From contig JAIPIB010000001.1 in the NCBI GenBank assembly GCA_021734905.1, positions 2,230 to 66,229 of the forward strand: 64,000 bases of DNA. Reading direction: 5' to 3'. A program made the translations under genes and the position numbers. This DNA comes from Minisyncoccota bacterium (GTDB lineage: Bacteria > Patescibacteriota > Minisyncoccia > Phycocordibacterales > UBA918). The notes under the pieces are model-generated. The model did not search any database. It saw only the letters and a program-made list of their open reading frames with translations, and had not been told where the DNA came from. Below, piece by piece: positions 1-64,000 of this stretch. How positions within the stretch are numbered: the stretch's first letter is position 1; every line of letters begins with the position of its first letter.

Positions 1-17
1 CCAATGGTTTTAAAGAA

Positions 18-1115
18 ATGTTGGCAGATGGCAAGTTGCGTTCGTCGCTCGGTATCGCACTACAAGAACATAGTAAGGAGGAAGCGATGGCTATTTTTTT
101 AAAACTCAATCGTATTGATGAGGTTCTTCCCAACACACGAAATCTTAGTATGCGCGAGAGAGCCCTCCTCATGTTTGCAAATAGCTTTGACCATAATATT
201 GCAACAGACGATGCTTTTGCCGATTCAGCAGCAGTACACCTAGCCTCTGAAAGTGTGATGGACGGTATGTATGGGTCAGAGCGCGGAAATGAAATATTCG
301 TTGCCTATCCATCAGCTTATGTTGCATCGCAATTAAGATACGGGGGTAAGGGAACTTTAGCTGACAGAGGTATGAGTCAACACAACGATAAGTGGGTATA
401 TACAAAGGATCACGAAGGGATGTCATTGGACGTTGGTTTAGTATTTATTCCCGAGGATGCTCAAGTGGACCCAAAGACTGGATCTCGATATAAAATAGAT
501 GAACGAGGTGAGCCAATTGTTCCAAAACAACGGATGGATGAAGTTCTAAAGGCACGATTTGAAAATTTAGGCTTCGTACAGACCTTCATACAGCAGTTAC
601 CACACCGGATGAATCAAGCACCAGAGCAAGAACGAGAAGCGTTAGCCGAAGCATCATTTGCTGAATTTGGAATTTCTGACCCTGATACAAAGAAGGCTCT
701 CCTAGACCCCCGCCTCATTGATAAGCTCGCAGACATCTGGGGGAAGGACGATGAAAATGAAGAATATGAAAGGATTTTGAATGAGTATTTCCATCATAAT
801 GCCGAGAGTCCGTATGAATTGGCCGGAGGAACCATGTCTTCAAAGGAATATTGGGAAAAACATTTTCAAGAAAATCCAACAGAACGACCATCAAAAGTTG
901 TGTATTACAAAGGAGGCGACCCATCACGTGCACTCAATGAATGGAGAGAGAAGAATGGTATTGTGAAAAAGACGGAAGACCCTACGTATGGGTTTACAGA
1001 ACACAATGTGGCAGACAGTTCAGATGAAGCAAATGTTGGTAAAGATCGTTTTGCATCACTTGCACGAAAGGTGATTGATGACAGATTTCCAGATAGGGAA
1101 GTTGCGCGCACTTAG
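18..1115 (+). CDS. hypothetical protein (365 aa), possibly N-terminally truncated by window edge
   Basis: Long ORF, no recognisable motif in translation; local GC visibly higher than flanks; starts 17 nt from window edge so true start may lie upstream. Confidence 0.4.
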   Translation: MLADGKLRSSLGIALQEHSKEEAMAIFLKLNRIDEVLPNTRNLSMRERALLMFANSFDHNIATDDAFADSAAVHLASESVMDGMYGSERGNEIFVAYPSAYVASQLRYGGKGTLADRGMSQHNDKWVYTKDHEGMSLDVGLVFIPEDAQVDPKTGSRYKIDERGEPIVPKQRMDEVLKARFENLGFVQTFIQQLPHRMNQAPEQEREALAEASFAEFGISDPDTKKALLDPRLIDKLADIWGKDDENEEYERILNEYFHHNAESPYELAGGTMSSKEYWEKHFQENPTERPSKVVYYKGGDPSRALNEWREKNGIVKKTEDPTYGFTEHNVADSSDEANVGKDRFASLARKVIDDRFPDREVART

Positions 1116-1328
1116 AAGTATAGTTAGGGTGTAAAGCAGAGGTACAGACAATGGCTCTTTTCGGATAATGATTCTAGCGTCTCTATATGCTTCGTACTTA
1201 ATAAATTAAATCTGGTACACTTATCAGTATTATGGATACTATTGATATTGTTGGAGGGGCAATTATCATATTCGCGGTAGGGGCGGGTCTTGGTTATTAT
1301 GTTTCTAAGATTTATTTCGGAATATAAA

Positions 1329-2102
1329 TTAATTCTGTGAATAGGGAGGTTCCTCAACATGTTCGTCAACAGCGTGGATATATATACTCAGAAGGGCGAT
1401 CAGAAGTGTGGCAAAAAATGTCGCAGCGAATGTTTTGAAAAAATGATCACGATGCGAATGTTTTAATTCTGGAATGAGGTCTGCAGTGGCAATATAAAGA
1501 AGGTTTCCAGCAGCGACTCCCGTCAGGACAAATACCCACTCACCGAGTGATGACATAAAAAGATATGTAATGAGAACACCAACAATGACAGTTGTTGCAG
1601 ATAGAAAATTATAAAAAGCCGCTTTTTTTCGTGAGTATCCTGATTGGAGTAAAATTCCATATTCTATAATTTCTTGCGGAACTTCATGGAGAGCTATACC
1701 AAGTGTTGTGAGTACTCCAACGGTTGGGCTGAGCATAAAAGCTGAAGCAATAACTATTCCATCAGACATATTGTGGACCGCGTCACCAATGAGAATCATG
1801 CGACCACTATTGTGGGTGCATGCGTCATGATCATCGACATGGTGATGATGAAAGGTATCAAGAAAATGAGAGAGGAGATAAAATCCTAAAAATCCGGCCA
1901 TGATTGTGACCGGGCCCCAGGTTCGTGAAGCATCCATTGTCTCTGGAATAAGTTCAAAAAATACAATGCCAAGAAAAATACCTACAGCAATGGGTAGGAT
2001 AAAACGATGTAATAGGGTTAGTCTAGGATTTTTACCAAAGAAAAATACCCCCGTAAGTGAGAGTAGGGAAATACCAAATGCTCCGATAAGTGCATTAAAC
2101 AT
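1329..2102 (-). CDS. zupT: ZIP-family zinc transporter (ZupT-like)
   Basis: Multi-TM protein with His-rich loop (HHHHVDDHDACTH) and ZIP signature segments GDAVHNMSDGIVIASAF and HEVPQEIIEYGILL. Confidence 0.8.
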   Translation of the reverse strand: MFNALIGAFGISLLSLTGVFFFGKNPRLTLLHRFILPIAVGIFLGIVFFELIPETMDASRTWGPVTIMAGFLGFYLLSHFLDTFHHHHVDDHDACTHNSGRMILIGDAVHNMSDGIVIASAFMLSPTVGVLTTLGIALHEVPQEIIEYGILLQSGYSRKKAAFYNFLSATTVIVGVLITYLFMSSLGEWVFVLTGVAAGNLLYIATADLIPELKHSHRDHFFKTFAATFFATLLIALLSIYIHAVDEHVEEPPYSQN

Positions 2103-2223
2103 GTATTCCTCAAGTGTATACCCGTATGTACGTTTTTTCTAGTTTTTATATAAAACATAATGTATGGTTTCTCTAGGGTGTAGAATTGTAATAAGTTATA
2201 AATATAATGATGATGTTTCACAT

Positions 2224-2604
2224 ATGGAATCTTTTTTAAAAGAATTTAAGGCGTTTGCGATACGAGGGAATGTAGTCGACCTCGCTGTTGCGGTAGTGAT
2301 AGGTGGTGCATTTGGAAAAATTGTTTCGTCCCTCGTTGATACAGTTATAATGCCTACTATGGGGGTTATGCTCGGAGGAATTAATTTTACAGGGTGGGTA
2401 CTTAAAATTGGAGAATCAACTATTGCGTATGGGAAATTTATTCAAGCGATCGTTGATTTTATCATTATCGCTTTTGTAGTTTTTGTTGTAATACGAGCGC
2501 TTTCCCGATTCGAAAAAAAGAAAGAGGTTGAAAAGAAGGCTTCGCCAGCTCCTTCAGAGGAAGTTGTTCTCCTTCGTGAAATTCGAGATAGTTTGAGGAA
2601 ATAG
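2224..2604 (+). CDS. mscL: large-conductance mechanosensitive channel MscL
   Basis: MESFLKEFKAFAIRGNVVDLAVAVVIGGAFGKIVSSLVD matches canonical MscL N-terminus; ORF track starts at 2164 but conserved start is the Met at 2224. Confidence 0.85.
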   Translation: MESFLKEFKAFAIRGNVVDLAVAVVIGGAFGKIVSSLVDTVIMPTMGVMLGGINFTGWVLKIGESTIAYGKFIQAIVDFIIIAFVVFVVIRALSRFEKKKEVEKKASPAPSEEVVLLREIRDSLRK

Positions 2605-2828
2605 TTTGAGATACATAGATTATGTTCATATTTGGAGTATAGACATATTGTCTATACTCCAAAACAGAGAATAGATATACACAAGACTTGCGTACTTCTA
2701 CAAGATGTTGCTATCCACAGACTTTTTCAGCACCGTTTCTTTAAAAGCTATATTTTCCAACCTTATCTCGATCGCGCTTAATTTTAGATATTTTCGCAAT
2801 CGCCCATGAGTGGTATTATTGGTAAGAC

Positions 2829-2902
2829 ACACGCGTAAGCTCTTCGTGTGCGGACGCTTTTGCACATTTTACCTATTTAAATAGCCACGCCAATACGTGG
2901 CT
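2829..2902 (+). promoter_or_regulatory. two short hairpins in nrdA 5' region (cacacg..cgtgtg 2829-2851; gccacg..cgtggc 2885-2902), possible regulatory sites
   Basis: Inverted repeats seen directly in sequence 60-130 nt upstream of nrdA start; function unassigned. Confidence 0.25.
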
Positions 2903-2964
2903 CATTAACCACTTTTTTTCACGGCAAAAAGAGGTATCTTATTAACTAAACTGAGAAACTGCCT

Positions 2965-5880
2965 ATGATCACCACAATTATTAAAAGGAATGGAATGTCA
3001 GTTCCTTTTGACCCAACAAAGATTGTTATCGTTATGAAAAAGGCATTTGCTGCAGAGCAGGTACCTGTTGATGATGACGCTCTTGAACAAATGACGGGTC
3101 GTGTGGTGGTGAGTCTTGGAACGCTGTGTGATGGAAAAGAGAACTGTCCAACAGTTGAACAAGTTCAAGACCTTGTCGAGAACACACTCATGGAGCGAGG
3201 ATATTTTTCTGTTGCAAAGGCATACATTTTGTATCGCTTCCAGCAAAGCGAGGAGCGAAAACAGGAGGTGGTCAAAGAAATCGAAGAACAACGCCTTACT
3301 ATTGAAAGAACAGATGGGAGTATTGAACAATTTTCACGAGAGAAGATGCGTGAGTATCTTCAGGAGTTTACTGAGGGATATGCGGGTGATATTGATTTTG
3401 ATGATTTTGTTTCACAGATAGAGCGTGAAGTGTACGACGGAATCAAAACAAGTGAAATGGCGAAACTTGTTACACTCGTACTTCGGTCGCGAATTGAAAA
3501 TGATCCTGCATATTCAATTGTTGCTGCACGACAACTCTGTAGGCGTATCTCAGATGAAGTCGTTGGAAACTTAAGCGCAATACCCAAAGCAGAGCGGGTA
3601 GCAGCGTATCGTAATGCATTTGTACGAAACATAAAACGTGGCGCTGAAGCAAAGAAGTATGACTCCGTACTTCTTTCATATGATCTCGAAAAGCTTTCTG
3701 CCAGTATCGAACCAGGGCGAGATGATCTTTTTAAATATATTGGTATTGAAACACTCAATGATAGGTATTTTGTTCGTATCGATGGAAAAAAACTTATCGA
3801 AACCCCACAGATGATGTGGATGCGTATTGCGATGGGACTCGCCCTTAACGAGAAAAATAAAGAAGAACGTGCTGTTGAGTTTTACAATATTATGTCTCTT
3901 ATGCACTTTATTCCGTCAACCCCGACATTGTTTCATGCCGGAACGCCGCATCCACAGCTATCATCATGTTATTTAAATGTTGTTGAAGATGACCTTACAC
4001 ATATTTTCAAAGTGTATGGCGACAATGCAATGCTTTCAAAGTGGGCTGGTGGTATTGGGACAGCATGGAGCAAACTTCGAGGCACAGGAGCACTCATTAA
4101 AGCTGCGGGGATTACTTCGCAAGGTGTGATTCCGTTTCTTAAGATCGCCAATGACGTAACGGTCGCAATTAATCGTTCGGGTAGACGCCGAGGTGCAACT
4201 GCAGTGTATATGGAAAACTGGCATATTGATTTTGAAGATTTTCTTGAGCTGCGGAAAAATACTGGTGATGAACGGAGACGTACTCATGATATGAATACTG
4301 CAGCATGGATATCCGACCTTTTCATGAAGCGAGTTCGGGAAGATGGTCAGTGGACACTCTTTTCACCCGATGAGGCAGCAGACCTTACAGAGACATACGG
4401 AAAGCAATTTGATGAATTGTACGAAAAATATGAAGGAATGGCTGATGTGGGTGAAATCAAACTCTTTAAGAGAGTCAAAGCAAGGGATCTTTGGCGACGA
4501 ATGCTCGGCATGTTGTTCGAGACAGGACATCCTTGGATTACCTTCAAAGACCCATCAAATATTCGATCACCACAAGACCATGCAGGAGTGATTCATAGTT
4601 CAAATCTCTGTACAGAGATCACCCTCAATACCTCAGCGGAAGAAACTGCTGTATGTAATCTTGGGTCAGTTAACTTTCCACGACACATCATAAACGGAGT
4701 TTTTGATGAACAGATGGTGAAGCAAACAGTTACGACCGCAATGCGTATGCTTGACAATGTCATTGACCTTAACTTTTATCCAACGGTCGAGGCGCGAAAT
4801 TCGAACATGAAGCATCGACCTGTTGGACTTGGCATCATGGGCTTTCAAGATGCATTGTATATGCAAAATATCCCGTTTGGCTCAGACGCCTGTGTTGAAT
4901 TTTCTGATGCATCTATGGAAATTATTTCATATTATGCAATATTGGCGTCAACAGAATTGGCTCGAGAGCGGGGTATGTATCAAAGCTATAAAGGCTCGAA
5001 GTGGGATCGCGGAATTTTTCCAGTCGATACAATCGCACTCCTTGAAGATGAACGGGGGATTTCCACAGGAACTGACTGTACTGAGCGCCTCGACTGGGGA
5101 GTTGTGAGAGATGCTGTAAAACAGTACGGTATGCGCAACAGTAATACTATGGCAATTGCACCAACGGCTACTATTGCAAACATTGCAGGATCAATTCCTG
5201 GGAATGAGCCAATCTATAAAAATATTTATGTAAAGTCGAATATTTCAGGTGACTTCGTAATTGTAAATTCGTATCTCGTAGAAGATCTCAAGAAGGACGG
5301 ATTATGGGATGATGAAATGCTTCAAGCAATTAAATATAATGATGGAAGCCTTGCAGATATTCCAAGTGTGCCTGTTGAACTTAAGGTTAAATACAAAGAA
5401 ACGTTTGAAATCGATATGAGGTGGCTTGTTAAGGCTGGAGCAAGTCGAGGAAAATGGATTGATCAGTCACAGTCACTCAACATATTTTTCAATGGAACGT
5501 CAGGAAAAGAGCTTTCTGAGTTGTATATGTATGCATGGGAGGCTGGACTCAAGACAACATATTATCTCAGATCCCTTGCTGCGACACAGGTTGAAAAATC
5601 AACAGTTGGCAATGAAGGAACACACCTCCGAAAGGATTCTGATGCTGGAAGAACCCCAGACGCAGCATTTAATACGGCAGTTATTCCTGGCACAGCTTTT
5701 GTTCGAAAGGAAACATCTTCAGTGCCTGTTGCACAGACTACTGATCCTATTCCTTCACCAATGCCAACTCCGTCACCGTTTACCAAGGGTATTCGAGAAA
5801 AAGAGAAGGTTGAATTAAAGAATAAATCTGCGGTGAAACTCCATATTGCAGAGGACGCTATTTGCGAGTCTTGTCAATAA
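2965..5880 (+). CDS. nrdA: ribonucleoside-diphosphate reductase class I alpha subunit
   Basis: N-terminal ATP-cone (IIKRNG..), catalytic core motifs (LSSCYLNVVEDDL, NLCTEITLNTS..AVCNLGSVNF), C-terminal redox Cys pair (..ICESCQ); followed by nrdB. Confidence 0.9.
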   Translation: MITTIIKRNGMSVPFDPTKIVIVMKKAFAAEQVPVDDDALEQMTGRVVVSLGTLCDGKENCPTVEQVQDLVENTLMERGYFSVAKAYILYRFQQSEERKQEVVKEIEEQRLTIERTDGSIEQFSREKMREYLQEFTEGYAGDIDFDDFVSQIEREVYDGIKTSEMAKLVTLVLRSRIENDPAYSIVAARQLCRRISDEVVGNLSAIPKAERVAAYRNAFVRNIKRGAEAKKYDSVLLSYDLEKLSASIEPGRDDLFKYIGIETLNDRYFVRIDGKKLIETPQMMWMRIAMGLALNEKNKEERAVEFYNIMSLMHFIPSTPTLFHAGTPHPQLSSCYLNVVEDDLTHIFKVYGDNAMLSKWAGGIGTAWSKLRGTGALIKAAGITSQGVIPFLKIANDVTVAINRSGRRRGATAVYMENWHIDFEDFLELRKNTGDERRRTHDMNTAAWISDLFMKRVREDGQWTLFSPDEAADLTETYGKQFDELYEKYEGMADVGEIKLFKRVKARDLWRRMLGMLFETGHPWITFKDPSNIRSPQDHAGVIHSSNLCTEITLNTSAEETAVCNLGSVNFPRHIINGVFDEQMVKQTVTTAMRMLDNVIDLNFYPTVEARNSNMKHRPVGLGIMGFQDALYMQNIPFGSDACVEFSDASMEIISYYAILASTELARERGMYQSYKGSKWDRGIFPVDTIALLEDERGISTGTDCTERLDWGVVRDAVKQYGMRNSNTMAIAPTATIANIAGSIPGNEPIYKNIYVKSNISGDFVIVNSYLVEDLKKDGLWDDEMLQAIKYNDGSLADIPSVPVELKVKYKETFEIDMRWLVKAGASRGKWIDQSQSLNIFFNGTSGKELSELYMYAWEAGLKTTYYLRSLAATQVEKSTVGNEGTHLRKDSDAGRTPDAAFNTAVIPGTAFVRKETSSVPVAQTTDPIPSPMPTPSPFTKGIREKEKVELKNKSAVKLHIAEDAICESCQ

Positions 5881-5987
5881 TGCCAGCGTATTTTTGAATG
5901 GTATACTGTGCTACCTAATTATTAACAATGCGGGGTAAGGCGAGTTGGAAACGAGACTCTCTGAACTCATAATAAAAACTAAGCAGC

Positions 5988-7022
5988 ATGTCGATAACAA
6001 AGAATGCACCACCAGTTGATATCAATAAGCGACGAGCCATAAATGGTGAGGACGCGGATGTTATTCAGCTCTATCCAATGAAGCACGCGTGGGCTTGGGA
6101 GTATTATAATGCCGCAAATGCCAATCACTGGCTTCCGACTGAAATTAGCATGCAGCTTGATATTGAGCAGTGGAAATCAGCCACTGTATTAACGACAGAT
6201 GAACGTCACGCATTTGAAACTGTTCTTGGTTTCTTTACTACAGCCGACTCAATTGCAGCAAACAATATAACTATTGCCAACTACCGGCATATCACAAGTC
6301 CAGAAATTCGAATGTATCTATTACGCCAGGCATATGAAGAGGCCATTCACACCCATGCATATCAATATATCGTTGAGTCACTAGCAATGGATGAGTCAAA
6401 GATTTTCAATATGTATCGTGAACGAGACGCAATCTATAATAAAGCGAGTTTTATTTTGTCATTTAATGAGGGTATTTTTGACCCAACGTTTAAAACAGGG
6501 ACATTTGAAAATGACCAAAAATATCTTGAGAATCTCTGTGTCTTCTCACTCATTCTTGAGGGGATATTCTTTTACAGTTCGTTTGCGGTGATGTTTGGTT
6601 TTCAACGGCAGCATAAATTAACTGGTTCTGCAGAACAAATTCAATACATCATGCGCGATGAATCGATGCACCTTAACTTTGGATGTCAGCTTATTAACAC
6701 AATCAGGGAGGAACAACCAGAACTTTGGACGAAAGAATTTCAAGATAAAATCGTCGGATACATCAGAGAAGCAGCTCGTCTTGAATATACCTACGCACAA
6801 GAAGTATTTCCTGCAGGAATATTTGGTATGAATGCTGCTGGATTTAAACAGTATATTGAACATATTGCTGATCGTCGGTTGGAGCGAGTGGGACTTCCAG
6901 AACAATTTGGTGTCACAAACCCGTTCCCATGGATGAGTGAAGCAATCGACCTTCCGAAAGAAAAAAACTTCTTTGAAACAAGGGTGACTGAGTACAAAAC
7001 AGGTGGTGCACTCAATTGGTGA
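5988..7022 (+). CDS. nrdB: ribonucleoside-diphosphate reductase class I beta subunit (di-iron/tyrosyl radical R2)
   Basis: R2 iron-ligand motifs EEAIHTHAY and DESMHLNFG, ferritin-like helix pattern; immediately downstream of nrdA. Confidence 0.9.
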   Translation: MSITKNAPPVDINKRRAINGEDADVIQLYPMKHAWAWEYYNAANANHWLPTEISMQLDIEQWKSATVLTTDERHAFETVLGFFTTADSIAANNITIANYRHITSPEIRMYLLRQAYEEAIHTHAYQYIVESLAMDESKIFNMYRERDAIYNKASFILSFNEGIFDPTFKTGTFENDQKYLENLCVFSLILEGIFFYSSFAVMFGFQRQHKLTGSAEQIQYIMRDESMHLNFGCQLINTIREEQPELWTKEFQDKIVGYIREAARLEYTYAQEVFPAGIFGMNAAGFKQYIEHIADRRLERVGLPEQFGVTNPFPWMSEAIDLPKEKNFFETRVTEYKTGGALNW

Positions 7023-7040
7023 CCAAGAATCAACGAGCAG

Positions 7041-7107
7041 CGCGGCTATGATTATTGAGTCTGTCGCAAAATTCTATTCATAATGAATTTTGTGACGGAC
7101 AGAATCC
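7041..7107 (+). repeat. REP-like element, variant with TATTCATAATG loop (stem gtcgcaaaattc / gaattttgtgac with a G-U pair on + strand)
   Basis: Hairpin with conserved loop shared with copies at 34211-34279, 47800-47866, 19905-19950, 37390-37425; 5' box gctatgattattgag resembles the agcgactatattttctgag box of other copies. Confidence 0.6.
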
Positions 7108-7154
7108 AACTTATGCTGGGCTCCACATGGTGTAGAGAATAGCCCATTATTCTA

Positions 7155-7213
7155 GCGATTATGTCGAATTTATGTCCAGATTTGCTCTTTCCTAGAGCTA
7201 ATTGCTGGACGAC
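7155..7213 (+). repeat. REP-like element, B-variant (gcgattatgtcgaatttatgtcc..hairpin..attgctggacgacc)
   Basis: Shares 5' box GCGAyTATnnnGAATTTnTGTCC and 3' box CGCTGGAC with copies at 9181, 9589, 19801, 56161, 56957. Confidence 0.6.
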
Positions 7214-7365
7214 CAGAAAATAAAGATAGATGTAGATATTTTTGAGGACGAAGCGAAGCATCACGAGTTGTTGTATAGCGAAAATAAGGAACCGAAGGGT
7301 TTAAAAACTGAATACAATCAAACTCTTGAAAGCAAATCCGACAGTGGTTTGATATACTTATAATA

Positions 7366-8298
7366 ATGCGCTTATTAATTCTTATAGGCATACTTATCGC
7401 TACTCTCTTCGGGAGCGGTTTTTGGTATGCTTATATTGATATGGACTGTAAGCTGCCAGTTAAATACAAAATTGGAAATATTGATGAGCGATTTGGTACT
7501 GATGTTAATGAATTAAAAAAGATTGTCGCAAAAGCAGAGACGGTGTGGGAGTCTGCGTTGCAGACAGAATTGTTTGCGTATGATGAAAATGCCTCATTAT
7601 CTATAAATCTCGTTTTTGATGAACGACAAGAGGCCTCTGATAGAGAGGCAGAGTTAAGAGATGATCTACAGATAAAAGAAGGAATGAGTGAAAGTGTTGC
7701 AGAGCAATATACTGAATTGGTTGGTGAATATAGAGCCCTTAAGAAGTCATATGAATTACGTGTTGGAGAATATGAAGAAAAACTTAGTAAACATAATATC
7801 CAGGTTACTGATTGGAATAATAAAGGAGGAGCCCCACAAGATGTTGTCGACAAGTTAGGTGAAGTGCAGAAAGCACTTACGGAGGAACAAAAATCAATTG
7901 AGGGACTTGCAAAGAAGCTTAATCAGTTTGTTGTGCAACTTAATGCAATTGGAGTGAGGGGGAATTCGCTTATTACTGACTACAATGCTGTGGTCAATAA
8001 ATATAATGAACATTTCAAAGAGGTCCAAGAATTTACACAGGGCGATTACACTGGGAAAGCGATCGATGTGTATCAGTTTAATTCTGAAGATGAATTGACG
8101 ATTGTGCTCGCTCATGAATTCGGGCACGCCCTCGCACTTGGACATGTACAAAACGAAAAATCAATCATGTACTTTCAGATGAACGCTCAGGAAGTGTTGG
8201 AAGGGTTGAGTGCTGAGGATATGAACGAATTTACACAAGTGTGTAGTCAAAGAACTCTTGTTCAGCAGATTGCCGTGTGGTTAAAAAGCATTTTGTAA
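7366..8298 (+). CDS. matrixin-like zinc metalloprotease (peptidase M10 family), N-terminal TM anchor
   Basis: HEFGHALALGH = HExxHxxGxxH zinc-binding consensus followed by Met-turn region (SIMYF); N-terminal hydrophobic helix. Confidence 0.7.
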   Translation: MRLLILIGILIATLFGSGFWYAYIDMDCKLPVKYKIGNIDERFGTDVNELKKIVAKAETVWESALQTELFAYDENASLSINLVFDERQEASDREAELRDDLQIKEGMSESVAEQYTELVGEYRALKKSYELRVGEYEEKLSKHNIQVTDWNNKGGAPQDVVDKLGEVQKALTEEQKSIEGLAKKLNQFVVQLNAIGVRGNSLITDYNAVVNKYNEHFKEVQEFTQGDYTGKAIDVYQFNSEDELTIVLAHEFGHALALGHVQNEKSIMYFQMNAQEVLEGLSAEDMNEFTQVCSQRTLVQQIAVWLKSIL

Positions 8299-8370
8299 GG
8301 TCTTTGCTCTTTTGAATGGGATAGAGTACGATTATTCTCAAGTTAATAATATATAAATTATCAAAAAAGT

Positions 8371-9165
8371 ATGTTCCAAGAATCATCAATAAGGAAGGTC
8401 GGAGTTGCTATTGGAGGGATGATCATCATTGCTCTTGCTGCGTATACGTATTACACAATCAAACAGTCGCAGTACATGTTTGGTGGGCCAGTTACGATTT
8501 CTGTCGTTGGAAAGGGTGAAGTGTTCGCAACTCCAGATATTGCAACATTTAGTTTTTCTGTTGTTGCAAAAGAAGATGAGGCAGTAACTGCGCAAAATAA
8601 GGTATCCGAGACATCAGATACAATCTTGGCATATCTTGAGGAAAATGGTGTTGAAGAGAAAGATGTTAAAACAGAGTATTACAATCTCACACCTCGGTAT
8701 GAATATCCTGAAACAGTCTGTACCCAGTGGGGTTGTCCACCGCGAAGCGGAGAACCAAAACTTATCGGATATGAAGTAATGCAAAATATTTCTGTAAAAA
8801 TTCGAGATACGAGCAAGGCAGGTGAAATCATTTCAGCTGTAGGAAGTCGTGGAGCGCTTAATGTGAGCGGACTTTCATTCACTATTGATGACGAGGAGAT
8901 TCTTGTTGCTGAGGCGCGAGAAAAGGCGATTAATGATGCACAAGAAAAGGGTCGCGTTCTTGCTAAGAGTCTTAATGCACATATCGTTAGAATGACTGGA
9001 TATTGGGAAGAGCAAGGAGGATATCCAATGCAGTACGGTATTGGTGGTGGGGTTAATATGATGAAAGCAGAGGACTCGTCAGAAATGATGGTTCGACCAG
9101 CTGCTTTGCCATCAGGTGAAAATAAGATTTCAGCACAAGTTAACATTTCGTACGAAATTAAATGA
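8371..9165 (+). CDS. SIMPL/DUF541 domain periplasmic protein (BP26/Omp28-like)
   Basis: N-terminal TM/signal, sequence pattern typical of SIMPL domain proteins; assignment from overall similarity recalled, not computed. Confidence 0.55.
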   Translation: MFQESSIRKVGVAIGGMIIIALAAYTYYTIKQSQYMFGGPVTISVVGKGEVFATPDIATFSFSVVAKEDEAVTAQNKVSETSDTILAYLEENGVEEKDVKTEYYNLTPRYEYPETVCTQWGCPPRSGEPKLIGYEVMQNISVKIRDTSKAGEIISAVGSRGALNVSGLSFTIDDEEILVAEAREKAINDAQEKGRVLAKSLNAHIVRMTGYWEEQGGYPMQYGIGGGVNMMKAEDSSEMMVRPAALPSGENKISAQVNISYEIK

Positions 9166-9180
9166 GATAATGAGCCCTGG

Positions 9181-9238
9181 CGACATATATCGAATTTATG
9201 TCCCGATTTTTTCTTCCCTAGAGAAAATCGCTGGACTA
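9181..9238 (+). repeat. REP-like element, B-variant
   Basis: cgacatatatcgaatttatgtcccgattttttcttccctagagaaaatcgctggactag; stem cgattttttct/agagaaaatcg. Confidence 0.6.
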
Positions 9239-9259
9239 GTAGTCGTGCAGAAGTAACAT

Positions 9260-9295
9260 AAAAACCCCCAAGACCATAAGGCTCGGGGGTTTTTG
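9260..9295 (+). terminator. intrinsic terminator after SIMPL gene (ccccc..ggggg stem + T-run)
   Basis: aaaaacccccaagaccataaggctcgggggttttt seen in sequence. Confidence 0.6.
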
Positions 9296-9305
9296 ATGAG
9301 TGATA

Positions 9306-9333
9306 TTGACATCTGCTATTTAAGGCGTAATAT
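9306..9333 (+). promoter_or_regulatory. sigma70-like promoter upstream of secE (TTGACA-16-TAATAT)
   Basis: ttgaca at 9306-9311, 16-nt spacer, taatat at 9328-9333; followed by small hairpin cgccc-gtg-gggcg + T-run at 9344-9361. Confidence 0.5.
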
Positions 9334-9386
9334 TATATTAAATCGCCCGTGGGGCGTTTTAATTTTGCTAACCTAATTTATATACC

Positions 9387-9569
9387 ATGAGTCAGTTTAT
9401 TAATTACCTTAAGGATACTGTTTCGGAGCTTAAACACGTGTCATGGCCAACAAACAAACAGACAGTTGTGTATACAGCACTCGTTATAGGTATCTCTATC
9501 GCCGTGTCAGTATTTGTCGGACTTTTTGACTTCGGTTTTTCTAAAGGTCTCGACTGGTTTGTTAAGTGA
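9387..9569 (+). CDS. secE: preprotein translocase subunit SecE
   Basis: 60-aa single-TM protein immediately upstream of nusG-rplK, canonical synteny; KDTVSELKHVSWPT..TALVIGISIAVSVFVGLFDF. Confidence 0.75.
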   Translation: MSQFINYLKDTVSELKHVSWPTNKQTVVYTALVIGISIAVSVFVGLFDFGFSKGLDWFVK

Positions 9570-9588
9570 AATAAAGAAACGAGCTTAA

Positions 9589-9650
9589 GCGACTATTCTG
9601 AATTTCCGTCCCGATTTCTTTATTCATAAAAGAAATCGCTGGACGTATCG
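9589..9650 (+). repeat. REP-like element, B-variant with ATTCATAA loop
   Basis: gcgactattctgaatttccgtcccgatttctttattcataaaagaaatcgctggacgtatcg; perfect stem cgatttcttt/aaagaaatcg. Confidence 0.65.
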
Positions 9651-9784
9651 ATTCTATGTAAAATTATTAAATAGAGGATAGCGGGCAGATAGGGCTGGTG
9701 CGTCGTAAAAATGCATTAGGAATAGCATTTTTCGACAGCCAACTTTTTCTAAACTCGTTACACTCGTAAGAAAAACTAAGCAGC

Positions 9785-10330
9785 ATGGCTAAACAACATA
9801 CAGACGGAGAACGACATTGGTATGCAATTCATACATATTCTGGTTATGAAAATGCAGTTGCACGTAACCTACGACAACGTATCGAATCACTTGGAATGGA
9901 AGATAGAATTTTTGAAGTAGTTGTACCAACCGAAAAGAAAATACGCGTGAAGGGAGGGAAGAGAATTACTGAAGAGGAAAGGATTTATCCTGGATACGTG
10001 CTCGTCGATATGGTTGTGACTGATGATTCATGGTATGTCGTACGTAACACTCCGCGCGTTACCGGATTCGTGGGTAGTGGAACACAGCCAGTCCCTCTTC
10101 GAAAAGAAGAACTTGATACCCTCATGAATCGCATGAAAGATGATGCTCCTAAACATCATATAGACCTTTCGATTGATGATGCCATTATGATTGTAGATGG
10201 ACCATTCAAAGAACTCGAAGGTAAGGTAGGTGAAATTGACTCCGAACGAGGAAAGGTGAAGGTACTCGTCTCGATGTTCGGTAGAGAGACTCCTGTTGAG
10301 CTTGATTTCTTGCAAATCAGAAAAATATAA
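9785..10330 (+). CDS. nusG: transcription termination/antitermination factor NusG
   Basis: NGN domain start (HWYAIHTYSGYENAV), C-terminal KOW region; secE-nusG-rplK synteny. Confidence 0.9.
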   Translation: MAKQHTDGERHWYAIHTYSGYENAVARNLRQRIESLGMEDRIFEVVVPTEKKIRVKGGKRITEEERIYPGYVLVDMVVTDDSWYVVRNTPRVTGFVGSGTQPVPLRKEELDTLMNRMKDDAPKHHIDLSIDDAIMIVDGPFKELEGKVGEIDSERGKVKVLVSMFGRETPVELDFLQIRKI

Positions 10331-10506
10331 AGTTCGGCCATTTTCTCTAAGAGAAAGAGAAGACAGTCTTGCAAACCTGCATTTTCTCTAGTACGATACG
10401 CGGGCTTCTAGAGACGTTCGGTTATGGAACGAATGGCTCAAAATAAAGATATAGTTTAATCTACCGAAGACAGTTTACTGTGTTTCACTCATAATAAAAT
10501 CTAGAC

Positions 10507-10929
10507 ATGGCAAAAAAATTAATTAAAAAAATCAAAGTTCAGGCAGTTGGTGGAAAGGCGACACCTGCTCCACCTCTCGGTCCCGTTCTTGGACAAGCAG
10601 GAATCAACATTGGTGAGTTTGTGAACCAATTTAATGAAAAGACTCGAGAACGAATGGGAGAAGTGGTTCCTGTTGAAATCAATGTATATGACGATCGAAG
10701 TTTTGATTTCATTACAAAGACATCACCGGCCTCTCGACTCATCCTTAAGAAAATTGGAAAGGAGAAGGCGTCAGGAAAAAATCTCACATCAAAAACTGGT
10801 GATATCACACGAGCACAGGTTCGTGAAATAGCAGAAGAAAAGATGCAAGACCTGAGCGCAAATGATATTGAGGCAGCAATGAAGATTATTGAAGGTACAT
10901 GCAGGTCAATGGGGGTCAATGTAATATAA
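10507..10929 (+). CDS. rplK: 50S ribosomal protein L11
   Basis: [46 protein letters not shown] is canonical L11; NOT followed by rplA. Confidence 0.9.
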
Positions 10930-11040
10930 AATTACATTGACCGAGGTTGTGAGTAGTTTGAGTTTACGAAAACTACTGTACAACCTGAACTGCCCATGTA
11001 ATGGGTCAATGTTGTTGAGTAATTAACATATTCATACTCA

Positions 11041-11081
11041 GACACTAAAAAAGACGGGTGATCCCCGTCTTTTTTAGTGTC
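11041..11081. terminator. bidirectional intrinsic terminator (18-bp perfect arms) between convergent rplK and folA
   Basis: gacactaaaaaagacggg-tgat-ccccgtcttttttagtgtc; A-run/T-run on both sides. Confidence 0.7.
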
Positions 11082-11083
11082 TA

Positions 11084-11569
11084 TTAACGTCCAAGTATGA
11101 CCCATGTATAAGGTGGTTCGTGTTCTGGATGATTTTCTTCTTTTAATACCTGTGTGAACATTGAATAGTCAGGAAAATAAGCGTCGGCTTCTCCGTCCTC
11201 TGCGTCAATGACAGTCAAGTAGAGTCTATCAGCCAAAGATATTGTTGAATCGTAGACACGAGCACCCCCAAAAATAAATATTTCGTCATGCTCAATTTCG
11301 TGAGCTTTTTCTAGCGCCGCATCAAGTGAAGTAACGACGATACAACCATCAATTTTTATAGGGGCGGAAGAGAGAACAATATTGGTCCTTCCGGGAAGTG
11401 GCCGCCCGATTGATTTATAGGTATTTAAACCCATAATTATTGGATGACCCATGGTAAGGGCTTTTACTCGCTTGAGATCATCACTAATACGCCAAATAAG
11501 CTCGTTTTTCTTCCCAAGCTCACGATTTCTGCCAACTGCAGCAATAATACTTATGCGAGGGATTTTCAT
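11084..11569 (-). CDS. folA: dihydrofolate reductase
   Basis: ISIIAAVGRNRELGKKNELIW..PIIMGLNTYKSIGRPLPGRTNIVLS matches DHFR consensus. Confidence 0.8.
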   Translation of the reverse strand: MKIPRISIIAAVGRNRELGKKNELIWRISDDLKRVKALTMGHPIIMGLNTYKSIGRPLPGRTNIVLSSAPIKIDGCIVVTSLDAALEKAHEIEHDEIFIFGGARVYDSTISLADRLYLTVIDAEDGEADAYFPDYSMFTQVLKEENHPEHEPPYTWVILGR

Positions 11570-11598
11570 TTGTAAATTATGGCATATTTCTTACGCTT

Positions 11599-12174
11599 TT
11601 GCCTCTTGAGAGATGGTTCCCTGTTCGCTATACTTTACGTATGGCAATTAACACGGGTATTTTTGGGGACACAACAAGTTTTGATCATCGATATATTAGT
11701 GATCATGTCAGACTTGAAGAGTTGGTTAAGTATTGGAAAAAACTTGGTCTTCGTATCGTGCTTACCTCAGGAACATTTGATCTATTTCACATCGGTCATG
11801 CACAATATTTAGAGAAAGCAAAAAGTTATGGAGACCTCCTTATTATCGGAGTCGACAGTGATGCAAAGGTAAAAGAACGGAAAGGCCCACATCGTCCTGT
11901 TGTACCTGAACTCGAGCGTGTCCAGATACTTTCTCATTGTCGACATGCAGATGTCATAACGCTAAAAGATGCTAGTGACCCTAAAAATCATCTTATTAAA
12001 ATAGTTTCCCCAGATGTCCTTGTTGTTTCAAAATCAACAAAACATGAAGATGGTGAGGTTGATGAAAAGGCCCAGTACTGTGGTGAGATCGTTATCCTTG
12101 AACCACAATCAGAAACATCGACAAGTGCAAAACTCAGGCTTATTCAGATAACGAGTGATGATAATGCAAAATAA
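11599..12174 (+). CDS. cytidylyl/adenylyl-transferase family protein (RfaE domain II / TagD-like nucleotidyltransferase)
   Basis: GTFDLFHIGH (GxFDxxHxGH nucleotidyltransferase motif) and ..GVDSDAKVKERKG..RPVVPELER.. pattern like HldE adenylyltransferase domain; true start may be Met at 11641. Confidence 0.6.
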   Translation: MPLERWFPVRYTLRMAINTGIFGDTTSFDHRYISDHVRLEELVKYWKKLGLRIVLTSGTFDLFHIGHAQYLEKAKSYGDLLIIGVDSDAKVKERKGPHRPVVPELERVQILSHCRHADVITLKDASDPKNHLIKIVSPDVLVVSKSTKHEDGEVDEKAQYCGEIVILEPQSETSTSAKLRLIQITSDDNAK

Positions 12175-13024
12175 AATTGCTATTGCGTATGTCCCTATTT
12201 TACATCAGGGCTATTTTTCATTCCTCAAGACTCTTGAAGAAGAAGGAGTTAAAATTTTATATTTAGTTTCAGATGATATTCTCATGTCCCATGAAGAACT
12301 CGACTATATCAATCGAAAAGATAGAATTCGAGCACTTCCTCATGAGGTTATGAAGCAACAGCTCTCATTACTAACTACAATGACAATTGATTCGCTTACT
12401 TCTGAAAAAATTCTTTTTTTGAAACAAGAATCAGCTAGCTTGGTCATGCCACGAGAGGATGTAAATTTATTTCTTGCAGAAACATATTTTGCAGAGTGTG
12501 AGATTGAGTATCTCAATATTTTTCTACGTATCAATCGAGAAAATTCAGGGGAGGGAAATATTCCAGAACATACAGAAATGGCATCATCAGAATTTGAGAG
12601 GAGCACAATGGCTTTAGTTGTTAAAGAGGCGACAAAATCTGCTGATTGGTGGAAACAAGTTGGCGCTGTTCTTGTAAAAGACGGTAAAGCAATTTTCCCA
12701 TCACATAATGAGCATATGCCTGATGAGGAGATTCCAAACGTTTTTGGTGACTTGCGCTCGCTTTATAAAAAAGGAGTTAATATAAACTATTCGACTGCAG
12801 CCCATGCGGAGATTGGAGTCATTGCAGAAGCTGCACGACAAGGCATATCAACACAGGGTGCTGAGTTCTTTGTAACGGATTTTCCATGTCCCTATTGCTC
12901 AAGACTTATCGCAAAAAGTGGAATTAAAAAAGTATATTATCTCAAGGGGTATGCCGTTCTTGAGGGAGACGAATTCTTCAAACAAATGGGGGTTGAAACG
13001 GTGAAGGTTGATGTCTCAGAATAA
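12155..13024 (+). CDS. dCMP/cytidine deaminase-fold protein with ~140-aa uncharacterised N-terminal domain
   Basis: C-terminal zinc-binding CDA motifs HAEIGVIAEAAR and PCPYCSRLIAKSGIKKVYY; N-terminal half has no recognisable motif; overlaps previous gene by 20 nt (operon). Confidence 0.65.
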   Translation: MMIMQNKIAIAYVPILHQGYFSFLKTLEEEGVKILYLVSDDILMSHEELDYINRKDRIRALPHEVMKQQLSLLTTMTIDSLTSEKILFLKQESASLVMPREDVNLFLAETYFAECEIEYLNIFLRINRENSGEGNIPEHTEMASSEFERSTMALVVKEATKSADWWKQVGAVLVKDGKAIFPSHNEHMPDEEIPNVFGDLRSLYKKGVNINYSTAAHAEIGVIAEAARQGISTQGAEFFVTDFPCPYCSRLIAKSGIKKVYYLKGYAVLEGDEFFKQMGVETVKVDVSE

Positions 13025-13071
13025 AAAACACGCGTCGAGTTTGGAAACCCGACGCGCTTTTTCCAGAAAGA

Positions 13072-13602
13072 TCAAACGGGGAATTCACCCGCTTCGTACC
13101 GAGTTGCAAACTCGGCTGCCCGCACCTTGTTCTTTTCACGATCTTTCGGATCTTTGAAGACAGGGATCTTCACTTCGCCGGTACCGTTCGGTATCCAGTA
13201 ATTCCAGTGTAGGTGAGGGACAGTGCCGGCGTTATCATTCATGGGGCCGAAACGCACGTGCAGATTCCCACCTTTGCCTAGCGAGTATTTTCCCTCAGTA
13301 CCTTCAATCCACTGGATAACGCGGAAGAAATCCAGCCACGCCTCTTCGGGGAGTTCTTCGAGGAAACGTACGTGCCACTTGCACACGATGACGAGTTGAA
13401 CCATGAGCGTTTTGCGCGGATATGGATTTTCCCAGACCATCCAGCTTTCATCCTCATAGAGGATGGTGTTGGTTTTGGTATCAACATTGCAGAATGGACA
13501 GGCTTCGGATTCAAAGCGTTTCCGCATTTCGAAGTATTGCTCGTAGTCTCTGCATCCTTCTAGGCAAAAGAGTTCTTCATCGGTGAGAACATGTTTTTTC
13601 AT
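13072..13602 (-). CDS. HIT-superfamily protein, divergent (motif HLHWN, GalT-like branch?)
   Basis: CPFC zinc-knuckle then ..VPHLHWNYWIP where third His of HxHxH is replaced; paralog of adjacent HIT gene. Confidence 0.5.
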   Translation of the reverse strand: MKKHVLTDEELFCLEGCRDYEQYFEMRKRFESEACPFCNVDTKTNTILYEDESWMVWENPYPRKTLMVQLVIVCKWHVRFLEELPEEAWLDFFRVIQWIEGTEGKYSLGKGGNLHVRFGPMNDNAGTVPHLHWNYWIPNGTGEVKIPVFKDPKDREKNKVRAAEFATRYEAGEFPV

Positions 13603-13690
13603 CAGGGATTCCTCCAGAGAATTTGAAACAAAAAAAGATCAGGGAAGACCTGATCATCTTTATATATTATAACATTATTCTGATCGAAAA

Positions 13691-14167
13691 TCAAATCTTC
13701 CAACCAAGCTTCACGCGAATAGCTTCGTCTGTTTCGTTTTGGGTTCCACCAACTATGAGGTGTGCGTGAAGATGTTCTACACTACTGCCGTTGTAAGCGG
13801 TATCACCAAAACGCATAAAAAAGCTTCCACCTTGAATGTCATAAGTGGTTGTTGCCCAGTCAAGAAGAGAGTAAAGATCTTTGAGAGCGCCAGAGTCCAT
13901 TTCTTGAGTTTTTGTAATATGTGAAGGCTTGTATACAAAAAGAAAGTGGTATTTTGTTCCTTCGTAGGGACTCATGTTTTCGGTTACAAACCAAAAATCA
14001 GTTTCTTCCAGAATTGGTTTGGGATGATATTTAGTGAAGTGCTCAGCACAAAAAGGGCAGACACCATCTGACTCAATCTTTGCCATAAGATTTTTTTGTT
14101 CATCAGTTCGAGCGTTCGCATGAACAAGACCTGTTTTGGATGGGATGTTCATAATTTTATATTGCAA
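13691..14167 (-). CDS. HIT-family hydrolase (histidine triad)
   Basis: CPFC motif and canonical HxHxHxx triad VEHLHAHLIVGG; overlaps thyA stop by 11 nt. Confidence 0.65.
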   Translation of the reverse strand: MQYKIMNIPSKTGLVHANARTDEQKNLMAKIESDGVCPFCAEHFTKYHPKPILEETDFWFVTENMSPYEGTKYHFLFVYKPSHITKTQEMDSGALKDLYSLLDWATTTYDIQGGSFFMRFGDTAYNGSSVEHLHAHLIVGGTQNETDEAIRVKLGWKI

Positions 14168-15050
14168 CAGGAATTCCTCTCATCGATTCGCCCGCTTCGT
14201 ATTCACTGAGTTCAAAGTCAGTTGCGCGGATTGTAAAAATATCTTTTGTTGGATTGATAAGCGAAACGGTAGGGAATGGTTTTGTTTCCCTTGCGAGAAG
14301 TTCTTCAACCATAGGAATTTGATCAACATAGATATGTGCATCAGAAATAGTATGTACATATTCATATGCTTCGTAACCTGTTGACTGCGCAATCATCATG
14401 GTAAGTGCTGCGTATTGAATCATGTTTGAAGGGACTCCAACAGGTACATCACCTGAGCGCTGAAACATGTGGAGAATAAGTTTACTGTCGATGATACGGA
14501 TATGGATCCAACCATGGCACGGGCAAACAACAACCTTTTGTTGTTTGCCCGTGCCTCGTATCGTGTATTGTGGCACCCACGGGGAAATGAAGTGAGTTCG
14601 AAGCTCTGGGAATTCTTGTATCTGCTCAACAATATTTTTGAATTGATTAAAAGTAGGCCCTTCCGAGGTGGGAAAGTCATGGAACGCACCGCCGTATGAT
14701 CCTGGACCAAGGTCACCCTCTTCGAGTCCGCGTTTTTCACATTTTTCTTTTGTGCCCCAAGGTGTCCAGAATTTACATCCATACGACTCAAGAGCTTCGA
14801 GTGTTCGTGCGCCATTCATAAACCCAATGATTTCTCCGACTGCCTGTTGCCAAAAACCCTTTACACTACGTTCGGTAATCATAGGGAATCCGTTTTCAAA
14901 TCTGAAGTGCATTGGGGTAGCTCCCATGAGAGTAAGTGCATCAGTGCCTTGCCGACTTGGCGTACGTATTCCTTTTTCTAAGATTTCTCGGAGCAGATTT
15001 TTGTATTGCTCATCAGGAGTACGTTCTGTGTATGGTTTCATCATATACAC
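14157..15050 (-). CDS. thyA: thymidylate synthase (ThyA family)
   Basis: N-terminal EKG..R..GTD..LMG...RF..GFP; active-site VVCPCHGWIH (Cys nucleophile), SGDVPVGVPSNMIQYAALT (Asn present, dUMP-type), C-terminal ..IPVAI. Confidence 0.8.
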   Translation of the reverse strand: MYMMKPYTERTPDEQYKNLLREILEKGIRTPSRQGTDALTLMGATPMHFRFENGFPMITERSVKGFWQQAVGEIIGFMNGARTLEALESYGCKFWTPWGTKEKCEKRGLEEGDLGPGSYGGAFHDFPTSEGPTFNQFKNIVEQIQEFPELRTHFISPWVPQYTIRGTGKQQKVVVCPCHGWIHIRIIDSKLILHMFQRSGDVPVGVPSNMIQYAALTMMIAQSTGYEAYEYVHTISDAHIYVDQIPMVEELLARETKPFPTVSLINPTKDIFTIRATDFELSEYEAGESMRGIPVAI

Positions 15051-15108
15051 ATCATGATACTTGATTTGTAAATGAAGTGAAACTAACGGGCGGTGTTAAA
15101 ATATAAAT

Positions 15109-15534
15109 ATGATGAAAATGCAAGTTGTACGCCTTAATGACTCAGCAAAATTGCCACAATTTGCGCATGATACAGATGCGGGAATGGATCTGTTTTGTAA
15201 TGAGGTCATTGTCGTCGCTTCTGGTGAAAGAGTGCAAATTAAGACGGGGATTGCTGTAGCAATTCCTGATGGACATGCTGGTCTTATTTGGGACAAGAGC
15301 GGACTTTCACAAAAATATGGTTTAAAAACCCTTGGCGGTGTTATTGATTCAGAATATCGTGGTGAAATCATTGTTGGAATGGTGAACTTGGGTCAGGACT
15401 CGTATACAATCCAGGTTGGTGATAAAATTGCACAGATACTTATCCAGAAAGTTGAACATCCAAGTATAGAAGAGGTTACTTCGCTCGAGGAGACTCTTCG
15501 CGGAGAAAATGGTTTTGGAAGTACAGGAATTTAA
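15109..15534 (+). CDS. dut: dUTP diphosphatase
   Basis: Dut motifs (AGMDL, GVIDSEYRGEI, C-terminal GFGSTG). Confidence 0.85.
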   Translation: MMKMQVVRLNDSAKLPQFAHDTDAGMDLFCNEVIVVASGERVQIKTGIAVAIPDGHAGLIWDKSGLSQKYGLKTLGGVIDSEYRGEIIVGMVNLGQDSYTIQVGDKIAQILIQKVEHPSIEEVTSLEETLRGENGFGSTGI

Positions 15535-15587
15535 ATATGATTTAACGAACTAACATACGAAGTTTATTAAACAATAGTATTTTTGAT

Positions 15588-16853
15588 ATGAATTACGAAT
15601 ATATAGAGAAACAAGACAAAGAAGTGTTTGGGGCAATACAAGGAGAAGAGGAGCGGGAAGCGAAGGGGTTTGAGCTTATTCCAAGTGAGAACTATGTGTC
15701 GCGAGCCGTTCGCGAAGCGAACGGCTCAGTGTTTACGAATAAATATTCAGAGGGGTATCCGGGGAAGCGATACTACGGTGGTCAGGAATTTACCGATGTT
15801 GTCGAGACGATCGCAATTGATCGTGCAAAAAAACTTTTCAACTGTGCATATGCAAATGTGCAGCCACTCTCAGGAGCGCCTGCAAATGCCGCAATGTATT
15901 TTGCTCTCCTTGAGCCAGGGGACACCGTTCTTGGTATGGACCTCTCCCATGGTGGACATCTTACACATGGTCATCCAACCACTTCAATTAACAAAGTCTT
16001 CAATTTCGTACGGTACAAGATGAAGGACGTGAACACTGGTGAGATTGATTATGACCACCTTAGACAAGTTGCGCTCGAGCATAAACCAAAAGTCATTCTC
16101 GCGGGATTTTCTGCATATAGCCGAGAACTCGATTATGCGAAGTTTGTAGAAATTGCGAAAGAGGTTGGAGCATACACTGTTGCTGACATGGCGCATATTG
16201 CGGGCCTGATTGCAGGTGGTGCGGCACGGAATCCATTTGATGATGGCTTTGATGTTATTACGACCACAACACATAAGACTCTCCGAGGTCCCCGTGGCGG
16301 AATGATTCTTACCCGTGAGAATGAAGAAATTTCAAAGAAAATCAATAAGACAGTGTTCCCGGGAATGCAGGGAGGGCCACACATGAATATTATTGCAGGG
16401 AAGGCGGTTGCTTTTGGGGAAGCAATGAGCCCAAAGTTTAAAGTGTATGCCGTACAAATTCTAAAAAATGCTAAAGCGATGGAAGCTGTATTTCACACTG
16501 CGGGCATCCGTATGCAGGGAGGAGGGACATCAAACCACCTCATTCTTGCGGATGTCTTTGGCTCACTCGGAATTTCAGGAAAGGAAGCGGAAGTTGCTCT
16601 TGATGCGATTGGCATCACACTCAACAAAAACATGATTGCAGATGAGACGCGTACTGCAATGGATCCTTCAGGTATTCGATTTGGCACACCAGCAATGACA
16701 ACCCGTGGGATGAAAGAAGAGGATTCAACGAAAGTCGCTGAATTCATGGTCGCCAGACTCAAAGATCACACAAGTGAATCAAAGGCACAAGAACTCAAAG
16801 CAGGAGTTGAAGCACTTTGTGCAAAGTTTCCAATTCCTGAAGTGATGGTGTAG
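15588..16853 (+). CDS. glyA: serine hydroxymethyltransferase
   Basis: LIPSENYVS, PLP-Lys region TTTTHKTLRGPRGG, canonical SHMT. Confidence 0.9.
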   Translation: MNYEYIEKQDKEVFGAIQGEEEREAKGFELIPSENYVSRAVREANGSVFTNKYSEGYPGKRYYGGQEFTDVVETIAIDRAKKLFNCAYANVQPLSGAPANAAMYFALLEPGDTVLGMDLSHGGHLTHGHPTTSINKVFNFVRYKMKDVNTGEIDYDHLRQVALEHKPKVILAGFSAYSRELDYAKFVEIAKEVGAYTVADMAHIAGLIAGGAARNPFDDGFDVITTTTHKTLRGPRGGMILTRENEEISKKINKTVFPGMQGGPHMNIIAGKAVAFGEAMSPKFKVYAVQILKNAKAMEAVFHTAGIRMQGGGTSNHLILADVFGSLGISGKEAEVALDAIGITLNKNMIADETRTAMDPSGIRFGTPAMTTRGMKEEDSTKVAEFMVARLKDHTSESKAQELKAGVEALCAKFPIPEVMV

Positions 16854-16926
16854 AGCATGAAAAACCCCGACCGCGAAGGGGTCGGGGTTTTTCATTGCGA
16901 GCATTCATGCGTTACAATGTTTTAAC

Positions 16927-18018
16927 ATGCAGATACTTATCAGGATATACAAAGCGCTGCGAGACTTTATCCGGCACCATTGGCTTACAGCAGCTTTTCT
17001 TTTTGGTTTTATCCTCGATACCATTACACTCAATCGTGTCGATCAGGTATTTGATAACATAGTACTCTTTTCATACGTTATTCTCGCAATGACCTCAATT
17101 TTACTCCTCTATTCCGGAGTTGCTGAGAGGTATAGTGATCGAGTAAATTTATTCCTTAGAAAGAAAGCACCGCTCCTTATGCAATATTCTTTTGGAGGAC
17201 TTCTTTCAGGGATGCTTATTTTCTACGGACGAGGTGGTTCGTTTTCTGAAAGCTGGCCGTTTATTTTTTTGATACTTAGTGTTATCTACGGAAACGAGAC
17301 AATTAAAGACCGAGCAGGGCGCCTTGTATACAACCTGGTGATATTTTTTGTCGGACTGTTTGCGTACGTTGTTCTTGTTGTACCCGTTGCCCTCGCAAAA
17401 ATGGGACCGATGATTTTTGTTGGAAGTGGATTTCTTGCGCTTTTCATAATGTATATGTTTCTTCGGACTTTGGAAAAAATTGTACCGAATTTTATTCGTT
17501 TGCAAAAACGGAATATTGTATTCATTATAGGATTGATATATGTCTCATTAAACTTTTTGTACTTTACCAATATTATTCCGCCGATACCGCTCTCACTAAA
17601 AGACGTTGGGATATATCACAATGTTACACATGTTCAGGATGGCTCATATGAACTCACGTATGAAAAGCCAAAGTGGTGGGTATGGTACCGAGACTCAGAT
17701 AGCAGTTTTCATTACAGTTCAGGCGGAGAGGTCTATTGTTATGCATCTGTGTTTGCGCCAGCAAGGCTCGTTGTAGATATTTATCATAGATGGGAGTATT
17801 ACAACGAGGTGGCTGGTGAATGGGTGCAGCACTATAGAATTGCTTATCCAATTTCTGGTGGACGGGGTGAAGGATATCGTGGATATACTAGTATCAGTGC
17901 GTACCAAGAAGGGAAATGGCGGTGTATCGTTGAGACTGGACGAGGACAGGTTATTGGAAAGGAGACATTTACCATCGTCAGTGGAATGCAAGGTGAGCTT
18001 ATGTCGCGAACTGAGTAA
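16927..18018 (+). CDS. hypothetical polytopic membrane protein with C-terminal beta-rich extracytoplasmic domain
   Basis: 6-7 predicted TM helices then soluble domain (YHNVTHVQDGSYELTYEKPKWWVWYRD..); no known motif recognised. Confidence 0.4.
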   Translation: MQILIRIYKALRDFIRHHWLTAAFLFGFILDTITLNRVDQVFDNIVLFSYVILAMTSILLLYSGVAERYSDRVNLFLRKKAPLLMQYSFGGLLSGMLIFYGRGGSFSESWPFIFLILSVIYGNETIKDRAGRLVYNLVIFFVGLFAYVVLVVPVALAKMGPMIFVGSGFLALFIMYMFLRTLEKIVPNFIRLQKRNIVFIIGLIYVSLNFLYFTNIIPPIPLSLKDVGIYHNVTHVQDGSYELTYEKPKWWVWYRDSDSSFHYSSGGEVYCYASVFAPARLVVDIYHRWEYYNEVAGEWVQHYRIAYPISGGRGEGYRGYTSISAYQEGKWRCIVETGRGQVIGKETFTIVSGMQGELMSRTE

Positions 18019-18103
18019 GGTTATTAGTTGTATAAAGAGATATTGATGAATGCTTTGCACAACTTGGAAACTCCTTGTATTGTGTTGATACAATATATAA
18101 AGC

Positions 18104-19783
18104 ATGGAACCTTTAATAAGAAAAGCAATTGAAAACGCTCTTGAAGAACTCGGCATTACTGGTGTCCTTTTTGCTGTGGAACACCCCGCAGAAATTACTC
18201 ATGGTGATTACTCAACGAATGTTGCGATGGTGTGCGCTAAAAAGTTGGGGAAGAGCCCTCACGAAATTGCGGAGCAATTTCGTGAGGTACTTGAGGGAAA
18301 AATTTCTCATGTTGATTCAGTAAGTATTGCGGGCTCAGGGTTTATTAATTTTCACCTCACGCGTGATTTTTTCTCCGAAAAAATCACGGACGTGAATACA
18401 AATCCAGAAACATTTGGAAAAAATGATTCACTCAAAGGTGAAAATATTATTTTTGAATATACGAGTCCAAATCTCTTTAAACCACTTCACATTGGTAATC
18501 TTGTCGGGAACATCGTGGGTGAATCCATCTCACGACTTTTTGAATACGGTGGAGCAACACTTAATCGTGTTAATTATCCTTCTGATATTGGACTCACTGT
18601 TGCAAAAGGTGTTTGGGGACTCCAGAAGACAGGTGGAGATCCAAAGGATATTAATCAAATTGGCGATGCATACCGTGTAGGAAATGATGCATATGAACAT
18701 GATCCAGAGGCCAAGGAAGAAATTGAGTTTGTAAACCGATCTCTGTATCTTAACGACAATGAAGACCTTACAAATCTTCGTGCACAGGGAATAGAAACAT
18801 CACGTGCCCGACTTGCAGATTTATGTCGAATGCTCGGAACAACATTTGATACAGAAATTTTTGAAAGTGAGGTTAGTGCACTTGGTACGAAGATTGTTCG
18901 TGAAAATATTGGTAAGGTCTTTGAGGAAAGTAATGGGGCAGTCATATTTCGAGGTGAAAAATATGGTTTTCATACTCGTGTCTTTCTCAACTCGCAAGGA
19001 CTTCCAACATATGAAGCAAAGGATGTTGGAAACTTTGCAAAGAAGCAGGAAAAATACCCAGATTGGACACAAACTTTTGTAGTAACAGGTGGAGAACAAC
19101 GTGAATATTTTAAGGTGCTCATTGCCGCTCTCCGTGAGGTATTTCCTGATATAAGTCACAAAAAAATTGAGCACATTCCAACAGGTTTTCTTACGCTCAC
19201 TACAGGAAAAATGTCATCTCGAAAAGGAAACGTCCTTACAGGGGAGTCGTTGATTGCTGAGGTTAAGGATGAGGTAGAAGCTCGCGCGAAAGAAAGTAGG
19301 GCAGAGAACGTTACGGAACTTACCGAGCAAGTTTCCATCGGTGCGCTTAAATATCAGATTCTCCGTCAATCAGTCGGGTCCGATATTGTCTTTGATAAAG
19401 AACGAGCACTATCACTTGAGGGAGACTCTGGCCCGTACCTCATGTACACGCACGCGCGCATTTCCTCTATAGAAGAGAAGGCACATAAGATAGGGATGAA
19501 TTCTGATACAAAGGTTGCCCCAAGTGTTCCGTATGAAATTGAGAAGCTTATCTATCAGTTCCCTGAAGTCATCGTAAAAGCACAAACAGAACGAGCACCT
19601 CATTATGTGGTTACGTACCTTACTGCACTCGCAAGTTCATTTAATTCATTCTACGCACATGAAAAAATTATTGATAATGAAGATATGTACGCACCATACA
19701 AATTAGCGGTCGCGTCATCAGTAAAAAATATTCTCAGAAACGGACTCTGGGTACTTGGAATGAAAGCTCCCGAGAAAATGTGA
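18104..19783 (+). CDS. argS: arginine--tRNA ligase
   Basis: Class I HIGH-type motif SPNLFKPLHIGNLVGN and KMSSRKG (KMSK), length and N-terminal add-on domain fit ArgS. Confidence 0.8.
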   Translation: MEPLIRKAIENALEELGITGVLFAVEHPAEITHGDYSTNVAMVCAKKLGKSPHEIAEQFREVLEGKISHVDSVSIAGSGFINFHLTRDFFSEKITDVNTNPETFGKNDSLKGENIIFEYTSPNLFKPLHIGNLVGNIVGESISRLFEYGGATLNRVNYPSDIGLTVAKGVWGLQKTGGDPKDINQIGDAYRVGNDAYEHDPEAKEEIEFVNRSLYLNDNEDLTNLRAQGIETSRARLADLCRMLGTTFDTEIFESEVSALGTKIVRENIGKVFEESNGAVIFRGEKYGFHTRVFLNSQGLPTYEAKDVGNFAKKQEKYPDWTQTFVVTGGEQREYFKVLIAALREVFPDISHKKIEHIPTGFLTLTTGKMSSRKGNVLTGESLIAEVKDEVEARAKESRAENVTELTEQVSIGALKYQILRQSVGSDIVFDKERALSLEGDSGPYLMYTHARISSIEEKAHKIGMNSDTKVAPSVPYEIEKLIYQFPEVIVKAQTERAPHYVVTYLTALASSFNSFYAHEKIIDNEDMYAPYKLAVASSVKNILRNGLWVLGMKAPEKM

Positions 19784-19800
19784 AATGAGCAAAGGAATAA

Positions 19801-19858
19801 AGTGACTATTGCGAATTTCTGTCTCAGTTTTCTATTCCTGATGAAAACTGCTAGACGC
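19801..19858 (+). repeat. REP-like element, B-variant
   Basis: gtgactattgcgaatttctgtctcagttttctattcctgatgaaaactgctagacg; stem cagttttc/gaaaactg. Confidence 0.6.
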
Positions 19859-19904
19859 TGTTATATTTAAGATAATCTCGGTCGCTTGCAGCGACAATGC
19901 TGAA

Positions 19905-19950
19905 CTTCCTTCCTGATTTTCTATTCATAATGGAAATCACTGGAAGTTTC
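19905..19950 (+). repeat. REP-like hairpin with TATTCATAATG loop
   Basis: gaacttccttcctgattttc-tattcataatg-gaaatcactggaagtttcc. Confidence 0.55.
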
Positions 19951-19972
19951 CAACTACCTCAGTCTCTGCACA

Positions 19973-20030
19973 TAAGCGACTATTGCGAATTTTTATCGTT
20001 CATCATTAATAGTGCGTATTACCGGAAATC
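19973..20030 (+). repeat. REP-like element, partial (5' box only)
   Basis: gcgactattgcgaatttttatcgttcatcattaatagtgcg. Confidence 0.45.
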
Positions 20031-20105
20031 AATTCTTGCAGGTTTTGGCGCTCTACGGTAAAGTAGTTTTGGAATTCACGACATGGTCGTGGAAACAACA
20101 AGGAG

Positions 20106-20378
20106 ATGATAAAGATGAAGAATTCAATGAAGATACTTGGTCCCAGTGAGACTGCCTGGGCAGTCCAATGTGACGTTGAGGAAATAGATCCACAACAACT
20201 GTTTGCTCGAGATCTACTCGTGAAGAAAGCGAATGTGCCGTTTGATCAGGCGGATGAATACGTCAGGAGAATCGGGACATCTGCCTCGGCGAACCTCAAG
20301 CTCCTTCTTCAAAAGTCGCTTGATCCAGCCGACGACTTCCGTTCCTTCGAAGCAAGTCTGGCGACGGTGGCACATTGA
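20106..20378 (+). CDS. hypothetical small protein (90 aa) in a GC-rich islet
   Basis: Only gene in window with a clear SD (aaggag 4-9 nt upstream); own terminator at 20403-20427; GC visibly ~50% vs ~38% surroundings. Confidence 0.4.
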   Translation: MIKMKNSMKILGPSETAWAVQCDVEEIDPQQLFARDLLVKKANVPFDQADEYVRRIGTSASANLKLLLQKSLDPADDFRSFEASLATVAH

Positions 20379-20402
20379 GGACGAAAAACCAGCAAAGAGG
20401 AA

Positions 20403-20427
20403 AGGCCGGCACTGTCGGCCTTTTTCT
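20403..20427 (+). terminator. intrinsic terminator (ggccggcactgtcggcc + TTTTT)
   Basis: seen in sequence directly after 90-aa ORF. Confidence 0.7.
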
Positions 20428-20481
20428 ATGAGTAGCAGAGCTAATGATTTATGCTATGATGCTTAGGCATGTCTGATATAC

Positions 20482-23400
20482 ATGCTTATTATTATGTCTG
20501 ATATACATAACCATATGGATACAAATAAAGAGGATGAGAAGAGTGATGTTGCGCGTCGTGAAGAGGATGTTCTGGCGTTTTGGAACGAGCGCGATATTTT
20601 TAATAAAAGTCTAGAAAAGGAATCACCGAATGGTGATTTTGTGTTTTATGACGGTCCACCGTTTGCGACGGGGACTCCCCACTACGGGCATATTCTTGCG
20701 GGGACAATCAAAGATGCTATTCCAAGGTTTTGGACAATGAATGGATACCGCGTGAAGCGGAAGTGGGGTTGGGACTGCCATGGTCTTCCCCTTGAAAATA
20801 TTATTGAGAAGAGGCTTGGACTTGCAACAAAGAGGGATATTGAAGAACTTGGCGTAAAGAAATTTAACGAGGCTGCACGGGATGCAGTGCTTGAGTATGA
20901 GGATGACTGGAAAGTGGTCGTGCCACGAATGGGACGGTGGGCAGACATGGAACATGACTACAAGACAATGGATTCAACATATACCGAATCAGTATGGTGG
21001 GTTTTTTCTGAACTTAACCGTAAGGGGCTTGTGTATGGAGGATTTAAGTCAATGCACCTCTGTCCACGTTGTGGTACTACACTCTCAAACTTTGAGGTGA
21101 ATCAGGGATACAAAGATATCAAGGATATTGCTGTAACGGTAGAACTTCCACTTCTTGATGAGGAAGGAAAAATCACTGACACATCTCTTCTTGTGTGGAC
21201 GACGACTCCGTGGACACTTCCAGGGAACATGGCTGCAGCAGTGCACAATGATATTGAGTACGTAGTAGTTGAAAAAAAAGATGAAGGTGAGGGAGAATTA
21301 GTGCGCTTCATTGTTGCAAAAGGCAGACTCGAAGCAATTTTCGGAGGTCAGGAATACACCATCGTCGAGGAGATAAAAGGAAGTGAGCTTGTGGGAAAAT
21401 CATATCAACCTCCTTTCGACTATTTTCAGAAACAAGAATTTCAACATAAAGAAAAGGCATGGAAAATTTACCACGCAGACTATGTTGAGCTTGGTGAGGA
21501 TGGAACAGGCGCGGTACATATTGCTCCTGCGTATGGAGAAGAGGATATGGAGCTCGCAAAAAAAGAAGGATTTCCTATCATGCACCATGTTGATGAGTTG
21601 GGACACTTCAAAGATTTTGTAACTGATTTTAAGGGGCAGTTGGTTAAGCCAAAGGATGATGACGATGCTGGAGTAACTCACCTTGAGGCCGATATAGAGA
21701 TTGTTAAGGCCTTGAAAGTATCCGGAAAATTGTTTCAAAAGGAAAATATTACGCACTCGTATCCACACTGTTGGCGATGTGACACTCCGCTTATTAACTA
21801 CGCAACAACATCATGGTTTGTTCGTGTAACTGATCTCAGAGATCGTCTTGTCGAAGAGAACAGTAAGGTATGCTGGGTTCCTGAACACGTCGGGAGAGCA
21901 CGATTTGGAAAATGGCTTGAGGGTGCTCGTGACTGGGCAATATCACGACAACGCTATTGGGGAGCACCACTGCCAATTTGGAAGAATCAAAAAACTGGTG
22001 AAGCAAAAATTATTGGTTCACTCAGTGACCTCCAGCAGTATGTTCGAAAAACTGGGAATTCGTATTTCCTCACACGTCATGGAGAATCAGAATTTAATAC
22101 GAAGTGGATTTTGAACGGGACCACTGGTGTTGAAAACGGACTTACTGAAAAAGGGAAAGAACAAGTTGACACTGCTTCAGCAATTCTTAAAGATGAAAAG
22201 ATAGACCTTATCTACCACTCTCCACTTGAAAGAACAACCGAGACAGCGCTAAAAATTGCACAAACACTCGGACTTGGAGAGGACTCACTTATTGCAGATG
22301 ATCGTTTGAAAGAGATGCAATTTGGTGAATTTGAGGGAAAAGAAGTCAATGATTATCTAGCCTTCTTTGGGAGTGGCTACAATCGACTTATTATGCATCC
22401 TGAGGGCGGTGAGTCATGGAGTGATGTGAAACGACGCGTTGGAGCATTTCTTTATGAAATAGATTCAAAACACACGGGGAAGCGTATTCTCATTGTTTCT
22501 CACAATGGTACGCTTCAAATGCTTCAGGCAGTTGCACAAGGCCTTGAACATGAGAGACTAGGCCATCTCGTTGGAGAAGATAGACTCGATATACAGAACG
22601 CAGAAGTTCGAGCGTTTTCATTTGTTCCAATGCCACATAACGACGATTACGTTCTCGATTTTCACCGGCCATACATTGATGAGATTGGACTCGTTGATAC
22701 AGATGGAGAAATTATGAAACGCATCCCCGACGTCTTTGATTGTTGGTTTGAGTCTGGCTCTATGCCGTATGCACAAAACCACTACCCATTTGAAAATAAA
22801 GATGTTTTTAACGCAGAGCAAGGGCGAGGGTTTCCGGCACAATTTATCGCGGAAGGCCTCGACCAAACCCGAGGATGGTTTTACTCACTTATTGTTTTAG
22901 GAGTGTCACTCTTCGGTAAGTCGCCCTACGAAAACGTTATTGTGAATGGCCTTGTTCTTGCCGAAGACGGAAAGAAGATGAGTAAACGTTTACAGAATTA
23001 CCCAGATCCGATGGAACTTGCTGATCGGGTTGGCGCCGATGCGATGCGGTACTACCTTCTTTCTTCGTCGATTGTTCGTGGGGAAGATCTTAATTTCTCA
23101 GAAAAAGAAGCACTTGAATTGCAGAGAAAAAATATTGGACGCCTTCACAACGTACTCGCGATGTATCAAATGTATGCGGACGAAGGTATCGCGCCAAGTA
23201 ACAGCTCAGAGAACCCACTTGACCGGTGGATACTTTCTCGAACAAATGAAATGCTTCGTGACGTTACAGTAGGATATAAGAATTACGAGCTCGACAAAGC
23301 AACACGTCCAATCGCAGACTGCATTGAGGATCTCTCAGTCTGGTATTTGCGCCGTTCTCGTGAGCGCTTGAAGGGGGGTGATAGCAATGATAAAAAACAC

Positions 23401-24048
23401 GCACTGGGGACACTTCGCTATGTGTTACAGAGCTTGTCTCTAGTGATGGCGCCGGTTATGCCTTTCTACGCAGAACACCTTTTTCAACGTGTTCGTGAAG
23501 CTAATGATGCAGAAAGTGTCCACTTAATGAATTGGCCTAGCGTAGGAGCTGTAGATGCAGACATTCTTTCAGGGATGAGTGAAGTGAGGCGTATTGTTAC
23601 AGAGGCTCTTGAACTGAGAACAAAGGCAAATATGAAAGTTCGTCAGCCACTCGCAAAACTCACCTTTGGTTCTGATGTTCCAAGCATGAAAGATGATTTA
23701 TTTTTCTTGTTAGTGGATGAGGTAAATGTGAAAGTTGTGGAAAAAATAAACGATAAAGAAAAAACAGCAGTATGGCTCGACACGACTATTACCGAAGAGC
23801 TTAAGCGTGAAGGTGACGTCCGAGAGCTTATGCGAAGTATTCAGGATTCCAGAAAGGTGAAAGGACTGAGTCCACAAGACAGGATAGTGCTCCGTGTTTC
23901 AGAAGGGACAAAACAACTTATTTCTGGATTCGAAATAGAAATAATGTCTGTCGTTGGAGCTGTAGATATACGCACTGATTCGAATGTGTCTGGCGGGGAA
24001 GTCATCATTGATTCTGTTATCTATAACTTTGCAATAGAAATGCAATAA
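20482..24048 (+). CDS. ileS: isoleucine--tRNA ligase, type 2 (eukaryote-like), with inserted histidine-phosphatase (PGM-type) domain
   Basis: FYDGPPFATGTPHYGHIL (type-2 IleS HIGH), GWDCHGLPLE, DVFDCWFESGSMPYAQ, KMSKRLQNYPDP; internal ~190 aa FLTRHGESEFN...ILIVSHNGTL matches phosphoglycerate-mutase-type histidine phosphatase. Confidence 0.9.
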   Translation: MLIIMSDIHNHMDTNKEDEKSDVARREEDVLAFWNERDIFNKSLEKESPNGDFVFYDGPPFATGTPHYGHILAGTIKDAIPRFWTMNGYRVKRKWGWDCHGLPLENIIEKRLGLATKRDIEELGVKKFNEAARDAVLEYEDDWKVVVPRMGRWADMEHDYKTMDSTYTESVWWVFSELNRKGLVYGGFKSMHLCPRCGTTLSNFEVNQGYKDIKDIAVTVELPLLDEEGKITDTSLLVWTTTPWTLPGNMAAAVHNDIEYVVVEKKDEGEGELVRFIVAKGRLEAIFGGQEYTIVEEIKGSELVGKSYQPPFDYFQKQEFQHKEKAWKIYHADYVELGEDGTGAVHIAPAYGEEDMELAKKEGFPIMHHVDELGHFKDFVTDFKGQLVKPKDDDDAGVTHLEADIEIVKALKVSGKLFQKENITHSYPHCWRCDTPLINYATTSWFVRVTDLRDRLVEENSKVCWVPEHVGRARFGKWLEGARDWAISRQRYWGAPLPIWKNQKTGEAKIIGSLSDLQQYVRKTGNSYFLTRHGESEFNTKWILNGTTGVENGLTEKGKEQVDTASAILKDEKIDLIYHSPLERTTETALKIAQTLGLGEDSLIADDRLKEMQFGEFEGKEVNDYLAFFGSGYNRLIMHPEGGESWSDVKRRVGAFLYEIDSKHTGKRILIVSHNGTLQMLQAVAQGLEHERLGHLVGEDRLDIQNAEVRAFSFVPMPHNDDYVLDFHRPYIDEIGLVDTDGEIMKRIPDVFDCWFESGSMPYAQNHYPFENKDVFNAEQGRGFPAQFIAEGLDQTRGWFYSLIVLGVSLFGKSPYENVIVNGLVLAEDGKKMSKRLQNYPDPMELADRVGADAMRYYLLSSSIVRGEDLNFSEKEALELQRKNIGRLHNVLAMYQMYADEGIAPSNSSENPLDRWILSRTNEMLRDVTVGYKNYELDKATRPIADCIEDLSVWYLRRSRERLKGGDSNDKKHALGTLRYVLQSLSLVMAPVMPFYAEHLFQRVREANDAESVHLMNWPSVGAVDADILSGMSEVRRIVTEALELRTKANMKVRQPLAKLTFGSDVPSMKDDLFFLLVDEVNVKVVEKINDKEKTAVWLDTTITEELKREGDVRELMRSIQDSRKVKGLSPQDRIVLRVSEGTKQLISGFEIEIMSVVGAVDIRTDSNVSGGEVIIDSVIYNFAIEMQ

Positions 24049-24623
24049 TGGCATACCAAACGTACATTACCGAAGCGCTCGTATGTGGGAGTACCGATAG
24101 TCATACTGCAGACCGGTCCTTTCTGCTCTTTACGAGAGAAGCAGGGATGATTTTTGCGCACGCAAAGAGTGTTCGCGAGGAGCGGTCGAAACAGAGGTAC
24201 GCACTTCAAGACTGCTCACATATTCGAGTGACACTCATCCGCGGGAAGAGTGGATGGAAAATTGCAGGCGTTGAATCATTTCACAACTTCTATACTCTTG
24301 CAAAAACTCGAGAAACTCGAGCATTTTTGCGCAACACGATACACTTACTCAGACGAGTGGTCCATGGTGAGACGTCATACAAGGAAATCTTTGATGACGT
24401 TATATCTGCATGTCTAAAATCAGAAGAATATTCGCATAAAAAGCTTGAGCTCGTCCTTTTTGCACGCATTTTACATGCACTTGGATACATTGCCTCAGTT
24501 AAAGAACTCGAACCACTATTGAAAAAAGAGATGCCATTTTCTTTGATTGCCACGTTAGTGCCAGAAGATGAAGAAATATGTCGAGAGGCGATTGACCATG
24601 CACTTGTCCAGAGCCAATTGTAG
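24048..24623 (+). CDS. recO: DNA repair protein RecO-like (short)
   Basis: N-terminal OB-fold pattern (..FLLFTREAGMIFAHAKSVREERSKQRYALQ..HIRVTL) resembles RecO; start codon overlaps ileS stop; glyQS nearby as in common recO-glyQS synteny. Confidence 0.45.
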   Translation: MAYQTYITEALVCGSTDSHTADRSFLLFTREAGMIFAHAKSVREERSKQRYALQDCSHIRVTLIRGKSGWKIAGVESFHNFYTLAKTRETRAFLRNTIHLLRRVVHGETSYKEIFDDVISACLKSEEYSHKKLELVLFARILHALGYIASVKELEPLLKKEMPFSLIATLVPEDEEICREAIDHALVQSQL

Positions 24624-24665
24624 GTCGGAGATTTTACCTATACATGCTGTGATATACTCGTAACA

Positions 24666-26735
24666 ATGAGCAATAATGATCGAAAGTCAGAAGATCAGAA
24701 AACACTGAATGAAGAGGCAAATACTTCAAATGATAATGCTCGTGCGCGGGCACAGCAGGAGGCTGAACGGATTGGGGCACTTCGTGAACGGCTTTATTCT
24801 CGCGGGAATGTGTCTACTCCATACACCCGACACACACTCAAGAGAAATACGTCTTTAGAACAAACTAGTATTCCTCAAAGTGTTAAACCAAAACCCCAAC
24901 CAAGCCCTGTCATGAATGAGATTCCTAAAGAGGTGGATGTTAGCACATCATCTAATGGTGATAGACACAGAGTAGAGGAGAATGCGATACAATACAGTGA
25001 CATGGTATCGAACAAGCGAAAATCATTTCGAAAAAAAACAGTACTTCTTGGGGTGGTATTTTTTGTAGTGGCTCTCGCCACATCAAGTCTGTTCATGTTG
25101 TCAGGTACAAATACAATCTCTGGTGAAAATATTTCTATAAATGTTGCAGGACCAATCGCTATTGGTGGCGGTGAAGAAATGCCATTTCAGGTATCAATAG
25201 CAAACCAAAACACTGTCGCGATTCAGGCCGCAACACTGATTATTGAATACCCAAGCGGAACACATAGTTCAACAGAGTCAAATAAAGAAATCGGAATTGT
25301 TAGGCAGTCACTTGATACTATCGGGACAGGAGAACTCATCAATGTCCCCCTCAAGGCTAGATTTTTTGGTGGAGAAAATGATGAGAAAGAGATAAAGGTA
25401 TCCATTGAGTATCGCATCGCCGGTTCAAACGCGACATTTCGGAAGGCGGCAACACCACTCAGATTTAAAGTCAGTACATCACCAATCGTGATGACATTTG
25501 ACTCAATAAAAACTATTTCATCAAATCAGGAGATAACGCTTAAACTTACTATCCAATCAAATTCGCCGACAGTGCTTACTGACATTCTTGTAAAAACATC
25601 ATACCCATTAGGGTTTGATTTTACTGAATCGGATGTTGAAACAGTCTCTGGTGAAGACACTTGGAAATTTAGCTCATTAAAACCAAATGAGAAGAAGACA
25701 GTTACTATCAAAGGCCTTATGACTGGGTATGAGGACGAAGTACGTAAATTTACGGCAACTGCCGGTGTCGCAAATGAAACTGATAAAAATACACTTACTT
25801 CTACACTTGCGAGTGCGAGTACTGAAATTATTATTGAACAGCCATTCCTTGATGTAGAAGTCCTTGTGAACGGGATTTCGACAGAGACTGTAGTTATTAG
25901 TACAGACGAAATAGCAAATATAGAAATTAGATACAAAAATGTCCTCGACACAGCCATCTATGATGGAAAAGTGCTCGTAGAACTCGGCGGAAATGCTCTG
26001 AACGAATTTACTGTTGGAGACGGCGGAGGATTTTATAATTCAACAAATAACACGCTGACGTTGGACAGTGCAGACGAAAAAGGCCTTGAGGAAATTTTAC
26101 CAGGACGGATGAGTAAAGTTTTCTTTACGATTAAACCAAAGGAAAATATTGGACGTGCGCCAGAAGTTAAGCTCAATGTTACGGTGAAAGGACAGAGGAT
26201 TTTTGAGGATAGGGCAGCGCAAGAACTTGTGGGGACTGTATCAAAGTCTATAAAAATAGAGAGTATTCCAACACTCGCCTCGTCGGTGGTGTACGAGGGT
26301 GGTCCTTTTATGAATACAGGACCAACTCCGCCAATTGCGGAAAAAATGACACAATATACATACAAGCTTGTTGTAAAGTCAGGCGCGAATGATGTGACTG
26401 GCGCCGAGTTGACTGCGGTTGTACCACAATACGTAAATTGGTTAGACTTAGTTACTGATGGCGACACCGTTACATATAATGCGACGACGCGCACTATCAA
26501 ATGGAATATTGGAGATCTTAGTTCAAATACTGAAGTAGAAGTCAGTATGCAAGTTTCGTTTATTCCAAGCTTCTCACAGGTTGGAAAGACGCCAACACTC
26601 CTCGAAGCACAACGACTAAAAGCGACAGATCGCTTTACAGGAACAGTAATTCGGGCAGAACACCCAGCGCTTACAACGGGGCGTTTGGGTGAGACAGACG
26701 AAGCACTACGGGATGGGAAAGTGCGGGCAGAATAG
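24666..26735 (+). CDS. hypothetical surface protein: disordered charged N-terminus, single TM, repeated beta-rich (Ig-like) extracellular domains
   Basis: TM segment VLLGVVFFVVALATSSLFML; remainder T/S/V-rich beta-pattern repeats. Confidence 0.45.
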   Translation: MSNNDRKSEDQKTLNEEANTSNDNARARAQQEAERIGALRERLYSRGNVSTPYTRHTLKRNTSLEQTSIPQSVKPKPQPSPVMNEIPKEVDVSTSSNGDRHRVEENAIQYSDMVSNKRKSFRKKTVLLGVVFFVVALATSSLFMLSGTNTISGENISINVAGPIAIGGGEEMPFQVSIANQNTVAIQAATLIIEYPSGTHSSTESNKEIGIVRQSLDTIGTGELINVPLKARFFGGENDEKEIKVSIEYRIAGSNATFRKAATPLRFKVSTSPIVMTFDSIKTISSNQEITLKLTIQSNSPTVLTDILVKTSYPLGFDFTESDVETVSGEDTWKFSSLKPNEKKTVTIKGLMTGYEDEVRKFTATAGVANETDKNTLTSTLASASTEIIIEQPFLDVEVLVNGISTETVVISTDEIANIEIRYKNVLDTAIYDGKVLVELGGNALNEFTVGDGGGFYNSTNNTLTLDSADEKGLEEILPGRMSKVFFTIKPKENIGRAPEVKLNVTVKGQRIFEDRAAQELVGTVSKSIKIESIPTLASSVVYEGGPFMNTGPTPPIAEKMTQYTYKLVVKSGANDVTGAELTAVVPQYVNWLDLVTDGDTVTYNATTRTIKWNIGDLSSNTEVEVSMQVSFIPSFSQVGKTPTLLEAQRLKATDRFTGTVIRAEHPALTTGRLGETDEALRDGKVRAE

Positions 26736-26818
26736 AAGGAAGCTTGAAATATGGAGCGTTTCTCTATATTGTGGTCTAGAAGTTAATGAACGAGTCACCC
26801 TAAATTGCATATATACAT

Positions 26819-28210
26819 ATGGCACAAGAAAAAACAGATAAAATGGAAAAAATAGTGTCGCTCTGTAAGCGCCGGGGGTTTGTGTTTCAAGGGTCTGAAA
26901 TATATGGCGGCCTTGCCGGAGTGTATGATTTTGGTCCACATGGAGTTGAACTTCTCAACAACATCAAGAAATCTTGGTGGAAAGAAAATGTCTACGATAA
27001 AGAAAACTATTTTGGGATTGATTCAGGAATGTTTAAAAATCCTAAAGTATGGGAGGCCTCGGGACACACAAGTGGTTTTTCTGACCCACTCGCTGAATGT
27101 CGTGAGTGTAATACACGTATTCGGGTTGATAAAGAGCTTGAACGAGTCGGGGTCACTGCTGACGAAAAGATGTCGGACGAAGAGATAAACAGACTTTTTA
27201 ATGAGCACAGAGATGAAATTGTATGTACAAAATGTGGCAAGAAAGATTTCACCGAAGCTCGTTCGTTTAACTTGCTCGTCAAATCTAACCTTGGTGACTT
27301 TACTTCAGAAGCTAGTGAGCCAGTGTATTTACCAGGTGAAGCGTGTCAAGGAATTTATCTCAATTTTAAAAATATTGTTGATACGATGCAACCGAAAGTT
27401 CCATTCGGTGTTTCTCAGATTGGGAAAGCATTTAGAAATGAAATTTCACCACGTAATTTTCTGTTCCGAACACGCGAGTTTGAACAAGCAGATACACAAT
27501 ATTTTGTTCGACCAAATGAAAACAAAGAGGCATTTGAAAGGATTAAAAAAGAACGGTGGGATTGGTACATATCTCTTGGTATTGATGAAAAGAAACTTCG
27601 TTTCAAGCAGCATGAGAACCTTGTTTTCTACGCAGCTGATGCATGGGATATAGAGTACGAATTTCCAACAGGGTTTGATGAAATTGAAGGAATTCACGAT
27701 CGTACTGATTATGATCTCACGCAGCACATGAAGTTTTCAGGGGTTGACTTGCGGTACACAGATCCAAATTCAGGAGAGAAGTATATTCCATGGATTCTTG
27801 AGACGTCGATGGGTCTCGGCAGGGCATTCTTTGCAGTGATGACAGATGCATATTATGAAGAAGAGATGAATGGAGAGACACGTGTTGTTTTGAAGCTTGC
27901 GAAGCATCTTTCGCCATACCGAGCAGCGGTCTCACCACTCCTTAAAAATAAACCAGAGCTTGCAGAAAAAGCTCGCGAGGTCTTTCTCATGCTCAAAAAG
28001 ATGTTTGGAAATATTGCATGGGACGATAATGGCAATATTGGAAAGCGGTACCGGCGACAGGACGAGATCGGCACACCAGCGTGTATTGTCATCGATTTTG
28101 AGACCCTTGAAGGTGATACAAAAGATACTGTGACCGTGCGTGATCGTGATACAGGTGCCCAGAACCGAGTCCCTATTGCCGAGCTCGTCACATATTTGAC
28201 TCAGGTGTAA
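26819..28210 (+). CDS. glyQS: glycine--tRNA ligase (alpha2 dimeric type)
   Basis: RRGFVFQGSEIYGGLAGVYDFGPHG.. canonical class II GlyRS N-terminus. Confidence 0.85.
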   Translation: MAQEKTDKMEKIVSLCKRRGFVFQGSEIYGGLAGVYDFGPHGVELLNNIKKSWWKENVYDKENYFGIDSGMFKNPKVWEASGHTSGFSDPLAECRECNTRIRVDKELERVGVTADEKMSDEEINRLFNEHRDEIVCTKCGKKDFTEARSFNLLVKSNLGDFTSEASEPVYLPGEACQGIYLNFKNIVDTMQPKVPFGVSQIGKAFRNEISPRNFLFRTREFEQADTQYFVRPNENKEAFERIKKERWDWYISLGIDEKKLRFKQHENLVFYAADAWDIEYEFPTGFDEIEGIHDRTDYDLTQHMKFSGVDLRYTDPNSGEKYIPWILETSMGLGRAFFAVMTDAYYEEEMNGETRVVLKLAKHLSPYRAAVSPLLKNKPELAEKAREVFLMLKKMFGNIAWDDNGNIGKRYRRQDEIGTPACIVIDFETLEGDTKDTVTVRDRDTGAQNRVPIAELVTYLTQV

Positions 28211-28221
28211 TATCAAATTGC

Positions 28222-29673
28222 ATGGAGAAAGAAAAATTTTATCTTACGACAACTCTTCCATACGTGAATGCAAGTCCACATATTGGGTTTGCTACAGAAA
28301 TTATTCGTGCTGATGTTATAGCACGGTATCAGAAGGGGCTTGGAAAAGATATCTTTTTCAATACGGGTACTGATGAGCACGGACAAAAGATTTATGATAA
28401 AGCTACTGAGGCAGGTAAAACTCCTCAAGAATATGTCGACGGATACTCAGCTGAATTTCAAAAGATTATTCCTTTACTTGGTATTTCTTCAGATATTCAT
28501 TTTGTTCGTACCACTGATGATCATCATAAAATAGCTGCTCAGGAGATGTGGCGGAGATGTGTTGCAAACGGAGATATTTATAAAGCAAATCATCAAGTTA
28601 AATATTGTAAGGGGTGCGAGCTTGAAAAGACTGATTCAGAGCTTGAAGATGGAAAGTGCCCACTTCACACAACATATGAGATTGAAATTCGTGAAGAGGA
28701 AAATTATTTCTTCAGATTTTCAAAATATCAAGAAGCACTCCTTGAACTCTATAGGAAAAACCCAACGTTTGTTGTTCCTGAGTTCAGACTCAAAGAGATA
28801 ACATCATTTGTTGAAGGGGGCTTGCAGGACTTTAGTGTTTCACGACTCAAGTCAAAAATGTCATGGGGTATTCCAGTCCCCGATGATGAAGACCATGTGA
28901 TGTACGTATGGTTTGATGCGCTTACAAATTACATATCGACGACAGGATGGCCAGAAAAAGAAGATTTTGGCGGTTGGTGGCCGGGGATTCAATTTGCAGG
29001 GAAGGACAACCTCCGACAGCAGAGCGCGGTGTGGCAGGCCATGCTTCTTTCTGCAAAGCTCCCAACCTCAAAACAAATATACATTGGGGGATTCATTAAT
29101 AGCGGGGGACAGAAGATGAGTAAATCACTCGGAAATGTCATTAGTCCTCATGAGCTTGTAGAGCGCTATGGTACCGATGCAACCAGATATCTTCTCCTTC
29201 GACATGTGCATCCATATGAAGATACTGATATTACGTGGGAGCGTCTCGATGAGTGGTACACCGCGAATCTTGTGAATGGTCTGGGAAATCTTACATCACG
29301 AATTTTAAAAATGTCAGAGACTTATTTAGATAAAAGTCCGTATTCTCAAGGAGTTGAAGTTATGAATGCTGTTAGGAATGATACAAAAGAAAGAGAGTTT
29401 GAATACGCACTCAGATCGTTTAATTTACAAGTAGCTATTGATGAAATTTGGAGAATTGTGGGTCAAATTGATTTACAAATTACACATGAGGAACCATTTA
29501 AGGTGGTAAAAGAAGACAAGAAAAAGGCAAAGGAGATGATAGAAGTATATTTATACTACCTTGTTAGAATAGGCCTGCTTGTAGAACCATTTATGCCAGA
29601 GACCTCAAAGACAATCCTTGATGCAATCAAGACAAACAAAAAACCAGAAAATCTATTCCCACGACTTCTGTAA
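28222..29673 (+). CDS. metG: methionine--tRNA ligase (short form)
   Basis: LPYVNASPHIGFATE (HIGH), zinc-knuckle CKGCELEK..CPLH, KMSKSLGNVI. Confidence 0.85.
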   Translation: MEKEKFYLTTTLPYVNASPHIGFATEIIRADVIARYQKGLGKDIFFNTGTDEHGQKIYDKATEAGKTPQEYVDGYSAEFQKIIPLLGISSDIHFVRTTDDHHKIAAQEMWRRCVANGDIYKANHQVKYCKGCELEKTDSELEDGKCPLHTTYEIEIREEENYFFRFSKYQEALLELYRKNPTFVVPEFRLKEITSFVEGGLQDFSVSRLKSKMSWGIPVPDDEDHVMYVWFDALTNYISTTGWPEKEDFGGWWPGIQFAGKDNLRQQSAVWQAMLLSAKLPTSKQIYIGGFINSGGQKMSKSLGNVISPHELVERYGTDATRYLLLRHVHPYEDTDITWERLDEWYTANLVNGLGNLTSRILKMSETYLDKSPYSQGVEVMNAVRNDTKEREFEYALRSFNLQVAIDEIWRIVGQIDLQITHEEPFKVVKEDKKKAKEMIEVYLYYLVRIGLLVEPFMPETSKTILDAIKTNKKPENLFPRLL

Positions 29674-29725
29674 ATTAACCAAGAAACTAGAGCCAAAGAG
29701 AGGAAATGACAGAAAGTACGAGTGT

Positions 29726-29755
29726 AAAAATAGTACGATCGATCGTACTATTTTT
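29726..29755. promoter_or_regulatory. 30-bp perfect palindrome AAAAATAGTACGATC|GATCGTACTATTTTT (overlaps 3' end of TrpR-like gene; also hairpin+T-run after metG)
   Basis: Perfect dyad seen directly; second copy at 30169-30194. Confidence 0.6.
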
Positions 29756-30164
29756 CAGTAAGGAGTTTGGTTACTTTTTTCCATCTCCCTTTGCCACGGG
29801 GTGACATACCGCAATTAATAATAATTTCTAGTGTGTTGCAGATCCGTTCATATTCAATTGTATTTTTCAGTAGTGTCTTTTCGATATAAGCGTAACGCCC
29901 ATCTCTGTAATTGTCACGGATTCTATCTGCGGTTGATGGACTGATTTTGAGTGCATTCCATATCTTGTATGAAGAATCACCACGTACACACATGAGAATC
30001 GCAGTAAGTCTTTTTGAGAGCATGATGTACTCTTCTGTCCCCAAGAGCTCGTCTAAAAATAAAGCAGTTGATGATTTGTTAAGTTTTGCCAAAGAATCAC
30101 TCAATTGGTTTGCGAGTGATTCGAGTTGTTCTTCTTTGAGTGGGGTATGTGATACGTGAGCCAT
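29748..30164 (-). CDS. TrpR/YerC-YecD-like helix-turn-helix DNA-binding protein
   Basis: Pattern ..LLGTEEYIMLSKRLTAILMCVRGDSSYKIWNALKISPSTADRIRDN.. resembles TrpR-family HTH; bracketed by identical palindromes. Confidence 0.5.
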   Translation of the reverse strand: MAHVSHTPLKEEQLESLANQLSDSLAKLNKSSTALFLDELLGTEEYIMLSKRLTAILMCVRGDSSYKIWNALKISPSTADRIRDNYRDGRYAYIEKTLLKNTIEYERICNTLEIIINCGMSPRGKGRWKKVTKLLTEK

Positions 30165-30168
30165 TGTT

Positions 30169-30194
30169 AAATAGTACGATCGATCGTACTATTT
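30169..30194. promoter_or_regulatory. 26-bp perfect palindrome AAATAGTACGATCGATCGTACTATTT, 5 bp upstream of TrpR-like start and 60 bp upstream of divergent tatD (candidate operator)
   Basis: Perfect dyad identical in core to 29726-29755. Confidence 0.6.
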
Positions 30195-30254
30195 TACGAA
30201 CATGCAGAGTGGATATTTTGTGTTGTCTGCGAAAGTGCTATATTGATGTAATTC

Positions 30255-31055
30255 ATGACTGAAAGATTTCGCTATATTGATATTCATACGCATCTCAATC
30301 TTGAGGCTTTTGATAAAGATGGAAAAGAAGTGGGTGAGCGCACTCGAGATACGGGTGTTTCATATATAAATATCGGTACAGGTCTTGAGACTAGTAAAAA
30401 AGCCGTTGTGCTCGCCCATGAAGCAAGTGGTGTATATGCAACTGTAGGAATACATCCAACGCATACGGTAGAAGAAGGTGGAGGTGAAAATTTTACATAT
30501 GACGACCTTATGATTCTTGCAGGCGACGAGAAGGTGGTAGCGATTGGTGAATGTGGGCTTGATTATTTTCGTGTATCAAAAGATGGAAAGGAGATTGAGG
30601 AAGGGGTTTTTATAAAACATATAGAGCTTGCAAATGAATTCAATAAACCGCTCATGCTCCACATTCGCTCGAGTGAGCGGAGTATGGATGCGTATGAGGA
30701 TGCTCTTGGTATTTTGAAAGCACACGCAAAAATTCTCGGTAACGTGCATTTTTTTGCAGGTACGTATGATATCGCAAAACAGTTCTGGGATATTGGTTTT
30801 AGTACTTCGTTTACCGGAGTCATTACTTTTGCAAATCAATATGATGAGGTGATAAGAAATGCGCCACTTAATATGATTCATGCAGAAACCGATGCGCCTT
30901 ATGTTGCACCTGTTCCATACAGAGGGAAGCGTAATGAACCTCTCTTTGTAAAGGAGGTGTATAGGCGCATTGCAGAAATACGGGGTGAGAATGAAGAAGA
31001 AGTTCGGAAGGTTCTCGTAGAGAACGCAAAAAAGTTATTTAATATAGAATTTTAG
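30255..31055 (+). CDS. tatD: TatD-family metal-dependent hydrolase (DNase)
   Basis: IDIHTHL.. start, conserved His/Glu/Asp pattern of TatD. Confidence 0.85.
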   Translation: MTERFRYIDIHTHLNLEAFDKDGKEVGERTRDTGVSYINIGTGLETSKKAVVLAHEASGVYATVGIHPTHTVEEGGGENFTYDDLMILAGDEKVVAIGECGLDYFRVSKDGKEIEEGVFIKHIELANEFNKPLMLHIRSSERSMDAYEDALGILKAHAKILGNVHFFAGTYDIAKQFWDIGFSTSFTGVITFANQYDEVIRNAPLNMIHAETDAPYVAPVPYRGKRNEPLFVKEVYRRIAEIRGENEEEVRKVLVENAKKLFNIEF

Positions 31056-31100
31056 AATATCAATTTTGTGGAGTGTGTCATCGAAACGATTTAAGGAAAT

Positions 31101-31137
31101 AAAAAAATCGCCCAAGACCATGATGGTCTTGGGCGAT
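31101..31137 (-). terminator. intrinsic terminator for GGDEF gene (12-bp perfect stem tcgcccaagacc/ggtcttgggcga, A-run on + = T-run on -)
   Basis: seen in sequence. Confidence 0.7.
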
Positions 31138-31151
31138 CAGGATTGACCTAC

Positions 31152-31733
31152 TTAATCTTTTTCAGAGTGAAAGACGATACAGTTGCGTCCATTCTGTTTG
31201 GCGGAGTAAAGTGAAACATCTGCACGTTTGAAAAATGTCTGGGCAGTATCATCTTTCTGCAGTTCCGTGATGCCAAAACTGCAGGTCAGCTTAATGTCAC
31301 TGTCGATTTGTGTGACTCCATTTCGCAGGCGCTCAAAATAAAGTTGAGCACCTTCCGTTGTCGAATTTTTGAGAAGTATTACAAACTCCTCTCCACCCCA
31401 CCTTCCGACAAAATCTGTCTCTCGACACATGCGGTTGAGAAATGTTCCAAGGAGCTGAAGAACTCTATTGCCTGCATCATGCCCAAAGGTGTCATTGAAC
31501 TCCTTGAAGTGATCAATGTCGATAAGCGCAAGTGTAAGGGAACCCCCGTGTCTTTTCGAGTATGCAATATCACGGTGGACCCTCTCTTTGTAGGCTCTTG
31601 CGTTAGGAAGTCCGGTTAGTTCATCCGTGAATGCCCACTTCTTTGCCTGGTTATATTTTTTGTATCCACGCGCTCTCCTTCGTTTGTACTCCGCTGCACA
31701 GTTTTTGCAGGGAAAGGTGGTATGTTTACTCAC
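31152..31733 (-). CDS. stand-alone GGDEF-domain diguanylate cyclase with intact A-site (GGEEF) and I-site (RETD)
   Basis: RWGGEEFVIL preceded by RETD five residues upstream; DIDHFKEFND; short basic N-terminus with CKNC. Confidence 0.8.
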   Translation of the reverse strand: MSKHTTFPCKNCAAEYKRRRARGYKKYNQAKKWAFTDELTGLPNARAYKERVHRDIAYSKRHGGSLTLALIDIDHFKEFNDTFGHDAGNRVLQLLGTFLNRMCRETDFVGRWGGEEFVILLKNSTTEGAQLYFERLRNGVTQIDSDIKLTCSFGITELQKDDTAQTFFKRADVSLYSAKQNGRNCIVFHSEKD

Positions 31734-31802
31734 GAGAACCTCCTGTAGTTGTAATATGAGGAACGTAAAAACTCTACTTACAATCTGACACAGAGTGTTT
31801 GA

Positions 31803-32729
31803 CTAGTCAAATAACGAAATCAAGTATGCATCGATTTCTCGTTGGCTGAGATCGTAGAAATATTTGTTGTCACGATTAAGATCTCGCGCAAGATCTGTGC
31901 CAACGAAACGCCAATGCCATGGTTCAAAAACATAGTATGTGTTGTCTTTGGGATAGGAAAGAGCGAAGCCGTATCGGTATGCGTTTTTTAGAAGCCAGGC
32001 GTACGCCTTTGTCGTCTCAAAATCGTAAAGGGTTCCGTTGATTTCAGTTGTTGTGAAATCTATCGTCGTTCCGAGTTGATGTTCCGAATACCCTTGGTCA
32101 GCCGAAAAACTGTTTGCACCTGTTCCGTACTGGACGGAGTATCCATTTTTTAGACTTCCTTGCTCGTCGAAAGAACGGTAAGCAGATGCTACAAGGAGGC
32201 TGATTCCGTCACGATCTGCTCGTTTAAGAAGATCAGTAAGGAACGGGGCTACTTTTTCATGGATAAAAAGAGATGTATTACCATCCCGACGAAATTCTTT
32301 TGGTATTTCAAGTACGACTCCTGGCATGTAATTTTCATTCAGGAAGTATATTTTGGAATATTTCTGGAGAAGTTGCGGATCGGTCTTGGAGAGCTTGTCG
32401 AGAAGTCCGACCGTCCCCGAGATACCAGTAATTTGGTCTTCAAATTCCTGATTACGCTCCTTTTCTGCTTTAAGTAATCCAAGAAGTTCGCTACCATTTT
32501 CTTCCGAAAGAGCGAATTCTTGTTTGATAATTTCAATAATTGCTTCAAGGTTTGATGCCCGTTCTTTTTCAGTAGAAAGAGTTTCTTTGGTTGCCTCGAG
32601 TTCTGTTCCTCGTGCTGTATAAGCATCTTTGAGTTTTGTGAGATTGTTATAACCGTAAAATAAAAGCCCAACTAAGATGACAATAAGTAGTAAGCTGCCA
32701 TACACATATGTCTTCGCGTGTTTCTCCAT
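31803..32729 (-). CDS. D-alanyl-D-alanine carboxypeptidase, VanY/peptidase M15 family, membrane anchored with coiled coil
   Basis: SEHQLGTTIDF and EPWHWRF zinc-ligand motifs of M15B; N-terminal TM. Confidence 0.7.
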   Translation of the reverse strand: MEKHAKTYVYGSLLLIVILVGLLFYGYNNLTKLKDAYTARGTELEATKETLSTEKERASNLEAIIEIIKQEFALSEENGSELLGLLKAEKERNQEFEDQITGISGTVGLLDKLSKTDPQLLQKYSKIYFLNENYMPGVVLEIPKEFRRDGNTSLFIHEKVAPFLTDLLKRADRDGISLLVASAYRSFDEQGSLKNGYSVQYGTGANSFSADQGYSEHQLGTTIDFTTTEINGTLYDFETTKAYAWLLKNAYRYGFALSYPKDNTYYVFEPWHWRFVGTDLARDLNRDNKYFYDLSQREIDAYLISLFD

Positions 32730-32813
32730 ATCCTAAAGAGTTTACCACGGTATTGAAAATATGACATATCTATGGTACGGTATCGCCATATTATAAGGTA
32801 ACGACAATAGTAA

Positions 32814-33362
32814 ATGTCAGAAACAACAATGCCAGCAGCCGAGGCGACAGATGTAGCATTCGATGAACGAAACAGCTACGAATTCGCCTTCCACGTACTT
32901 CCAACGGTTGCTGAGGGGGAAGTAGCAGGTGCCTTTGATGAAATCAAAGCGCATATTGCGAAAAACGCAGAGATCACAAGTGAAGAGGCCCCAGAACGAG
33001 TAGACCTTGCGTATCCCATAGTAAAATCTATGGAAGGTAAGAATCGAAAGTTCACGAGTTCCTACTTTGGGTGGGTTCGGTTTAAAATGGATGGCGAAAA
33101 GGTTAATGAACTCACTGAAGAGTTTTCTGGAATTCAAACAAATCTTCGTCACTTACTTATTAAACTTACAGCACAAGAGGAAATACATCCTTTTCGTTTT
33201 CATGAAAACCGAAAGTCAGTAAAAATGGTTGAGGTTGTAAAGGACGATAGTGATACTCTCGGGGAAATTCAGACAGAAACAGAGGAAAGTGCCGAGGTGT
33301 CAGAGGAAGCCCTTGATGAGTCATTGGAGAAAATCACCCACGAGGAAGAAAAAGTTGCATAG
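32814..33362 (+). CDS. rpsF: 30S ribosomal protein S6 with acidic C-terminal tail
   Basis: YEFAFHVLP..RVDLAYPI..SSYFGWVRF pattern of S6; rpsF-ssb-rpsR synteny; start uncertain (32814 or 32829). Confidence 0.7.
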   Translation: MSETTMPAAEATDVAFDERNSYEFAFHVLPTVAEGEVAGAFDEIKAHIAKNAEITSEEAPERVDLAYPIVKSMEGKNRKFTSSYFGWVRFKMDGEKVNELTEEFSGIQTNLRHLLIKLTAQEEIHPFRFHENRKSVKMVEVVKDDSDTLGEIQTETEESAEVSEEALDESLEKITHEEEKVA

Positions 33363-33495
33363 TATTGTATAGTTGAAGTAGTGGAACATTACAAAAGATA
33401 GATGAGATGAGTGTCGGAGCTTAGTTTGTCAAGAAAAAGTATTTCAGGATAACAGAGTTTTTCTCACTCGTTTCACTCGTAATAAAAACATAAGT

Positions 33496-33939
33496 ATGTA
33501 CCTTAACAAAGCAATGATTTTCGGAAATTTGACCCGTGATCCAGAACTCAAAGCACTTCCAAGCGGAATTCAAGTATGCTCATTTAGTCTAGCGACGAAT
33601 CGTGTCTATAAAGATCGTGATGGTAAGCGAGCAGAGCAAACTGATTATCATAATGTCGTTGTTTTTGGTCGACAGGCTGAAACAAGCGCACAGTATCTCA
33701 AGAAGGGGGCTAGCGCATATATAGAAGGACGTCTCCAAACACGGAGTTGGGATGCTGAAGGGACAAAACACTACAGAACCGAAATTATTGCTGATCGAGT
33801 ACAGTTTGGTCCACGTACTGGAGGTGCTCCAAGTAGCGAGACACAACAACAGGGAAATGCAAACAACGCAGCGCCTGCGGCGGGGAATGCACCTGAATAT
33901 CCAGAAGAAGACATTAATCCTGAAGACATCCCGTTCTAG
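33496..33939 (+). CDS. ssb: single-stranded DNA-binding protein
   Basis: OB-fold SSB N-terminus, Gly/Asn/Ala-rich linker, C-terminal DIPF. Confidence 0.9.
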   Translation: MYLNKAMIFGNLTRDPELKALPSGIQVCSFSLATNRVYKDRDGKRAEQTDYHNVVVFGRQAETSAQYLKKGASAYIEGRLQTRSWDAEGTKHYRTEIIADRVQFGPRTGGAPSSETQQQGNANNAAPAAGNAPEYPEEDINPEDIPF

Positions 33940-33994
33940 AGCTAGTCATCGGACTTTAAACTTAAACAAATTATTATAGGAATTAAATAGATCT

Positions 33995-34195
33995 ATGGTG
34001 GAAAAGAAAACAAAAACAACGAATGTTGAGCATTATGATTACAAGGATGTTGTACGACTCCTTGCCCATATGAATCCACATTCACGTATGTTCAATCGAA
34101 GACGAACAGGGCACACAGCACATGAGCAACGAACGTTTGCGCAAGCAGTGAAGCGAGCACGTTTCATGGCACTTGTGCCGTACGTTTCAGAATGA
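33995..34195 (+). CDS. rpsR: 30S ribosomal protein S18
   Basis: ..RRRTGHTAHEQRTFAQAVKRARFMALVPYV canonical S18; not followed by rplI. Confidence 0.85.
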   Translation: MVEKKTKTTNVEHYDYKDVVRLLAHMNPHSRMFNRRRTGHTAHEQRTFAQAVKRARFMALVPYVSE

Positions 34196-34210
34196 CCAGA
34201 AAATAAAGAG

Positions 34211-34279
34211 CATAGCGACTATATTTTCTGAGTCTGTCATAAAATTCTATTCATTATGAATTTTAGGACGAACAGACTC
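34211..34279 (+). repeat. REP-like element (5' box agcgactatattttctgag + hairpin with TATTCATTATG loop)
   Basis: outer stem gagtctgt/acagactc, inner aaaattc/gaatttt; near-identical architecture to 47800-47866. Confidence 0.65.
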
Positions 34280-34317
34280 CAACGTGCACAAAGTTTAGCG
34301 TGGTGCGGAGATGGAAT

Positions 34318-34354
34318 ATAAAAAAACCGCGAGCCTCTGGCTCTGGGTTTTTTT
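34318..34354. terminator. bidirectional terminator-like hairpin flanked by A-run and T-run between rpsR and efp
   Basis: aaaaaaccgcgagcctctggctctgggttttttt. Confidence 0.5.
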
Positions 34355-34473
34355 ATATGTCCCATTAGAGTCAAGTTGCTAAGTAAAATTTTCACTACGT
34401 GCAAATTCCTATTAAACACTTCGCTCTGGTTTATAAGACGTTAAAACCGTCTTAGGGTGCTGTTTTTAACGTC

Positions 34474-35049
34474 TTATGCCTTTTCGACTCTCTCTGTATA
34501 CTCACCTAGTTCAGTATTCACTCGGATTACGTCTCCTTCGTTGATAAACATCGGCACCTGAATTGTCGCCCCAGTTTCAAGGATGACCTCTTTTGTTGCT
34601 CCAGATGAAGTATTTCCTTTGACCGCTGGAGCAGCTTCCTTTACTTTAAGCTCAACTTTTACAGGGATTTTGATACTGATGATTCGATCTTCAAAGAGAA
34701 GAGCATCAATGACCGTGCGAGGCTTGAGGTATTGTATTTCGTCACCTACAACATCTTCTGGAAGCGCAAATCGCTCACTTGGTTTACCAGGGGTGTTAAA
34801 CCAGTATTCGCCTTTACTCTCATAAATAAATTCAACTGGTTTTGTTTCAATGTCAGCCTCGTTAGCAGTCTCATTTGCATGGAAGGTTTGTTCAGCCACA
34901 CGGCCTGAAACAAGACTCTTCAGTTTTGTTACGTTGACAGGCTTTCTTTGTTGTTTTCGAAAGACATGGGAAGAGAGAACAATAAAGGGCTCATTGTCCC
35001 AAATGATGACTTTCTTAATGGAAATTTCGTTGTATGAGAGGACGGACAT
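34474..35049 (-). CDS. efp: elongation factor P
   Basis: canonical EF-P length and motifs (..KPVNVTKLKSLVSG..). Confidence 0.9.
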   Translation of the reverse strand: MSVLSYNEISIKKVIIWDNEPFIVLSSHVFRKQQRKPVNVTKLKSLVSGRVAEQTFHANETANEADIETKPVEFIYESKGEYWFNTPGKPSERFALPEDVVGDEIQYLKPRTVIDALLFEDRIISIKIPVKVELKVKEAAPAVKGNTSSGATKEVILETGATIQVPMFINEGDVIRVNTELGEYTERVEKA

Positions 35050-35154
35050 AACTTTTTTAGTGTATACTATGGTTAATTATTTATAGAAACATTCAAATAT
35101 CGACCATGGTTGATGTTTGAATATGTGTTAAGAGCGCGTGAATAGTATCAGGAT

Positions 35155-35733
35155 ATGTTTGGACTTACAACTGGTGATAATATAAAGAACCTTACCGACG
35201 AAGAAATTCTTGCCCGAGTGCAAGTCGAACCGTGGCTTTTTACTGCAATTCTTGAACGGTATCAGGCAGCTTTTTTACGTAAGTCAAAATCAATAATTTT
35301 CAATGAACAGGATGCAGAAGAAGTTGTACAAGATGCGTTTACAAAGATTTATATAAATGCTCATAAATTTGAAGTACGTGAAGGTGCGAAGTTTTCATCG
35401 TGGGCGTACACGATTCTTGTGAATACAGCACTGACGCGCTATCAGAAATGTGTGAAGGAGGGGAAGCGGACACTCTTGCTTGATCCTGAGTATATGGAAC
35501 TCATCGGTGACATTCGTGAACATTCAGGTTTTGATCATGATAAGGATGCGATAGAACGTATTCTTGTTAATCTTCCTGGTCATTTTGCACGGGTGTTGAG
35601 ATTACACTATCTTGAGCACTGGTCCCATAAGGATATCGCAAACGAAAGCGGAGAAAGTGTCGGAGCTATTAAGGCTCGAATTCATAGAGCAAAGGCAGAA
35701 TTCAGGAAGGAGGCCAAAAATCAAGGAGTATAA
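35155..35733 (+). CDS. ECF-type RNA polymerase sigma factor
   Basis: sigma-70 region 2 (EEVVQDAFTKIY..FSSWAYTILVN) and region 4 HTH (WSHKDIANESGESVGAIKARIHRA). Confidence 0.8.
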   Translation: MFGLTTGDNIKNLTDEEILARVQVEPWLFTAILERYQAAFLRKSKSIIFNEQDAEEVVQDAFTKIYINAHKFEVREGAKFSSWAYTILVNTALTRYQKCVKEGKRTLLLDPEYMELIGDIREHSGFDHDKDAIERILVNLPGHFARVLRLHYLEHWSHKDIANESGESVGAIKARIHRAKAEFRKEAKNQGV

Positions 35734-35876
35734 GACCGTAGCTTCTCGTCTGTCTCCTTTTTCTTTTACAAAGAAGAAAAAGCGACAAGGTGAAAGACTT
35801 TCCCTTGTGAAGTAATTTAACGAAACTTTTCTATATAGTACGAGGTTATACAAAAGATCAATATAAGAATATCTAT

Positions 35877-36194
35877 ATGAAAACATTACAGCGAAAAATA
35901 ATGAGGGGAATCTACTATGCATACGCACTCAGGTTAGCGAGTCTTCCGGGAGTGTTCCATGGTTTTGTTATGCTTGGAATCATGATTGCTCTTACACATT
36001 TTGTTTCTATCGGAAACGTAATTGAAAATCTCTCGAATATTCAGTTGAGTCACGTTGGTACGTTTGTCTACAATGCAATCAGTACGACTGAATTATGGAC
36101 GCTTATCCTTATTGGGATGTTTGTGTTTCTCTCACTATCTCTTCGATTTAGTCTTGAGCCAAAGAGGGGAGGTTATACATTCATTCGAGCGTAA
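35877..36194 (+). CDS. small membrane protein downstream of ECF sigma (candidate anti-sigma factor)
   Basis: 3 predicted TM helices; position only. Confidence 0.3.
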   Translation: MKTLQRKIMRGIYYAYALRLASLPGVFHGFVMLGIMIALTHFVSIGNVIENLSNIQLSHVGTFVYNAISTTELWTLILIGMFVFLSLSLRFSLEPKRGGYTFIRA

Positions 36195-36204
36195 AAGAAG
36201 TAAT

Positions 36205-36241
36205 AAAACACCCGCGGCCCTTTGGGCCGCGGGTGTTTTAT
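36205..36241. terminator. bidirectional intrinsic terminator (acacccgcggcc-cttt-gggccgcgggtgt) between convergent genes and recA
   Basis: perfect 12-bp GC-rich stem with A/T runs both sides. Confidence 0.8.
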
Positions 36242-36252
36242 TTATTGAGAAC

Positions 36253-37347
36253 TTATACCACTTCCTTCAATGATTTTTTTACGAGCTTCAGTACTTCATT
36301 CATGAGTTTTGCATCCCCACGAAGTGTCGTCCTTGCTGCGTCGTATCCTCTTCCGAGTTTCACTTCTGTACTAGCGTCTCCACCAGGAGGGAGGTATGTG
36401 TACGAAGATCCCGATTTTTTTATAAAGCCAAATTTTTCTCCAAGAGCGAGAAGCTCTCCTTCTCGACTAATTCCTTCGTTATAGATAAGGTCGAATTCAG
36501 TTGTCTTGAAAGGCGCAGCAACTTTATTTTTAACTACCTTTACACGATGACGACCTCCGACTACCTCGTCGCCCTTTTTGATTTGAGCTATTCGTCGAAT
36601 GTCTAGACGAACGGATGTGTAAAATTTAAGTGCCTTTCCTCCGGGTGTTGTTTCTGGATTCCCAAACATCACACCAATTTGCATACGTATTTGGTTGATG
36701 AAAATAACAATAGTTTTTGATTTCGCAACGATTGAAGTAAGTTTTCGAAGAGCCTGACTCATGAGTCGAGCCTGTTTTCCAACATGATGTGCACCCATCT
36801 CACCTTCAATTTCATCACGAGGAGTAAGCGCAGCAACTGAGTCAATGACAATTATGTCAATTTTACCGGAACGAACAAGCGATTCAACAATTTCTAGAGC
36901 TTGTTCGCCGTTGTCGGGTTGTGAGATGAGGAGTTCATCAAGCTTCACACCGAGATTTTGTGTGTATATAGGATCCATTGCATGTTCAGCATCAATAAAT
37001 GCACAGATACCACCAAGTTTTTGTGCCTCAGCAATTGCATGAAGAGAGAGGGTGGTTTTTCCTGAAGATTCAGGTCCATATATCTCAATAATTCGACCTC
37101 GCGGGAAGCCGCCAATACCGAGAGCCTCATCAAGACCTATGGATCCAGTCGAGACAGCATCAACGTCTACTTTTCGTGTGCTACCAAGCGTCATGATTGC
37201 CTCGTCTCCAAATTTTGTCTTAATGCTCCTTAATGTCTCTGCAATACCAGCCATGCCTTCCTTTACAGCATCGTCAGGACTCATATTTTTCGAAACTTCT
37301 TCTTTGGGTAAAACTTTTGGCTTTAATTCTTTCTTTTTTGCTGGCAT
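36253..37347 (-). CDS. recA: recombinase RecA
   Basis: Walker [12 protein letters not shown]1/L2 loop regions, full-length RecA. Confidence 0.95.
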
Positions 37348-37360
37348 GCTTAGATTTTGT

Positions 37361-37562
37361 TACGAACGCAGTGAGTTAGAAAATCTTAGCTGTCGGAAAA
37401 TACTATTCATAATGTATTTTAACGACGAACGAAGTCAAACTACCACTTCACTTGTTCTTGATAATACACTGATAATTATACAGTACGAACGCAGTGAGTT
37501 AGAAAATCTTAGCTGTCGGAAAATACTATTCATAATGTATTTTAACGACGAACGAAGTCAAA
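37361..37562. repeat. two ~80-bp direct repeats (37361-37440, 37484-37562) in recA upstream region; each contains TATTCATAATG hairpin and a segment homologous to rplL leader
   Basis: units identical over ~79 nt; reverse complement reads ..cagctaagattttctaactcactgcgttcgtaacaaaatctaagcATG (recA start), cf. 48518-48575. Confidence 0.75.
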
Positions 37563-37612
37563 ACTCGTGCGTTTCTCTATTTATAATTCTAATTAAGTAT
37601 ACTACATTGATT

Positions 37613-37987
37613 TTATGACGGTAACGGCACATACACGTACCCTCTCATAAGGGAAGTGGTTCTACCAAATCGGTCCTGTGCATTAAGAGACATTATTGTG
37701 TAGCCATTTTCAAGAACTAACATTTGTGTAAAACCACCATCTTGATTTGTGTGGATTTCATTACCGTTGAGTGTTAGTTTTACAACGTTATGAGCGTCTC
37801 CAGAAAGCACTATACTGCGTTCATGTTGAATTGGGACGTATTCACCAGTAAGAGAAATGGTTGGGCCAAGGATGATGTTTCTGGCTTGAAACTGTATATA
37901 CAAAGCAAGAAGTACGAGTAAAAGGATACCCCCAATCACACGAATGCTAGTACCAAGTGTTGTTTCCGATATGCCAAAAGGAGCCAT
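37613..37987 (-). CDS. hypothetical small membrane-anchored protein
   Basis: N-terminal TM then beta-rich domain; downstream of ftsK. Confidence 0.35.
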   Translation of the reverse strand: MAPFGISETTLGTSIRVIGGILLLVLLALYIQFQARNIILGPTISLTGEYVPIQHERSIVLSGDAHNVVKLTLNGNEIHTNQDGGFTQMLVLENGYTIMSLNAQDRFGRTTSLMRGYVYVPLPS

Positions 37988-37993
37988 AATTAA

Positions 37994-40162
37994 TTAAACC
38001 TCGTCTTCAGACTCTGAATCTCGAGCACTGTCGATGACTAATCGAGGCCGTGAACCATCTGCAGGGCCAATAACACCACGTTCTTCAAGTACATCCATGA
38101 GTCGTGCGGCGCGTGAGTAGCCGAGGCGGAGTTTTCGCTGAAGGTATGATGTGGATGCTTTTCCAGCTTCAAGTACAGCAAGTCGTGCATCCTCGTAGAG
38201 TTCATCATCATCCTCATCATCACCGATACTTGAAGCAAATATAGAGTCCGAATCGGTCTTGTCGCCAGATGGATCAAGATTGATGGTGTCGAGCTCTTGG
38301 ATGGACTCCTGATCCTTTAGATAGCTCACGACACGCTTCACTTCATCAATGGTCACAAAGGCAGATTGTAAGCGCATTGGTTTTGGACTTTCAGCTGAAA
38401 GGAAGAGCATGTCACCTTGCCCAAGAAGTTTTTCTGCACCGCTTTGGTCAAGGATAGTACGAGAATCAATTTGTGACGCTACTTGGAGTGCAATACGAGT
38501 AGGGACATTGGCCTTAATGAGGCCTGTGATGACGTTCACAGACGGTCGCTGTGTAGAAAGAATGAGGTGAATTCCCACAGCACGACTCATTTGTGCGAGG
38601 CGCACAATACACGCTTCAAGTTCTTTTGGATATGTAGACATGAGGTCTGCAAGTTCATCAATGATGATGACAATGTACGGTAGTGGTTCTGGAAGAGCGT
38701 CACGTTCTTCGTCTGGAGATCCTTTTTCCTCGAAGGCACGTTTTGCTGGATGGTAGATTGTTTCGTGGTAGGTCGCGATATTTTGGACACGTTCTTTTCC
38801 AAGAATATCAAGTCGTCGTTCCATTTCTTTCATTGACCACTTGAGTGCGACGATTACTTTCTTAGCATCAATAATGACGGGAGTAAGGAGGTGCGGAATT
38901 CCATTGTAGAGGGTGAGTTCAATACGTTTTGGATCAACCATAATGAAACGAAGTTGGTCTGGTGAGTTACGGAAGAGAAGTGATATGACGACGTTGTGAA
39001 TCGCAACAGATTTTCCAGATCCGGTCGTACCAGCAATCAGTCCGTGTGGCATGCGTGCAATGTCTGCGAATTGTGCTTCGCCGGTAATATTTTTTCCAAG
39101 CGCAGTAAGGAGTGGTTTCGGTGAGTCAGTATATTCTGGGGAAGAGAAGAGTGACGCGAGTCCGAGTGTCTGCTTTTGTTTATTAGGCACCTCGATACCA
39201 ACAAGTGATTTTCCAGGAATTGGCGCTTCGATACGAATTGGACTTGAAGCAAGGGCGTATTCGAGATTCGTTTGAAGACCGACAATTTTTTCAAGCTTAA
39301 CGCCTTCTGCGGGCTTTATGGCGTATCTTGTGACCGACGAGCCAATAGTTACCGCGTCCATCTCAACATCAATGTTAAATTTCTTTAACGTCCGTTTAAT
39401 GGTGTTCGAGTTTGCTTTTACGTCACCAACATCAGGTTTCCCCTTGTCTTTATGTAAAAGAGAGAGTGGGGGTGCGGCATATGTCCCTCGGAAGCTTGAA
39501 ACAACAAACTCAGCCCCAGTTGCGCGACTAAGAATCTTCTCAGCAAGAGATTTCTTTTTGGGAGCAGCTTCATCAGCTGATTCAGCTTCCTCATTTTCCT
39601 GTTCGGATTCCTCGGAGTCTGTTGCGGGGAGGTTAACAATAGGTTCAGTGTCTTCGAGGTCCTCGGAATCTTTTCTTTGGAAGAGATGAAGGAAATTTGT
39701 GTTGAATGTAAGGAAGAGACCAACCATAAATAGTGCTACGAGGATGATTCCTGTAACAACACCTCCGAAGAGACTCGTGAGAGGTCGAAATACAATGGTT
39801 CCGAGAGCACCACCTTCTGAAAATGACAACTCAAGAAGAGCGAGAGCTGCGAGAAAGGCAAGAGAGATTCCTACTATTTTAGAACCACTGACACGGTTGT
39901 CTTCTCGAGGCTTTAAAAATACATAGACGAGAAGAGAACAGACAATTGGCGCAAGGACAAACCCATACCCAAAGAGGTAGTAAAGTGCATCATGTGTCAT
40001 CTCTCCTGCAATACCCGCATACCCGAGTGATGAAAAGATAAAGAAAATAGCAAGGACGACAAAGAAAATAGCAACAATTGCTTGTTTCGTGTGAGGGGAA
40101 AGATCGTCAAAAAATGAACCTTGTATTTGTGAAGCTGAATTTTGTTTGCGCCGCTTAGCCAT
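37994..40162 (-). CDS. ftsK: DNA translocase FtsK/SpoIIIE
   Basis: N-terminal TM domain, acidic linker, Walker A GTTGSGKS, C-terminal gamma wHTH (..SYLQRKLRLGYSRAARLMDVLEERG). Confidence 0.9.
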   Translation of the reverse strand: MAKRRKQNSASQIQGSFFDDLSPHTKQAIVAIFFVVLAIFFIFSSLGYAGIAGEMTHDALYYLFGYGFVLAPIVCSLLVYVFLKPREDNRVSGSKIVGISLAFLAALALLELSFSEGGALGTIVFRPLTSLFGGVVTGIILVALFMVGLFLTFNTNFLHLFQRKDSEDLEDTEPIVNLPATDSEESEQENEEAESADEAAPKKKSLAEKILSRATGAEFVVSSFRGTYAAPPLSLLHKDKGKPDVGDVKANSNTIKRTLKKFNIDVEMDAVTIGSSVTRYAIKPAEGVKLEKIVGLQTNLEYALASSPIRIEAPIPGKSLVGIEVPNKQKQTLGLASLFSSPEYTDSPKPLLTALGKNITGEAQFADIARMPHGLIAGTTGSGKSVAIHNVVISLLFRNSPDQLRFIMVDPKRIELTLYNGIPHLLTPVIIDAKKVIVALKWSMKEMERRLDILGKERVQNIATYHETIYHPAKRAFEEKGSPDEERDALPEPLPYIVIIIDELADLMSTYPKELEACIVRLAQMSRAVGIHLILSTQRPSVNVITGLIKANVPTRIALQVASQIDSRTILDQSGAEKLLGQGDMLFLSAESPKPMRLQSAFVTIDEVKRVVSYLKDQESIQELDTINLDPSGDKTDSDSIFASSIGDDEDDDELYEDARLAVLEAGKASTSYLQRKLRLGYSRAARLMDVLEERGVIGPADGSRPRLVIDSARDSESEDEV

Positions 40163-40441
40163 GCTGAAGTCTAATTCTTATGAATGCAATGAAGTATAAA
40201 ATTTGATCGTCTACGGATAACGATTGTATGCAATTTCTATGAGCAATAGAACTCTAATTCTACTTCATTAATTCTCCTAATAATTTCTTTAGAGTATTTA
40301 GTAATTATACAGTATAGCTGCGGCAAACTATAAAGGTAAACTGTCAAAAAAAGATCATCAAAGACCCCTTTTCATATAAGACAAAAAGGCGTATACTGGT
40401 CTTAAATGTGTCCGATATTATAAAGTCACCTATACGTCATT

Positions 40442-41143
40442 ATGGAAGTTAAAGAGACATCATTAAGGACTAAAGATCAGTTCAGTATCCTTGAGGATAC
40501 TGAATACTATAAGTATATTTTTAAAAAGACAGAAAAAATGTCATGTGCAGTCTTTTATATTTTACGGTCAGACCCAACTAACAGACAAACAGACAGTGTC
40601 GTGAATGACCTTGAAACTGCAGCGCAGGACCTATTGGACGCATCACTTGAGTCTTTAAGAAGTACGTCAAGCACTATAGAGAAGAAAGCAATGAACGTAA
40701 GGTATATGCTTATGCGCTTTGAGTCCAAATTGCGTGTTGCTCACGCTGCCAGACATCTTAGTGTAGACCTTCTCGAGGTCTTTCTCCATGAAATTGATTC
40801 TGTCCAAAGATCACTTAAAAAATACACAGAGCCAAGCGCTCGAAACCCACTTGAGGTCGCTGAAATACAGTACGAGAATGCGCGTGGCAAGCGGACAATG
40901 CGTGCGCGAATCGAGACGGCGATCCAAAAAGATGACATGGGTACTGAACAGGTGATTGTGGGGAGGCGTGAGAGAGTCCTCTCTGTCCTGAAGGACAAAG
41001 GGGAGGCGACAATAAAAGACATTGTGGGTGTCGTGACTGACTGTAGCGAAAAGACAATTCAAAGGGAACTCACGAGTCTTATAAAGGACAATGTAATACT
41101 TCGTGAAGGCGAAAGAAGGTGGAGTAAATACAGGCTTTTGTAA
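40442..41143 (+). CDS. hypothetical protein with C-terminal winged-helix-like DNA-binding region
   Basis: C-terminal ..VLSVLKDKGEATIKDIVGVVTDCSEKTIQRELTSLIKDNVI.. HTH-like pattern; moderately GC-rich. Confidence 0.35.
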   Translation: MEVKETSLRTKDQFSILEDTEYYKYIFKKTEKMSCAVFYILRSDPTNRQTDSVVNDLETAAQDLLDASLESLRSTSSTIEKKAMNVRYMLMRFESKLRVAHAARHLSVDLLEVFLHEIDSVQRSLKKYTEPSARNPLEVAEIQYENARGKRTMRARIETAIQKDDMGTEQVIVGRRERVLSVLKDKGEATIKDIVGVVTDCSEKTIQRELTSLIKDNVILREGERRWSKYRLL

Positions 41144-41845
41144 AAGACGTATTCTTCAACTATGATGGACACACACTTTTTCCGTGACCTTAATCTTTTA
41201 TATCTGTCTTTGATTATTTCAATTGTCCGATTAGGTTGGGTATAAAAATTGTTCTTCAGGTAAGCGGTAAGAAATACTGATTGTAAGCGTCATAATCACA
41301 TAGAGAGGGGTATGTTAGGTTGACTTTGTTCGCCTAGAAACGTATGCTCTCTATCAGATTTTGTATCTATATATGTGTTACTTATACACATATTCACATA
41401 CAAGATAGGTATACACGATGAACTGTTTTGTATACTATGGTCATATGCGCTTCGCTGCGCCCTTTTTTGAAGAAAGGTTGAGATAATTTTAGAGATTATA
41501 TCAACGCTTTAAAATGAGGGATTGCTTAGAAGAGGTGCGTATTAGCTCTTTGACAACGCGGATGATTTTCATACCGCTACATATAATATGTACGTTCAAA
41601 ACAGATCTCAATCTTCATTAGGTTTTGGTTTGTTTGTATTTCAGAATCACCTTATTCCTCTTTGGTCAGTAAAAGAAAAGTATTTCCAACTGGAACTCGT
41701 AACTATCCTATAGCAGGTGGGGTGTCGACCCAAAAAACACCTCTATAGGCTAGTGATATTGGTGAGCAATTCTTCGACGGGTTGCTCGCAAATAAGAATT
41801 AATTCTTATTATTAGATTAACGTTATTTATACGTAATTCATTATT

Positions 41846-43759
41846 ATGAATATTATTGCAAACAACGTTGCTTCAAAGCTCTTCGTAGCTTTTGTAGCAG
41901 CAGCTATGCTTGTTATGCTTGTGGCACCTTCAGCGAAGGCAGCAACAGCTGACGAGCTCCAAGCACAAATCACTGCCCTTATGGCACAAATCGCAGCCCT
42001 TCAAGGTTCAACTGATGCTTCAGCATCAGCTGCATGTACATTTACTCGATCTCTTACAGATGGTTCAGAAGGAGCTGATGTAAAGTGTCTACAAGACTCT
42101 CTTACACCTACATACTTCAACTTCGCTGGTGGTTCAACTGGTTACTTCGGTTCAGTTACCAAATCAGCAGTTGCAGCATGGCAGGCAGCTAACGGTGTAG
42201 CACCAGCAGTTGGATACTTCGGTCCTGTTTCACAGGCTAAGTACAATGCTATGATGGCAGCAGCACCAGTAGTAACTACACCAGATACAGATGATTCTGA
42301 TTCATCAGATGATTCTTCAACTTCACTTTCAGGTGAGGCTTCACTTAAGGATTTCCAAATCGACACAGCGAGTGATGACACTATCGAAGAGAGCTCAAAC
42401 GATCAAGAGATCGGAGTTGCTACAGTTGAATTCCAGAACGGTGACGCAAGAATCACACGTATGGATGTACGACTTAGTGGAGTTGAGAAGGTGTGGAACA
42501 TTTTCGATGAAGTTGCCATCGTGGTTGATGGTGACGAAGTCGCACGAATGGATGCATCTTCAAAGGGTGATTACATCAATACTTCAGGAAACGCAGGAAC
42601 ACTTCGTTTCTCCAGTCTTGACCTCGTAGCAGTGGAAGACGAAGAAGTAGAAATTACCATTATTGCAAGTGTCAACAATGTTGACACAGCTGACCTCGGT
42701 ACATACACCGTTGCAGTTCAGTCAATGCGATTTGTTGACGGTACTGACGTAACAAGTACTCTTGATTCTACAGACGATTCAGATATTACTTCAACTGTTA
42801 ACTTTACCATTGCAGTAGCAGGTGGAGATGACGAAATTGTCGTAAAGTCATCATCTGTCAATCCAGATGGAACAACTCTTGAATTGAAAAATAATGCGAA
42901 GTCAGACTGGTACAATGTGTTCACGTTTGATCTCGATACTGATGATTCGGTAAATGATATCGAACTTACAACAGTTGTTGTACACTTGGCTTTCAGTTCA
43001 TCAACATACGCTACATTTGTTGATAAAGCAGAGCTTGTTATCGATGGGACAACTATCGATAGCGTTACTGCTTCAACTTCAGGAATGGCAACAGACCTTA
43101 CCTTCGATGTTGATGGAGATGTTACTATCGATGCAGGAGATCGAGTTGCTGCAAAGCTTAACCTACAATTCAAGTCACTTGCACTTGGAAATGAGGGTGT
43201 GACTGTTACAGGATCTGTAACAGCAGCAAACCGAGCACTTATCGATGCAGTAGGAGCTGACGACCTTGCAACGTCACAGCTCTCAGGTGCTGCAACAGGA
43301 GACCCAATGACACTTCGAACATCTGGAGTTACTGTTGAGAAGGTCAGTATGGCTTCAGCTGTAACTACTGGAACTAATGATGATGATGATTATGCAACAT
43401 ACACTCTTACGTTTAAGGTTACTGCCTTCAACCAGGATGTATACATCTCAACATCTCCAGCTACAGCAGTCACTTACACAGTTGAGGATGGATCTAGTGT
43501 AGCAACAACTTCTGCTACAACAGCTACATTTTCTTCAACAGGTGATGAAGTAGGCTCATCATTTGAGGTCGCTGAAGGTTCAGCTGAAACCTTTACCCTC
43601 AAGGTAACGTACGACCCAACAGTTACTACAAGTACTGATGCGCGAGTACAACTTGAGACACTTATCTTTGGTTCAACATCTGGAACGCCAACAGGTCAGA
43701 CCTGGACAGCGTCACCTGATACAGATTACCGAACAGCTGTTGAAACAATCGTTAACTAA
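41846..43759 (+). CDS. secreted cell-surface (S-layer-like) protein with PG_binding_1-type peptidoglycan-binding domain and acidic T/S/D-rich beta region
   Basis: Signal peptide ..LVAPSAKA, coiled segment, GADVKCLQDSL..GYFGSVTKSAVAAWQAANG.. (PGBD1 pattern); strongly biased codon usage suggesting high expression. Confidence 0.5.
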   Translation: MNIIANNVASKLFVAFVAAAMLVMLVAPSAKAATADELQAQITALMAQIAALQGSTDASASAACTFTRSLTDGSEGADVKCLQDSLTPTYFNFAGGSTGYFGSVTKSAVAAWQAANGVAPAVGYFGPVSQAKYNAMMAAAPVVTTPDTDDSDSSDDSSTSLSGEASLKDFQIDTASDDTIEESSNDQEIGVATVEFQNGDARITRMDVRLSGVEKVWNIFDEVAIVVDGDEVARMDASSKGDYINTSGNAGTLRFSSLDLVAVEDEEVEITIIASVNNVDTADLGTYTVAVQSMRFVDGTDVTSTLDSTDDSDITSTVNFTIAVAGGDDEIVVKSSSVNPDGTTLELKNNAKSDWYNVFTFDLDTDDSVNDIELTTVVVHLAFSSSTYATFVDKAELVIDGTTIDSVTASTSGMATDLTFDVDGDVTIDAGDRVAAKLNLQFKSLALGNEGVTVTGSVTAANRALIDAVGADDLATSQLSGAATGDPMTLRTSGVTVEKVSMASAVTTGTNDDDDYATYTLTFKVTAFNQDVYISTSPATAVTYTVEDGSSVATTSATTATFSSTGDEVGSSFEVAEGSAETFTLKVTYDPTVTTSTDARVQLETLIFGSTSGTPTGQTWTASPDTDYRTAVETIVN

Positions 43760-43806
43760 CGTTAACCCTTGTTCTAACAATGTGACGTAAGTCAGAGTTA
43801 GGTAAG

Positions 43807-43838
43807 GAAAAACCCGACACGAAAGTGTCGGGTTTTTC
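43807..43838 (+). terminator. intrinsic terminator (aacccgacac-gaaa-gtgtcgggtt + TTTTT)
   Basis: seen in sequence. Confidence 0.8.
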
Positions 43839-44025
43839 TGTTGTCACAATTTATCCCTAACAGGACCGACCTGTTTATTGTTAGAGCCCGACCTCCGGGT
43901 GTTATGTTGGGGGTACGGTTTTCTTTATTCAGATGGGCAATACATTTTTGTGTCATTGGGTGTTAATATTTTATTTAGGTTTAATTTAAATAAAATAGAT
44001 ACAGCGTGTTGCATTATGTCTATAT

Positions 44026-46401
44026 ATGTTTAATAAATTTCTTAGAATAGGTGCAATTCTCGGGTTTGGTATTTTATTGGTAGTTCCATCGTATTCACAT
44101 GCGCAAGTAGCTTGTGGAAATATTGTCGAAATCTATTACGGAGATAGATATGAATCGCCAATTGAAGATTGTTTTAATCCATTTGGGCTCGTTACCATAA
44201 ATCCTGACGTCAGTGTCGCTCTTAGTGATACTGACATTACCGAAGCTGGAGAATATCCATTCCTTGGAACGACGCAAAGTCTGGATATTAAAGGATCTTC
44301 CGCATTTTCCGCTTATGCTGAACTCTATTTTCATGATGGACAAGATTACCTAATGATAGATGAGACAGGAAATAATCAGTATTCTTTTACAGAACAGGGA
44401 ACTTATACACTCGTTATTTATGAAATGGATCAGCCAATGGTCTCGCAGAGGTCATTGTTCCAAAAAGCAATTTATTTTCTCACTCCACAAGCATTTGCGT
44501 ATTTTGATGGTCCATCACTCGTCATAACATTTACCGTTACTGAAGTGACACCTGAAGGCATCTCCAACATCCTCTTCCTCCCAGGCATTCAAGCAAGTAG
44601 GTTGTATACAGACGAAAATGGGAATGAACGAAAGCTGTGGGAACCAATAGGGGACAGTGATGTGGAGCTTCTCAGAATGACAGAAAATGGTGAAAGTATT
44701 GCAGATGTGTACACAGAGGATGTTGTTGATGAAATCGGAGGTATTGCACTCGGAGGAAACATATATAAAGGATTTTTAGAATATCTTAAAAATATAGATG
44801 GAGTATTAAAAGGACCTCTTGTTGAAACATATCCATATGATTGGAGACATGATGTTTTTGATATTGTGGATAAAGGCACGAAAATGAGTAATGGCGCCTT
44901 TAAGACACCGATTTCTTCGATTGAATTTCTCGCGGGTACTTCACCGACTCATAAGGTAACCCTCATTGCACACTCAAACGGTGGTCTACTTGCGAAAGCT
45001 ATCATGTTAAAACTTAAAGAAGAAGGAAAGACGGATCTCGTCGATAAGGTGATTTTTATCGCCACACCGCACATAGGTACTCCAAAGGGACTCGCCGCTA
45101 TTCTTCATGGATTTGATCAGGAACATTTGGGAGGCCTTATTTCGAGTGATGAAAAAGTTCGTTCAGTGATGAAAAATATGCCTGGTGTGTACGGACTTCT
45201 CCCGAGTGAATCCTTTGTGGGGACACTTGCGGAGCCAATGATATCTTTTGATGGCTCAGATACTGCAAAGATTTTTAGAGATAAATATGGGTTCACCATA
45301 TCAAACATGACTGAATACACCGATTTTCTCAGTGGTATGGAAGGAAGGGGAGATGCTGGAAATAGTATTAATGAGCCCGGTATAGCAAATCAATCAATGC
45401 TCGAGGCCGCATTAACAGAACATAGGGATAAGCTTGATACGTGGAGTCCGCCAGGAGGGGTAGAAGTATTCAATATCGTCGGTACAGGACTTGCAACGCC
45501 GAAATCAATTGAGTATAGAGAATTTATGGAGACAGACTGTAATACAGACCAAAGTATATGTATTCCAAAAGGAAAGATAGAGCCTGTTTTGCATTTTACG
45601 AGTTATGGGGATGAGACTGTTGTTTCGAGGTCGGCTGGAGATACTCAAGAAGGTAGTAAGTATTATTTTGATATAAGTTCTTCTAGAAAGGAATCTCCCT
45701 CATTTATTAAGTACACACATGCCAATATCACTGAAGATGGGACAATTCAAAGCGTAATTGACCACATTCTACACGCATCAAGCACCCAAGAAATTGAGTT
45801 TGTATCAGAAGATGAACCAACGTTTACAAATAATACAGATATCCTTACGATTCATTCGCCAGCGCGCATCTATCTTCGTGATATTGACGGGAATATTACT
45901 GGAAGAACTATGAGGGACGGTAATTGGTATTCGGAGATACCAGAGAGTGATTATTTTGAGGCTGGTGGCATAAAGTACGTACTCGTACCAAGTAACACTT
46001 CGTACGAGGTTGTGATTGAAGGAGAGGGAGAAGGGGTGTACACCAATATCATTTCACAACTTCAGGGAGACACAGAAGGAGTTTTGCATAGTTTTGTAGC
46101 AACAACTTCGCCGACTATGATTACGCATTACCAGAAAGTTGATGGCATATTTAGTACTGTTACTGTAGATACAAATGGTGATGGGAAGATTGATATGGAG
46201 ATGACTCAGGATGGTACTATAATTACTAAAGAAGATGATGATTGTAAAGACCGTGGGGACAAACACCCGCAGGAAGATAAGAAGAAAAAAAAGAAGTGCA
46301 AGGTAAATAAGAAGGAGGACTCTTACAAGGAGGAGAAAGATAAAAAGGAGAATGAGAAACCCAGAAAGAATAAAAGAAATGGAGCGAAGAAAGATCGTTG
46401 A
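44026..46401 (+). CDS. secreted LCAT-like lipase/acyltransferase (alpha/beta hydrolase) with poly-Lys C-terminal tail
   Basis: Signal peptide; YDWR motif and IAHSNGG nucleophile elbow typical of lecithin:cholesterol acyltransferase-like family; C-terminus KKKKKKCKVNKKED.. Confidence 0.6.
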   Translation: MFNKFLRIGAILGFGILLVVPSYSHAQVACGNIVEIYYGDRYESPIEDCFNPFGLVTINPDVSVALSDTDITEAGEYPFLGTTQSLDIKGSSAFSAYAELYFHDGQDYLMIDETGNNQYSFTEQGTYTLVIYEMDQPMVSQRSLFQKAIYFLTPQAFAYFDGPSLVITFTVTEVTPEGISNILFLPGIQASRLYTDENGNERKLWEPIGDSDVELLRMTENGESIADVYTEDVVDEIGGIALGGNIYKGFLEYLKNIDGVLKGPLVETYPYDWRHDVFDIVDKGTKMSNGAFKTPISSIEFLAGTSPTHKVTLIAHSNGGLLAKAIMLKLKEEGKTDLVDKVIFIATPHIGTPKGLAAILHGFDQEHLGGLISSDEKVRSVMKNMPGVYGLLPSESFVGTLAEPMISFDGSDTAKIFRDKYGFTISNMTEYTDFLSGMEGRGDAGNSINEPGIANQSMLEAALTEHRDKLDTWSPPGGVEVFNIVGTGLATPKSIEYREFMETDCNTDQSICIPKGKIEPVLHFTSYGDETVVSRSAGDTQEGSKYYFDISSSRKESPSFIKYTHANITEDGTIQSVIDHILHASSTQEIEFVSEDEPTFTNNTDILTIHSPARIYLRDIDGNITGRTMRDGNWYSEIPESDYFEAGGIKYVLVPSNTSYEVVIEGEGEGVYTNIISQLQGDTEGVLHSFVATTSPTMITHYQKVDGIFSTVTVDTNGDGKIDMEMTQDGTIITKEDDDCKDRGDKHPQEDKKKKKKCKVNKKEDSYKEEKDKKENEKPRKNKRNGAKKDR

Positions 46402-46431
46402 GTTATAAGTAAATAAACTAATAAAGTAGTT

Positions 46432-46839
46432 ATGAATAAAGAAAAGAGACATAATTTTTATGCGATTTTTGTCACAGCAGTAGTTCTCGCTGGTATTTAT
46501 TTGATGTTCAAATTGAGCTTCTTTGATTCTTGGAGTCCAGAAATAATTTCAGATATAGTTAATCCTTTATATTTTGGCCTTTTGGCACTCATACCGACGC
46601 TTATGTTTCTCTTGTTCTTCATGGGGAGACTTTTTATCTTGTGGATCAAACATGTTGCATGGTGGTTCTTTGCATTTACAGTTCTTATGGTCGGAAATAC
46701 ATCTCAAGGCGGATTTCTCCCACTTTACGATAAGGTACAGGTCGCGCTTTTTTGGATGGCAATTCTCTTCATTGTTACCGTTGTCTATGCTCTTATTATG
46801 AATAAGAGATTAAAGAATGAGAACAAATTGTTTGCTTAA
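46432..46839 (+). CDS. hypothetical 4-TM membrane protein
   Basis: hydrophobic helices only. Confidence 0.35.
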   Translation: MNKEKRHNFYAIFVTAVVLAGIYLMFKLSFFDSWSPEIISDIVNPLYFGLLALIPTLMFLLFFMGRLFILWIKHVAWWFFAFTVLMVGNTSQGGFLPLYDKVQVALFWMAILFIVTVVYALIMNKRLKNENKLFA

Positions 46840-46992
46840 CAAACCATTTGTTAGTTTGAATAGAGGCGCGGTATACTAATAGTAATGTTTAATAAAACAT
46901 TTTATCGATTTTTATTTGGATTTTTAACAATCATCGCCGCTGTGCTCGTAGTCATTTTAATAGTTGGGTCAAGTCAGAGTAATTAATGTCAT

Positions 46993-47472
46993 ATGCGAAT
47001 CACTGATCAATATTTTTGGAATTTTGTTTTTCTGGTTTTCTTTCTTATCTTGGTATTTATGGGAATGGTTGTTCTTGATAGTGAAGCATATAAAGTGTAT
47101 TCAGAATTAACATTTGTTGATTTTACACTCATGACACTTGCTACATTTCGAGTCATACGGCTTTTTACGCATGACAAAATCACTGCTTTTTTCAGGGAAC
47201 AATTTTATGACGCAACTGAGTCGAGAGGGAAGGTAATACTTATTAAACCAGCAAACGGGCCACGTCGTACTATTGCAGATCTTCTTTCTTGTCCATGGTG
47301 TTTTGGTGCGTGGGCAAGTGCTGTCGTTGTGTTTCTTTATCTTCTTACTCCGTATGCATTTTTCCCGATTATGTTTTTGGCGATTGCAGGAGTTGCTACT
47401 TTTATTCACCTACTCGCGAGTGTTGTCGGCTGGAAGGCAGAGCAGACAAAGATGGATGTGGAAGGGGGGTGA
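46993..47472 (+). CDS. hypothetical membrane protein (DUF1360-like, CPWCFGAW motif)
   Basis: LSCPWCFGAWASAVV motif flanked by TM helices. Confidence 0.35.
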   Translation: MRITDQYFWNFVFLVFFLILVFMGMVVLDSEAYKVYSELTFVDFTLMTLATFRVIRLFTHDKITAFFREQFYDATESRGKVILIKPANGPRRTIADLLSCPWCFGAWASAVVVFLYLLTPYAFFPIMFLAIAGVATFIHLLASVVGWKAEQTKMDVEGG

Positions 47473-47529
47473 GTAAGGCATATTCTAGAGTCGTGAGGGT
47501 TCTTTTTGCCGGAAGATACATGCCAAAGA

Positions 47530-47612
47530 AATATCGCGATTAATCGCGATATTTTTTTTAGAGGGTTATGAAAAGCAGCAAAGGCCAAAGGCCTTTGCTG
47601 CTTTTCATTTTT
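47530..47612 (+). terminator. tandem intrinsic terminators (atatcgcgat-taa-tcgcgatat+T8; aaaagcagcaaaggcc-aaa-ggcctttgctgctttt)
   Basis: two perfect hairpins each followed by T-runs. Confidence 0.75.
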
Positions 47613-47799
47613 AAAAATTCTGGTATAGTGTTCGTCATACAGACTCATGACAGCTGGTCGTATATCGAAAAGGATATACTATAATGAACCGTTTGGTTTG
47701 CCAGCCGAAGTCCCTTCTCTTTTAAGGTTGGGGGTCGAAACTCAAGTCTGTACCACGCATTTGCTTGGTACGTCTGTGTCCAAAAAATAAGAAGCGGAA

Positions 47800-47866
47800 G
47801 CGACTATATTTTTTGAGACCGTCTTGAAATTCTATTTATAATGAATTTCAAGACGTACATACTTTA
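47800..47866 (+). repeat. REP-like element (5' box agcgactatattttttgag + perfect 12-bp hairpin gtcttgaaattc/gaatttcaagac, loop TATTTATAAT) upstream of rplJ
   Basis: seen in sequence. Confidence 0.65.
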
Positions 47867-47894
47867 TTTTTCAAAGAAGTATAAATTAAAAAGC

Positions 47895-48383
47895 ATGGCA
47901 ATTACAAAAGCAAAAAAAGAAGATATTCTTTCAAGACTTGAGAGTATCAAAAAAGATTCAGATTCAATTGTTTTCGTGAACTTTAAGGGTGTGACGGTGA
48001 AAGAAACTACGGTAATGCGACGAGCTATGCTTGAAGCTGGGGTAGGATATTTTGTCGCAAAAAAGACACTCATGAAGCGAGCGTTTGGGGAAGCTTTCGA
48101 AGGCGAAATGCCAGAACTCGATGGCGAAATTGCTGTAGCATATAGTACAGATGCAATCGCTCCTGCACAGACCGTAAAGGAATTTGCAAAGAAGTATAAA
48201 GATGCAATTGCTATTGCTGGAGGAATTTTCCAGGGAGTTTTCAAGGATAAGGATGAGATGACAGAAATCGCATCAATCCCATCACTTCAAATACTCCGCG
48301 GTATGTTCGTCAATATTATCAATTCCCCGATACAAGGACTTGTTGTTGGGCTTGATGCTATTGCAGATAAGAAGAGTGCGTAA
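47895..48383 (+). CDS. rplJ: 50S ribosomal protein L10
   Basis: MAITKAKKEDILSRLESIKKDSDSIVFVNFKGVTV.. canonical L10; followed by rplL. Confidence 0.85.
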   Translation: MAITKAKKEDILSRLESIKKDSDSIVFVNFKGVTVKETTVMRRAMLEAGVGYFVAKKTLMKRAFGEAFEGEMPELDGEIAVAYSTDAIAPAQTVKEFAKKYKDAIAIAGGIFQGVFKDKDEMTEIASIPSLQILRGMFVNIINSPIQGLVVGLDAIADKKSA

Positions 48384-48449
48384 TTAATAATCTATTGGGT
48401 GTAGTGGTTTAGAAAAGTCCTGGGCAAGAAACAGAGCAAATGAAGTGAT

Positions 48450-48493
48450 GGTCGATTTTTCTTCTTTGGGGAAGAAAAATCGACAGACTCAGA
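48450..48493. repeat. REP-like hairpin (perfect 14-bp stem gtcgatttttcttc/gaagaaaaatcgac) between rplJ and rplL
   Basis: stem sequence related to B-variant stems (cgattt..ttct). Confidence 0.55.
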
Positions 48494-48572
48494 AATTATA
48501 GTCATTTCATTCCTTAATTTCTGGCCACAGCTAAGATTTTCTAATTCGGTGCCCTCATAACAAAATCTAAAC

Positions 48573-49001
48573 ATGACAGATGAAACAACAGTTGCTGCTG
48601 CAGAAGCGGTAGTCGAAGAAGTCGTAGAGGTTCCTGCAGAATTTAAAAAGATTGTAGAAGAGATTGAAAAAATGACTGTTCTTGAGCTTCACTCACTCGT
48701 GAAGGTTCTTGAAAAGAAGTTTGGTGTATCAGCACAAGCCGTTGCGGTTGCTGGACCAGCTGCAGGAGGAGGCGATGCTGCAGAAGAGCAGAGTACATTC
48801 ACTGTAGAACTTACTGAGGCTGGAGCACAGAAGATTGCTGTGATTAAGGCTGTTAAAGAAGTTCTTGGTCTTGGTCTCAAGGAGGCAAAAGACATGGTAG
48901 ATGCAGCACCTTCAGTTGTTAAGGAAGGTCTTAAGAAGGAAGATGCAGATGCTCTCAAGGCAAAGCTTGAAGAAGCTGGAGCAAAAGTTACCTTGAAATA
49001 A
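48573..49001 (+). CDS. rplL: 50S ribosomal protein L7/L12
   Basis: canonical L12 N-terminal dimerisation, Ala/Gly hinge, C-terminal domain ..EAGAKVTLK. Confidence 0.9.
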
Positions 49002-49014
49002 GGTTTCTTATAAA

Positions 49015-49050
49015 ATAAAAGCCTCGGACTTTTGTCTGAGGCTTTTATTT
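49015..49050 (+). terminator. intrinsic terminator after rplL
   Basis: aaaagcctcggacttttgtctgaggctttt + T-run. Confidence 0.7.
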
Positions 49051-49204
49051 TATGTAGAACCTTTCAAGGTAACTTTTGAACCACAGGCACGCCCGCGGGG
49101 CGGTGAGGAGTGTCGAAGTGGGGTCGCGAGCACTTAGTAGAATTCGACTGAAAGGAAGAATTATACTTAGTGACTTGTGACAAGGTTACACTTAAATTAC
49201 TTAG

Positions 49205-49238
49205 AAAAACAAAAAGCCCCGCTATGAAAGCCGGGGCC
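49205..49238 (-). terminator. intrinsic terminator for minus-strand gene 49360-50010
   Basis: gccccg..cggggc hairpin with T-run on minus strand. Confidence 0.55.
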
Positions 49239-49359
49239 AGAAAGAACTTAGTGGACGGTGGTTGTCACAGACGATGAAGTTGTGTGACATGAAGTGTACA
49301 AGTAACACGAGCAGTCTCACCTCCCTTGATCATGACACTTTCTCCTTGTTTTGCTCGCA

Positions 49360-50010
49360 TCACAGGTTCGATACAGACGTATACTTGCTTTTGTTGTCAG
49401 TCCACACACAGATGTGCGTGTAACCTATCATTGTGATGGTGATAAGGTTGTGTCCGGCGAACAATGTAACAATTTTCCGACGATTAAGTGGAATGAAGAG
49501 TGGGCTATCATGCAGAACCTTTTGGCTCTTGAGTCTCATGTCGCCATGTCGGATTTCAAACGGCTTCCCGTATGTACTCAAATACGGATGAAAGCCGAGG
49601 GAAATAGGCATCGGGCATTTTTCCTGATTTCTCAACTGTATTGAGTGCACCAAGGTTTTGCCACCTTTTGGGATGGTGATAGCGGTTTTTACCGAATGAT
49701 GCCATGGTTCATAAAACCACATCCTTGATTTTGCCGTACCGCGGGAGAAGCTACCCTTTCTGTTTTTGAAATAATGCTGCCGGATAAGCCCATGCTTGGG
49801 AAGATCCGTTGCTTCGTATATCTTGGCCTGCAATTGCGTGCCAAAAAATGGAGAACATACGAATGCTCCACCTCGAACTTTCGTCACTCCATTGATCTTG
49901 ACTTCATTTTCGGGAAAGATGATACTTTCCATACATCCGAGGGGAGTCCAAGATCGTACGGTACCGTTTCCTGCGACTGCGATGTGTGATCCGTTCATTG
50001 ATTCCTCCAA
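49360..50010 (-). CDS. aldose-1-epimerase-like (glucose-6-phosphate 1-epimerase/YeaD-like) protein
   Basis: RGGAFVCSPFFG resembles YeaD RGGIPICWPWFG; His-rich catalytic pattern (WHHSVK, HPYL). Confidence 0.45.
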   Translation of the reverse strand: MEESMNGSHIAVAGNGTVRSWTPLGCMESIIFPENEVKINGVTKVRGGAFVCSPFFGTQLQAKIYEATDLPKHGLIRQHYFKNRKGSFSRGTAKSRMWFYEPWHHSVKTAITIPKGGKTLVHSIQLRNQEKCPMPISLGFHPYLSTYGKPFEIRHGDMRLKSQKVLHDSPLFIPLNRRKIVTLFAGHNLITITMIGYTHICVWTDNKSKYTSVSNL

Positions 50011-50150
50011 ATCGTGATTTTGTTGACCAAATTATTCCGTCGGGACTATATCACACCTTTATGAAAAGTATAGACTTTCATATGCGACATTGTCTGTGCA
50101 AAATGTCCAGATTTGTGAATCTGAAGACCGTGCTATAATCGCATCACTAT

Positions 50151-50780
50151 ATGACAGATCCACTTGCGATACTTTTTGGAAGTCAGGCACGAGTAAAACT
50201 CCTTCGCTTTTTCTTATTTAATCCAACACAAGAATTTAGTTTTGATGACATTTCACGACGGGCGCGTCTTGTGCGGAGAACTGCACGTACAGAAATTAAT
50301 GCACTCGAACGAGCTGAAGTTATTAAGAAAAAAATAATTTTTGCTAAGCACAAGACGAAAGAAACAAAAGTCCGAACACAGGGATACATGCTTAATACGA
50401 AATTCCCGCAACTGAGTTCGTTGCAAACATTCCTTTTTGAGACAGCTCCAATCAATGGAACAACTGTCTTGAAACATATTCGTAAAATCGGCCCGCTTGA
50501 TTTTGTTGCATGTACAGGAATTTTCATGCGCGAGTTTGATCGAAGACTTGATCTTATCGTAGCAATGAAAAAACTGAACGAAGGGAAGGTTGAGGTTGCC
50601 ATACGTTCTCTTGAAGCGGAGCTTGGAATTGAGATTCGGTACGCAACTTTTACCACAGAAGATCTTTTATATCGTGTTGGCATGTATGACAAACTCACCA
50701 GAGACGTTTTTGACTATCAGTACCAAATTATCATTGATAAAATAGGCGTTCGGAATGAGCTCCGTAGGCCAAATGTTTGA
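50151..50780 (+). CDS. hypothetical protein with N-terminal winged-helix-like segment
   Basis: LFGSQARVKLLRFFLFNP.. pattern; otherwise unassigned. Confidence 0.3.
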   Translation: MTDPLAILFGSQARVKLLRFFLFNPTQEFSFDDISRRARLVRRTARTEINALERAEVIKKKIIFAKHKTKETKVRTQGYMLNTKFPQLSSLQTFLFETAPINGTTVLKHIRKIGPLDFVACTGIFMREFDRRLDLIVAMKKLNEGKVEVAIRSLEAELGIEIRYATFTTEDLLYRVGMYDKLTRDVFDYQYQIIIDKIGVRNELRRPNV

Positions 50781-50829
50781 CAAAACAAGATCACAATTGT
50801 CTTATGATCTATTGTGAGCTTATATGCTA

Positions 50830-50852
50830 CAATTTATATGTTAGTAACTAAC
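50830..50852. promoter_or_regulatory. perfect palindrome ATATGTTAGT-A-ACTAACATAT upstream of 50864 gene
   Basis: seen in sequence. Confidence 0.3.
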
Positions 50853-50863
50853 ATATACAATAT

Positions 50864-51559
50864 ATGACAACTGAATGGATACAGGTCCTTCAATATTCGT
50901 TTCAAACACTCTGGGTGGAAGTCGTTTCTTTTTTACCACAGTTTCTCATCGCATTTCTCATCCTCATTGTTGGATGGATCATCGGTGGCGTGTTGAAGCG
51001 AATCGTTGAAAAAGTATTTGCTACGCTCAAGGTAGACCAACTTCTCGATATGGCAGGGGTTGATGAGTTGAGTGAAAAAGCTGGATATAAACTTAGAGCA
51101 GGAGCATTCGTTGGGTCACTCGTGAAGTGGTTTACCATCATCGTATTTTTTGTTGCATCACTAGATGTACTTAATCTGGATCAGGTAACAGTTTTCTTTA
51201 GGGAAGTTGTTCTCTCATACCTCCCACAAGTAATTGTCGCAGTACTCATACTTTTTGGAGCAATGATTATTGCGAAAGTTGTGGACACAAGTATTGTTGC
51301 AACATCTCGCGCAGCAGGCTTTAGTTCTCCAGACCTTCTTGGTCATTTTGCTCGATATGCGATCCTTGTGCTTGCTGTACTTGCAGCACTTAGTCACCTT
51401 CAGATTGCACCGCAGCTTGTTGAGATGCTTTTTGCAGGCTTTGTCTTTGCAACATCACTCGCGCTCGGACTTGCTTTTGGTCTTGGTGGTAAGGAAACTG
51501 CTGCACATTGGCTTAATGCCTTTACACAGAAGAAGAACGATCATATGAACCATCGGTAG
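50864..51559 (+). CDS. membrane protein with repeated conserved-TM-helix motif (MscS-associated TM_helix-like)
   Basis: Repeated ~25-aa hydrophobic units with charged caps. Confidence 0.4.
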   Translation: MTTEWIQVLQYSFQTLWVEVVSFLPQFLIAFLILIVGWIIGGVLKRIVEKVFATLKVDQLLDMAGVDELSEKAGYKLRAGAFVGSLVKWFTIIVFFVASLDVLNLDQVTVFFREVVLSYLPQVIVAVLILFGAMIIAKVVDTSIVATSRAAGFSSPDLLGHFARYAILVLAVLAALSHLQIAPQLVEMLFAGFVFATSLALGLAFGLGGKETAAHWLNAFTQKKNDHMNHR

Positions 51560-51591
51560 GAAACACGAATAACGGAGTGTTTTAAAAGAAA

Positions 51592-51622
51592 AAAGCAACG
51601 GTTTCCGTTGCTTTTTTCTTTT
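51592..51622 (+). terminator. intrinsic terminator (aaaagcaacgg-tttc-cgttgcttttttc)
   Basis: seen in sequence. Confidence 0.8.
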
Positions 51623-51701
51623 AAAAAGAGCTCGAAAAATCGCAGTGCTTAGATCCTAAAAAATGAAATGCTATCATCCATGCTAATTTCATGCAAAATG
51701 C

Positions 51702-51729
51702 TTGACTCTTAAACCGTTTCATATATAAT
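51702..51729 (+). promoter_or_regulatory. strong sigma70-type promoter (TTGACT-16-TATAAT) for the 23S-tRNA-5S operon or a short leader RNA
   Basis: ttgact 51702-51707, tataat 51724-51729. Confidence 0.6.
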
Positions 51730-51735
51730 GGCGCC

Positions 51736-52465
51736 TACGTGTTTATGAGTATTACTAAAGAAACTAACTAGCGGAGAGAAGTCGCCTTGCGAATTCTTAT
51801 GCCGCGAAGCGCGGTTTTTTTAGTCAAAAAATTCAGGGATGAATTTTGAGAGGTATTCAGGGAAACATGCGATTTTTGACAAACACCACGAGTGAGCGTT
51901 GCGGAAGAGTTTACTCTTCCATAACCGAACGAGTGGTGGTTGTATGCTTGTCATACAATTGCATATTCTAGAGACGAGGTTGATAAGGCCTCGTCTCGAA
52001 AAATCCTATGTGTTCGACGCACATAGGTACTTGTCTGTGCTACTCGTTACTCAGAGTTTCATTTCTAATGAAATCTCTAGCGTAGTACAGACAAGCAGGT
52101 AAGCGTATGTAGCGTAAAGACAATTGGAATTTTTCCGGGTCTTTTCGTCCGCTACATACACAAACATAAACAAGTCTTATCAGAGTTTGTATCTCTGGTA
52201 AGCACACTCAAAAGTATCGTGAACTTCATAGAGGTGAAGTTCAAAAAATCGTGGATGATAGTAATTTGAAGTTCGCTTTTTAATTACTATCACAAAAGGG
52301 ACAATGCTTCGATTAAGGGGGGATATCAAATCTCTGCCACACTATACGAAGTTTAAGCGTAACCCCTGCGGCGGTAGCATTTTGCTATCATCCACGACCC
52401 AACTTTTTGTTGGGGTCTCTATGAAGTTCACGATACGATCAAAAAATTGTACAGCGGTGTACAGC
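51736..52465 (+). other. highly structured rRNA leader (multiple perfect hairpins; long-range stem cgtgaacttcatagag 52218-52233 / ctctatgaagttcacg 52419-52434; processing stem gtacagcattccttacagg with 56018-56036)
   Basis: inverted repeats seen in sequence; hairpin+T7 at ~51800-51822 inside leader. Confidence 0.5.
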
Positions 52466-53025
52466 ATTCCTTACAGGAATGTTAAGGGTGTATGGTGGAT
52501 GCCTAGGCTTCAAGAAGCGATGAAGGACGTGATATGGCTGCGATAAGCGTGGGGGAGATGCCAAATAATCGTTATATCCCACGATTTCCGAATGAGGAAA
52601 CTCACCTGCTTACGGCAGGTACCCTTGAATGAGGGAGCGTACCCAGGGAAGTGAAACATCACAGTACCTGGAGGAAAAGAAAGCAAAAAACGGGACTTTC
52701 TTTCTGACTTTTGAACAGCTTGCTGTTCTCCATTGAAGTCAGGAAGAAGGTTCTCGCGATTCCCTTAGTAGCGGCGAGCGAAAAGGGTAGAGCCCAAACC
52801 ATTCGTATTTATATGGATGGGGTTGTAGGGCAGTAGTGTCATTTAGTTGAGAAGAGTTACAAAATGTTGTCATAATAAAACGCGTTGGGAAGCGCGACCC
52901 AAGAAGGTAATAGTCCTGTATATGAAATTTCAACAACTCTTTTGCTACTGTTCCTGAGTAGTTCGGGACATGAATAGCCCGAATGAATCTGGGAGGACTA
53001 ACTCCTAAGGCTAAATATTCTTGAA

Positions 53026-53071
<46 letters not shown>

Positions 53072-53639
53072 GGAGAGGGGAGTGAAATAGATCTGAAACC
53101 ATACATCTACAAGGAGTCGAAGCCCTGCGGGGCGACGGCGTGCCTATTGAAGAATGAGCCGGCGAGTGTATCTTTATTCTTTGTCTAAGTGGTAAACCCA
53201 CGGAGGCGTAGTGAAAGCGAGCGTGAATAGCGCGAATATAGAGTAAGGATACGACCCGAAGCGGGATGAGCTTGCCATGTGCAGGGTGAAGCGAAGGTAA
53301 AACTTCGTGGAGGCCCGAACCGGTTGGCCGTTCAAAACCATCGGATGACATGTGGTAGGGAGTGAAAAGCTAATCGAATTCCGTAATAGCTGGTTCTCTC
53401 CGAAACAGCTTTAGGGTTGGCGTCGTGTGTTCCTCCTGGGGGTAGAGCTCTGGAAGGTCTAAATAGGGAGAAATCTCGTTAGACCTATCAAACTACGAAT
53501 ACCAGGTAGTCACAGCACGGCAGTTAGACTACGGGGGAGAAGCTCCGTTGGTCGAAAGGGAAACAGCCCAGATCGCCAGTTAAGGTCCCAAAATATATGC
53601 TCAGTGCAACTTGAGGAGGTGAGGATTCATAAACAGTCA

Positions 53640-53671
<32 letters not shown>

Positions 53672-54514
53672 GAAAGCGTAACAGCTCACTGATCGAGAGT
53701 CCTTGCGCCGAAGATGATCGGGGCTCAAGCATATTACCGAAACTGCGGATGTCACTTTTCTTCGGAAAAGTGGCGTGGTAGGAGAGCGTTCTGTTCTGCA
53801 ATGAAGCCAAGGTGTAAACCACGGTGGAGCGTACAGAAGTGAGAATGCCGGCACAAGTAACCGCAAGACGGGTGAGAACCCCGTCCGCCGAAATACCGAG
53901 GTTTCCTTCGCTATGCTGATCAGCGAAGGGTTAGTCGGTCCTAAGCCGATCCCGAATGGGGGAGGCGATGGATAGCAGGTTAATATTCCTGCACACTGTT
54001 GCGTTGCGATGGAGGGACGGAGGGTTGTACCCAAAGCATCTTATTGGATTGGTGCTGGAACTATGAGGAGGTGTGGTAGGCAAATCCGCCACACAATACT
54101 CCGAGTAGGGTCTGAACGTAAGGCTTCGGCCGAGCGAATGAGGGGAGCACGCTTCCTAGAAAAACTTCTAAGCATAAACGTAACGGTTCCGTACCGCAAA
54201 CCGACACAGGTGGTAGGGTCGAGAAGACCAAGGCGAACGAGTGAGGGGTCCTTAAGGAACTCGGCAAAAAAGCGGCCGTAACTTCGGGATAAGGCCTGCC
54301 TTTGCCCCTTCGGGGGTTAAAGGCCGCAGCGAAAGATTTCCTGGCAACTGTTTAACAAAAACACAGCTCCCTGCGAACACGTAAGTGGATGTATAGGGGG
54401 TGACGCCTGACCAATGCCGGAAGGTTAAATATGGGGGGTCTTATGTATTTATATGTAAGGCTGGACTATATAAGCCCCGGTCAATGTCAGCGATAACTAT
54501 AATCGTTCTAAGGT

Positions 54515-54712
54515 TCAGCAATTTTTCTTCGGAAAAATTGCTGATAGGACTGGAACGATTATGGGTTAAACATATAACGCCGAACAAGCTACCTTGCATC
54601 CAGAAATGTATGCATAGTCCAAATTGCAACCAACAAGAGACCAAATGTTGCACATCTTAACTATCGAAAGATAAAAGATGAAGATAGAGTCCTTCTGCAA
54701 TAGGAATAGAAG
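54515..54712 (+). other. 198-nt intervening sequence in 23S domain IV between AAGGU and AGCG (E. coli ~L1917-1923 region); degenerate group-I-like mini-intron?
   Basis: Exon sequence contiguous in E. coli; insert preceded by U, ends in G; contains gatgaagatagagtcc nearly identical to S-element segment of the downstream intron; starts with perfect UUCG-type hairpin cagcaattttt-cttcgg-aaaaattgctg. Confidence 0.55.
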
Positions 54713-55279
54713 AGCGCAATTCCTTGTCGGGTAAGTTCCGACGTGCACGAAAGGCGTAATGACTGGGAAACTGTCTCAAGGACCTGCTCGGTGAAAATAC
54801 AATGGGGGTGAAGATGCCCCCTACCTGCAGTTAGACGAAAAGACCCCAGGAGCTTTACTGTAGCTTCGTATTGGGGCTGTTGAATTAATGCGTAGCATAG
54901 AAGGGAGACTTTGAAGCGAGCTTTCGGGTTTCGTGGAGTCGCCAGTGAAATACCTTTCTTTAATTTGGCAGTTCCTAACCTCTTAGAAAAAATCTAAGAG
55001 AGACAGTGCGTGGCAGGCAGTTTTAGTGGGGCGCTACCCTCCTAAAAAGTAACGGAGGGGTCTCAAGGTTGGCTAGGCGCGAATGGAAACCGTGCCGATA
55101 GTGTAATGGCATAAGCCAGCTTGACTGTAAGGCGTCAGTGCCGAACAGATGCGAAAGCAGAGCATAGTGAACCGACGGTACGCTTTAGACGCGGCCGGAG
55201 ATTATCTGACAAAAGTTACCCTGGGGATAACAGGCTAGTCGTGCCCAAGCGTCCATAGCGACGGCACGGTTCGGCACCT

Positions 55280-55646
55280 TAACTTATTTATGGTATTTCA
55301 CTCAGCAATGGGTGTTTATATCAAGTTATAAATACATCGGGGTGCCTAGAGTAGCAATACTCTATAAAAATAAATTGGCTATATGCTGGAACTCCTGAGT
55401 CAAAATTAAGCATACAAGGCCCAAACAGTAATTTGAAAAAATAAGCTGTGTGGCTTGAAAACATTGTATGTTCAGGACAATCAGCAGGGAAGACTTCTAA
55501 GTTATTTAAAATAATATGAAGAACCCTCAGAGACTACACGCCAATCTCCAACTCTAAGTAGAGCTGGATGAAGATATAGTCCGATCCTCGTAGTAATACG
55601 AGTGTATAGTAAAAGTAGATAGAATTTTTACTATACAAAACGACAG
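55280..55646 (+). other. group I self-splicing intron (367 nt, no ORF) in 23S domain V at E. coli L2500-equivalent site
   Basis: Interrupts GGCACCU|CGAUGUCGGCUC; 5' exon ends in U, intron ends in G; candidate IGS gggtgt (55310-55315) pairs with exon gcaccu giving U-G at splice site; conserved Q aatcagcagg (55479-55488), R cctcagagactacacg (55525-55540), S aagatatagtcc (55571-55582). Confidence 0.85.
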
Positions 55647-55676
55647 CGATGTCGGCTCAACTTATCCTGGGGCTGG

Positions 55677-55712
<36 letters not shown>

Positions 55713-55717
55713 AAGTT

Positions 55718-55755
<38 letters not shown>

Positions 55756-56160
55756 CTCTATCTACTGCAGGCGTCGATTCTTGAAGAGATTTGTCCCTAG
55801 TACGAGAGGACCGGGATGAACTGACCTCTGGTCTATCTGCTGTCACGCCAGTGGCACCGCAGAGTAGCTATGTTGGGAATGGATAACTGCTGAAAGCATC
55901 TAAGCAGGAAGCCAACTCTAAGATTAGGAATCATTAAGTCCCCTGAGAGATGATCAGGTTGATAGGCACTAGGTGTAAGCGCAGCAATGTGTGGAGCCGA
56001 GGTGTACTAATTAGACGTAATTCCTGTAGGGAATGCTGTACATCGCCCCAAATGAACAAAATTAACGCACTGTTTTTAATTTTGGACATTTAGGAGTGAA
56101 AAGCTATACAATTTTTTGGAGTATTGTTTTATGTTTGTCGTCGTTTTAGAATATGTGATT

Positions 56161-56232
56161 GAACAAACGAGCGTAGCGACTATTGTGAAATTATGTCCCG
56201 ATTTCTTCTAACAGAGAAGTAATCGCTGGACC
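56161..56232 (+). repeat. REP-like element, B-variant, in 23S-tRNA spacer
   Basis: gagcgtagcgactattgtgaaattatgtcccgatttcttctaacagagaagtaatcgctggacc; ~66/66 identical to 56957-57030 copy. Confidence 0.7.
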
Positions 56233-56261
56233 TTAGGATTCATGAGGTTATGTACGCTCAA

Positions 56262-56730
56262 ATTGACAATTGAATACTGTAATGTGGTTTTTAAACCATA
56301 AAGATCAGAGACGAATCAAAATTTCCGCTATCGGTCGCCAACCTCCCAAGTTTCAGGCATATCCGATACGTGTGTGTTTACATTTTGATTGACTTGCTCA
56401 GGTAGGCATTCCATGGCGGCTTTTGCCTCCTAACCTGCCGCCCGCGATTCTTCGCTACCTTGCGCAGTCATGCAAGTTGGGAGCTTTCTCCCCGTCTCTC
56501 CCTCGTTCTTTGTCTGTCGGTGGTGTATAGAAATTGTACGATTTTTCTGCCTTTCTTCATTCTTTTGGGATGTAGCTCAGCTAGAGGGTTATTGCAACTT
56601 CTTAGGTAGAGTGCCAATTGTTCCCGGTTGTCAACATCCGGTAAAAAGATTGGAGGTCGCTGGTTCGAATCCAGCCATCCCGACCATTGCTATTTCTTTG
56701 GAAATAGCATCACATTACAGTATTCAATAG
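56262..56730 (+). other. inverted repeat attgaatactgtaatgtg (56270-56287) / cacattacagtattcaat (56711-56728) bracketing the tRNA: candidate processing stem
   Basis: 18-bp perfect complementarity seen in sequence. Confidence 0.5.
56566..56686 (+). tRNA. aberrant over-long tRNA gene (121 nt) with canonical acceptor/T-arm/encoded CCA but ~22-nt insert in D-loop and ~23-nt insert in anticodon loop; isotype unresolved
   Basis: 5' tgggatg-ta-gctc-ag.. and 3' ..gaggtc-gctgg-ttcgaat-ccagc-catcccg-a-cca; anticodon stem ccaat/attgg encloses 30 nt instead of 7. Confidence 0.5.
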
Positions 56731-56956
56731 ATAAAATGCACCATTACAGCTTTTGTAGGGGAGATAGGAAGTAGTTTAAGGAGGAAAACATACAGGAAGT
56801 AACCCAAAGGGTAAACATAACTGCCAGATCCGTCTGTCAGAATCGCCTGCATATGACCAATTCGAGTTTGGTCCGCCTATCTTTCCCGCCTGAATCTAGA
56901 TATTCAGGTTTCCTACAAAAGCTATAATGAATTGAAAATTGAATATTTAAAGTTGA

Positions 56957-57030
56957 ATGAACAAAGGAGCGTAGCGACTATTGTGAAATTATGTCCCGAT
57001 TTCTTCTAACAGAGAAGTAATCGCTGGACG
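56957..57030 (+). repeat. REP-like element, B-variant, in tRNA-5S spacer
   Basis: near-identical to 56161-56232 copy. Confidence 0.7.
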
Positions 57031-57147
57031 GTGGTTTCATAAGGGGTTGTCGATATCTTGACGGAAGGAACGATATCATATAACCTGAACAGCGACTGAA
57101 AGTCGAATCCGTTCCTAAAAAGAATTTTGAAAATTGAATAATTGAAG

Positions 57148-57267
<120 letters not shown>

Positions 57268-57296
57268 TCTTCAATTTTCAAAAATTCTTTTTAGAT

Positions 57297-57325
57297 AAAA
57301 ACCAGAATCAATTCTGGTTTTTATT
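57297..57325 (+). terminator. rRNA operon intrinsic terminator (accagaat-caa-ttctggt + TTTTT)
   Basis: seen in sequence. Confidence 0.8.
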
Positions 57326-57476
57326 TATTCCGAACACGAAAAATATCACTTTCCTCATTCGTTCGGAAATGTAAGAAAGTGTTCTTCCACTTCACTCGCT
57401 CATTCGAAAACCAAGCTTGCTTGCATCGATAAAACATCATCCCATGATATTTTATCCCCTTCAGGGGGAGAGAAAT
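57325..57476 (+). pseudogene. degenerate partial 5S rRNA copy (pseudo-5S) downstream of operon terminator
   Basis: ttattccgaacacg.., 18/18 identity aagcttgcttgcatcgat, ccttcagggggagag vs ccttcggggggagag of the intact 5S; interrupted by ~60-nt and ~25-nt inserts. Confidence 0.5.
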
Positions 57477-57861
57477 GTGATGGGACCCATTTCGCAAGAC
57501 TCATTGAGATAGTTTGTGAGCGAAGCGAAACAAAATATCCAATGAGTGGACAGTTCCTGTAGGGAAAGTAGATCGCCTTCGCCCAGCACATTCCTCTGGG
57601 TAGAGGAATGTGGCGTAGAAATTCAACATAGTCGTTGCACTCCTTGTTTCATTCCACTTTAAGTGCTTTTTATGTATGAAGGAAGGTCCTCCTTACAGGA
57701 GCTGTTCAGGTCGTATGACAATTTCTTGCGAAAGTTTCCCAAACTTCCTCACGCCAACTTAGAGTTTTCAAAAGAAAAAGACCCCACAAAGGGGTCTTTT
57801 TCTTTGATGCAGCAAAATTTTGTTACATCTGTTTTCAGTTTCATCTGGTACAATATTCAAT

Positions 57862-59235
57862 ATGTTTAGACCGTGGGCATTTTGGAGACGAACGCAATAC
57901 TTAGCTGGAGCCACTGCGGTGGTCATGATTATTTGTGTCAGTTTTTATTATGCTTATTGGTATGAGACCCCGAGTTGTTTTGATCTATCGCAGAATGGAG
58001 ATGAACGGGGTATCGATTGCGGAGGCGGGTGTATGCGAATTTGTAGCTTTGACACTCTTGCTCCAGTCTCCTTGTGGACTCAATCATTTAAGATTTCAGA
58101 TGGACAGTATAATGCGGTCTCATATGTTGAAAATAGAAATCTAAATATTGGTACAGCTGAACTTGATTACACAATTAAACTTTTTGATGGTGAGGGTCTT
58201 ATTATTGAACGGAAGGGAACAACAGTTTTTCCTGCGGATAGCGTGTACCCAGTATTTGAAGGAAAGATTCTTACTGGTTCTCGAGTACCAACTAGAACCG
58301 TAATAGAATTTGACGGAAGTAAGACGGTTTGGCAACTCAGTGAAACAGGAAGAGAACAATTTGTTCTCGAGAAACGTGATCTCGTAAATGCAGACAGCAG
58401 GCCACGACTCACTGCTCAGTTTCGTAACACATCACTTGATGAGGCTAGGGATATAGAAATAGTCGCTACAATATTTGATGCTACAGGAAAACCACTTACT
58501 ACAGCAGGCACTTTCGTCAGCTTGTTTGGAGGACGAACGTCAAAAGACGTTGTGTTTACATGGCCAGAACCAATTGCAAAGACACTCCGAAGTTGTGAAA
58601 TCCCTACTGATGTTTTACTCGCGATTGATCTTTCTGGAAGTATGAATGACGATGGTGGGATTCCTCCAGAACCAATTTCGTCTGTTCTCACTGCAGCAGA
58701 GTCTTTCGTTGCACGACTTCAAGATAGTGATCAAATTGGTGTCGTCACATATGCGACAGGTGCATCTCTTGTAGAAAAGCTCACACATGACAGTGTTCGT
58801 GTTGGTAAGGTAATTTCACAACTTGTTATTGAACCCAAGGAAGAAAGAGGGAGTACGAATACAGGCGATGCTTTGAAGCGTATGCGGGAGGAATTAAGCT
58901 CTGCGCGACATAGTGCTGATGCGCGAAAGGTGGCAATTCTATTGACTGACGGTTTAGCAACTGCGCCTGCAAAAGAGCCTGAGCAGTATGCACTTAATGA
59001 AGCACGCCTTCTTAAATCTTTAGGAGTACAACTCTTCACTATTGGTCTTGGAGAAAAAGCGAATAAAGATTTTCTTAAAAATATAGCCTCTGAAGAGAAT
59101 CAGTATTACCAAGCTCCAACAGCAGGGGAACTTAAATCAATTTACAATTCTATTACGAACAGTATTTGTGAAGATGGTGTCGCGGTCATTGAGATAATTC
59201 CAAAAGCCAAGACTTCTTTTCCTCCACTGAAATAG
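57862..59235 (+). CDS. membrane-anchored von Willebrand factor A (VWA) domain protein
   Basis: MIDAS motif DLSGSMND, ..AILLTDGLA.., N-terminal TM; ORF extends to 57820 but first 14 codons overlap 5S-remnant region. Confidence 0.6.
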   Translation: MFRPWAFWRRTQYLAGATAVVMIICVSFYYAYWYETPSCFDLSQNGDERGIDCGGGCMRICSFDTLAPVSLWTQSFKISDGQYNAVSYVENRNLNIGTAELDYTIKLFDGEGLIIERKGTTVFPADSVYPVFEGKILTGSRVPTRTVIEFDGSKTVWQLSETGREQFVLEKRDLVNADSRPRLTAQFRNTSLDEARDIEIVATIFDATGKPLTTAGTFVSLFGGRTSKDVVFTWPEPIAKTLRSCEIPTDVLLAIDLSGSMNDDGGIPPEPISSVLTAAESFVARLQDSDQIGVVTYATGASLVEKLTHDSVRVGKVISQLVIEPKEERGSTNTGDALKRMREELSSARHSADARKVAILLTDGLATAPAKEPEQYALNEARLLKSLGVQLFTIGLGEKANKDFLKNIASEENQYYQAPTAGELKSIYNSITNSICEDGVAVIEIIPKAKTSFPPLK

Positions 59236-59279
59236 GATACGTTATTGGACAAGCGACTTTTTTCGCGCATAATGAGTAC

Positions 59280-60395
59280 GTGAGACTTTTAAAGACTCTG
59301 TTTGCAAGCGTTGATTGGTGGCTTATTTCCTCGGTTATTTTGCTGACGCTCCTTGGACTTGCCACAATGTATACATTTGACGGAGACAACTCTTATTTTC
59401 AAAAACAAATTGCATGGATTGGAGTTGCACTCGTTGGTCTTTGTATAGCAATCATTCCAGATTATCGATTTCTTCGACAAGGCAACACAACATTTTTTAT
59501 ATACCTCGGGATACTTTTTTTGTTGGTTACGGTTCTTTTTTTGGGAGAAACAGTGAAGGGTGCGCAGAGTCGATTTGACCTCTTTTTCTTTTCGCTACAA
59601 CCGTCTGACCCAGCGAAATTGGTACTCATTGCAATTCTTGCAAAATATTTTTCGAAACGACATGAACTCATTGGCGACTTTAGGCACATTCTCGTCTCTG
59701 GTACATACGCACTTCTTATTTTTGGTCTTGTATTTATCCAGCCAGACTTTGGATCTGCTATTATTCTTTTTTCGATTTGGTTTGGAATGGTACTTGTTGC
59801 AGGAATTTCGTTTCGACATCTTGCGGTGGTGGGAATGATTGGCGTCATCGCGTTCATGGCTTTGTGGAATTTTGGTTTTCAAGAATATCAAAAGCAACGC
59901 ATTATGACCTTCCTTCATCCGCTCGCGGACATACGGGGAACTGGCTATAATGCCTACCAATCAACAATTGCTGTTGGCTCTGGGCAGCTCCTTGGAAAGG
60001 GTGTCGGATATGGAACACAGTCAAAGCTTCAATTTCTTCCTGAGTATGAGACAGATTTTATATTCGCAGCTTTTGCTGAAGAGTGGGGGCTTGTCGGTTC
60101 GGCACTTCTTTTTTTCTTATTCAGTATCGTGATTTGGCGTCTTCTATACCACGCTGTTAGAGGTGCAACAAATTTTGAGAGACTGTTTGCAGTTGGCGTT
60201 GCAATTCTCATTACAAGCCATTTTTTTGTGCATATAGGTATGAATATTGGATTACTGCCAGTGACCGGTACAACGGTACCGTTTCTTTCATATGGAGGCT
60301 CACATCTTTTCACAGAGTTTCTTGGTATCGGTGTTGTTATTGCCATGGCAAGATACACAAAGCAACATTATATCGCTCGAGAACTGATTGAATAG
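59280..60395 (+). CDS. SEDS-family peptidoglycan polymerase (FtsW/RodA)
   Basis: 10-TM profile, ..QSTIAVGSGQLLGKGVGYGTQSKLQFLPEYETDFIFAAFAEEWG.. and ..LPVTGTTVPFLSYGGS.. Confidence 0.85.
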   Translation: MRLLKTLFASVDWWLISSVILLTLLGLATMYTFDGDNSYFQKQIAWIGVALVGLCIAIIPDYRFLRQGNTTFFIYLGILFLLVTVLFLGETVKGAQSRFDLFFFSLQPSDPAKLVLIAILAKYFSKRHELIGDFRHILVSGTYALLIFGLVFIQPDFGSAIILFSIWFGMVLVAGISFRHLAVVGMIGVIAFMALWNFGFQEYQKQRIMTFLHPLADIRGTGYNAYQSTIAVGSGQLLGKGVGYGTQSKLQFLPEYETDFIFAAFAEEWGLVGSALLFFLFSIVIWRLLYHAVRGATNFERLFAVGVAILITSHFFVHIGMNIGLLPVTGTTVPFLSYGGSHLFTEFLGIGVVIAMARYTKQHYIARELIE

Positions 60396-61538
60396 TTATT
60401 CTTTATATAGGGTAATAGTTTTCTGGAGCATTTTTTCAAAAGTAAAATCTTGTGCACGGAGAAGTGCATTTTGTGCGAGAGTTTCTCGAAGGGTTGGATC
60501 AGTATTGATATCGGTATAGCTTGTCGCAAGTGCCGTAACGCTCCCCGAAGGAAAGAGAAGTCCTGAATTCTTGTGTGTAATAATTTCTGGAATACCACCG
60601 ACATTACTCGCAATGATCGGCAGTCCGGCGATACAGGCTTCAATAATGACGTATGCAAGCGCTTCAGAGCGAGACGAGAGAACAAAGAGATCAAACGCTT
60701 TGAGATATTGTGATGCTTCAGGAATATTTCCGGTAAAGAATACAACTCCTTCAAGGTCAAGTTCTTGTACAAGTGACTCCAGTCTCTTCCGTTCCTCACC
60801 TTCGCCAATAATGAGATGTCTAATATTTGGAAGCTGCTTCGATAGTGAAGCAAGCGCTCGAATGGTGACATCGTGTTGCTTAATGGGATGGAGTTCACCG
60901 ATAGTTACTGACCAAAAATCATTTTCATGATCGCGCAGCGTTGGGACATACCCAGAAAAGAATGATCGGGAAAATTCGCGGCTGTATAGATCTTTTATTG
61001 TTCTTCCGTTATGCACAACATGCATTTTGCTGTGCGCGAATGGGAAATTCATCTGCTGTTTCGTTGTCTTCGATACTACAATTGTGTGATGGGAAAGAAG
61101 GATGGTTATTCCGTGTAGTATTTTAATAATAAATTTTTGCCACGTCGGACGTTCTTCATTGAATGCCCATCCGTGCGCAGTGAATATAATTTTTTGGACA
61201 AAACACAGCCTTCCGATGAGCGCTCCTAAGCCTCCTGCTTTTGAGCTATTAATGTGGAGAATATCAGGCTTCTCAGATTTCATGGTGTTCCAAAGCTCGA
61301 GGGCTGTCTTTATTTCGCGAATTAGGGAGATATCTCGTTCAAGGGTATTGAGTGAAATGACACGCACTCCTTTTTTCACAAGTTCCTCCGTGAGTCGCCC
61401 GGTACCACCAAGTGCAACAATAATCTCAAATTCATTTGGATTGAGGTTTGTAGCAAGGTCATACACATAGCGCTGGGCGCCGCCCCAATTGCTCTTGGTA
61501 ATAAGGAAAAGAATCTTTTTTCGAGTATGTTGTGTCAT
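60396..61538 (-). CDS. glycosyltransferase family 4 (GT-B, group 1)
   Basis: N-terminal ..ILFLITKSNWGGAQRYVYDLA.. and C-terminal E-x7-E region typical of GT4. Confidence 0.75.
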   Translation of the reverse strand: MTQHTRKKILFLITKSNWGGAQRYVYDLATNLNPNEFEIIVALGGTGRLTEELVKKGVRVISLNTLERDISLIREIKTALELWNTMKSEKPDILHINSSKAGGLGALIGRLCFVQKIIFTAHGWAFNEERPTWQKFIIKILHGITILLSHHTIVVSKTTKQQMNFPFAHSKMHVVHNGRTIKDLYSREFSRSFFSGYVPTLRDHENDFWSVTIGELHPIKQHDVTIRALASLSKQLPNIRHLIIGEGEERKRLESLVQELDLEGVVFFTGNIPEASQYLKAFDLFVLSSRSEALAYVIIEACIAGLPIIASNVGGIPEIITHKNSGLLFPSGSVTALATSYTDINTDPTLRETLAQNALLRAQDFTFEKMLQKTITLYKE

Positions 61539-61663
61539 ATATCTCTATGTAGAATGTCTGTGGTATTGGGGCGTATTTCTGAAAAGGTACCCCATACCTT
61601 TTCAGCCCGACAATTGCTCTTGGTAATAAGGAAAAGAATCTTTTTTCGAGTATGTCGTGTCAT
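61486..61663 (-). repeat. tandem direct duplication (~53 bp, 1 mismatch) of the 5' end of the GT4 gene (61486-61538 and 61611-61663), separated by perfect hairpin gaaaaggta-cccca-taccttttc
   Basis: seen in sequence; second copy encodes MTRHTRKKILFLITKSN then diverges to a stop. Confidence 0.7.
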
Positions 61664-61766
61664 GTCTTATATCACTATACCAGCATACAGGTTGTTCCAT
61701 AAATGGGTAATTGTACTAGGAAAGACTTGCTAATTTACACCACTCGCGTAGGATATTTTTAACAGT

Positions 61767-63155
61767 ATGGGAGAAAGAACACGAGAATTACTTGTATTAC
61801 TTATAGGAGACACAATGCTCTTTGGTGCAGCCTTGTGGTTTTCGTTATTTTTAAGGTATTTGAAGGTTCCGAATGCTGAGATACTCGAACTTCACCTGAC
61901 TCCGTTTACTGCCATGTTCTTGGGATGGATATTTATATTTTATATAGCAGGGCTGTACGACAAACATACTATATTCTTGAAATCACTTCTCAGAGCTCGT
62001 ATCATCGTCGCTCAGGTATGTAACGTTGCGATTTCTGGATTTCTTTTTCTTGTGCTTCCGCTTGGTATTACCCCCAAGACAACACTTATTATTTATGTTG
62101 TTGTTTCCTCACTGCTAATCTTATTGTGGAGACTCAGTTTATTTAATTTATTTTCTTCTAAAAAAATACACAATGCACTTCTTATTGCAGACGGGGAAGA
62201 GGCAGAAGAACTTATCCAAGAGGTAAATCAAAATAAACGATACAATTATCGGTTTATAAAAATGATCAACGAAGAACTTATTAACCAGACTCCAGATTTT
62301 GAACAGAAGCTTCTCGATGTTATTGAAGAGGAAAAGATTTCAGTGATTGTTGTTGACTCACGAAGTCCTCATTTTGAGAATTTTTTACCGAAGTTATTTG
62401 AACTTACTTTTTTGAAATTTAAGTTTACATTTCTCGACTTTCACAGAATATATGAGGAGACCTTCGATAAGGTCGCGTTGTCATCACTTCATTATGAGTG
62501 GTTTATTACAAATGTATCGCAGTCTCGTCGATATGTGTACGACATTATAAAACGCATGGGTGATATTGTTGGTGCAATTGTTGTTGGTTTTATATTTTTG
62601 GGACTTCTGCCAATTATATATATTGCAATGAGGATAGAAGGAAACAGACGAATATTCATGACTCAAAAGAGAATGGGGCAGCACAATACACGCATTACTG
62701 TGTATAAGGTTCAAACAATGACAAGCAATGACCAAGGTAGCTCCACATGGCTTCCTGAAGACGCCCTGAAATCAAATGTTGTAACGAAGGTGGGTGCTGT
62801 GCTGCGAAAGATGAGCATTGATGAGATGCCACAGGTGTGGAATATCCTTAAAGGAGAGATGTCTCTTATTGGTCCCCGGAATGATATCGAAGGACTTGGT
62901 GAACGTTTGGCTCGTGAAATTCCATATTATAATATACGAAATCTTGTTAAGCCCGGAGTTACTGGTTGGGCACAAACACATCAGCACTATATGGGAGATA
63001 ATATAAGCCCACAATCACTTGAGGAGACGAGGTGTCGGCTTGCATACGATTTATATTATGTAAAAAACAGATCAATTCTTCTTGATCTTTCAATAGCACT
63101 GAGGACGATTAAAACTTTACTCTCACGCTTTGGGTTAACTATAAAAGTAAGGTAA
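61767..63155 (+). CDS. polyprenyl-phosphate sugar phosphotransferase (WbaP/bacterial sugar transferase family)
   Basis: C-terminal ..KMSIDEMPQVWNILKGEMSLIGPRN.. and ..PGVTGWAQT.. signature of PF02397; 4-5 N-terminal TM. Confidence 0.8.
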   Translation: MGERTRELLVLLIGDTMLFGAALWFSLFLRYLKVPNAEILELHLTPFTAMFLGWIFIFYIAGLYDKHTIFLKSLLRARIIVAQVCNVAISGFLFLVLPLGITPKTTLIIYVVVSSLLILLWRLSLFNLFSSKKIHNALLIADGEEAEELIQEVNQNKRYNYRFIKMINEELINQTPDFEQKLLDVIEEEKISVIVVDSRSPHFENFLPKLFELTFLKFKFTFLDFHRIYEETFDKVALSSLHYEWFITNVSQSRRYVYDIIKRMGDIVGAIVVGFIFLGLLPIIYIAMRIEGNRRIFMTQKRMGQHNTRITVYKVQTMTSNDQGSSTWLPEDALKSNVVTKVGAVLRKMSIDEMPQVWNILKGEMSLIGPRNDIEGLGERLAREIPYYNIRNLVKPGVTGWAQTHQHYMGDNISPQSLEETRCRLAYDLYYVKNRSILLDLSIALRTIKTLLSRFGLTIKVR

Positions 63156-63173
63156 TATAGTGGAACATAAATT

Positions 63174-64000
63174 TATGCAAAACGTTTTTATTGTTGGAGG
63201 GGCTGGATATGTTGGGGAGATGCTCTCTCACCAATTATCACTTCGTGATGATGTGGGGACTATTGTTTTGTTAGATAAGGAGCCACAATCTGATTTTTCT
63301 AAGACATTGCCTAAAGTTGTATACGTAGAGACAAATATGGCTGATGATGGTTGGCAAGAACAAGTTGCAAAATATCGAGTTGATGTTGTCATTCATACTG
63401 CGTGGCAGATCCGCGCAATGTACGGTAATCCAAAAGAACAATGGAGATGGAATGTTGAGGGTTCAGAAAAGGTATTTGACTTTGCTTTTAATCAGGAATC
63501 AGTCAAGAAGCTCATTTACTTTTCAACAGCATCATCGTATGGGGCGCGTGTTGATAATACTGTTGACCATTATTTCACGGAAGCCGAAGGCTTCCGTGAT
63601 GATGACTATATCTATGCAGAAGAGAAGAAGGTAACTGAAGAAAACCTTGAAAAGAAATATAAAGAAGCCAAAAAAATAGGACATCGTGTGCCACAGATTT
63701 TTATTGTACGCCCAGCAGCAATCACAGGACCACGAGGAAGATATATGCGAATACGGTTCGGCCTTCAGTCTGCGCTCCAAGGCAATCTCAAAGGAGGATT
63801 TATCTATAAAATAGTGACACTACTTACGACCTTTGTTCCAGCAACAAAAGGATGGGTGCGACAATTCATTCATGAGGATGATGTGAGTGACATTGTAATC
63901 ATGTTTACCACAGAACATTTTGACTTTGAATATGATGCATTCAATATCACTCCATTGGGGGCCCCTGTTTTTGCATCTGATATGGCAGAGGCAGTCGGTA
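63174..64000 (+). CDS. NAD-dependent epimerase/dehydratase (SDR), 3'-truncated by window edge
   Basis: Rossmann start MQNVFIVGGAGYVG, YxxxK region (YIYAEEKK), frame open to window end; not in ORF track because no stop in window. Confidence 0.6.

Follow-up and report, generated by a model that had tools for sequence, protein, structure and literature searches.

Positions 55280–55646 of the window, the 64-kb stretch of DNA that we analysed, are very probably a complete HEG-less group I intron, inserted after U2500 (E. coli numbering) of a Paceibacteria-like 23S rRNA gene and using the standard self-splicing mechanism. A first-pass annotation had claimed a group I intron with all core elements at this site (L2500), and the match to the Rfam group I model, the covariation among related introns and the numbering of the site all support it.

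Searches with Rfam at gathering thresholds identified a bacterial LSU rRNA at 52472–56030 on the plus strand and a 5S rRNA at 57155–57262. We aligned the 23S sequence of the window (52472–56030) to E. coli rrlH (NC_000913.3) using MAFFT, and found a 367-nt insertion exactly 3' of U2500; the interrupted E. coli sequence, from position 2491 onwards, is TTTGGCACCT/CGATGTCGGCTC, with the break after U2500. The last base of the 5' exon is U55279 and the last base of the insert is G55646 (omega-G), so the length, the borders, the preceding U and the terminal omega-G are all as first described. Because it lies immediately 3' of the equivalent of U2500, the insert is a member of the L2500 family. Intron_gpI (RF00028), the Rfam model that had been named as the check on this reading, matches positions 55328–55603 with a score of 92.8 bits (E = 1.6e-22 over the whole window), compared with a gathering score of 50 bits. 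The match spans the full model (1–253), and the same result was obtained when the sub-region was searched alone. The core elements Q (aatcagcagg), R (ctcagagactacacg) and S (aagatatagtcc), which had been picked out by their sequences, are found at 55479–88, 55526–40 and 55571–82, respectively. The coordinates of the intron, its exon partners and its helices are collected in Table 1.

Table 1. Features of the L2500 intron and of its flanking exons, in window coordinates.
Feature	Start	End	Strand	Evidence or remarks
Whole group I intron	55280	55646	+	367 nt, 37% G+C; RF00028 match and E. coli alignment
5' exon strand of P1, GGCACCU (E. coli 2494–2500), with splice-site U55279	55273	55279	+	99% of cells paired, 41 relatives
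P1-loop hairpin, contains gggtgt; stems 55286–90/55329–33, 55291–96/55318–23, 55299–304/55309–14; GCAA loop 55305–08	55285	55333	+	MFE and constrained folds
Internal guide ACAUCG, GGGUGCC: P10 strand 55334–39, P1 strand 55340–46	55334	55346	+	
P2 hairpin, 7 bp, GNRA loop GCAA 55354–57	55347	55364	+	5/6 counted pairs compensatory (helix 8)
P3 5' strand AUUGGC, pairs with 55540–45	55374	55379	+	100% paired, 2 pairs compensatory (helix 9)
P4 5' strand UGCUGG ('P' element), pairs with 55481–86	55384	55389	+	Invariant, 41 sequences (helix 10)
P5 (55393–98/55472–77) and P5abc-like extension (55410–17/55464–71, 55418–21/55452–55, 55425–29/55445–49, 55431–34/55439–42)	55393	55477	+	Compensatory changes, helices 11–14
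P4 3' strand UCAGCA (Q)	55481	55486	+	Rfam alignment, constrained fold
P6 55487–89/55524–26, P6a 55494–97/55518–21, P6b 55501–06/55510–15	55487	55526	+	Helices 15–17
P7 5' strand G-(A bulge)-GACUA, in R	55530	55536	+	99.6% paired, essentially invariant (helix 18)
P3 3' strand GCCAAU	55540	55545	+	Rfam alignment, constrained fold
P8 hairpin	55547	55568	+	7/8 pairs compensatory (helix 19)
J8/7 (UGAAGAUA) and P7 3' strand UAGUCC (S)	55569	55582	+	Invariant
P9 hairpin, GNRA loop GUAA	55587	55602	+	5/6 pairs compensatory (helix 20)
P9.1, 14-bp peripheral hairpin, variable among relatives	55603	55637	+	49% paired (helix 21)
3' terminus CGACAG, including omega-G55646	55641	55646	+	Conserved in ≥90% of relatives
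3' exon strand of P10, CGAUGU (E. coli 2501–2506)	55647	55652	+	98.4% paired (helix 6)

The first-pass annotation had also described the 23S sequence as otherwise colinear with E. coli, and here it was mistaken, because there are further insertions of 67, 54 and 198 nt. The first two are in domain I of 23S, at 52687–52753 (67 nt, after E. coli position 227) and 52819–52872 (54 nt, after position 292). The 54-nt insertion looks like a lineage-specific expansion segment, since it is 80–94% conserved in many related CPR 23S genes.

The secondary structure of the intron was derived from the Rfam alignment and a constrained fold, and its base pairs were counted on an alignment of 41 sequences (A2). 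For the counting, we turned to metagenomes, which supplied 36 more members of the subtype to which the window intron belongs. Scanning them with a core motif specific to this subtype, ATCAGCAGGRAAGRCTTCTA, yielded 48 more L2500 introns with both exon borders; these introns, the window intron and those of four GTDB loci comprise 42 distinct sequences, 41 of which were aligned. Another family alignment (A1) mixed two P4–P6 sequence types and was misaligned in its middle part, and was left out of the counts. Among the 41 introns, 87.5% of the cells form standard pairs, as against 36–41% when the partners are slid by 1–3 columns. Both sides have changed in 71 of the 123 pairs, and the observed covariation score was reached by none of 500 shuffles. 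Compensatory changes are seen in P2, P3, P5, the three P5a–c helices, P6, P6b, P8 and P9. Helices P1, P10, P4 and P7 show no variation, as expected of elements that are constrained by the invariant exons or by the demands of catalysis, and covariation neither supports nor contradicts them. Conservation is poor in the P1-loop hairpin and in P9.1 (49–72% paired in the family alignment), and the predicted structures of these two elements come mainly from energy minimisation and two close relatives; P9.1, with just 49% of its cells paired, is regarded as lineage-specific. The intron as a whole has a fold z-score of -6.4. An unconstrained minimum-free-energy (MFE) fold recovers P1, P2, P5abc, P9 and P9.1 correctly, but we rejected it as a model of the core because it pairs J3/4 with J8/7 in place of P3 and P7. 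Since it misses these two helices, the core model depends on the Rfam alignment and on homology.

The hallmarks of group I introns can be read from this structure: P1 with a U·G pair, P10 and omega-G; a pseudoknotted P3–P8/P7 domain with a bulged A, a G–C pair and a conserved J8/7; and a P4–P5–P6 scaffold with A-rich joining segments, J4/5 being AAC and J5/4 CAA. The guanosine-binding pair is probably G55532–C55581, which adjoins the bulged A55531. The P5abc-like arm is capped by a GAAA tetraloop (55435–38) that is invariant across the family, as is a motif in P6a (CUAAG at 55497–501 and UAUG at 55515–18). In the Tetrahymena LSU intron, which is of subgroup IC1, the GAAA loop of the P5abc arm faces a receptor of the CCUAAG/UAUGG type in P6a. 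The P6a motif of the window intron resembles this 11-nt GAAA receptor, and by analogy with Tetrahymena P5b–P6a the loop and the motif may form a tetraloop–receptor pair. There is no P7.1 or P7.2 between the 3' strand of P3 and P8, and R and S read UCAGAGACUACA and AAGAUAUAGUCC; both features are compatible with a provisional IB-like assignment. The insert does not have the character of an intervening sequence (IVS) removed by RNase III, because it is at site 2500 and contains a full ribozyme core, and its ends pair with the exons and not, as in an IVS, with each other.

With these elements, the intron would be spliced and its exons ligated in the following way. The guide at 55334–46 would form P1 with the terminal 7 nt of the 5' exon, placing U55279·G55340 at the cleavage site, and an external guanosine held in the P7 site at G55532–C55581 would attack after U55279. 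Omega-G55646 would then replace the external guanosine in P7, with the initial 6 nt of the 3' exon kept in place by the guide as P10, and ligation would produce GGCACCU-CGAUGU, restoring the 2494–2506 strand of the peptidyl-transferase region. The P3–P8/P7 core and P4–P6 would be braced by the P5abc-like arm, its GAAA loop facing the receptor-like motif of P6a, and further by the GNRA loops on P2 and P9, by P9.1 and by the lineage-specific hairpin in the P1 loop; these tertiary contacts of the periphery are putative. We strongly expect the intron to be removed and the exons to be ligated, because this region would be disrupted by a nick, or by 367 retained nucleotides, beside A2503–U2506, which we take to be residues of the peptidyl-transferase centre adjoining the insertion site (U2500/C2501). 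We also observed that CGACA in the 3' terminus of the intron is complementary to positions +5 to +9 of the 3' exon (UGUCG; window 55641–55655), and the MFE fold predicts a CGACA/UGUCG hairpin across the 3' splice site. The hairpin and P10 overlap, and the former may be an alternative way of holding the 3' splice site in place.

It is possible, though we think it unlikely, that self-splicing is inefficient in vivo and that the intron needs a protein cofactor encoded elsewhere, whether a maturase or an RNA chaperone of the host. A requirement for proteins is common among organellar group I introns, and is exemplified by the CYT-18 and Mrs1 systems (PMC6257700, PMC2813881). The window intron is AT-rich (37% G+C), and the LAGLIDADG_2 proteins encoded by its relatives at the same site could in principle act as maturases. 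However, a stabilising periphery of its own, such as the P5abc-like arm, the GAAA loop with its receptor-like partner and the GNRA loops, usually makes proteins unnecessary for an intron, and tblastn found no LAGLIDADG gene anywhere in the 64 kb of the window.

We give very little credence to the idea that the insert is a dead relic, either kept in the mature 23S rRNA or cut out by RNases without ligation to leave a fragmented 23S. All its catalytic elements are intact, the 41 relatives bear the marks of purifying selection and compensatory evolution, and neither an insert nor a chain break is likely to be tolerated beside A2503–U2506. Both fates have precedents: a 23S group I intron that remains unspliced has been reported in Simkania, as cited in PMC11270868, and there are bacteria in which intervening sequences are excised and the 23S rRNA is left in fragments (PMC11270868). 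The known RNase III intervening sequences, however, are located in other helices (23IS2/23IS4, PMC11270868).

The guide of the intron is not the one that was first proposed. The first-pass annotation had named gggtgt (55310–15); this hexamer is present, but the true guide is the 13-mer at 55334–46 (ACAUCGGGGUGCC), which sits immediately 5' of P2. It is an exact complement of the ligated exons GGCACCU-CGAUGU except for one A-to-G change, and this change creates the U55279·G55340 wobble. One contiguous guide thus provides both a 7-bp P1 (55273–79/55340–46) and a 6-bp P10 (55334–39/55647–52). The 13-mer occurs only once in the 64-kb window, where 0.05 occurrences are expected by chance even with one mismatch. 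It is kept in 40 of the 41 relatives, as is the U·G pair (likewise 40 of 41), and it coincides with the 3' strand of P1 in the Rfam alignment (GGGGUGCC). There is hardly any room left for GGGUGU to form P1 by pairing with GCACCU, even though all six of its bases match the exon by complementarity, with a U·G falling at the splice site. The hexamer is part of the 3' strand of the apical stem in the P1-loop hairpin (CACUCA-GCAA-UGGGUG), and it is not conserved: the closest relatives of the intron (L157 and L153, 86% identical to it) read GAAUGU, with compensatory changes in the opposite strand of this local hairpin. Moreover, members of the family whose guide is only 5–7 nt from the splice site have no such segment, and a guide at 55310–15 would make the adjacent P10 pairing impossible.

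Across the family, the distance from the 5' splice site to the start of the guide ranges from 5 to 141 nt, which makes the P1 loop a variable insertion point; the 54 nt in the P1 loop of the window intron are one lineage-specific filling. Separately, insertions of 85–140 nt are seen in the P1 loop in L014, L209, L127/L150 and L112, and after P2 in L130/L165. Their GAGCGAG/CGAGCGAAC-like motifs and internal palindromes suggest that they are small mobile or repeat elements residing in peripheral loops of introns.

To describe the wider family, we scanned one genome per species for inserts at L2500 that end in G before C2501 (a G followed directly by CGATGTCGGCTC..C..ATCCTGGGG), and found them in at least 120 species-representative genomes. 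About half of the loci listed are from Patescibacteria/CPR. The others carry labels that include Actinomycetota, Chloroflexota, Planctomycetota, Omnitrophota and Acidobacteriota, and there are also Gammaproteobacteria among them, including a Coxiella endosymbiont. Both exon borders are present in 97 of the listed loci, with insert lengths of 226–963 nt, and two length classes can be distinguished among the listed loci (approximately 250–600 nt and 800–960 nt). By blastn, the nearest introns among the listed loci are those of a Paceibacteria MAG (L014, 83% identity), a Nomurabacteria MAG (L098, 80%) and a Campbellbacteria MAG (L037, 76%). The nearest 23S exons among these loci are also those of the Paceibacteria MAG (L014, 89%), so the connection to CPR lineages that had been drawn at the outset stands. 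With the metagenome introns included, the best matches to the window intron are L157 and L153, which are 86% identical to it over the full length. It is 74–86% identical to more than 30 L2500 introns, and the most distant members are about 68% identical. The guide and the 3' terminus CGACAG are common to the L2500 relatives, and the introns of L153, L209 and L014 at the same site score 90–94 bits against RF00028. It is scarcely conceivable that an assembly or chimera artefact joined the intron to the 23S gene, even though the window probably comes from a metagenome assembly, because dozens of independent assemblies have this intron family at exactly the same position and the guide matches the flanking exons.

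The scans also revealed some variety in the makeup of these introns. An actinobacterial/chloroflexal subtype at L2500 starts with CAAUUUGGGGUG and ends in ACGUG. The window intron resembles, in P1–P3 and P8–P9, L2500 introns that have a different P4–P6 type. Its own core motif from the 3' strand of P4 to P6, ATCAGCAGGRAAGRCTTCTA, is also present in ORF-bearing introns located about 650–750 nt further upstream in 23S (L124, L137, L139, L156, L179, L213, L218, L199, L210 and others), whose upstream flanks we read by eye as 23S domain IV. The same P4–P6 type is therefore common to introns at different sites.

The description of the intron as ORF-less holds. The longest ORF overlapping it on either strand is 47 aa, and tblastn searches with the LAGLIDADG_2 proteins of same-site introns gave only chance matches in the intron, with no remnant of an endonuclease. 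It does not encode the endonuclease ORF that characterises a homing intron. About 30 of the at least 120 L2500 inserts listed do encode LAGLIDADG_2 proteins, and the introns of the long class code for proteins of about 200 aa with matches to LAGLIDADG_2 (PF03161) at E-values of 1e-36 to 1e-39. In a set of introns of about 800–960 nt (L034, L007, L017, L003, L015 and others), we observed that the N-terminus of the endonuclease, MDNTVGSL, is encoded by a part of the ribozyme core, AUGGACAAUACCGUGGGAAG, that spans the 3' strand of P5, J5/4, the 3' strand of P4, and P6. The ORF begins inside the core and runs on through L6 to P7, and therefore the protein and the RNA core overlap.

Inheritance of the intron within its clade appears to be mostly vertical, because intron identity tracks exon identity: the exons of L153 are 96% identical to those of the window and its intron 86%, and the corresponding values for L014 are 88–91% and 83%. 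The intron is plausibly immobile; an ORF-less copy could, however, be mobilised in trans by the endonuclease of a HEG-bearing allele in the same community. The window intron appears to be the ORF-less form of a site-specific family in which other members carry LAGLIDADG_2 endonucleases.

The third of the additional 23S insertions is at 54515–54712 (198 nt), after E. coli U1931 and about 570 nt upstream of the L2500 intron, and it is the more unusual object of the two. It is conserved and group I-like, with a P1/P10 guide (GCUACCUU), P2, P3, P7, P8, J8/7, P9.0 and omega-G. It has no P4–P6; CAACAA alone lies between the 5' strand of P3 and P7. Its score against RF00028 is 20.2 bits (E = 0.005 in a 351-nt search), and because it and its relatives score below the gathering threshold they are missed by Rfam-based annotation. 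Homologs of 178–238 nt are present at L1931 in ten further loci, among them L153, L209, L007, L138/L190, L017, L034, L096 and L175. In nine sequences, 87.6% of the cells in its helices (P1, P10, P2, P3, P7, P8 and P9.0) are paired, as against about 40% when slid, with compensatory changes in P2, P3 (5 of 6 pairs), P8 and P9.0. The guide GCUACCUU is a perfect Watson–Crick complement of AAGGU/AGC, and therefore the splice-site pair is U–A in all nine sequences and not U·G; larger L1931 introns in other loci have the guide GCUGCCU(U), which gives U·G. A 453-nt relative in L057, which also has a U·G guide, contains a normal P4–P5–P6 and an ORF remnant exactly at the position of CAACAA. An 11-nt segment of the insert (GGAACGAUUAU, 54552–54562) is complementary to positions -16 to -6 of the 5' exon (54499–54509), which are the 3' strand of helix 69. 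This segment covaries with the host exon in L017, L034, L096 and L175 (95% paired, with 3 positions doubly changed), and the predicted pairing, combined with P1, would amount to an H-type pseudoknot in competition with helix 69. One might speculate that the L2500 intron has been retained partly because it supports removal of the L1931 insert, by providing P4–P6/P5abc in trans or by coupled folding, but we rate this as highly improbable; to our knowledge, trans complementation by P4–P6 is confined to engineered Tetrahymena constructs.

The surroundings of the 23S gene have some unusual features of their own. Between 23S and 5S there is a tRNA-like gene (56566–56683; 37.7 bits against the Rfam tRNA model). 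Its acceptor arm, T arm and CCA end are normal, but its D loop and its anticodon loop are each enlarged by about 23 nt, which in the anticodon loop form a hairpin. ARAGORN did not find a tRNA anywhere in the 64-kb window. At the equivalent position, L153 and L014 have an ordinary tRNA of 72–78 nt. The 23S–5S spacer is unusually long (1.1 kb), and within it the tRNA-like gene is bracketed by two 76-nt direct repeats (56156–56231 and 56954–57029) that are 97% identical and 798 nt apart; single related copies of the repeat are present in the spacers of L209, L122/L193/L214 and L203. There is no 16S rRNA gene in the 52 kb upstream of 23S (window 1–64000), and the 23S–5S unit is therefore not linked to 16S there. 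ORFs resembling rplJ and rplL are located at 47841–49001.

Introns of this kind are well documented in CPR bacteria. Tsurumaki et al. (2024, J Bacteriol) found insertions in 82% of CPR 23S genes; by the same Rfam model as we used, 433 of 968 CPR 23S insertions (45%) are group I introns, and 222 are ORF-less (PMC11270868). These introns are concentrated near the peptidyl-transferase centre in domain V, and at a single site the ORF-containing and ORF-less forms are near-identical outside the ORF (PMC11270868). The window intron shares with them the host group, the gene, the domain V cluster and the match to the Rfam model. The endonucleases differ: LAGLIDADG_1 predominates at positions 1917, 1931, 1952, 2593, 2604 and 2657 (PMC11270868), whereas the relatives at L2500 described here encode LAGLIDADG_2. 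Sites 23IS9–11 of that study are placed in its figures only, and may include 2500. A literature search on the site by name (L2500, position 2500) found nothing.

Site 2500 is also that of the I-ChuI intron of Chlamydomonas humicola. This intron is in rrnL and encodes I-ChuI, as cited in PMC2997540, and the same paper (Table 4) lists a chloroplast intron of Floydiella terrestris, Ft.rrl.6, at rrl site 2500, of subgroup IB, with a length of 381 bp and no ORF. Compared by description, Ft.rrl.6 and the window intron have an identical site, a similar size, no ORF and no P7.1/P7.2. In contrast to the green-algal chloroplast introns, the host here is bacterial, and the 54-nt P1-loop hairpin is specific to the lineage of the window. 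Closer at hand, the LAGLIDADG_2 introns at L2500 in other bacterial MAGs (L034, L017, L112, L010 and others) share the site and the guide (ACAUCGGGGUG) with the window intron and are homologous to it in P1–P3 and from J8/7 to P9. They differ in their length (about 800–960 nt), in their ORF of about 200 aa extending from the 3' strands of P5 and P4 through L6, and in having the other P4–P6 type (ACGGUG/ACCGUG). In some of them, additional hairpins lie between P7 and the 3' strand of P3. The Tetrahymena LSU intron is similar to the window intron in its P1/P10 guide, omega-G, P7 site with a bulged A, and P5abc-type arm, but its site (L1925), host and subgroup are different, and we claim no homology between them beyond the universal core.

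The window intron is a real but ordinary feature, because related introns occupy this site in many uncultured bacteria. ORF-less group I introns in CPR 23S genes and chloroplast introns at site 2500 have already been published. It adds to the documented abundance of such introns in CPR a single carefully annotated case, in which P1/P10 is corrected and the secondary structure is supported by covariation, and its exact boundaries permit correct annotation of 23S, and correct phylogeny, for this lineage. The alignment of the family identifies the P1 loop as a hot spot for insertions. Inserts at L2500 are present in at least 120 species-level genomes and extend far outside CPR, and ORF-less and LAGLIDADG_2-encoding forms coexist at this site, as the homing-cycle model predicts.

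Follow-up and report, generated by a model that had tools for sequence, protein, structure and literature searches.

The spacer between the 23S and 5S rRNA genes of the window (the whole 64 kb stretch of DNA analysed here) carried a tRNA-like element of 121 nt, which belongs to a clade-wide family from Kaiserbacteria/Paceibacteria (CPR) whose anticodon loop is generally unconstrained. Family membership, a non-decoding architecture, selection on structure, a conserved position in the spacer and a conserved bracketing stem were all demonstrated. With moderate confidence, the element is considered here to be a cis-acting, t-element-like processing module, predicted to be cleaved, which derives from a tRNA (probably tRNA-Pro) and accommodates two tolerated hairpin expansions.

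The features of the spacer are collected in Table 1. The element displayed all parts of a cloverleaf, namely an acceptor stem of 7 bp, a D stem, anticodon and T stems of 5 bp each and a T loop of the form TTCRANY. It scored 37.7 bits against the Rfam tRNA model (gathering score 29) and 57.4 bits against a model built from relatives only (R1, see below); its resemblance to tRNA thus exceeds chance. The cloverleaf was also the minimum-energy fold of the isolated 121 nt, with a z-score of only -1.9. An earlier note on this DNA had described a 121-nt cloverleaf with extra bases in the D and anticodon loops, located between 23S and 5S; coordinates and anatomy were confirmed as first described, as was the location. 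Neither an anticodon loop of 7 nt with U33 and a purine at position 37 nor a D loop of about 7-11 nt was present, both loops being 30 nt long. Default ARAGORN reported zero tRNAs across the entire 64 kb, so that the element was missed, and the alternative envisaged in the earlier note, a tRNA of 76 nt in another register, did not materialize. A SAM riboswitch match at 56558-56652 was dismissed, its score (20.7 bits) lying below the threshold of 44.4.

Table 1. Features of the 23S-5S spacer and its neighbours in the window
Feature	Position	Strand	Description
23S rRNA gene	52472-56030	+	Upstream neighbour; holds a group I intron (55280-55646, limits from comparison with relatives)
Bracketing stem, left arm	56269-56288	+	ATTGAATACTGTAATGTGGT
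Lineage-specific filler	56289-56565	+	277 nt, from left arm to 5' end of the element
tRNA-like element	56566-56686	+	121 nt; acceptor stem, D arm, anticodon arm, T arm, A73, encoded CCA
Acceptor stem	56566-56572 / 56676-56682		TGGGATG / CATCCCG; U1-G72 wobble
D stem	56575-56578 / 56609-56612		GCTC / GAGT; encloses 30 nt
D-loop hairpin insert	56583-56604	+	22 nt, AGAGGGTTATTGCAACTTCTTA; flanked by AGCT and GGTA
Anticodon stem	56614-56618 / 56649-56653		CCAAT / ATTGG; encloses 30 nt
Anticodon-loop replacement	56619-56648	+	30 nt where 7 nt are usual; internal loop, CCGG/CCGG helix, small terminal hairpin
Variable region and T arm			AGGTC; GCTGG-TTCGAAT-CCAGC
T arm and 3' acceptor strand (CATCCCG)	56659-56682	+	Part best conserved within the family
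A73	56683
Encoded CCA	56684-56686
Small hairpin	56689-56708	+	GCTATTTC-TTTG-GAAATAGC, between CCA end and right arm
Bracketing stem, right arm	56709-56728	+	ATCACATTACAGTATTCAAT
Second stem-bracketed unit	56742-56929	+	18-bp inverted repeat 56742-56759 / 56912-56929; T-arm-like hairpin CCAA-TTCGAGT-TTGG
5S rRNA gene	57155-57262	+	Downstream neighbour; own extended stem 57115-57163 / 57253-57294

The order 23S-5S-RodA was kept between the window and its CPR relatives. Comparison of orthologous spacers, a check suggested in the earlier note, revealed a homologous and mostly non-decoding tRNA-like element in the 23S-5S spacer of 33 of the 59 related genomes with this arrangement. The family numbered 34 members including that of the window, all of them located in the 23S-5S spacer. 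Covariance model R1 was built from 19 relatives of normal length, the window being left out; it aligned with the window element end to end (model positions 1-77, E 3e-14) and treated the supernumerary bases as insertions within the D loop and the anticodon loop. Membership was defined by a significant full-length match to a model built from other members and by a location between 23S and 5S, within a stem of 15 bp or more formed over long range; the window element displayed all of these. Stems of 15-29 bp with compensatory differences bracketed most members. When the spacer was compared with those of relatives by BLAST, the only part of the element that matched was its 3' part (T arm and 3' acceptor strand). 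Four members (L036, L061, L074 and L055) were reduced to the acceptor, the T arm and ACCA, with a long and variable central part in between. A strict pattern scan of genome contigs gave no match to long forms with the same acceptor. In metagenome collections that do not comprise the window's own lineage, one pattern scan gave no match and another retrieved nothing but two ordinary, unrelated tRNAs of a high-GC organism. The VWA protein flanking the locus was identical only in Logan contigs from the same sample, the next match being 69% identical. The organism of the window is present in SRR12088351. Near-complete genomes are represented among the relatives by JACKGF010000001.1 (L072, 997 kb), JACKGC010000001.1 (L055) and JBKBPM010000001.1 (L039).

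The bracketing inverted repeat of the window was perfect over 18 bp (56269-56286 / 56711-56728), as previously noticed, and extended to 20 bp when one G-U pair was allowed. A global fold of 56263-56732 formed this stem with a z-score of -5.9. The element started 277 nt past the left arm and ended 468 nt upstream of 5S, as compared to 63-105 nt between element and 5S in most relatives, where the gap following the left arm was 1-8 nt or was occupied by one ordinary tRNA. The filler on the left had no BLAST match in 81 related loci and no R1 or Rfam match. A hairpin at the place equivalent to the small one downstream of the CCA end was also encountered in L036 and L061. The second stem-bracketed unit was detected by ARAGORN solely at a relaxed threshold and its R1 score (6.1 bits, E 0.48) was not significant; possibly, it represents another tRNA-like element in a state of decay. 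The stretch from 23S to 5S showed no strong terminator-like site. Pieces resembling 5S downstream of the 5S gene were discarded, no Rfam 5S score being reached.

The spacer around the window copy is rearranged and bordered by a direct repeat of 76 nt (97% identical), and one may ask whether repeat-driven mis-joining during assembly created a chimeric tRNA. The spacer cannot be confirmed with the independent Logan contig of the same sample, which stops within the 5S gene. Such an artefact is scarcely credible, given that both inserts are cleanly confined to loops with the four stems intact, that the repeats lie outside the element and that similarly long members are present in genomes assembled independently (L044, L051, L024, L064 and L036).

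Core alignment A3, comprising the 34 members, displayed 96.6% of its cells paired, a percentage inflated by the fact that members were gathered with tools rewarding base pairing. Compensatory changes were found in 17 of the 21 pairs and all four stems covaried strongly. The covariation score was 0.58 versus 0.17 in shuffled alignments (none of 500 shuffles reached 0.58) and about 0.1 with slid partners. G53, T54, A58 and C61 were invariant in all 34 members. Anticodon loops were 3, 4, 5, 6, 7, 8, 14, 30, 38 or 66 nt long, and only eight of the 27 that could be scored were canonical (7 nt, U33, purine 37). L062, L063 and L068 displayed identical anticodon and T stems around loops of 7, 8 and 4 nt, respectively. 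What has been kept by selection is the acceptor stem, the D stem with G18 G19, the anticodon stem, the T arm and usually the ACCA end; the anticodon loop is no longer under constraint. A bulged base in the 5' acceptor strand is common to members L012, L051, L080 and L044, none of which has a canonical loop, and compensatory changes still distinguish their D, anticodon and T stems. Selection on the stems went on after the loss of decoding.

Several features point to tRNA-Pro as the ancestor: NGG anticodons with G37 in five members, C1-G72 in 18 of the 34 and A73 in most of them (31/34), C1-G72 plus A73 being the bacterial tRNA-Pro signature. Members L073, L052, L023, L010 and L072 still look like usable tRNA-Pro. 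An ancestral tRNA gene, most likely tRNA-Pro, would have resided in the 23S-5S spacer of the ancestor of this CPR clade. Like t-elements, the window element retains acceptor stem and T arm with no functional anticodon, at a conserved position in the 23S-5S spacer. Of the options listed in the earlier note, a pseudo-tRNA retained as a processing signal inside the stem offered the best fit to the homologues in 33 genomes, the compensatory stems and the conserved bracket; the cleavage itself is a prediction. The module would be co-transcribed in the 23S-5S precursor and located at the tip of the conserved stem of ~20 bp, a plausible substrate of a double-strand-specific RNase such as RNase III. 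RNase P would recognise the tRNA shape and act at the 5' end (56566), and the tRNA 3'-end machinery would act at ACCA (56686). The combined cuts would separate pre-23S from pre-5S, in the way in which t-elements act ahead of 5S rRNA in Haloferax and at the ends of RNAs in plant mitochondria. The 22-nt D-loop hairpin and the 30-nt extension of the anticodon arm probably represent lineage-specific expansions, tolerated rather than spliced out since they reside in loops facing away from the acceptor/T-arm half and the elbow.

Removal of the D-loop insert left AGCTGGTA, identical to the D loop of relatives such as L012. L064 is the one other lineage with such an insert, which was larger and located at the identical site. 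The anticodon-loop replacement had a counterpart of 38 nt and similar layout in L044, the closest relative (82% core identity). The CCGG/CCGG helix mentioned in the earlier note appeared in the fold of the anticodon insert. The gtt(a/g)t..caac motif said to be shared by both inserts was present as well; its occurrence was at chance level (686 of 5000 shuffles aligned equally well, p ~0.14) and is no evidence of a common origin. Each insert was found once in the 64 kb, up to three mismatches being allowed, and had no match in 1.06 Mb of related loci; a MITE- or SDR-like small mobile repeat was rejected as their source since they did not recur.

"Unusual expansions", one of the three designations considered in the earlier note, was the correct description of both inserts, and another, archaeal-like BHB introns, found no support. 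A BHB motif consists of two 3-nt bulges on opposite strands with 4 bp between them. The anticodon insert displayed a 4-nt/6-nt internal loop, both parts on the outer side of the 4-bp CCGG helix, rather than two staggered 3-nt bulges, and the D-loop insert folded as a plain hairpin. Group I introns of bacterial tRNAs reside in the anticodon loop, possess a catalytic core (P3-P8) and normally exceed 200 nt. No group I core was found in the inserts of merely 22-23 nt, and the sole Intron_gpI match of the window was inside 23S (55328-55603). It is highly improbable that the element is a genuine tRNA gene from which both short inserts are removed as introns, through a BHB-type or other mechanism, to yield a functional tRNA. 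Removing the D-loop insert does regain a perfect AGCUGGUA D loop (AGCT joined to GGTA). The same operation is impossible for the anticodon loop: direct reading of the sequence indicated that all possible 23-nt excisions from the 30 nt give A33 or G33, in agreement with the earlier statement that position 33 would not be U. ARAGORN with intron search did call a tRNA-Gly(CCC) with a 23-nt intron, at the cost of an aberrant D arm. A further point in favour of introns is that CPR rRNA genes are rich in insertions (PMC9297842) and that the adjacent 23S gene holds one of group I. The relatives whose loops measure 3-8 nt and lack any insert nevertheless indicate a family that does not decode, and the intron reading is largely refuted by sequence.

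A rather unlikely alternative is that of a neutral relic: the spacer tRNA gene would have died through independent and recent inactivation in many lineages and would have no function left, only the surrounding stem being of importance for rRNA processing. The tRNA-like element was absent from ~25 of the 59 related spacers (~40%), from which it follows that the module is dispensable. L004 and L005, which count among the closest relatives, belong to these and have only a hairpin left. As L049 and L004 retain the bracketing stem in spite of lacking the element, what is essential as a signal may be the stem and not the shape of a tRNA. Many loop defects amount to single events (1-nt indels, one insertion), and repeated, independent and recent inactivations of this kind in a working tRNA-Pro could imitate part of the family pattern. 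The rearranged, repeat-flanked spacer of the window, with its second and more decayed unit, also agrees with a relic. Against it, the defects cluster in the anticodon loop, which represents ~9% of the molecule, and spare the extensively paired and compensated stems and the invariant T-loop core. Moreover, subclades sharing a common non-tRNA feature still display compensatory stem changes, and the 3' half of the element is among the few segments of the spacer that BLAST aligns across the clade.

It is quite unlikely that the element yields a stable, trans-acting tRNA-like RNA which would neither decode nor signal cleavage, for instance a ribosome-assembly factor or a ribosome-associated RNA. 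RNase P minimally needs the acceptor/T-arm half of a tRNA, and what the family retains goes beyond this half, since it comprises the complete L-shape with the anticodon stem and the elbow between G18 G19 and the T loop. The usually encoded ACCA, the co-location with rRNA genes and the similar layout of the anticodon-arm extension in the window and its nearest relative would also suit such an RNA. A built-in tRNA is encountered in mammalian mitoribosomes, with its anticodon arm buried; it is precisely the anticodon arm that is least conserved here. In addition, the element is frequently lost and its most reduced members retain acceptor and T arm only. It is very unlikely that the spacer tRNA-like RNAs are more than cleavage landmarks and are processed into stable species with a separate role in these reduced organisms, such as one in ribosome assembly, in which the D-loop and anticodon-arm hairpins (window, L044, L051 and L064) would serve as functional expansion segments.

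The processing module favoured here can be compared to several known systems. Bacterial rRNA operons carry spacer tRNAs (e.g. tRNA-Ile/Ala between 16S and 23S), which are co-transcribed and whose excision by RNase P helps to separate the rRNA precursors. They display the same cloverleaf as the CPR family. These ordinary spacer tRNAs decode and have canonical loops, whereas most CPR members, that of the window included, have loops of 3-66 nt or no U33; the 23S-5S position of the family is also unusual in comparison. Intron-containing tRNAs (archaeal BHB introns at non-canonical positions, bacterial group I introns in anticodon loops) carry extra sequence in the D or anticodon loop, as does the window element, which differs from them by lacking a BHB motif and a group I core and by the fact that no excision restores an anticodon loop. 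YrlA, which is linked to Ro/Rsr, has its RNA ends on the anticodon-stem side and a closed acceptor end, unlike the window element, which ends at a normal acceptor stem with ACCA and resides in an rRNA spacer. Both are bacterial mimics of the tRNA elbow that do not decode, YrlA (a bacterial Y RNA) being a non-coding RNA with a tRNA-like domain (bioRxiv 10.1101/312249).

Haloferax volcanii possesses a t-element upstream of 5S (Holzle et al. 2008, RNA 14:928, as cited in PMC3296008 and PMC4326828). According to these two citing articles, Haloferax t-elements are substrates of tRNase Z and generally of RNase P too. The Haloferax element and the CPR family have in common that they are tRNA-like, do not decode and lie shortly before 5S in the rRNA precursor. 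The Haloferax element abuts the mature 5' end of 5S, whereas CPR members end at the distances given above. The CPR family stands apart through its clear origin from a full-cloverleaf tRNA, its encoded CCA and its own long bracketing stem. The Haloferax element is archaeal, and the family is bacterial with a predicted cleavage. In plant mitochondria, tRNA-processing enzymes use t-elements as landmarks when they form the 5' and 3' ends of adjacent RNAs (Forner et al. 2007, PMC1920247). The role proposed for the CPR family would be similar, that of a tRNA-like structure in a precursor acting as a landmark for end formation. The mitochondrial elements are organellar, located mostly beside mRNAs and without sequence relationship to the CPR family; neither a conserved bracketing stem nor large loop expansions are described for them (PMC1920247). 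As tRNA-like processing signals are already established in archaea and organelles, the CPR spacer family extends this principle and does not represent a new type of system. In the literature covered, which was incomplete, no account of tRNA-like elements in CPR spacers was found, so that absence is not proof.

ARAGORN found nothing in L044, L051, L036, L061 and L074, as in the window. Otherwise, standard tRNA finders returned spurious identities such as Val-UAC, His-AUG, Asp-AUC, Leu-AAG, Trp-CCA or 'tRNA-???'. Missed or misnamed elements can distort tRNA repertoires of CPR, inferences on codon usage and claims of suppression or recoding. The family also offers a testable hypothesis for the separation of 23S and 5S in organisms with reduced genomes. 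It further represents a natural mutagenesis series, indicating that acceptor stem, T arm, elbow and anticodon stem persist and loops vary when only shape counts. Large insertions were tolerated at two sites, the D loop before G18 (position 16/17) and the anticodon loop.

The 121-nt element in the 23S-5S spacer was recognized by the Rfam tRNA model with 37.7 bits (gathering score 29), and the alignment placed 27 extra bases in the D loop and 29 in the anticodon loop. Default ARAGORN found no tRNA anywhere in the window. The anatomy given in the earlier note was exact for every arm (see table), and the isolated element was predicted to fold as a cloverleaf with a small hairpin in each insert.

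Features of the window and of related loci (L labels), with sequences of the arms of the tRNA-like element
Feature	Locus	Position	Strand	Remarks
Inverted repeat, ~100 nt	window	48979-49080		3' of L7/L12 gene
23S rRNA gene	window	52472-56030	+	contains group I intron
Group I intron	window	55280-55646		367 nt; Rfam match 55328-55603
76-nt repeat, copies 1 and 2	window	56156-56231, 56954-57029	+	97% identical
76-nt repeat, copy 3	window	~57590-57662	-
TTGAAAATTGAATAATTGAAG-like motif, 21 nt	window	56263-56283, 56932-56952, 57127-57147
Bracketing stem	window	56269-56288 / 56709-56728		20 bp, one G-U pair
tRNA-like element	window	56566-56686	+	Rfam tRNA match 56566-56683
Acceptor stem	window			TGGGATG / CATCCCG
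D stem	window			GCTC / GAGT; 30 nt enclosed
Anticodon stem	window			CCAAT / ATTGG; 30 nt enclosed
Variable region	window			AGGTC
T arm	window			GCTGG-TTCGAAT-CCAGC
3' end	window			A73 + encoded CCA
Family consensus	34 members			xGGGGYG-TA-GCKC-AGYYTGGTA-GMGC-N-[5 bp]-loop-[5 bp]-AGGTC-[T arm]-CRCCCCG-ACCA
Small hairpin	window	56689-56708		between ACCA and right arm
Second stem-bracketed unit	window	56742-56929	+	own 18-bp inverted repeat
5S rRNA gene	window	57155-57262	+
Terminator-like hairpin	window	~57297-57325		3' of 5S
5S-like pieces	window	57327-57341, 57413-57430, 57458-57472	+
5S-like copies	L006	1802-1876
5S-like copies	L040	7117-7190, 7358-7381, 7471-7514
5S-like copies	L036	7760-7832
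5S-like copies	L037	1316-1384
5S-like copies	L075, L004, L027, L038

Homologues of RodA, encoded 2.6 kb downstream, all came from CPR/Patescibacteria MAGs labelled Kaiserbacteria, Paceibacteria or Parcubacteria, and the gene order 23S-5S-(VWA)-RodA was conserved among relatives. The 59 related loci included 56 in which both the 23S end and 5S were located, with spacers of 79-781 nt, and three with a 5S match but no usable 23S end. Sampling of the window's own lineage is sparse: the flanking VWA protein had identical copies from the same sample only, the next match being 69% identical. ARAGORN with intron search reported tRNA-like genes just 5' of 5S in many related spacers, with incoherent anticodons (Val, His, Asp, Leu, Trp, Pro, "???") despite closely similar acceptor, D and T arms. 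R1, a covariance model built from 19 normal-length examples with the window left out, matched the window element over all 77 model positions (57.4 bits, E 3e-14), the extra bases falling in the D and anticodon loops, and gave 44 matches across 81 sources. Further longer or more reduced members were gathered by a simple search for acceptor, T arm and ACCA. The family comprised 34 members including the window, being present in 33 of the 59 related loci, and all 34 lay in the 23S-5S spacer. Among the closest sampled relatives, L002 carried a normal-length member with stems unlike those of the window, and the spacers of L004 and L005 had no family member.

After removal of the loops, the alignment of the 34 member cores (A3) displayed standard pairs in 96.6% of its cells, an inflated figure since the members were gathered by programs that reward pairing. 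Compensatory changes and the control with slid partners are less affected by this bias: both-sided changes were found at 17 of the 21 pairs, and the covariation score was 0.58, versus 0.17 after shuffling (reached in 0 of 500) and ~0.1 with slid partners. G53, T54, A58 and C61 were invariant in all members and G18 G19 occurred in every parsed D loop.

Anticodon loops measured 3 (L013), 4 (L068), 5 (L080), 6 (L012, L008), 8 (L046, L063), 14 (L071), 30 (L024 and the window), 38 (L044) or 66 nt (L051), while several of the 7-nt loops lacked U33 or R37. Only eight of the 27 scorable loops were canonical, five of them with a Pro reading (NGG with G37). L062, L063 and L068 had identical anticodon and T stems around loops of 7, 8 and 4 nt, respectively. 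L036/L040, L061, L074 and L055 were reduced to the acceptor stem, a hairpin resembling a T arm, and ACCA, with centres of widely differing length. L012, L051, L080 and L044 shared a bulged extra base in the acceptor 5' strand (C-1 G1 [A/T] G G G T G paired to CACCCCG), a feature not known from any functional elongator tRNA. All four anticodon loops of this subclade were non-canonical and its D, anticodon and T stems still differed mutually by compensatory changes, which argues that the tRNA shape stayed selected after decoding was lost.

The 22-nt D-loop insert interrupts AGCT|GGTA, and relatives such as L012 have this D loop uninterrupted, as AGCTGGTA. As had been noted earlier, position 33 is not U, and excision from the window element nowhere recreated a U33 loop. 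Archaeal-like BHB introns, one possibility in the earlier note, are not supported, as neither insert formed a BHB motif; the mutual similarity of the two inserts was at chance level. Group I introns are much longer than either insert, and searches of the window and related loci rejected dispersed repeats. L064 carried a larger D-loop insert at the identical site and shared the rare D stem GCTC/GAGT with the window. L044, the nearest relative by core identity (82%), had a long anticodon-loop replacement of similar layout, in which an outer 5-bp stem leads through an asymmetric internal loop to a CCGG-containing inner helix and a terminal loop. Judged from these two sequences, the anticodon-arm extension may thus predate the window lineage. 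The window element very probably belongs to the family as a non-decoding member whose expansions are tolerated.

The inverted repeat around the element contained the 18 perfect base pairs claimed for it, and the whole bracketed unit was predicted to fold much more stably than shuffled sequence (z = -5.9). Most family members sat within a continuous helix of 15-29 bp; GTGAAATGGTTT / ACCATTTCAC recurred as a theme in its arms, which differed in compensatory fashion at other positions. The left arm usually ended 1-8 nt 5' of the tRNA-like element; in some loci this gap was ~80-150 nt and occupied by an ordinary tRNA. The right arm began 12-50 nt past ACCA, often beyond a small hairpin. The stem is the more constant feature, with the tRNA-like element at its tip, because L049 and L004 kept it with a short loop only. 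In the 5S stem, the left arm is formed by the TTGAAAATTGAATAATTGAAG-like motif, which recurred at the left arm of the bracketing stem and once more 5' of the second 76-nt repeat; this recurrence suggests that the bracketing stems are akin to the 5S processing stem or arose from it by duplication.

The comparison shows a module that derives from a tRNA, does not decode, is under selection for its structure and keeps a conserved place in the rRNA precursor region. Preserved in the family are the acceptor stem, T arm, elbow and ACCA, which are the features read by RNase P, RNase Z and the CCA enzyme; both insertion sites face away from these features. A search for strong terminator-like sites between 23S and 5S gave none, and a terminator-like hairpin followed 5S. 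The element would be co-transcribed with both rRNAs and might serve as a landmark for RNase P at its 5' end and for tRNA 3'-end enzymes, the bracketing stem being a plausible RNase III-type substrate. This full processing-signal explanation is slightly favoured; an essential role is disfavoured by loss of the module in ~40% of relatives.

The principle of tRNA-like processing signals is already known. The closest precedent is the Haloferax t-element upstream of 5S, cleaved by tRNase Z according to PMC3296008 and PMC4326828; plant mitochondrial t-elements are another (PMC1920247). In full-text literature searches, no account of elements of this kind in CPR rRNA spacers came up, and the principal article on rRNA features of CPR (PMC9297842) mentions neither the spacer nor spacer tRNAs. 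This family, its 23S-5S position, its tRNA-Pro-like origin and the great spread of its loop sizes appear unrecorded. In default or intron mode, ARAGORN named members tRNA-Val(UAC), His(AUG), Asp(AUC), Leu(AAG), Trp(CCA) or 'tRNA-???' with 2- or 4-base anticodons (L002, L015, L043, L080, L012, L063 and others). These labels are likely mis-annotations, and tRNA catalogues compiled from CPR MAGs could be contaminated by them.

The 1.1-kb spacer of the window is rearranged. The element lay 468 nt from 5S, versus 63-105 nt in relatives, and 277 nt without matches separated it from the left arm. The second stem-bracketed unit has what looks like a canonical T arm (CCAA-TTCGAGT-TTGG), and an acceptor stem might also pair; its match to the tRNA-like family was not significant (R1 E 0.48; ARAGORN detection only at relaxed threshold), and the unit may be a more decayed tRNA-like module. 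Two extra copies of the 76-nt direct repeat flank the whole block, which suggests a recombination-mediated rearrangement. The repeat is a conserved structured element of ~75-90 nt (core ..GAATGAACAAACGAGCGTAGCGACTATTGTGAATTTATGTC-CCGATTTC..GAAATCGCTGGAC), absent from Rfam, and was located just 3' of 5S on the opposite strand in ~15 related genomes (L008, L012, L063, L054, L034, L013, L023, L058, L072 and others). RNAalifold predicted 11 pairs, seven with compensatory changes, and G-U pairs indicated the functional strand. Beyond the post-5S hairpin, 5S-like pieces were interrupted by unrelated inserts of ~71 and ~27 nt, none reaching the Rfam 5S score; partial extra copies 3' of 5S recurred in several related genomes.

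No 16S gene was found in the 52 kb upstream of 23S (1-52471), so the rRNA genes are unlinked. Across the 64 kb, all 2-kb bins except one (36001-38000) had a positive GC skew. The group I intron was the sole large 23S insertion relative to L012; other relatives (L010, L054, L079, L036, L063, L078, L077, L043, L032) had insertions at window-equivalent ~53750, ~54300, ~54520, ~54644, ~55739 and ~55802, which is typical CPR intron mobility. The inverted repeat 3' of the L7/L12 gene matched plant miRNA models on both strands with scores far under thresholds; it contains a GC-rich hairpin with flanking T and A runs and looks like an ordinary bidirectional terminator.
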